Origin: Gemmatimonadota bacterium
GTDB taxonomy: Bacteria; Gemmatimonadota; Gemmatimonadetes; Longimicrobiales; RSA9
Length of the DNA stretch: 26,182 nucleotides
Reading direction: 5' to 3'
NCBI GenBank assembly: GCA_040905425.1
Contig: JBBDRO010000071.1
Coordinates: 1-26,182 of the forward strand
This document shows positions 1 to 26,182 of the stretch, one piece after another. Below the pieces are notes generated by a model. That model saw only the letters and a program-made list of their open reading frames with translations. It had not been told where the DNA came from and ran no database searches. Each line of letters begins with the position of its first letter. Position 1 is the stretch's first letter. The position numbers were made by a program, and so were the translations under genes.

Positions 1-375
1 CCCGCCACGGCCGTGGTGGAGGGCGTGGCGCCGAACCCCGGCGCCAGCCTGCTCACCGTGAACGCGGTGGTGGACAACACGCTCGGCGTCCTCGTGCCGG
101 GCGGGGCCGCCACCCTCTCCCTGCCGCGGGGCGAACGCAGCGCGCTGATCATCCCCGCCGCCGCCGTGCTCCGCCAGGCGGACCTGACCGGAGTGCGCGT
201 GCGCACCCCGGACGGAGCGGAGCTCCGCTGGGTGCGCCTGGGCGCGCCGCGCCGGGACGGCATGGTGGAGGTGTTGTCGGGTCTGCGCAGCGGCGAGGTG
301 GTGCTGGTGCCGGAGGCGGGGCCCGCGCCGGGGACGCGGACGGGGGACGCGGCTTACGACGGTATGGGGAGCTGA
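1..375 (+). CDS. RND efflux periplasmic adaptor (membrane fusion protein), C-terminal part, truncated by window edge
   Basis: Frame is open from base 1 to TGA at 373-375. Typical MFP C-terminus (IIPAAAV...RWVRLG...VEVLSGLRSGEVVLV). Lies 3 nt upstream of an RND permease. Confidence 0.9.
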   Translation, partial: PATAVVEGVAPNPGASLLTVNAVVDNTLGVLVPGGAATLSLPRGERSALIIPAAAVLRQADLTGVRVRTPDGAELRWVRLGAPRRDGMVEVLSGLRSGEVVLVPEAGPAPGTRTGDAAYDGMGS

Positions 376-378
376 GCC

Positions 379-3300
379 ATGGGCATTTCAGGACGCATTG
401 CCCGGGCCTTTATCCAGTCCAAGCTGACGCCGCTGGTGACCATGGCCGCCCTCGTGGTGGGCGCCATCGGCATCGTGGCCACGCCCCGGGAGGAGGAACC
501 GCAGATCTCCGTGCCCATGATCGACGTGATCGTGGGCATGCCGGGCGCCGCGCCGGCCGAGACGGAGGCGCTGCTGGTCCGGCCGCTCGAGAAGGCCATG
601 TTCGAGATTCCCGGCGTGGACCACGTCTATGCGGTGGCCGGCGAGGGGTACGCCATGGTCACGGTGCGCTTCGAGGTGGGCGAGAGCCAGGAGGAGAGCG
701 TGGCGGAGGTGCACGCCAAGCTGGCCGCGCGTGCCGACGCGGCGCCCGCCGGCGCCATGCCCCCCGTGGTGCGGCCGCACTCCATCGACGACGTGCCGAT
801 CCTCACCCTGACGCTGCACTCCGCCGCCTACGGGGAGAGCGAGCTGCGGCAGATAGCGCTGCACCTGGAGGACGAGGTGCGCACGCTGGAGGACGTGGCC
901 GAGACCTTCGTGGTGGGCGGCGAGCCGCGCCAGCTCACCGTCACCATGGATCCCGCGCGCCTGGCCGCGCGCGGCGTCACGCCGGGCGAGGTGGCCATGG
1001 CGCTGGAGGGCGCCAACGCGCGCCTGCAGGCCGGCTCCTTTGCCACCGCCGACCGTGTCTACCGGGTGGACGTGGGCGCGCCGCTCGCCACCCCCGAGGC
1101 GGTGGGCGCCGTGGTGATCCACGCCCGGGGCGGCGCCCCGGTGCGGGTGCGCGACGTGGCCACCGTGGCGGACGGCTTCGCGGAGCGCACGCGCTACGTC
1201 TTCCACACCGGGCACGAGGGGGAGGCGGAGAGCGCCGTCACCCTGGCGGTGGCCAAGCGGAAGGGCGCGAACGCCACCGTGCTGGCCGACCGCATCCTGG
1301 AGCGGGTGGAGCAGGCGGAGGGACGTATTCTCCCCGCCGCCGTGGGCGTGGAGGTGACGCGCAACTACGGGGAGACGGCGGCGGAGAAGGCCGGCGAGCT
1401 GATCTTCCACCTGCTCGTGGCCACGCTCTCGGTGACGCTGCTGGTGGGCATCTTCCTGGGCTGGCGCGAGGCGCTCATCGTGTTGGTGGCCGTGCCGGTC
1501 ACCCTGGCCCTCACGCTCTTCGTGTACTACGCGTTCGGCTACACGCTGAACCGCATCACGCTCTTCGCGCTCATCTTCTCCATCGGCATCCTCGTGGATG
1601 ACGCCATCGTGGTGGTGGAAAACATCTACCGCCATCTGAAGATGCGCGACCGGCCCCCGGCCGTGGCCGCCGTGGAGGCGGTGGACGAAGTGGGCAACCC
1701 CACCATCCTGGCCACCTTCACGGTGATCGCGGCCATTCTGCCGATGGCCGTGGTGTCCGGCATGATGGGGCCCTACATGCGGCCCATTCCGGTGGGGGCC
1801 TCGGTGGCCATGCTGGCCAGCCTGGGGGTGGCCTTCATCGTCACCCCGTGGCTGGCCTTCAAGCTGCTCCGCGGCCACGTGGGGGAGGAGCGCCGTCCGC
1901 ACGACCGGGCGCACGAACCGGAGGAGAGCGGGCGCTTCGCGCGCATCTATCACCGGCTGATGGATCCGCTGCTGGACCGGCGCGGACTGCGCATGGCCAT
2001 CTACGGCGGCGTGGTCGGCCTGCTGCTGGTGTCGGTGGGCCTGGTGCTGGTCAAGGCGGTGCAGGTGAAGATGCTGCCCTTCGACAACAAGTCCGAGTTC
2101 CAGGTCATCCTGGACTTCCCGGAGGGCACCACGCTGGAGACCAGCGCCGCGGCGGCGCAGCACGTGGCCGCCTACCTGCGCGGCGTGCCGGAGGTGGAGT
2201 CCACGCAGGTCTACGCGGGGACGGCCGCGCCCTTCAACTTCAACGGCCTGGTACGCCACTACTTCATGCGCAGCGGCCCGAACGTGGCCGACGTGCAGGT
2301 GAACCTCGCGCCGAAGCATGACCGGGACCGGCAGAGCCACGCCATCGCCGTGGCGGCGCGACCGGGTGTGGACTCGGTGGCGCGCATGTACGGCGCCCGC
2401 GCCAAGGTGGCGGAGATCCCGCCGGGTCCGCCGGTCCTCTCCACCCTGGTGGCCGAGGTGTACGGGCCCGACGAGGCCACGCGCATGGCCACCGCCACAC
2501 AGGTCATGGAGATCTTCGAAACCACGCCCGGCGTGGTGGACGTGGACTGGACGGTGGAGGCCGGAGAGGCCATGCACACCTTCCGGGTGGACCGGGCGCA
2601 GGCCGCCCGCGCGGGCGCCAACGTGGAGCAGCTCGCGCAGACGCTCTACCTGGCGCTCTCGGGGCACGCCACGGGGATCGCCTCCTCCGCCACGGCCCGC
2701 GAAGGCGTGCGCATCGTGCCCCGCCTGAGCCTGGCCGACCGCTCCGGGGTGGACGCCCTGCTGGCCGTGCCGGTGGCCACCGCCACCGGTCCGCAGCCGC
2801 TCGGCCGCTTCATCCACGTGGAGACGGCCCCCCGTCCGGGCAGCCGACACCGTCGTGACCTGCGACCCCTGGTGTACGTGACGGCGGACGTGGCGGGCCA
2901 GGTGGAATCGCCCGTCTACGCCATCCTGGACATGAACGAGCGCCTGGCCGAGGCCGGCATCGGCGTGTACAACGCCCGCCAGCCCGCCACACTCGACGAG
3001 ACAGCCATCAAATGGGACGGCGAGTGGCAGGTCACCATCGAGGTCTTCCGCGATCTGGGCCTGGCCTTCGCGGTGGTGCTGCTGCTCATCTACGTGCTGG
3101 TGGTGGGCTGGTTCCAGTCATTCACTGTGCCGCTGGTCATCATGGCGCCCATCCCCCTGACGCTCATCGGCATCCTCCCCGGGCACGCCATCTCGGGCGC
3201 GTTCTTCACGGCCACCAGCATGATCGGCATGATCGCGCTGGCGGGCATCATCGTGCGCAATTCCATCCTGCTGGTGGACTTCATCCAGCTGGCGCAGGAG

Positions 3301-3615
3301 CGTGGCCGGACGCTGCGCGAGGCGGTGCTGGAGGCGGGAGCGGTGCGCTTCCGCCCGATCGCCCTGACGGCGGCCGCCGTGGTGGTGGGCGGCGGCGTGA
3401 TGGTGCTCGACCCGATCTTCCAGGGCCTGGCCGTGGCGCTCATGAGCGGGGCCGTGGTGGCCACGCTCCTCACCATGATCGTGGTCCCGCTGCTTTACTG
3501 GGAGCTGGCGGGCGGACACGACACCCCCTCACCCGAGATCCCGGAGAGCGGCCATGAAGATGCTGCTGATCGTATACGCGGGCGCGAACCCGAGCCGCAT
3601 CCCGCTGGTGCTTGA
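379..3615 (+). CDS. RND efflux transporter permease subunit (AcrB/AcrD/AcrF family)
   Basis: 1078 aa with two large periplasmic loops and two hydrophobic TM bundles. RND motifs GILVDDAIVVVEN (TM4), GIIVRNSILLVD (TM10) and RFRPIALT (TM11). Confidence 0.97.
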   Translation: MGISGRIARAFIQSKLTPLVTMAALVVGAIGIVATPREEEPQISVPMIDVIVGMPGAAPAETEALLVRPLEKAMFEIPGVDHVYAVAGEGYAMVTVRFEVGESQEESVAEVHAKLAARADAAPAGAMPPVVRPHSIDDVPILTLTLHSAAYGESELRQIALHLEDEVRTLEDVAETFVVGGEPRQLTVTMDPARLAARGVTPGEVAMALEGANARLQAGSFATADRVYRVDVGAPLATPEAVGAVVIHARGGAPVRVRDVATVADGFAERTRYVFHTGHEGEAESAVTLAVAKRKGANATVLADRILERVEQAEGRILPAAVGVEVTRNYGETAAEKAGELIFHLLVATLSVTLLVGIFLGWREALIVLVAVPVTLALTLFVYYAFGYTLNRITLFALIFSIGILVDDAIVVVENIYRHLKMRDRPPAVAAVEAVDEVGNPTILATFTVIAAILPMAVVSGMMGPYMRPIPVGASVAMLASLGVAFIVTPWLAFKLLRGHVGEERRPHDRAHEPEESGRFARIYHRLMDPLLDRRGLRMAIYGGVVGLLLVSVGLVLVKAVQVKMLPFDNKSEFQVILDFPEGTTLETSAAAAQHVAAYLRGVPEVESTQVYAGTAAPFNFNGLVRHYFMRSGPNVADVQVNLAPKHDRDRQSHAIAVAARPGVDSVARMYGARAKVAEIPPGPPVLSTLVAEVYGPDEATRMATATQVMEIFETTPGVVDVDWTVEAGEAMHTFRVDRAQAARAGANVEQLAQTLYLALSGHATGIASSATAREGVRIVPRLSLADRSGVDALLAVPVATATGPQPLGRFIHVETAPRPGSRHRRDLRPLVYVTADVAGQVESPVYAILDMNERLAEAGIGVYNARQPATLDETAIKWDGEWQVTIEVFRDLGLAFAVVLLLIYVLVVGWFQSFTVPLVIMAPIPLTLIGILPGHAISGAFFTATSMIGMIALAGIIVRNSILLVDFIQLAQERGRTLREAVLEAGAVRFRPIALTAAAVVVGGGVMVLDPIFQGLAVALMSGAVVATLLTMIVVPLLYWELAGGHDTPSPEIPESGHEDAADRIRGREPEPHPAGA

Positions 3616-3844
3616 GCGCCACCGGGTGGACGGCTGGACGGAGCTGGACCACGCCCACGGCGCGGGCCAGAGCGGTCGGCGCAAGGGCACCCGCGCCTGG
3701 CCCGGGGACGCCTCCCTCTACTTCACCGCCGTGGAGGCGGAGCGCGTGCCTGAACTGGCGGACGCGCTGCGTGCCGAACGGGACCAGTTGCCCGAGGGCG
3801 AGAGCCTGCGGGTGATCGTCATGCCCGTGGATTCATTCATCTGA
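3554..3844 (+). CDS. small PII-like transporter-associated protein (PG0541-like)
   Basis: 96 aa starting MKMLLIV, with GWT...GAGQSG...GTRAWPG loop and C-terminal RVIVMPV, which fits a PII-like fold. GGAGAG upstream. Overlaps the permease 3' end by 62 nt. Confidence 0.75.
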   Translation: MKMLLIVYAGANPSRIPLVLERHRVDGWTELDHAHGAGQSGRRKGTRAWPGDASLYFTAVEAERVPELADALRAERDQLPEGESLRVIVMPVDSFI

Positions 3845-3856
3845 GGAGAGACACCC

Positions 3857-4078
3857 ATGCCCCTGCACTACAAGATCCGCCTCATCGCCGGCCTGTTCAT
3901 CCTGGCATCCCTGGCGCTGGGCTGGTGGGTCCACCCCGCCTGGTTTCTGTTCACGGCCTTCGTGGGCGTGAACCTGGTTCAGTCGTCGCTCACCCGCTGG
4001 TGCCTGATGGAGGACATCCTGCGCTGGACGGGGATCCACCGGGAGGGGCCCGACGTGGAGAAGGCGCCGATCCTCTAG
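3857..4078 (+). CDS. DUF2892 / YgaP-like small membrane protein
   Basis: 73 aa with two TM segments and the pattern IRLIAG...[21 protein letters not shown]. Strong RBS GAGGAG. Confidence 0.9.
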
Positions 4079-5433
4079 ACCGATGGGGGCGGGTGCATGG
4101 CGCGCAGCCGCCCTTCCCTGGCCCAGTCCTCCGCCCGTAGCCAGCCGCGCAGCGCCTGCGCCATACCCATGCGTACGGGCTCGGGCGGCCAGGGTATCAG
4201 CGTGCGGTCCACGAAGGGTCCGGCGGTGAGCTCGGTGACCCGTTCCAGCACCATGTCCCGCAGCGTCTGCGCGTTCAGATGCGTCATGGACACGCCGTGG
4301 CCGATGCACCCCAGGGAGTAGACCGCCCGCCGGTCCCCGAGCCAGCCCATGGCTGGCACCATGTCCATGGTGACGGAGAAGGGTCCGCCCCACCGGTGCG
4401 TGATGGCCACCTCTGCCAGCGTGGGAAAGGTGAGCCGGAAGTGGCGCTCCACTTCGTCCCATGCCACCGGACTCTCGTCCATGTCCAGGCTGTTCCCCCA
4501 GGTGACGCCCACCGGGCCGCCGCCCATGGTGATGCGGTTGTCCGCCGTCAGCCGGTAGTGGTGGATGAGATTGCGCGCGTCCTCGATGCCTTCCCTGCCC
4601 GCCCAGCCCACCGTGGCCAGTTGCTCCGCCGTCAGGGGCTCCGTGGCCAGCATGTGCGTGAAGGCGGGGACCTGCTTGCGGCGGATGCTCGGAAAGAGGT
4701 GCGAGTAGGCATTGGTGGCCAGCACCAGCCGCTCCGCGCGCAGCGTGCCGCCGGCCGTGCGCAGTTCGAAGTCCCCGTTGCGCCGGATGGCATCCACGGG
4801 CGAGTTCTCGAAGACCTCCGCGCCGTAGCGGCGTGCCAGCTCCGCCTCGGCGCGCACCAGCTTGAGCGGATGCACGAGGACCAGGCGCGGCTCCCACATG
4901 GCGCCCAGATGCAGCGGTGAGTCCACCCGCGCGCGCGTTTCCCGCTCGTCCAGGAGGTGGATGTCATCGAAGCCCAGGCTGTTCATGAGTTCCACCTCCG
5001 ACCGGATCCGCTTCAGGTACGCCGGGGTGGTGGCCACCCGCAGGAAGCCGGGCCGGATCACGTCGGCGTCCAGCCGCTCCCGCTCGGCCAGCTCCCACAA
5101 CTCGTCCACGGCTCGCATCATGTAGCGGTGCGCGTGCACGAGAAAGCTCTTGCCCTTGACCAGGGCCGTGCCCTTGAAGCCCAGCCCCACCACGGTCATG
5201 GCAAAGGAGCCGTTGCGCCCGCTCGAGCCGTAGCCGATCTCCCGGGCCTCCAGGACCGCCACCCGGAGCGACGGGTCCGCCCGCCGCAGCTCGTAGGCGG
5301 TCATGAGACCGGTGAAGCCGCCGCCCACGATGGCCACGTCCGCGCGGTGGTCCCCCCGCAGGGCGCTGCCGGCCTTCCACGGCGGCGCCGTGTCCAGCCA
5401 CATGGAGCGAACCGGCGGCGGCAGGGTATGCAT
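4075..5433 (-). CDS. FAD-dependent oxidoreductase (DadA/PuuB-like amine or amino-acid oxidase family)
   Basis: Rossmann motif [28 protein letters not shown] and C-terminal GCIGHGV. Start set at ATG 5433 (MHTLPP), preceded by AGGAG. The longer ORF to 6294 is not credible. Confidence 0.9.
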
Positions 5434-5614
5434 GATGACTCTCCTGGCGTGGGTGGAATGCGCCATGGTACGCTTCGGCGCGTCGGCCGGCTGTCGGGAG
5501 CCGGTGGAAATTGCGGGGGGAGACCCCCTACACTGGCAGGCCGTCAGCCCTTCGGGCACAGTGGCGCGGAGCATGCAGCCGGCTCTGCGAACGGCCGTGG
5601 CCACGTGTGCCGGG

Positions 5615-5643
5615 TTGTCTGGAATCGCGAGGAGGCTTATCTT
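5615..5643 (+). promoter_or_regulatory. putative sigma70-type promoter for the nitronate monooxygenase gene
   Basis: TTGTCT-N17-TATCTT, about 50 nt upstream of ATG 5695. Confidence 0.5.
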
Positions 5644-5694
5644 GCCGGGCCATCCCTTTCGCCGTACTCCGACCTCGTTAACGGACGGAAACAC

Positions 5695-7203
5695 ATGACG
5701 CCTACAGATGCCCTGCCTCTGATCATTCAGGGCGGCATGGGGATCGGTGTCTCGAACTGGATCCTGGCGCGCAGTGTCTCCATGGAGGGGCATCTGGGCG
5801 TCGTGTCGGGCACCTGCATGGATTCGCTCATGGTGCGCCGGCTGCAGGACGGAGACGTCGGCGGCCACATTCGCCGTGCGCTGGACGCGTTCCCCCGCCG
5901 GGACGTGGCCGGGGACGTGCTGCGCAAGTACTTCCGCCCCGAGGGCAAGGCCCCCGACGAGCCGTACGCGCTGCTGTCCATGTACCGCCAGGTGGTGAAC
6001 AAGGCCCGCGAGCAGGTCACCATCATGTCCAATTTCGTGGAAGTGCAGCTGGCCAAAGAGGGGCACGACGGTGTGGTGGGGATCAACCTCCTCACCAAGG
6101 TCCAGATGCCCAACCTGGCGTCCCTCTACGGCGCCATGGTGGCGGGCGTGGACTACGTGCTCATGGGGGCCGGCATCCCCAAGGACATCCCCGGCGTGCT
6201 GGACGCGTTCGCCGAGGGCAAGCCCGCCACCATCAAGTTCGAGGTGGAGCACGGAGACGGGACCGAGGAGCTGGCCTTCGATCCGCGCGATCACTGGGAG
6301 GGCGAGGCCCCCAAGCTGAAGCGCCCCCGCTTCCTGCCCATCATCTCAGCCGACTCGCTGGCCCGCATGCTCCTGAAGAAGGCCAACGGCAAGGTGGACG
6401 GCTTCATCATCGAGGCGCCCACGGCCGGCGGTCACAACGCGCCGCCGCGCGGCAAGCCCGAGTTCAACGAGCGTGGCGAGCCGGTGTACGGCGAGCGCGA
6501 CGAGTGTGACCTGGAGCGGATGCGGGAGCTCGGCCTGCCCTTCTGGCTGGCGGGTGGCTCGGGGTCCCCGGAAAAGCTGGTGGAGGCGCTGGATGCCGGC
6601 GCGGCCGGCGTGCAGGTGGGGACGCTCTTCGCCTATACCGACGAGGCCGGCATCGCGCGCAGCTACAAGGATCACGTCCTGCGCCAGGCGGCCGCGGGCG
6701 GTGAGGTGGACGTCTATACCGACGCCCGCGCCTCTCCCACCGGCTTCCCGTTCAAGGTGGTGCAGCTCGAGGGGAGCAACGCCTCCCGCAAGCCGTACCT
6801 GGCGCGGCAGCGCGTCTGTGACCTGGGCTACCTGCGCAAGGCGTACAAGCGTGAGGACGGGCGCATCGACTACCGCTGCCCGGCCGAGCCCGTGGACACC
6901 TACGTCAAGAAGGGCGGCCGCAAGGAGGACACGGCCGGGCGGAAGTGCCTGTGCAACGCGCTGATGGCCGATATCGGCCACGCGCAGGTACAGCGCAACG
7001 GGGACGTCGAGCGCCCCATCCTGACCAGCGGCGACGACCTCAAGAACCTGTCCACGTTCCTGCGTGGCCGCCTCCGCTACTCCGCGCGGGACGTGCTCGA
7101 CTACCTGCTCGATGGTGTGCGGGTGCGCCGCAACGGCGGACCCGCCACGGCCGAGCAGAGCGCGCCCACCTACCTCAACCGTAGGACCGCCGCGGCACGC
7201 TGA
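5695..7203 (+). CDS. nitronate monooxygenase family FMN-dependent oxidoreductase (FabK/FabX-like), with Cys-rich C-terminal region
   Basis: N-terminal [34 protein letters not shown] and GVQVGTLF. Start at ATG 5695. Confidence 0.9.
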
Positions 7204-7312
7204 GCCAAGCCGGGCCACGCTGCGCCTGCCGCTTGTGGGACCGCCGCAGGCCGGCTAGCCTTTCCGCACCCAGGTGGTCCACCCCGCGCTCCGGGGTCCA
7301 ACCGTGATGGCC

Positions 7313-8866
7313 ATGAAAATACACCGCCGCTGGTGCACGGTCCTCCTCCTCCTCGCGCCTCTCCTGCTGGAGGCGCCCCCCGCGGCCGCTCGGCAGGCCG
7401 ACGTGGCGGCGCTCGACGCCTACATCGCGCGGGCCCGCCAGGACTGGCAGGTGCCGGGACTGGCGGTGGCCATCGTCAAGGACGGCCGCACGGTGCTGGC
7501 GCGCGGTTACGGCGAGCGCCACATGAGCGAGCGCGGCGCCGTGGACGAGCACACGCTCTTTGCCATTGCCTCCAACTCCAAGGCCTTCACCAGCGCGCTG
7601 CTGGCCATGCTGGTGGACGAGGGCGCGCTCTCCTGGGATGACCGGGTGCGGGACCACCTGCCCTGGTTCCAGCTCTACGATCCCTACGTGAGCAGCCAGA
7701 TGCGCATCCGCGATCTGCTCTCGCACCGGAGCGGCCTCGGCACCTTCAGCGGGGACCTGCTCTGGTACGGCACGCCCTACTCGGCCGAGGAAGTGGTGCG
7801 CCGGGCCCGCCACCTGCCGCCGGCGGATGCGTTCCGGGCCAGCTACGGCTACTCCAACCTCATGTTCATCGCGGCGGGGGAGGTCATCCGCGCGGTGACC
7901 GGCCAGCCGTGGCCGGAGGCCGTGCGCGCCCGCATCCTGGACCCGCTGGACATGGCACGCACGGTGACGTCCACGGACCATCTCCGGAACCGGGACAACG
8001 TGGCGCAGCCGCACGGGCTCTGGGACGGCCAGCTGGTGCCCTTCCCATGGCAGAACTGGGACGCCATGGCCGCCGCCGGCGGCATCATTTCCAGCGTGAG
8101 TGAGATGGCCGAGTGGCTGAAGACGCAGCTGGCGCGCGGCGCCACGCCGGCGGGGGACACGCTCTGGACGGAGCGGCAGTCGTGGACCATGTGGGAGGTG
8201 CACACCCCCCTGGCGGTGAGCGCCGGCACACAGCGCCTCTACCCGTCCACGCACTTCCGCGGCTATGGTCTGGGCTGGAGCCTGAACGACTACCTGGGCC
8301 GCAAGCTGGTCTCCCACGGCGGCGGCTACGACGGCATGTACAGCCGCGTGGTGCTGGTGCCGGAGGAGGGGCTGGGCATGGTCATCCTCACCAACAGCAT
8401 GACCGGCATCAGCACGGCCATCGCCAACCGCATCGTGGACGCCTACCTGGGCGGTGCGGCGCGGGACTGGAGCACGCTCCTGCTCGACCGCGAACGGGAG
8501 GCCACGGCGGCGGAGGCGGCGCGGCGCGCCAAGGTGATCGAGCGCACGGTGGCCGGCACCGCGCCGTCGCTTACCCTGGAGGCCTACGCGGGCACCTACG
8601 GCGGCGCCATGTACGGTGACGCCACGGTGGCCCTCGAGGACGGCGCCCTGGTGCTCCGCATCCTGCCCAACCCCGAACTGGTGGCCGACCTGCGCCACCT
8701 GCAATTCGACACCTTCGTCATCGAGTGGCGCCGGCCGTGGCCGTGGTTCGGCGCGGGCGTGGCCCAGTTCGTCCTGGACCCCGCGGGCCAGGTGAGGGAG
8801 ATGCGCCTGGACGTGCCGAATCAGGACCTGTGGTTCCACGAGCTGGAGATGACGCGCAGGCGTTAA
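7313..8866 (+). CDS. secreted serine hydrolase (beta-lactamase/AmpC-like family) with DUF3471-type C-terminal domain
   Basis: Signal peptide (MKIHRR...LLLLAPLLL...AAA), SxxK motif (ASNSKAF), LLSHRSG, YSN and HGGG. C-terminal LEAYAGTY...YG. Start could also be 7307. Confidence 0.92.
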   Translation: MKIHRRWCTVLLLLAPLLLEAPPAAARQADVAALDAYIARARQDWQVPGLAVAIVKDGRTVLARGYGERHMSERGAVDEHTLFAIASNSKAFTSALLAMLVDEGALSWDDRVRDHLPWFQLYDPYVSSQMRIRDLLSHRSGLGTFSGDLLWYGTPYSAEEVVRRARHLPPADAFRASYGYSNLMFIAAGEVIRAVTGQPWPEAVRARILDPLDMARTVTSTDHLRNRDNVAQPHGLWDGQLVPFPWQNWDAMAAAGGIISSVSEMAEWLKTQLARGATPAGDTLWTERQSWTMWEVHTPLAVSAGTQRLYPSTHFRGYGLGWSLNDYLGRKLVSHGGGYDGMYSRVVLVPEEGLGMVILTNSMTGISTAIANRIVDAYLGGAARDWSTLLLDREREATAAEAARRAKVIERTVAGTAPSLTLEAYAGTYGGAMYGDATVALEDGALVLRILPNPELVADLRHLQFDTFVIEWRRPWPWFGAGVAQFVLDPAGQVREMRLDVPNQDLWFHELEMTRRR

Positions 8867-8874
8867 GCCGCGAC

Positions 8875-8945
8875 GCCGCGCACGCGCCACGCACGACGCC
8901 CCGGGGCGGCCATGCCACCCCGGGGCGTCTCATCACGTGCGCGGC
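8875..8945. terminator. extended inverted repeat between convergent genes (probable bidirectional terminator)
   Basis: Inner stem GACGCCCCGGGG (8895-8906) / CCCCGGGGCGTC (8918-8929). Outer stem GCCGCGCACG (8875-8884) / CGTGCGCGGC (8936-8945). No U-tract. Confidence 0.6.
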
Positions 8946-8967
8946 TCATCACCGTCGGGCGTGGGCC

Positions 8968-10359
8968 TCAGCGTCCGGAGCCGCTCCCGCGGCCTGAGCT
9001 CCGACCGGTGCCGCTGCCGCGCCGCGAGCCGCGGGACGCACCGCCGCGGTTGTTGCCGCCGCCGTTCCCGTTGCCACCGCTGGCGCCGTTGCCGCCGGCG
9101 CCCCGACGCTCCGCCTTGGCGGCGGCGCGCGAGCGCTCCTCACGCTTGCGGGCGCGGATGGCGTCGATGCGCTGCTTCAGCGGCACCTCGAGCGGCTCCT
9201 CGGCGCGGGCGTTGTAGTCGAAGCCCTCGAGCTGCCGGCGCTCGATGCTCCGGCCCACCTTGCGCTCGATGCCGCGCGCGTCGTTCTCCTCCTCCGGAGA
9301 GACGAGCGTGTACGCTTCGCCAGTTTCCTCCGCACGCGCCGTGCGGCCCACGCGGTGGATGTAGTCATCCGGCGCGGCGGGCACGTCGAAGTTCACCACG
9401 TGGTCCAGCGCCTCCACATCGATGCCGCGGGCCACGATATCCGTGGCCACGAGCACCCGGTAGCGGCCGTCCTTGAAGCCGGCCAGCGCCTCCGTGCGCT
9501 GCTTCTGGCTGCGGTTGCCGTGGATGCGCGCCACGCCGATGCCGGCCTTCTCCAGCTTCTCGGCCAGCCGGTTCGAGCGGTGCTTGGTGCGGCAGAATAC
9601 GATCACGTTGCCGATCTCGTCCTGCCGCAGGAGCTCGATGAGGAGCGCCGTCTTGCGGTCGGCCCGCACCGGCCAGAAGGCCTGCGTGATGCCGCTGGGG
9701 GTGGTCTGCTTGCGGGCCACCTCCACGCGCGCCGGCGAGCGCAGCAGCTCCTGCGAGAGCTTCACGATGGGCGGCGGCATGGTGGCCGAGAAGAAGAGCG
9801 TCTGGCGCTCCCCCTTCGGCAGGTGGCGCAGGATGCGCCGCACGTCCGGCAGGAAGCCCATGTCCAGCATGCGGTCCGCCTCGTCCAGCACCAGCACCTC
9901 CAGGTGCGGCAGCTTGGCGTAGTCGTACTGGAAGTGGTCCAGCAGCCGGCCGGGCGTGGCCACCAGGATGTCCACGCCGCTCCGGAACGCCTTGACCTGC
10001 GGGTTCATCCCCACGCCGCCGTAGATGGCGGCGCCGCGGATGCCCGTGCCCGGTGCCAGCTCCTCGAGGTGCTCCACGATCTGGGCCGCCAGTTCGCGGG
10101 TGGGCGTCAGGATGAGCGCCCGGGTGCCGCCGCGAGGGCGGCCCATGAGGCGCTGCATGATGGGCAGCAGGAAGGCGGCGGTCTTGCCGCTGCCGGTCTG
10201 CGCGGAGGCCAGCACGTCCCGGTCATTCAGCGCCAGCGGAATGGCCTCGGCCTGCACGGGAGTCGGACGGGTGAAGCCGAGCGCCTCCACGGAGCGGAGG
10301 AGGTCGGTATGTAGCCCGAGCGCGGCAAAGCCGCTGCGGGCGGCCGTTTCGTTGCTCAT
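8968..10359 (-). CDS. DEAD-box RNA helicase (RhlE-like)
   Basis: Q motif (GFTRPTPVQ), AQTGSGKT, PTRELA, TPGRL, DEAD, SAT, ARGID, HRVGRTAR and a Gly/Arg-rich tail. Start at ATG 10359 with AAGGGA upstream. Confidence 0.97.
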   Translation of the reverse strand: MSNETAARSGFAALGLHTDLLRSVEALGFTRPTPVQAEAIPLALNDRDVLASAQTGSGKTAAFLLPIMQRLMGRPRGGTRALILTPTRELAAQIVEHLEELAPGTGIRGAAIYGGVGMNPQVKAFRSGVDILVATPGRLLDHFQYDYAKLPHLEVLVLDEADRMLDMGFLPDVRRILRHLPKGERQTLFFSATMPPPIVKLSQELLRSPARVEVARKQTTPSGITQAFWPVRADRKTALLIELLRQDEIGNVIVFCRTKHRSNRLAEKLEKAGIGVARIHGNRSQKQRTEALAGFKDGRYRVLVATDIVARGIDVEALDHVVNFDVPAAPDDYIHRVGRTARAEETGEAYTLVSPEEENDARGIERKVGRSIERRQLEGFDYNARAEEPLEVPLKQRIDAIRARKREERSRAAAKAERRGAGGNGASGGNGNGGGNNRGGASRGSRRGSGTGRSSGRGSGSGR

Positions 10360-10408
10360 GAAATCCCTTGAAGGGGTGAAGAGACGGGCGCGGCCGGACC
10401 CGTCGAGC

Positions 10409-10444
10409 AAACGAAAGGGACTTCAGGCAGAACCCGAAGTCCCT
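10409..10444 (-). terminator. intrinsic terminator-like hairpin upstream of the DEAD helicase
   Basis: Minus-strand AGGGACTTCGGG-TTCTG-CCTGAAGTCCCT (12 bp, one G-U pair), running into TTCGTTT. Confidence 0.7.
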
Positions 10445-10478
10445 GGCCGCGCAGATGCAAATTGCCCTGCAGTCTATT

Positions 10479-10507
10479 AAGCTAGCGGGAAGGAGGCCTT
10501 TCTACAA
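10479..10507 (-). promoter_or_regulatory. putative sigma70-type promoter for the DEAD helicase leader
   Basis: Minus-strand TTGTAG-N17-TAGCTT overlapping the stop codon of the upstream gene. Confidence 0.45.
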
Positions 10508-10874
10508 GGCCCTCCACCTCCGCGGCGCGCAGCAGCACGTCCCGCTCGAAGGCCTGGACCTGCTCGTCGTCCCGCACCAGAAAGCGGCGGCCGCGCTTGA
10601 TGAGCTCGCGGGCGCGGGTGTGCGGCAGGTCGTTCAGCACCACCACGGCCACGCTCTCGCGGCGCAGCACCTGGATGAGTTCGGCGCTCAGGCGCTCCGC
10701 TTCGTCGCCGCGGTCGCTGCGGCCGGGAAAGGTGGGACGGTCCAGCAGCAGCGCCACGTCCACGTCCGCCTGCCCCGCCTCCTCACCCGCGAGCGGGCCG
10801 AAGAGGTAGGCGGCCAGGACGCCCTGGCCATCCATGCCCATGAGGTAGTCGTGCAGTCGTTCCCCGATGCTCAT
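10482..10874 (-). CDS. MntA-like minimal nucleotidyltransferase-fold protein (degenerate GS motif)
   Basis: 130 aa: AAYLFGP...ADVDVALLL...VVVLNDLP...LIKRGRRFLVRD follows the MNT/Pol-beta pattern. No HEPN partner adjacent. Confidence 0.75.
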   Translation of the reverse strand: MSIGERLHDYLMGMDGQGVLAAYLFGPLAGEEAGQADVDVALLLDRPTFPGRSDRGDEAERLSAELIQVLRRESVAVVVLNDLPHTRARELIKRGRRFLVRDDEQVQAFERDVLLRAAEVEGLVERPPSR

Positions 10875-10938
10875 GCAGTGGAAGGTAGCGCGCGCCGCGG
10901 CCAGCGGGAAGGAACGGCGGGTGAACGGGGTCGTCGCT

Positions 10939-11259
10939 TCAGGATTCGAGCACGGGCGGCTCCGGCCCGTCGGCCTCCCGCTCGTCGGCCTGCCGCTCCC
11001 GCTCGTCGGCCTGCCGCTCCCGCTCGTCGGCCTGCCGCTCCCGCTCGAGGTGCCGGCGCAGGTGCGGATGCACCTCCAGGACCTGCTGGCGCACGTCGGC
11101 CAGGTGCGGCACCACCAGCTCCTTGTAGCACGCGGGACACAGATAGAAGTAGCCGCCCTCCAGCGGCAGCTCCAGGAACCTGCCGAACCAGAGATTCATG
11201 AGACCGATCATCTTGCGCGGATCGGTCCGGCCACAGCGCTTGCACGGCAGTAGTGACAC
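10939..11259 (-). CDS. small putative zinc-binding protein (CxxC...CxxC) with charged repeat tail
   Basis: GTG start with strong GGGAGG RBS. CKRC and CPAC motifs. C-terminal (ERERQAD)n. Confidence 0.7.
   Translation of the reverse strand: MSLLPCKRCGRTDPRKMIGLMNLWFGRFLELPLEGGYFYLCPACYKELVVPHLADVRQQVLEVHPHLRRHLERERQADERERQADERERQADEREADGPEPPVLES
10975..11047. repeat. 21-bp tandem repeat, about 3.5 copies, in frame
   Basis: CTCCCGCTCGTCGGCCTGCCG at 10975, 10996 and 11017, plus a 10-nt partial copy at 11038. Confidence 0.95.
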
Positions 11260-11349
11260 CCGTCCTCCCGCCTTCCGCCCGGGGGCATCCCGCGCTCGGC
11301 GGGAAAGATAGCGCCGGCGGCCGCTCGAGCGCTGGTGCGGGGGCGTCTC

Positions 11350-11655
11350 CTAGCCCGCCGGCAGCCGGATCTCCGGCGTCTCCGGATGGCGCCGGTAGAG
11401 CACCACCGTGCGCCCGATCACATGCACCACGTGAACGTCCTCGAGCCGCTCGGCCAGCTCCCGGCCCGTGCCCCTGGCGTCCAGCGGCGCCGCCTCCAGC
11501 ACCTTCACCTTGAGCAGCTCGCGGGTCTGCAGCGCGTCCAGCACGGAGCCGCCCACGTCCTCTGTGACGCCCTCCTTGCCCACGTGCACGACCGGCTTCA
11601 GGCGGTGCGCAAGGGACTTCAGGTGTGCGCGTTGCTTGGCGGTGAGGTCCGCCAT
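11350..11655 (-). CDS. yhbY: YhbY / CRM-domain RNA-binding ribosome assembly protein
   Basis: LTAKQRAHLKSLAHRLKPVVHVGKEG...ELLKVKVL...VIGRTVVLYR is the YhbY signature. Starts 1 nt after the S9 peptidase stop. Confidence 0.95.
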   Translation of the reverse strand: MADLTAKQRAHLKSLAHRLKPVVHVGKEGVTEDVGGSVLDALQTRELLKVKVLEAAPLDARGTGRELAERLEDVHVVHVIGRTVVLYRRHPETPEIRLPAG

Positions 11656-11656
11656 G

Positions 11657-13963
11657 TCAGCGCCCCCCCATCACGTAACCCGCCGGCGGCTCCGCCCCCA
11701 GCAGGTGCTTCACGAAATAATCCCAGCGTCGCCGCATCATGTACGGCTCGTTGCCGAAGCCGTGGCGACGGTTGGGGAATAGGATGAGGTCGAAGTCCTT
11801 GTTGGCGTCGATGAGCGCGTCCACCACCAGCAGCGTGCTGTAGGGCGGCACGTTGCTGTCCATGGTGCCGTGGGCCAGCAGCAGCTTGCCCTCCAGCTGG
11901 TGGGCAAGGAGCTGGTTGGCCTGGTTGTCGTAGCTGGTGGTGCCGTCGGGATTCGTGATGAGCAGCCCCTGCCACTTCTCGCCCCAGTCGTCCTCATAGT
12001 TGCGGTTGTCGTGGTTGCCGGCCTGGCTCACGGCCACCATGAAGAAGTCCGGGTACTGGAAGATGGCCGCCGTGCTGGCGAAGCCGCCGCCCGAATGGCC
12101 CCAGATCCCCGCCCGCTCGAGATCGATGAACGGGTAGCGCTCCGCCAGCTGCCGCATGGCCGCGATCTGATCGGGCAGGCCGTTGTCCCCCATGTTGCCG
12201 TAGTAGGCCTCGTGGAACGCCTGCGAGCGGCCGGGCGTGCCCATGGCGTCCAGCGCCACCACCACGAAGCCCAGCTCGGCCAGCGCCTGGTGGTCCCGCC
12301 GCGCCGCTGAGAAGCTGCGGCTCCCCACGCTCCCCGACTGCGGCCCCGGATAGATGTAGTTGATGATCGGATAGCGGCGGCTCTCATCCAGGTGTGTGGG
12401 CGTGTACATGAGGCCGTAGACGTCCGTCACGCCGTCGCGCGCCTTGGCGCTGAAGGGCACCGGCGGCTTCCATCCGTAAGCGACGAGGTCGCCAACCTGC
12501 GCGCGCTCCAGCTCCACCACCAGCGACCCGTCCATCCTCCTCAGCTCCGTGACGGGCGGGTCCACGGGCGTGGAACGGGCGTCCACGAAGTAGTCCCCGT
12601 CCGGCGAGAGGGTGACCACGTGGTGCGCGCTGTCGGGCGTGAGCAGCTCCACGCCCGTGCCGTCCAGCCGCGCGCGGTAGAGGTAGTGGAAGTACGGATC
12701 GCCGGGCTCGCGCCCGGCGGCGGTGAACCACACGGTGCGGCTTCCGGGGTCCAGGCGCACCACGTCCTGCACGGCCCACGCGCCGCTGGTCACGGCATTC
12801 TTGAGCGCACCGGTCTCCAGGTCGAAGAGGTAGAGGTGCCCCCAGCCGGTGCGGTGCGCGGAGTACCAGAGCAGCTCGTCCGTCTCCGGCAGGAGGCGCC
12901 AGTTGGCGTTGGACTCGAAGAAGGTGGGCACGCTCTCCGTGAAGACGTCCCGCACGGCCCCGGTGCGCGCGTCGGCCACGCGCACGGTGGCCACCTTGTG
13001 GTCCCGGGAACTGGAGACGAAGACCAGGCGCTCGGCGTCCGGCGTCCACTCGATGTCCGCCCAGCTGCCGCCGCACACGATGTGGTCGCACACGGTGGAG
13101 CGATGCTGATCGGGCGGCATGTCCAGGCGCACCACGCGCGGCCCGCCGGGGGCGTCCAGGTCCGCCACCACCCGGTGGATGCGGAAGATAACGGAGTCCT
13201 CCGGCAGTGGATATTTCCAGGACTCCAGCTCCACGTGGCCCACCTCCGTGGACACCAGGTGCATGCTGCCCACGCCGCGCGCGTCGTGCTGGAAGGTGGC
13301 AATGCGCCGCGAGTCCGGTGACCAGAGCACCACCGGCCGGCTACTCCTCGTCCACCCCGCGTTGTTGGTGGCGTAGCCGAAGTGCTCCACGCCGTCCGTG
13401 GTCACGCGCGTCTCCGTGCCCGTGGCCACGTCCCGCACCCACAGGTCGTGATCGCGCACGAACGCCTCGCGCGCCCCGTCGGGCGAGGGCACGCTGTTGG
13501 GGGAGCCACCCGGCTCTTCCCTCCCCTCGGCACGCGTGCACTCGTAGGTGCGCAGGTCGCACGTCCAGCGCACGTCGCCCACCAGGAAGGTGATCCGCCC
13601 GCCCTCCATCTCGAAGGCGCGGAAGGGCAGCTCCGCGGATTCCACAGTGCGCCCCAGCACGCCGGTCAGCGCGCCGGCCAGGCGCGTGTGGTCAAAGGCC
13701 GGCTCACGCGTGCCGCGCGCCGCGTCCACCAGCACGAACTCCGCGCCCACCGCCAGCGTATTGCGATACCAGAAGCGCTCGCCGTCCACCCAGACGGGGC
13801 GCACGGCATCGCGCGTAACCAGGCCGCCTACGGCCCCGCTCAGGAAGCGCTCGGCCCGGGCATAGTCCTCGGCGGTCAGCCGGTCGGGCGCCCACGGCTG
13901 CTGCGCGTGCGCGGGGCCGGCAAAGAGAAGGAGCGCGGTGAGGAGGAGAAGGGGACGTCGCAT
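11657..13963 (-). CDS. S9 family peptidase with DPP IV N-terminal beta-propeller
   Basis: Signal peptide (MRRPLLLLTALLLFAGPAHA), YPGPQ, nucleophile GHSGGG, Asp in HGTMDSNV and His in NRRHG. Confidence 0.95.
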   Translation of the reverse strand: MRRPLLLLTALLLFAGPAHAQQPWAPDRLTAEDYARAERFLSGAVGGLVTRDAVRPVWVDGERFWYRNTLAVGAEFVLVDAARGTREPAFDHTRLAGALTGVLGRTVESAELPFRAFEMEGGRITFLVGDVRWTCDLRTYECTRAEGREEPGGSPNSVPSPDGAREAFVRDHDLWVRDVATGTETRVTTDGVEHFGYATNNAGWTRSSRPVVLWSPDSRRIATFQHDARGVGSMHLVSTEVGHVELESWKYPLPEDSVIFRIHRVVADLDAPGGPRVVRLDMPPDQHRSTVCDHIVCGGSWADIEWTPDAERLVFVSSSRDHKVATVRVADARTGAVRDVFTESVPTFFESNANWRLLPETDELLWYSAHRTGWGHLYLFDLETGALKNAVTSGAWAVQDVVRLDPGSRTVWFTAAGREPGDPYFHYLYRARLDGTGVELLTPDSAHHVVTLSPDGDYFVDARSTPVDPPVTELRRMDGSLVVELERAQVGDLVAYGWKPPVPFSAKARDGVTDVYGLMYTPTHLDESRRYPIINYIYPGPQSGSVGSRSFSAARRDHQALAELGFVVVALDAMGTPGRSQAFHEAYYGNMGDNGLPDQIAAMRQLAERYPFIDLERAGIWGHSGGGFASTAAIFQYPDFFMVAVSQAGNHDNRNYEDDWGEKWQGLLITNPDGTTSYDNQANQLLAHQLEGKLLLAHGTMDSNVPPYSTLLVVDALIDANKDFDLILFPNRRHGFGNEPYMMRRRWDYFVKHLLGAEPPAGYVMGGR

Positions 13964-14044
13964 AGTTGCCTCTCGGCGTTGGTGTGGCACGATGAGCGGC
14001 AAGATGAGGGGGAGTGCGGCCGGCGGGCAACGGGGGTGCGACGT

Positions 14045-16393
14045 TCAGCCGCGCTGCAGCTCCGTCAGGCGGCGCTTGGCGTCCTCCACCAGCGGCTGCA
14101 GCGGTGTGTCCGCCTCGGCCCAGTTGGCCACGAAGAACTCGAGCCGCTCGCGGGCCTCCGCGTTGTTTCCGAGCGCCTGGTGGATCTTGCCCAGTTCGTA
14201 GCTGGCCAGCGGGTCGGGATCCCACGTCAGGAAGGTGCGGAAGTAGCGCTCGGCCTCGCGCAGGTTGCCCTGATCCCGATGGATGACCCCGAGCCACCAG
14301 CGCACCGGCGCCATGTTGGCCGCTTCGCGCACGGACTCCAGGATGCGTGCGGCCTCGGCCGGCTGGCCGCGCTTCCAGATGCCGTACGCCTCCAGCGCCC
14401 GGACCTGGGCCCTGCCCCGCGCGGCGGCGACCGAATCCCCTGCCGCCATCACGGAGTCCAGCTCGGCCCGCATGAACGTAATCGCGGACGCGTGCGCATC
14501 CCACGCCCCGCGCAACGCCGCGTAGAGCGCAACGGGCCAGACGTTCTCCTCGGTCAACCGCCCCGCCTGGACCTCTGCGAGCGCGGAGTCCAGCACCGTG
14601 GTGGGTAGCGGGAAGCCCAGGGATGCGGCGTGGGCATGCAGCTCCAGGCGGGCGCTGGGCATCGCGGCGGGATCCGCCAGCTCCCGCGCGGCCGCTGTCA
14701 GATGACCACGGCTGAAGAACATACCCCAGCCCAGCCAGTTGCGGAGCTGGCCGCGCAAGGCGGGAGGTGCCCGTTGCAGCGTGCGCCGGAGGAAGCGCTC
14801 GTTCGCGTCCCACAGGAGCGGGTTGTTGAGGCCGAAGCTGATCTGCCTGTGATCCTGGCCCACGGGCATGGAATCCGTGACGGCCAGCGCGGCAGCGCTG
14901 GCGGCCGAATCACCGAACGCCATGGCCTGAACCAATCGATAGCGCCGGGTCATCCAGCTGTCCGGGGCCAGTTCCTCGAACGCATCCAACCTTTCGGCCA
15001 GCAGCGCGCTGTCGGCCTGGTAGCGGGCGGCGTGCTCGATCAGGTGGATCCGGTAGGGTGAGAAGCGGGGCGCGTGCTGCACCGCGCGCGTGAAGGAAGC
15101 CTCCGCCTCGTCCCAGCCCATCAGCCCCTCGCGCACGTGCAACTCGGCCTCGCCGCGCTGATACCAGGCTTCCGGGTCGTCCGGGTACTTGCGCGTGGCC
15201 TCGGCACCGAGTTGCAGCGCCAGGGGATCATTCTCACCCACCGCATGGGACAGGCGCACCAGGAGCGCCTCCCGGTCGGGCATCCGCGCGAGCAGCGTCA
15301 TGGCGCGCTCAGAGGCCGCGGCGCCGCGCTGACTGTTGATGTTCTCACCCCAACCGTACGTCTGGCTGAGCCGGTAGTACGCCAGCCCGAAGAGCGAATC
15401 CGCGCGCACCGCTTCCTCGTAGGCGTTCGCGGCGGCGGCAAAGTCACCGCGACGGAAGAGGGCCTCGCCCTGCAGGTACGCCTTGAGCGCCGGCAGCGAG
15501 GCGGTGGTGATGGCGGCCACGTTCACGCGCGGCAGTTCGCCATCCCCGCGATCACCGATGTGCGCCAGCGTTTGCACGGCCAGCTGATCTACGAGGGCCA
15601 GCACGCTGTCGGCAGGTCCCTGGGCCTGGACCTGGCCGATGGACTGCCCGTTGTCCACCAGGAGCACGTCTCCGGTCAGGCGCACCTGCGGCCCGATGGC
15701 CACGGCGCCGCCCAGCAGCGCGTAGCGGGCGCCGGTGCGGCGGGCCACTTCGAGGGCGGCCGCGCGATCCGGATAGGCCGTGCTGTCCGGTACCGCCTCG
15801 TGCCAGCGCGCCAGGACCGTGGCGCTGGCTATGGAGCGCAGGCCGCCGGCGCCGTCCAGGCCGGTGGCCAGCAGGTCTACCATGCCCTCACGCCACTCAC
15901 CGATGCCCGCCCCACGCACCGAGAAGGGCAGCACCGCGATGCCGTCGGGCGCGGCGGCGGCCTGCACCCCGGCGGGCAGGAAGCTCTCGCCGCGGTCGTT
16001 GATCACCACGTACATCCCCGCCACCCCGAAAAGCAGCAGGAAAGCGGCCGCGCCGGCCACCAGCGTCCTGGCCCAGGTGAGGTGCGGCATGGCACCGCTG
16101 GTCACCGACTGGAGGGCGCCCTCCAGGTCCAGTTCCCAGGAGCGGGGGATCTCGTCCGTGGCCTGGCGCTGCTCCACGAGCGGGTGGGACTGGACCCACG
16201 CCGTGGCCAGGATGATGAGCAGCCCCACCAGGAGCAGGATGACGGCCACCGGGCTGAGCCAGGGTGGCAGGGAGAGGGCCTCACCCAGTTCGTTGACCAC
16301 CTGCAGCACGGCCCACGACGCGCCCAGGTAGACGGCCAGCACGCCGAAGAGACGGGCCTTGCGGACGCGCGTCCAGAGATTCTCCGATGCCAT
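14045..16393 (-). CDS. membrane-anchored protein with TolB-N-like domain and TPR repeats
   Basis: Three N-terminal hydrophobic segments, IAVLPFS...GMVDLL domain, TTASLPALKAYLQGE and a helical TPR-like C-terminus. Confidence 0.8.
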   Translation of the reverse strand: MASENLWTRVRKARLFGVLAVYLGASWAVLQVVNELGEALSLPPWLSPVAVILLLVGLLIILATAWVQSHPLVEQRQATDEIPRSWELDLEGALQSVTSGAMPHLTWARTLVAGAAAFLLLFGVAGMYVVINDRGESFLPAGVQAAAAPDGIAVLPFSVRGAGIGEWREGMVDLLATGLDGAGGLRSIASATVLARWHEAVPDSTAYPDRAAALEVARRTGARYALLGGAVAIGPQVRLTGDVLLVDNGQSIGQVQAQGPADSVLALVDQLAVQTLAHIGDRGDGELPRVNVAAITTASLPALKAYLQGEALFRRGDFAAAANAYEEAVRADSLFGLAYYRLSQTYGWGENINSQRGAAASERAMTLLARMPDREALLVRLSHAVGENDPLALQLGAEATRKYPDDPEAWYQRGEAELHVREGLMGWDEAEASFTRAVQHAPRFSPYRIHLIEHAARYQADSALLAERLDAFEELAPDSWMTRRYRLVQAMAFGDSAASAAALAVTDSMPVGQDHRQISFGLNNPLLWDANERFLRRTLQRAPPALRGQLRNWLGWGMFFSRGHLTAAARELADPAAMPSARLELHAHAASLGFPLPTTVLDSALAEVQAGRLTEENVWPVALYAALRGAWDAHASAITFMRAELDSVMAAGDSVAAARGRAQVRALEAYGIWKRGQPAEAARILESVREAANMAPVRWWLGVIHRDQGNLREAERYFRTFLTWDPDPLASYELGKIHQALGNNAEARERLEFFVANWAEADTPLQPLVEDAKRRLTELQRG

Positions 16394-16670
16394 GCTAGCC
16401 CCTGGTCATGATCCGCCGCGCGGGCGCGCGCTGCGCCGCGGCTCCGTGCGGCCGCAGTTCGGCGTCAGCGTGTTCCGAGCGTGCGTGGATCGGCCGGCGA
16501 AGCTGGTTCATACCACACGCCTCACGTCAGAGATCGGCGGTCCCGCGGGTAACGGTGAAGGCATGGAATACCGCTGGCGGGGGGGAGAGTCCGTGCATCA
16601 ATCTTCCGCCGGGGCACGCACTTGCTCAAGTCCGGCGCGGGCCGAAACTTCTGCCGCCCGAAGAAAAACG

Positions 16671-16699
16671 TTGACGCAGTCCTCCCCGGATGGTATCTA
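16671..16699 (+). promoter_or_regulatory. putative promoter for the CCR/Ig lipoprotein gene
   Basis: A-tract followed by TTGACG-N17-TATCTA with TG extension. The last base of the -10 deviates from consensus. Confidence 0.45.
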
Positions 16700-16887
16700 G
16701 ACAACCCCACGCGATCTTCGGTGGCCCTGCCAGAGACCTCCCATCGGACTCATACGGCAGGAGCAGCAAAAGCAGCACAATACAATAGCACACCGCGCGT
16801 CGCGGCCAACCTGCCGCGAAGGTGCGGGCTGAGTTCCCTACGCGAGCCGGGTTGGCTCGCGTTCCCTCCCCTCAGTAAGGAGTCCGT

Positions 16888-19083
16888 ATGCCCAGGCTCT
16901 CCCCGGGCTGGCGGCGCATCACGCCCGCTCTCGTCCTCACGGCCGCACTCGCGGCCTGCATGGACAACGATCCGACGGCGGTCGAGACGCCGCCGGAACA
17001 GGACCTCGAAGCGCAGTTCGATGGAACGATCGATTCCCACCACAGCCATGGCCGATTCTTCCACATGACGTGGGTGCCCCGGCCGGACCTGGGCTCCCGC
17101 ACGGTGGAGGTCCGCTACGCGGTGGCATTCCGGCGCAACGGCTACCAATGCCGGGTATCCGGCACCTCGACAGGGCAGATACCCTGCACCGGACCCAGTG
17201 GCCTGCCCGGACCGGGTGACATCATCTGGGAGCAAGTCGGCGGGACCGGCATGTCCTGGGGGGACGGCGCCTCCACCCAGACGCTCTTTTTCCGCGTCAC
17301 ATCCATCGACGCCCCCAACAACTGGCTGTTCGCTCAGGCCCTGAACCCCGGCACGAGCAATTCCAATCCGATCCATACCTTTGGCGGCAGCGCCACCACG
17401 TTCAACGTCCGGAGCTTCAGCTGCTGCAGGATCGGCGGCCTGCGGAATCCCGGGTCGTCATACGGCGTCAGCACGCTGGTCACGCTGGGCGACGGCAATC
17501 GCTCGCCGGTCTCCAACATCCTGCCGATCATCAACATTCCGGCCGGCGGTGTACAGACCTGGCATCTCCCGGCCGCGGACGCGGACGGCGATCCGCTGCG
17601 CTGGCGCATGTCGAACTCGAACGAGTGGGGCGGCAACGGCGCGCAACCGCCCGGCATCTCCATCAACCCGACCACCGGCCAGGTGACCTGGAACACGAGC
17701 GGGCTCCCGCTCGGCCAGTACTGGACCAATATGACCATTGAGGAACTCGATGGCAGCGGCAACCCGAAGGGTCGGGTGGCCGTGGACCACCTGATCCAGC
17801 TGGTGATGTCCGCGCCGTCGAACGCCCCGCCCGTCTTCACCTCCGGCCAGTGCGGCACCACGATCCAGGCCACCGCCAACAGCCCCATCAGCTTCACGGT
17901 GACGGGCTCGGATCCGGACGCGGGCCAGACGGTGCTCATGACCGTGGCCGGCGTGCCCTCCGGTGCTACCTCGCCGGTTCCCGGTGCCGGAAATCCGGTC
18001 AGTTCCACGTTCAACTGGACGCCCACCGCAGGAGATGCCGGCCCGAACGTGATCACGTATTCGATCACGGACAGCTTCGGGGCGCAGGCGCTGTGCGCCA
18101 TCACCATCAACGTGAGCGCCAATGACGCGCCCACGGCTGACGCCGGTCCGGACCAGAACGTGGCGCTCAGCGGATCGACCACCGCCAGCGTCACGCTGAA
18201 TGGCAGCGGCTCCACCGATGACGGTCAGCTGCAGCCGCTCAGCTTCAGCTGGACGGACGGGAGCACCACGCTCAGCGGCGTGAGCCCGACCACCACGCTG
18301 GGGCTCGGGACGCACACCTTCACGCTGTCCGTCAACGACGGCCAATACACGGACACGGACCAGGTCGTGATCACGGTGCACGATCCGACGCGGCCGGTCA
18401 TCGTCGGTACCATCTCCGGCACTCCAGGAAACAACGGCTGGTACGTGAGTGACGTGACGGTCTCCTGGTCCGTCACCGACCCTGAATCCGCCATCACGTC
18501 AACCACGGGCTGCGCCACCACGGTCCAGACCACGGACTCCCCGAGCGAGACGCGCACCTGCGAGGCCACGTCCGCGGGCGGCACGGCCAGCGAATCCGTC
18601 GGGTTCAAGCGCGATGCCACGCCTCCGACCGTCGCCTACTCCGCACACGCGGCCTCTTTCACGGTGGACGAGAGCGTGGCCATCACGTGCAGCGCGGCGG
18701 ACAACCTGTCCCTTCTAGCCGATGACACGTGCGCGGACATCAACGGACCGGCCTACGCGTTCCCGCTCGGGCTGAATGCCTTCAACGCAGCCGCCACGGA
18801 CAACGCCGGTAATGTCGGCAGCGGCAGCACCGCCTTCACCGTGCAGGTCACTACGGCCAGCCTGTGTGCTCTGGTGCGCACGTTCGTCAGCCACAACGGC
18901 CTGGCCAACTCGCTGTGCGCCAAGTTGAGCGCTGCCCAGCGGGCGGCCGACCGCGGTCAGGACGCCACGCACGACAACGTCATGGCGGCCTTCATCAATG
19001 AGGTGGAGGCGCAGACGGGGAAGAAGATCGACCCCGGCCATGCCGCCATTCTCATCGCGCTCGCCACGGCGCTGATCGGGTGA
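16888..19083 (+). CDS. large lipoprotein: CCR-motif N-terminal domain, Ig/cadherin/PKD-like repeats, C-terminal helical (FIMAH-like) domain
   Basis: RBS TAAGGAG and lipobox LAAC. Motifs SCCRI, DADGD, N-A-P-P-V-F...DPD, APTADAGPDQ...LNGSGSTD and NNGWY, ending NSLCAKL...AFINEVEAQTGKKI. Confidence 0.85.
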   Translation: MPRLSPGWRRITPALVLTAALAACMDNDPTAVETPPEQDLEAQFDGTIDSHHSHGRFFHMTWVPRPDLGSRTVEVRYAVAFRRNGYQCRVSGTSTGQIPCTGPSGLPGPGDIIWEQVGGTGMSWGDGASTQTLFFRVTSIDAPNNWLFAQALNPGTSNSNPIHTFGGSATTFNVRSFSCCRIGGLRNPGSSYGVSTLVTLGDGNRSPVSNILPIINIPAGGVQTWHLPAADADGDPLRWRMSNSNEWGGNGAQPPGISINPTTGQVTWNTSGLPLGQYWTNMTIEELDGSGNPKGRVAVDHLIQLVMSAPSNAPPVFTSGQCGTTIQATANSPISFTVTGSDPDAGQTVLMTVAGVPSGATSPVPGAGNPVSSTFNWTPTAGDAGPNVITYSITDSFGAQALCAITINVSANDAPTADAGPDQNVALSGSTTASVTLNGSGSTDDGQLQPLSFSWTDGSTTLSGVSPTTTLGLGTHTFTLSVNDGQYTDTDQVVITVHDPTRPVIVGTISGTPGNNGWYVSDVTVSWSVTDPESAITSTTGCATTVQTTDSPSETRTCEATSAGGTASESVGFKRDATPPTVAYSAHAASFTVDESVAITCSAADNLSLLADDTCADINGPAYAFPLGLNAFNAAATDNAGNVGSGSTAFTVQVTTASLCALVRTFVSHNGLANSLCAKLSAAQRAADRGQDATHDNVMAAFINEVEAQTGKKIDPGHAAILIALATALIG

Positions 19084-19111
19084 TCGAGCGAGCAGTCCGA
19101 GCATGACCTGC

Positions 19112-19143
19112 GAGGGCCGGGGGATGATCCCCCGGCCCTCTTT
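19112..19143 (+). terminator. intrinsic terminator
   Basis: GAGGGCCGGGGGA-TGA-TCCCCCGGCCCTC followed by TTT, 28 nt after the stop codon. Confidence 0.85.
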
Positions 19144-19244
19144 CCAATCACGAAAGGCTTGCCCCCACCGGTGCGCCGATGCACTGTGGAAGCGCCTTAC
19201 CCGTACATGCGTGCCGCTCCGCTCCCCTTCCCCGAGGAGGTAAC

Positions 19245-19808
19245 GTGGTCGCGACGACGTCGTTGTGGCTCCCCATCCTGCTGTCCGCGGTGGGCGTCTT
19301 CATCGTGAGTTCCATCGTGCACATGCTGCTGCCCTACCACCGTACGGACTACGCGAAGGTGCCGGACGAGGACGCGGTGCTGGACGCGCTCCGCGCCCGT
19401 GCCATCCCGCCCGGTGACTACGCCTTCCCGCACGCGGCGGGCATGGAGGAGATGAAGGATCCCGCGTACACGGAGAAGATGAAGCGCGGACCCGCGGGAA
19501 CGCTCACGCTGTGGCCGCCGGGGGAGATGAACATGGGCAAGAAGCTCGGCGCCTGGTTCCTGTTCTCCGTGGTGGTGAGCTTCTTCACGGCCTACGTGGC
19601 GGGCACCACGCTCGAACCGGGCGCGGACTACCTGCTCGTCTTCCGCGTCACCGCCACCGCGGCCTTCATGGCGTACGCGTTCGCCGAATGGGGCAATGTC
19701 ATCTGGTTCGGCAAATCCACCAACACCGCGCTCAAGAACACCTTCGACGGCCTGCTCTACGGGCTCGTCACGGCCGGTTTCTTCGGGTGGCTCTGGCCGG
19801 GCGTCTAG
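19245..19808 (+). CDS. conserved hypothetical membrane protein (about 4 TM)
   Basis: GTG start after GAGGAGG. LWLPILLSAV...HM...PGDYAFP...DGLLYGLVTAGFFGWLWP. Confidence 0.8.
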   Translation: MVATTSLWLPILLSAVGVFIVSSIVHMLLPYHRTDYAKVPDEDAVLDALRARAIPPGDYAFPHAAGMEEMKDPAYTEKMKRGPAGTLTLWPPGEMNMGKKLGAWFLFSVVVSFFTAYVAGTTLEPGADYLLVFRVTATAAFMAYAFAEWGNVIWFGKSTNTALKNTFDGLLYGLVTAGFFGWLWPGV

Positions 19809-19928
19809 CCCTGCCGCCACGTGGGGACAGGGGGCGTGGCCGCCCGCCCCCTGTCCGACCGCGGCTGGCCCCCTCCTTGCGCCGTATCTCCTGCTACACG
19901 AGCAGTCCCCGAGGCAGGAGAAGCAAGC

Positions 19929-20546
19929 ATGGACAAGATCAAGCTGGCGGTGATCTACTACAGCAGCTACGGCACCAATTACGAGATGGCGCGGACGGCC
20001 GCGGAGGCCGCCGAGGAGGCGGGCGCCGAGGTACGCCTGCGCAAGGTGCGGGAGACCGCGCCGGAGCAGGTGGTCGCGGCGCAGGAAGGGTGGGCCGCGC
20101 ACGCCAAGGCCACCGAGGACGTGCCCACCGCGGAGCCCGAGGACCTGGTGTGGGCCGACGCCTATCTCTTCAGCTCACCCACGCGCTACGGCGGCGCCTC
20201 CAGCCAGATGCGCTCCTTCATCGACACGCTGGGCCCCATCTGGCAGGAGGGAAAGCTGGCCGACAAGGTGGTCACGGCCATGACCAGCGCCATGAATCCG
20301 CACGGCGGCCAGGAAACCACGCTGCAGTCCCTGTACTTCACCTTCATGCACTGGGGGGCCATCATCGTGACGCCGGGCTACACCGGCGAGGCGGTCTTCA
20401 ATTCGGGCGGCAACCCGTACGGCGCCAGCGTCACGGCCACCGACGGCTCCGTGAATGAGGAGGACCGGGCGGCCATCCGCCACCAGGCCAAGCGGCTGGT
20501 GGAGACGGCCGAGCGGTTCGTCCACAGCGGCGCCGGCGTGGGCTGA
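19929..20546 (+). CDS. wrbA: NAD(P)H:quinone oxidoreductase, WrbA flavodoxin-like family
   Basis: [12 protein letters not shown] loop, SPTRYG, HGGQETT and GGNPYG. RBS AGGAG. Confidence 0.95.
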
Positions 20547-20597
20547 GCCGTGCGCTGAGGCCTTGCCCGGGGGCGGCCAGGGGCGCAAGCTGGCCGC

Positions 20598-21233
20598 ATG
20601 GCCGCCACCTATCCCATGCCCGCCGGGGCGCACCGCGCGGAAGAAACGGTCTCGCGCAGTCGGTTCCTGGCCACGCTGGCGCCCGCGCCAGACGAGGACG
20701 CCGCTCGCGCGGTGGTGGACTCCGTGCGTGCCGAATTCCCGGATGCCACCCACCACTGCTGGGCCTACGTGGTGGGCCCGCCCGGCAGTACGGCCCGCGT
20801 CGGCATGAGCGACGCGGGCGAGCCGCACGGCACCGCCGGCCGCCCCATGCTGGACGTGCTCCTGCACGGCGAGGTGGGGGACGTGGTGGCCGTGGTCACG
20901 CGCTGGTACGGCGGGGTAAACCTGGGCAAGGGGGGACTGGTGCGCGCGTACGGCGGCGCCGTCCAGCGGGCGCTGGCCACGCTGCCCCGGGCGGAGCGCG
21001 TGACCTGGCGCCAGGCCACGGTGACGCTGGCCTACACCGACGTGGACGCCTTGCAGCGCCTGCTGGAAACCCTGGGCGGTGAGATCCGGGACGAGCGCTA
21101 CGGCGCCGACGTGCGCTACGAGGTGGCGCTGCCGGAGCGGGCCGCGGATCGCTTCGCCGCCGAGCTGGCGGACGCCACGGCGGGACGGGCGCGCGTCAGC
21201 TGGCGCGTAGAAGCCGACGGCGCGGAGGGCTAG
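20598..21233 (+). CDS. yigZ: YigZ / IMPACT family protein
   Basis: SRSRF, DATHHCWAY, SDAGEPHGTAGRPML and VVTRWYGGVNLGKGGLVRAY. Confidence 0.95.
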   Translation: MAATYPMPAGAHRAEETVSRSRFLATLAPAPDEDAARAVVDSVRAEFPDATHHCWAYVVGPPGSTARVGMSDAGEPHGTAGRPMLDVLLHGEVGDVVAVVTRWYGGVNLGKGGLVRAYGGAVQRALATLPRAERVTWRQATVTLAYTDVDALQRLLETLGGEIRDERYGADVRYEVALPERAADRFAAELADATAGRARVSWRVEADGAEG

Positions 21234-21283
21234 GGCGCCCGTCTCGTCGGCCCCGGACGCTCGGCGTACGCCGCGATCGCCGC

Positions 21284-22141
21284 CTAGCGCAGCCGCGTGA
21301 GCCCCTCCTGCGCCACCGACGCCACCAGCTCGCCGCCGCGCGTGTAGATCACCCCCCGCGAGAACCCGCGCGCTCCCGACGCCGCCGGACTGTCCATCAC
21401 GTAGAGCAGCCACTCGTCCATGCGGAAGGGGCGGTGGAACCAGATGGCGTGGTCGAGCGAGGCCGCCTGCAAGCGCTCCATGTACACGCTGAGGCCGTGC
21501 GGCAGCAGCGCGGTGGAGAGGATGCCGTAGTCCGACCCGTAGGCCAGCACGGCCTGATTGGCCAGCGCTTCCGGCGGCATCTCCCCCACGGCGCGCAGCC
21601 ACATCAAGCGCCGCGGCTCCTGCGGCTCCGGCTCGAAGGGGTTGACCGGCGCCACCGGCCGGAAATCGATGGGGCGCTCCTGCGTCAGGACCGACCGCAG
21701 CGCGGGCGGGATCAGGTCGGCATGCGCCCGGATGAGGTCCAGGTCGGAGGTGAGTTCCTCGGGGGGCGGCGCGTCCGGCATCTCCAGCTGGTGGCTCGGA
21801 CCGTCCTCCACCACCTGGAAGGAGGCGGACATGTTGAAGATGGCCCGACCGTTCTGAATGGCCGTGACCCGGCGCGTGGTGAAGCTCCGCCCGTCCCGCA
21901 GGCGATCCACGAAGTAGACGATGGGCGTGGCGATCTCGCCGGGCAGGATGAAGTAGCCGTGCAGCGAATGCGCCACCCGCTCCCTGTCCACCGTGCGCTG
22001 CGCCGCCACCAGCGCCTGCGCCAGCACCTGGCCGCCGAAGACGCGTCCCGAGCCGATGTCCCGATTCGTACCGCGGTAGATGTTCTGCTCCAGCGCCTCC
22101 AGATCCAGGAGCGTCAGGAGATCCTGCACGGCGTAGCTCAC
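21284..22141 (-). CDS. tesB: acyl-CoA thioesterase II
   Basis: RVFGGQVLAQAL, HSLHGYF, LRDGRSFTTRRV, SLDHAIWFH and VASVAQEGL. The GTG start overlaps the upstream TGA (GTGA). RBS GGAGAG. Confidence 0.96.
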   Translation of the reverse strand: MSYAVQDLLTLLDLEALEQNIYRGTNRDIGSGRVFGGQVLAQALVAAQRTVDRERVAHSLHGYFILPGEIATPIVYFVDRLRDGRSFTTRRVTAIQNGRAIFNMSASFQVVEDGPSHQLEMPDAPPPEELTSDLDLIRAHADLIPPALRSVLTQERPIDFRPVAPVNPFEPEPQEPRRLMWLRAVGEMPPEALANQAVLAYGSDYGILSTALLPHGLSVYMERLQAASLDHAIWFHRPFRMDEWLLYVMDSPAASGARGFSRGVIYTRGGELVASVAQEGLTRLR

Positions 22142-23280
22142 GTCTGCTCTCCTTGCCGCATGGCTCCCAGTCGACCCGCCACCCAGAAGAGCAGCGCCGC
22201 CGTGACGAAGAGGGCGGCCACGCCACCGAGCGCCCGGCCGCGCTCCGCCCCGTAGTACCAGGCCGCCACCACGAGCGCCCCGGCCGACGTGACGAGCAGC
22301 GCGCGCGCCTCGTTGCGGAGGGCGTACACCATGCCCGCTCCGCCCAGCACGGCCACCGTGAGGGCGGCGACCTCCGGCGGCGCGTCCAGCGCCTCGAGGG
22401 TGGTCCAGAAGGCCAGCACCACACCCAGGATCATGGCCAGCACCAGGCCGTTCGTGTACCAGTCCCGGCGCAGCCGGTCCGGCGCCCGGTGGACCGCCCA
22501 CAGGATGGCCGCCGTGCTCGCCACCCACCATACGTCGAGCGGCCAGGGCGCGATGTCCTCCCCCAGGTCCAGCGGCCCCACGATCGTTGCCAGCAGCAAC
22601 GCCGCGGCCACGTACAGGGACAGTGCCACCGCGTGCAGCTCCCACTCGGCGGCACGCCCGGCGGCCAGGCGCGCCGCCAGGACGGCACCCGCCGCCAGCA
22701 GCACCCCGTCCAGAATCCAGATGCTGGTGTTCCCGTCCAGGTCAAGCGCACGGTACAGGAAGAGGAAGACGAACAGATGGCCGAGCACCACCAGCGCCAC
22801 CGGCAGCACCGGATGGCGCCGTGCCGTGAGTGGCACGCCCACGACGGGCACCAGCAGGGCCAGCACACCCACCAGCACGGCCGGCGCGCTACCGTTGGCC
22901 CAGGCGTTGGTGGAGTACACGCCAGCCACCACCAGCACGATCAGACCGGCCACCTCCGCCACGCGCGCCGGCACCCGCCAGTTCGCCGCCCGCTCCGCCG
23001 CGAGGCCGCCGGCCACCAGCGCCGCGCCCACGCCGGCCACGATCAGCGTGCGGCCGGCGTGGCCCAGCGCGGGCCAGACCCACGAGAAGAAGGTGGCCGT
23101 GGCAATGAGGAGCACCACCGCGCCCGTGGCGGCGATCAGCAGCTGCGCGGCGCGGCGACGCTCACGCGCCGCGTGGGCCACGGCGTCGGTGCGCAGGCGC
23201 TCGACCGCTTCCGGCGGCAGCAGGCCCCGCTCCTGCCAGCGGCGGAGGGCGGCTTCGACCTGGCGATGGGCACTGGGCAT
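22138..23280 (-). CDS. DUF2157-type multi-pass membrane protein
   Basis: N-terminal LRRWQERGLL followed by many hydrophobic helices. Start at ATG 23280 with GAGGA upstream. Confidence 0.75.
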   Translation of the reverse strand: MPSAHRQVEAALRRWQERGLLPPEAVERLRTDAVAHAARERRRAAQLLIAATGAVVLLIATATFFSWVWPALGHAGRTLIVAGVGAALVAGGLAAERAANWRVPARVAEVAGLIVLVVAGVYSTNAWANGSAPAVLVGVLALLVPVVGVPLTARRHPVLPVALVVLGHLFVFLFLYRALDLDGNTSIWILDGVLLAAGAVLAARLAAGRAAEWELHAVALSLYVAAALLLATIVGPLDLGEDIAPWPLDVWWVASTAAILWAVHRAPDRLRRDWYTNGLVLAMILGVVLAFWTTLEALDAPPEVAALTVAVLGGAGMVYALRNEARALLVTSAGALVVAAWYYGAERGRALGGVAALFVTAALLFWVAGRLGAMRQGEQT

Positions 23281-23544
23281 GAAGTTCCTCGGGTGCGAGG
23301 CTGTAACGGAGACCCGGGGGCCGCGGCTCCGGTGACCCGGCCGGCGGCCGTGGGCCCGTCCGACGGGCTCCCGGAGCCGAAGATAGGCCGCCCCTCCTGC
23401 CGCCGACAGCCGCCGGGTCCCCGGGAGGTACAGCCCCTGCACCACATCTCCGTTGTGACGATAGGGCCACCCCGATCGTCTGCATCATGAAGGGGCCCGG
23501 GCAGGCGCCGGGCTCATGAATCACCGTAGCACTGGAAGGTCAAC

Positions 23545-24450
23545 ATGAATCGAACATTACTCGGCGCGGCCCTGTTGGCGGCGCTCATCCCGCTGGGGGC
23601 TTGCAGTGACGTGACCGGGGAGCAGAGCGCCTCGGTGAACGTGCTGCTGACCGACGCACCCGGAGACGTGGAGGCCGCGTGGGTCACCGTCACCGAGGTC
23701 AGCCTGGTAGCCCAGGGTGGCGAGGATGACGAGGAAGGCGGCAGCATCATCCTGCTCAGCAGCGAGCCGTGGACCGGCGACCTGCTCGAGCTCCAGAATG
23801 ACGTGGAGGTCCTCGTGCAGGGCGCGGAAGTCCCCACGGGGCGCTACACGCAGCTCCGCCTGGTCATCACCGAGGGCTGCGTAGCCGTGGAGACGGAGTC
23901 CGAGGACCCCGACATCTACACGTCATCCGCGAGCTTCGATGCCTGTGGCAGCACGGCCGGCGCCGGCACGCTCCATATGCCCAGCTTTGGCCAGAGCGGT
24001 CTCAAGATCAACCTGCCCTCTGCCGACACCGATTTCGAAGGCGAGCAGACGCTGCTCCTGGACTTCGACGTCTCCGAGAGCTTCGGCCACCAGGCCGGCG
24101 CTTCCGGCATGTGGGTCATGACGCCGGTCATCAAGGCCACCAGCTTCGGAGCGGCCGCCACGGTGAATGTGGACGTGACGCTCGGCACGGGGATCGGTGC
24201 TCTGCTCACCGCCGCCGGCTTTGCCATCACGGACTTCTCCGTCAAGCTGGATGGTGAGGCTCCGGTAGCGCTGGCTGCCGACGGCTCCGCCACCCTGGAG
24301 TTCGTCACCTCCGGCAGCCACACGCTCTCGCTCGTAGGTCCGGACGGCTGGGCGCTGACCACCAGCCCCACGTCGCCGCACACCTTCACCACCACGGCGG
24401 GCGCTACGCAGACCGTGGCGCTCACGCTGACGGGCTTCACCGAGTCCTGA
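23545..24450 (+). CDS. DUF4382 domain lipoprotein
   Basis: Lipobox LGAC, VLLTDAPGD, GRYTQLRL, PSFGQSGLKI, LLLDFDVSESF and WVMTPVI. Confidence 0.9.
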   Translation: MNRTLLGAALLAALIPLGACSDVTGEQSASVNVLLTDAPGDVEAAWVTVTEVSLVAQGGEDDEEGGSIILLSSEPWTGDLLELQNDVEVLVQGAEVPTGRYTQLRLVITEGCVAVETESEDPDIYTSSASFDACGSTAGAGTLHMPSFGQSGLKINLPSADTDFEGEQTLLLDFDVSESFGHQAGASGMWVMTPVIKATSFGAAATVNVDVTLGTGIGALLTAAGFAITDFSVKLDGEAPVALAADGSATLEFVTSGSHTLSLVGPDGWALTTSPTSPHTFTTTAGATQTVALTLTGFTES

Positions 24451-24472
24451 TCCAGCGCGTGCCATGAGCGCG

Positions 24473-24508
24473 GAACGGCCGCCCCGGGAAGGTCCGGGGC
24501 GGCCGTTC
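24473..24508. terminator. 15-bp hairpin between convergent genes, probable terminator
   Basis: GAACGGCCGCCCCGG-GAAGGT-CCGGGGCGGCCGTTC, 22 nt after the DUF4382 stop. Confidence 0.8.
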
Positions 24509-24604
24509 GTGTGGCGGGGCGCGCCGTTCTCGTGCCCCGGCGGTCGGGCACATGCCATTGCGAACGCGCCGCGGAGGCGGGAGGCCGCCCGGGCCCGAGG
24601 CGCC

Positions 24605-25618
24605 TCAGAACCCTTCCTGCCGCACCTCGTGCGGCCCGCGCTCCGGGCCCAGACGAACCACGCTCCCGGGGGTGGTGCTGGCCCCGCCCACCGGCGGGGC
24701 GTCCCCCTTCTCGCGCGCCATCTCCGCCACGCTCTTCACGCCGGCCAGCGCCGCCGCCCCGGCCAGCGCCTCCCGATCCCCGTCGTACCACTCGAACCAG
24801 GGCAGTCCGCTGCGCGCATACTCCTCCACCGTCACCGGCGTGGGCGGCGGCTCCTGCCCGGTGATCGACCGCCACACCAGCGCGTTGGCCAGGTGAACGA
24901 AGCACCGGTTGCGCGCCTCCTGTTCCCAGTTCTCGATGGCCTCACGGTCACGATAGATCTCCTGGTCCATACGCCCGCCGGCCGCCAGGCCCATGGAGGC
25001 CGACGCCTCGGACACGCACAGCGCCATGTCCATTGCGAGCGGCCCACGCCGGATGGTGCGCCGGAATTCCCTGCGCCGCCGGCGCCAGACCTCGGCCTTG
25101 AGCGGGACCGCCGAAATCTGCAGCCCGCCGTGTTCGGCTTGCCCCGTGAGCTGCTCCTCCACCGTGTACTCGCTGCCCAGGGGCATGGCCACGAACTGCC
25201 GCACCTGCCCTTCCGCCACGCAGTACCCATCCAGCCACGGCTGGCCCGGCACCACCACGTAGTCCTGCGGCTCGCTGCCGAGCTCCTCCCGCCACGGCTC
25301 CCCCGTCACCGCGTTGACCTTGCCGGCGGCCACCTGCACCGCCCAGGGATACGCCTCGGGCGAGTGGAAGCTGATCCACAAAGCCTCACTCTGGTACATG
25401 GGCACCATGACGCCGCCGCGTCGCAGCCACGACTGACCCAACCGATCGGCATGATCATCCACGTGCCGCATGGGAAAGGCGCCCAACCCCGGCGGCAGCG
25501 GATAGCTCCGGTCATCATCCGGAATGCGCAGCGTGCGCTCCAGTTCCACCCTGAGCACCGCCTCGGGATGCACCTCCGGCGCGGTGAACACCAACCCGTC
25601 CTCCCTCAACTCGATCAT
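24605..25618 (-). CDS. conserved uncharacterised protein (RTLRIPDD / QPWLDG family)
   Basis: 337 aa, soluble. Motif chain RTLRIPDD-LPPGLG-PMYQSEALW-QDYVV-QPWLDG-RQFVAMPLG-TVEEQ-GGLQI-MGLAAGG-GLPWF. RBS GGGAAG. Confidence 0.85.
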   Translation of the reverse strand: MIELREDGLVFTAPEVHPEAVLRVELERTLRIPDDDRSYPLPPGLGAFPMRHVDDHADRLGQSWLRRGGVMVPMYQSEALWISFHSPEAYPWAVQVAAGKVNAVTGEPWREELGSEPQDYVVVPGQPWLDGYCVAEGQVRQFVAMPLGSEYTVEEQLTGQAEHGGLQISAVPLKAEVWRRRRREFRRTIRRGPLAMDMALCVSEASASMGLAAGGRMDQEIYRDREAIENWEQEARNRCFVHLANALVWRSITGQEPPPTPVTVEEYARSGLPWFEWYDGDREALAGAAALAGVKSVAEMAREKGDAPPVGGASTTPGSVVRLGPERGPHEVRQEGF

Positions 25619-25676
25619 GGCAGGCTTCCCTTCAGGTCATTGTATGCCGCGACGCCCGTCCCCCTCCGCGCGTCTT

Positions 25677-25715
25677 TCACCATTCTCCGTCCCTCACCAT
25701 TCTCCGTCCCTCACC
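25677..25715. repeat. 17-bp tandem duplication spanning the XRE gene stop codon
   Basis: TCACCATTCTCCGTCCC at 25677-25693 and 25694-25710, plus TCACC at 25711-25715. Confidence 0.95.
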
Positions 25716-26044
25716 TCCCGGACCACCCGCGCGACCGCCCCGTCCGGCAGATCCTTGAGCGCGCGGATGGCTTCGGCAAAGAGCCGCGGCCGCCGCCGAA
25801 TGGCGGCCTGCAGGTCACTCGACACCTTCCCGGCCAACGCCAGCAGCACATCGGCGTCCACGTCCAACTCGGCCGAGAGCCGCGTCAGGGTCTCCTCGGA
25901 CGGCGGCGAGCCGATGCCGCGCTCCACCTTGCTCAGATAGCTCGGCTCGATCCCCACACGCTCCGCCACCCGCCGCAGCGAGAAGGCGGCGTCCTCCCGG
26001 CGCAGCTCCTCGCGCCGCTCGCGAATATAGGGTCCCAGATTCAT
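25694..26044 (-). CDS. XRE-family helix-turn-helix transcriptional regulator
   Basis: LGPYIRERR...SLRRVAERVGIEPSYLSKVERG...PPSEETL. Start at ATG 26044 (MNLG) is preferred because ATG 26056 lies inside the predicted -10 box. Confidence 0.93.
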   Translation of the reverse strand: MNLGPYIRERREELRREDAAFSLRRVAERVGIEPSYLSKVERGIGSPPSEETLTRLSAELDVDADVLLALAGKVSSDLQAAIRRRPRLFAEAIRALKDLPDGAVARVVREVRDGEW

Positions 26045-26051
26045 GCCATGT

Positions 26052-26081
26052 ATCATGTACTACACACTACACATCTGTCAA
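26052..26081 (-). promoter_or_regulatory. putative leaderless promoter with tandem operator-like repeat
   Basis: Minus-strand TTGACA-N18-CATGAT, 7 nt before ATG 26044. The spacer contains TGTGTAG twice. AT-rich patch in a GC-rich background. Confidence 0.65.
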
Positions 26082-26182
26082 GCGACGACGCCGATCACGC
26101 CCAGGCGCGCACTCCACCCCGCGGCCGGGACGCATCCCGGGACCGAGCGTCCGGCTCATCCCTTTCATCCCGCGCATCCCGC

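Follow-up and report, generated by a model that had tools for sequence, protein, structure and literature searches.

The window analysed here, i.e., the whole 26,182-nucleotide stretch of a Gemmatimonadota contig, carries two genes in tandem on the minus strand: one for an XRE-type regulator (25694..26044) and, downstream of it, one for a protein of 337 residues (24605..25618, stop codon included). The ORF list bears out the arrangement given in the preliminary description, in which the XRE gene lies 75 nt upstream of the gene for the 337-aa protein on the same strand. The intergenic spacer (25619..25693, minus strand, 75 nt) compares with a median of 31 nt and quartiles of 19-57 nt in 79 related loci. 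A 17-nt unit, GAGGGACGGAGAATGGT, is present in two tandem copies at 25679-25712, and the window spacer is lengthened because of the second copy. The RNA fold of the spacer is unremarkable (z -1.88), and a scan of the locus found no terminator-like site. The longest ORF of the XRE gene (120 aa) extends to 26056; however, the start is most likely the ATG at 26044, which gives a protein of 116 aa, since the four preceding codons fall within the conserved promoter/operator. Ordinary housekeeping genes surround the pair, and the window has no mobile-element genes around it.

Upstream of the XRE gene, we localized a sigma-70-like promoter (26052..26081, minus strand) composed of TTGACA at 26081-26076, an 18-nt spacer and CATGAT at 26057-26052. 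It is the sole promoter-like site in 24300-26182, where 0.1 would be expected, and its TTGACA is kept in most related loci. As this promoter stops 8 nt short of the ATG at 26044, the two-gene mRNA is probably leaderless at the window locus and mostly so across loci. A 26-bp near-palindrome, GTGTAGTGTGTAGTACATGATACATG, located at 26047..26072 on the minus strand, overlaps the promoter spacer and the -10 element and is our operator candidate. Among the upstream regions of related loci, 69 of 76 match the motif GTGTACTNNGTAGTA with up to 3 of 13 mismatches allowed, and in 47 of these 69 regions the start codon lies 25-28 nt past the motif start. The exact operator 17-mer occurs a single time in the 4.12-Mb genome, and a search with two mismatches returned three matches versus three for the control. 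This near-palindromic candidate, overlapping a conserved promoter and having one genomic occurrence, is new here. The self-regulation proposed in the preliminary description is thereby strengthened in one part, a conserved operator candidate lying over the promoter; repression itself is what we infer.

The XRE partner matches the Pfam family HTH_3 (PF01381) at residues 19-71 (E 6.9e-10; 39.3 bits versus a cut-off of 23), and its model is all-helical (pLDDT 93.9). Its nearest solved relative is SinR, with a profile E of 2.9e-7 and a Foldseek E of 2.1e-4 to the SinR/SinI complex 1b0n; SinR superposes well on the HTH half of the XRE protein only. The Foldseek matches comprise the HTH domains of SinR, CapH, ImmR, DdrO and P22 C2, as well as HigA and GraA, and the PADLOC matches are generic HTH ones, including a weak capH match (2.6e-7). 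The linkage between the two genes is recurrent, as would be expected of the module initially proposed: in 79 of 80 loci, an XRE partner (E 1e-34 to 1e-56) lies directly upstream on the same strand, these loci being the closest clade only, at 50-59% identity, found with a single protein as the query. The pair is thus adjacent, co-oriented and recurring, as in type II toxin-antitoxin systems. The loci with the XRE partner span at least 12 phyla; the partners are 55-77% identical across loci, with a mean column identity of 70%, and the effector is 50-62% identical across phyla. Apart from the XRE gene, every neighbour is limited to at most 6 of the 80 loci; neighbour clusters counted in 38, 35 and 23 loci turned out to be the main gene read in other frames and were discarded. 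The long-form homologues returned by the XRE search are mostly fusions with unrelated neighbouring genes and look like gene-calling artefacts. In the natural fusion P0121, an XRE protein (residues 1-123, ending in REVRDGEW) is joined by a 12-residue link to the domain of the main protein, and an OGG-like DNA glycosylase domain is also present. At locus L048, a PafB/PafC-like WYL pair stands in place of the XRE gene.

The chain of motifs that had been read from the 337-aa protein is present in full: RTLRIPDD (28-35), PMYQSEALW (73-81), QDYVV (118-122), QPWLDG (126-131), RQFVAMPLG (140-148), GGLQI (164-168), MGLAAGG (209-215) and GLPWF (271-275). An alignment of 48 homologue rows confirmed that these blocks are conserved; R31, P33, Q141, F142 and P273 are found in 48 of 48 rows, and G164, G165, G214 and G215 in 46-47 of them. 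The Arg-rich insert does lie between the GGLQI and MGLAAGG blocks, at residues 178-191 (25046-25087, minus strand), and is not conserved (1-16 of 48 rows per position). The protein is soluble, as proposed, with no membrane-like segment and a maximum 19-residue hydropathy of 1.21. It has no match in Pfam (E<=0.1), NCBIfam, PADLOC or PHROGs, and none of the catalogued defence protein models of PADLOC-DB 2.0, dated 2023, matches it. A sequence search of the PDB gave a single chance-level match (E 0.53), and the profile of the family alignment gave none at E<=10. The model of the protein is confident (pLDDT 90.3, pTM 0.88); its best Foldseek match in the PDB has an E of 0.17, a wide VIA fold search reached a best Z of 4.2 (3v9f_A, rmsd 4.6, 111 residues aligned), and a second look with VIA reached 3.7 (CD4, C3 and p53 core domains). 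We read these matches of the model as a generic beta-sandwich and nothing beyond. A characterised enzyme was matched neither in the four family libraries nor among PDB sequences and folds. The invariant and nearly invariant columns of the 48-row alignment include no Cys, His or Ser; thus, no standard catalytic centre is evident in the protein. Nothing on the family was found in the openly accessible literature, including passages of PMC3417536 and PMC3482391.

The family is large and, as the preliminary description suggested, crosses kingdoms. Homologues were found in bacteria, fungi, protists and giant viruses, and the giant-virus proteins have the same fold as the 337-aa family. When 8,000 candidates were scored, 7,967 reached E<=1e-3, with the blocks conserved in the 48-row alignment, and the family comprises 3,813 clusters at 50% identity (E<=1e-3). 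Among 92 long homologues, the domain is fused to trypsin-like peptidases (16), TPR repeats (4) and kinases (3), and further fusion partners are Sel1, VWA, UBA and RING. The peptidase part of one homologue, P0151, matches the PADLOC 'nacht' model (4.4e-21), and in Bradyrhizobium a homologue is the first gene of an operon that continues with M12, caspase-family and trypsin-like peptidases. That distant members of the family are fused to, or encoded beside, proteases, as judged from their sequences, is new here.

Based on the alignment and the model, we localized a variable surface loop between the GGLQI and MGLAAGG blocks, at residues 169-208 (24995..25114, minus strand). In the window protein, this loop is 40 residues long, lacks ubiquitin and includes a disordered, Arg-rich stretch; the model leaves residues 188-205 unstructured (pLDDT <50). 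Among 293 homologues, the loop ranges from 26 to 703 aa, with a median of 43, and the basic fraction is 0.22 in the first 24 loop residues versus 0.10 elsewhere. The ubiquitin-bearing fungal homologues that the preliminary description had named are real: PF00240 was detected in 41 of the 92 long homologues, its carriers including Pluteus, Mycena, Botryobasidium, Favolaschia and Flagelloscypha. The position given there for the ubiquitin is also correct. In P0188, the GGLQ block ends at residue 346, the ubiquitin spans 423-494 and the GFAAGG block starts at 511; the same insertion was confirmed in at least 18 of the 41 ubiquitin-bearing homologues, where both flanking blocks were located. The LRLRGG motif is present, by regular-expression match, in 29 of the 41 inserted ubiquitins. 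In 10 of these 29, Cys-Phe comes next and opens a Hint domain; the remainder continue via a short linker into the domain's second half. Thus, in eukaryotic homologues, ubiquitin or ubiquitin plus Hint occupies the loop equivalent to that of the Arg-rich insert in the window, and many of them have a RING as well.

A further feature that is new here, as read from the sequences, is that both proteins of the pair end in V-R-[DE]-G-x-[WF]. In the 337-aa protein, the tail is HEVRQEGF (residues 330-337; 24608..24631, minus strand), a slightly deviant form of Q-V-R-E-G-x-F, and in the XRE partner it is REVRDGEW (25697..25720, minus strand). In 78 complete C-termini of main proteins, we counted V at position -6 in 65, R at -5 in 66, E at -4 in 65, G at -3 in 61 and F at -1 in 63; among close homologues, 108 of 120 end in [DE]Gx[FWY]. 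The XRE partners end in R-E-V-R-D-G-x-W, with 78-79 of 79 agreeing at each fixed position. The tail is also found on Euzebya and Miltoncostaea homologues, and it persists on homologues fused to kinases or bearing ubiquitin/Hint, none of which includes an XRE partner in its own chain. In one subgroup, 3-4 extra residues come after the motif, and in P0121 the motif is internal; at some loci (e.g., L009), the XRE gene is retained and the main protein lacks the tail. According to the models, VVREVRD closes the XRE helix 105-116 and G-E-W forms coil, and the last residues of the 337-aa protein are predicted to be disordered (pLDDT 46).

Within the phylum, 34 of 301 genomes, belonging to 19 of 128 genera, carry the gene, as do 8 of 301 genomes of Planctomycetota. 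The cassette is broken into fragments in G033, G206, G251 and G296, and G283 has two tandem cassettes. In a quick tree, phyla are mixed within a single clade of 33 rows with a support of 99. Plasmid and phage records seldom contain the family (6 of 72,556 and 2 of 50,697, respectively), and three pattern matches in IMG/VR include no relative. This patchy distribution, with decayed copies and mixing between phyla, is likewise new here. The proposal in the preliminary description of a stress, defence or conflict module has only a circumstantial basis, in this patchiness, in the decayed copies and in the protease and WYL-regulator contexts.

Our preferred reading, which we hold tentatively, is that the pair forms a self-repressed cassette, either toxin-antitoxin-like or serving in defence, with the shared tail as the means by which the effector is held or sensed. 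The locus would be a self-contained, horizontally mobile two-gene unit in which binding of the XRE protein to the 26-bp near-palindrome at its own promoter shuts down transcription of the two genes into their mostly leaderless mRNA. The downstream gene would supply the effector, some 300 aa forming a soluble beta-sandwich that matches no known fold and exposes a variable, basic loop. Both proteins may touch, or vie for one site, through the common tail; either the repressor would also restrain the effector in the manner of an antitoxin, or the effector would titrate the repressor as SinI does SinR. Release would then lead to a burst of effector and to growth arrest or defence. In other branches of the family, the loop holds a ubiquitin or ubiquitin-Hint insert that would be cleavable, or proteases are fused or adjacent; from these inserts and proteases, cutting of the loop is probably the arming step in those branches. 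The linkage, the P0121 fusion, the conservation of operator and promoter, the shared tail, the accessory distribution and the stress/conflict contexts support this cassette reading, together with the SinR/SinI precedent. Several observations count against it. Most of the XRE tail motif sits in a packed helix of the model and not in a free peptide, the tail of the window protein, VRQEGF, is off consensus, and some loci, such as L009, keep the XRE gene with a main protein that lacks the tail. Additionally, the identity of both proteins is unusually high for a toxin-antitoxin pair, the effector had no PADLOC match, the family is rare on plasmids and phages, the surroundings are housekeeping genes and no catalytic residues are evident.

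The very high conservation of both proteins and of the operator across phyla would also suit an accessory function switched on by stress, perhaps in connection with DNA damage, instead of a conflict module; the XRE protein would simply be a dedicated repressor of the DdrO, ClgR or CapH kind, and the 337-aa protein, when induced, would carry out a conserved biochemical task that is not toxic. Such a function agrees with the resemblance of the XRE HTH to DdrO, ClgR, CapH and ImmR, with the replacement of XRE by PafB/PafC-like regulators in L048, with the glycosylase domain added in P0121 and with the housekeeping context in the window. Nevertheless, we consider it unlikely. Only about one in nine genomes of the phylum has the gene, some copies are decayed, and the exact operator is present only at its own operon, which argues against a wider regulon; no conserved Cys, His or Ser and no matched enzyme family or fold speaks for such a task, and the shared tail would be left unexplained. 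The tail itself might instead be a signal for a third, host-encoded factor, for example a C-terminal degron that an ATP-dependent protease recognises or a peptide on which a conserved host protein docks, the two proteins being co-regulated or co-targeted with no contact between them. Short linear motifs are usually disordered, as the tail of the main protein is predicted to be; the same short motif terminates two unrelated folds, and it persists on the kinase-fused and ubiquitin/Hint-bearing homologues. However, the cassette spans at least 12 phyla and brings along no further conserved neighbour, so the reader of the tail would need to be universal, and the trailing residues of one subgroup, together with the internal motif of P0121, indicate that a free carboxyl end is not required. 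We regard a third factor as distinctly improbable.

The diverse fusions (peptidase, TPR, kinase, Sel1, VWA, UBA and RING), the weak fold likeness only to beta-sandwich binding modules and the lack of an evident set of catalytic residues would fit a non-toxic adaptor that binds the tails or loops of peptides and proteins and delivers partners to a fused protease, kinase, TPR or RING, the two-gene form being only a signal-sensing anti-repressor of its XRE protein. A sensor acting on its own operon alone would nevertheless have no effector, the exact operator is single in the genome and a third conserved gene is absent; an adaptor of this kind is very unlikely in our judgement. A bolder proposal, to which we give little credence, is that of a new class of proteolytically armed effector common to bacteria, eukaryotes and giant viruses, with a loop-cut switch and a tail handle. 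One cut in the loop would activate the beta-sandwich, made in bacteria by fused or neighbouring proteases and in eukaryotes, after the inserted ubiquitin, by deubiquitinases or a self-cleaving Hint domain, and the V-R-[DE]-G-x-[WF] tail would be a plug or handle for a dedicated repressor-antitoxin.

Returning to the cassette reading, the pair resembles type II toxin-antitoxin systems such as HipB-HipA, HigB-HigA and GraT-GraA in pairing a small HTH protein with a larger one within a short operon, in placing a candidate operator over the promoter and in its patchy, transfer-prone distribution; HigA and GraA are also among the XRE fold matches. Unlike in those systems, the partner matches no toxin fold or family in Pfam, NCBIfam or PADLOC, conservation across phyla far exceeds what is usual for such pairs and a C-terminal motif is common to both proteins. 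For SinR and SinI of Bacillus subtilis, PMC3163267 describes a heterodimer surface built of residues conserved between repressor and antagonist. By analogy, these conserved contact residues may parallel the shared tail of the cassette; however, SinI is a 57-aa helical peptide and not a 337-aa beta-sandwich protein, and the shared segment here is 6-8 residues. CapH-CapP, ImmR-ImmA and DdrO-IrrE likewise combine an XRE-type repressor with a second protein, the putative stress-triggered inactivator. In those systems, the partner is a COG2856/HEXXH metallopeptidase and a separate downstream system is controlled, whereas the 337-aa protein has no Pfam match or conserved His and the cassette has no such downstream system.

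Bacterial and fungal gasdermins are protease-armed effectors with adjacent proteases. The peptidase operon and fusions of the present family are analogous, and its disordered, basic, insertion-prone loop could be a cut site. In contrast, the XRE cassette of the window encodes no protease, cleavage and membrane activity in the family would be suppositions of this analogy, and no gasdermin or pore-former fold is among the Foldseek or VIA matches, the best of which are the generic beta-sandwiches described above. In natural ubiquitin fusions, ubiquitin is N-terminal to a ribosomal protein, and Hint domains of the Hedgehog/intein type process themselves. The inserted ubiquitins are similar in keeping LRLRGG, some with a Hint domain next; they differ in lying inside a loop of another folded domain, and their processing is predicted.

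A family of thousands of clusters from bacteria, fungi, protists and giant viruses thus has no family entry and no solved relative. Its bacterial form is a minimal portable cassette made up of a promoter, a candidate operator, a putative repressor and a putative effector; its eukaryotic forms accommodate a complete ubiquitin, at times along with a self-cleaving Hint domain and a RING, within a single loop of that domain. That a putative repressor ends in the same tail as its partner in the operon offers a falsifiable handle on the mechanism, and understanding the bacterial cassette could explain an unstudied ubiquitin-linked family of fungi and giant viruses.

Near the right-hand end of the window, the minus strand carries the gene of an XRE-type HTH protein (25694-26056; 120 aa as the longest ORF; Pfam PF01381, E 6.9e-10) and, after a 75-nt gap, that of a 337-aa protein (24605-25618), which is single-copy in the host genome (4.12 Mb, 70% G+C). 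The window is the complete contig C71 (26,182 bases), and judging from its relatives the genome belongs to Gemmatimonadota, close to Longimicrobiales. The other window genes are ordinary and encode an AcrB-type pump, a DEAD-box helicase, an S9 peptidase, a TPR protein, an acyl-CoA thioesterase and two cassette neighbours, namely, a DUF2157 membrane protein (22138-23445, minus strand) and a DUF4382 protein (23545-24450, plus strand; E 4.6e-27) that looks like a lipoprotein, judging from its N-terminal sequence. Neither neighbour was found to recur beside the cassette in other loci.

With each species represented by a single genome, 424 relatives were identified, and the analysis used the 80 best-matching loci (50-59% identity). 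These derive from Gemmatimonadota, Planctomycetota, Kiritimatiellota, Lentisphaerota, Myxococcota, Thermodesulfobacteriota, Pseudomonadota, Acidobacteriota, Verrucomicrobiota, Chloroflexota and other phyla. In 79 of the best 80 loci, a homologue of the same XRE protein (E 1e-34 to 1e-56, 55-77% identity) is encoded directly upstream on the same strand; thus, the XRE linkage noticed in the preliminary description is recurrent. The XRE alignment (42 rows) shows 70% mean column identity over its full length, and every other neighbour is found in at most 6 of the best 80 loci. The median spacer between the two genes is 31 nt. The longer window spacer is due in part to a second copy of the 17-nt unit GAGGGACGGAGAATGGT directly beyond the XRE stop codon; the tandem duplicate spans 25679-25712, and the unit covers the last codons of the XRE tail and continues into the stop codon.

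Upstream of the XRE gene, GTGTACTNNGTAGTA was found with at most 3 of 13 mismatches in 69 of 76 regions (75 related loci and the window), and a start codon lies 25-28 nt past the start of this motif in 47 of the 69; six related loci have an AGGAGG leader instead. The consensus of the putative operator is a 26-bp near-palindrome, GTGTAcT-r-T-g-TAGTA-y-A-y-A-s-TAcAc, mostly preceded by TTGACA. The window has a sigma-70-like promoter at 26081-26052 (TTGACA-18-CATGAT), the sole such site in 24300-26182, where 0.1 would be expected by chance. It ends 8 nt before the ATG at 26044, so that the message is probably leaderless and begins at this ATG. The exact operator 17-mer occurs once in the genome, and sites with 2 mismatches are not commoner than those of a control pattern (3 vs 3). 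In the Euzebya pacifica plasmid cassette (L086:2520-2625, 48% identical), TTGACA is followed, by eye, by a different repeat, TGTTCAGTGAACAGTGAAC, which suggests that the operator changes with the repressor clade.

The two products share a C-terminal motif. The XRE partners end in R-E-V-R-D-G-x-W in 79 of 79 cases, and 61-66 of 78 complete main proteins (homologues of the 337-aa protein) have V, R, E, G and F at positions -6, -5, -4, -3 and -1 (Q-V-R-E-G-x-F), the remainder mostly having a shortened VRE[WYF] ending. The window main protein, with VRQEGF, is a deviant copy. A [DE]-G-x-[FWY] ending is present in 108/120 close homologues, 32/144 diverse representatives and 5/92 long forms, the last including kinase fusions (P0130, ...VRDGKW) and the ubiquitin/Hint-bearing P0154, P0161 and P0181. 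Euzebya has the tail on both proteins (...VADGDW and ...VTDGTW) and Miltoncostaea on the main protein, and it is absent from the main proteins of Bradyrhizobium and of locus L048, both of which have other partners. The XRE model (pLDDT 93.9) has eight helices, the last of which (105-116) finishes with VVREVRD, leaving only G-E-W free; the main-protein model has low confidence in the tail. As far as could be found, a tail common to a repressor and its partner has not been described before.

All nine motifs quoted in the preliminary description of the 337-aa protein were found at the expected places, and the sequence has no membrane segment, in agreement with a soluble protein. Database names for its homologues are "hypothetical protein" or, sometimes and without support, "(integral) membrane protein". 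The closest non-identical matches show 61-62% identity, and 7,967 of 8,000 scored candidates of similar length match at E<=1e-3. Using one representative per 50%-identity cluster, a filter-free search returned 3,813 clusters at E<=1e-3, 2,338 at 1e-10 and 878 at 1e-30. The family had no match among the family models, solved structures or defence catalogue searched: none in Pfam and NCBIfam at E<=0.1, none in PADLOC and PHROGs at E<=0.01, and, among PDB sequences, one chance match (E 0.53) with the single sequence and none at E<=10 with a profile. Full-text searches of open-access literature returned no paper on it.

The AlphaFold2 model from a 48-row alignment (pLDDT 90.3, pTM 0.88) is beta-strand-rich, with pLDDT below 50 only at residues 188-205 and 332-337. 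No solved structure stands out as similar (Foldseek best E 0.17; VIA against 48,161 chains, best Z 4.2 and none Z>=5, with a best Z of 3.7 on a second look), and the weak matches are all generic sandwiches of the Ig, MSP or p53 type. As strands 208-218 and 237-245, past the disordered loop, fall within the range of these matches (about 1-256), the loop interrupts one domain rather than joining two. Predicted viral structures gave 17 matches at E<=1e-3, including two Harvfovirus proteins (E 3.6e-23 and 3.4e-21, TM 0.67-0.69), a Hyperionvirus "ubiquitin-like domain-containing protein" (E 9.3e-9), Pithovirus, Marseillevirus and ChoanoV1 proteins and an Edafosvirus RING protein. One subgroup (P0217, P0218, P0234, P0243, P0248 and others) has a second insertion point, with a helical insert of ~55-95 aa that follows the first beta hairpin, and its members end in VRE[WF] and 3-4 extra residues.

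The link to ubiquitin proposed in the preliminary description proved real: 41 of 92 homologues of 591-2,000 aa, fungi included, contain ubiquitin (PF00240), often with RING and in some cases with Hint domains. Sources include Pluteus, Mycena, Botryobasidium, Favolaschia, Flagelloscypha, Phenoliferia, Athelia, Zopfochytrium and the amoeba Pelomyxa. P0188 from Pluteus has, in order, the first half-domain (196-373), ubiquitin (423-494), the second half (511-618) and RING (619-667), and Pelomyxa P0148 has the same architecture. By regular expression, the canonical ...LRLRGG end is present in 29 of the 41, and it lies between the flanking blocks, as had been proposed, in at least 18 of these. In 10, a Hint domain begins immediately after it with Cys-Phe-x-x-(D/G)-T; in the non-Hint homologues, 4-15 residues precede MG(L/F/M)AAGG. 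Ubiquitin lies outside the loop in some proteins (N-terminal in P0129, after the second block in P0136). As far as could be found, ubiquitin or ubiquitin-Hint inserts in such a loop are undescribed. Loops lacking ubiquitin span 26 to 703 residues (median 43; 293 homologues), the long ones being coiled-coil-like or low-complexity. Short loops contain 22% Arg/Lys in their first 24 residues vs 10% in the remaining protein, and a dibasic site is present in 167 of 222. Ascomycete long forms (P0168-P0170, P0178, P0191, P0198, P0201), several named RING-type proteins, share a distinct conserved C-terminus, ...[AR]F[KQTE]S[IV]...R[IVL], unlike the bacterial one.

Variants of the cassette were also identified. 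In L048, the sole exception among the best 80 loci, a PafB/PafC-like pair (HTH-WYL-WCX twice; L048:1909-4004) replaces the XRE gene and ends exactly at the main gene start. A natural fusion, P0121 (5 contigs), joins XRE, a 12-residue linker and the domain, with an OGG-like region added. The cultured Euzebya pacifica keeps the pair on a 572-kb plasmid (48% identity), and the Miltoncostaea homologue (43%) has an unrelated HTH gene downstream. On the Bradyrhizobium barranii plasmid pBb1S5b (L088:2992-6759), a tail-less 294-aa homologue (34%) is the first gene of an operon with M10/M12 metallopeptidase, caspase-family (C14) and very large trypsin-like peptidase genes; upstream of it is a Ku gene. 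Protease fusions account for 16 of 92 long forms, and the fused peptidase of one homologue matches the PADLOC "nacht" model. The trypsin-fused homologues among P0141-P0192 have a common C-terminal ending, ...LIQFAGLQF....

The distribution of the family is patchy. A full-length copy is present in 4 of 40 relatives (G016, G020, G021 and G038), and matches at E<=1e-10 occur in 34/301 Gemmatimonadota genomes (19/128 genera) and in 8/301 Planctomycetota genomes, all of the latter of the same conserved type. Copies are split into adjacent fragments in genomes G033, G206, G251 and G296, and G283 has two tandem cassettes, XRE-main and XRE-main-main, with three main-gene copies within 5 kb (L098; G283:C1:2066500-2075500). 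In a quick tree with weak support, Gemmatimonadota rows group together (5 label changes vs 23 shuffled), and one clade (support 99) contains 33 rows from ten other phyla; within this clade, Planctomycetota (7 changes for 7 rows), Pseudomonadota and Thermodesulfobacteriota show the scatter of shuffled labels; metagenome binning errors could add to this mixing. The family is rare on plasmids (6/72,556 records) and phages (2/50,697 records), and a search of IMG/VR yielded no close relative. The 197-kb phage record Virus Rctr197k has a 39%-identical copy (L089, KX853510.1:3303-4270), which the annotation splits into pieces ("similar to putative membrane protein"); a head morphogenesis gene is a few genes away.

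Promoter, operator candidate, repressor gene and effector gene thus form a portable unit whose products have a motif in common and whose effector has an insertion-prone loop. The XRE half is a known kind of regulator and would act at the near-palindrome to repress its own operon. The 337-aa protein may be the output of the cassette, because no other gene is conserved or has the operator. The shared tail may mediate contact or competition between the two proteins. SinR is the closest solved relative of the window XRE, and the SinR/SinI contact surface is reported to consist of residues that are conserved in both the repressor and its antagonist (PMC3163267), a parallel to this tail. Reading of the tail by a host factor is, in our view, improbable, and a pure adaptor or anti-repressor role for the 337-aa protein is more improbable still. 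Cleavage of the loop as the step that arms the protein would tie together the links to proteases in bacteria, the cleavable ubiquitin and the junction with Hint; this is speculation, to which we give little credence.

A stress-inducible, non-toxic function is unlikely, although less so than these. We tentatively favour a self-repressed toxin-antitoxin-like or defence system, at somewhat below an even chance. The patchy occurrence, decayed copies and phylum mixing, the WYL regulators swapped in at L048, the protease fusions, the Bradyrhizobium protease operon and the "nacht" peptidase match hint at a conflict-type module rather than a housekeeping one.
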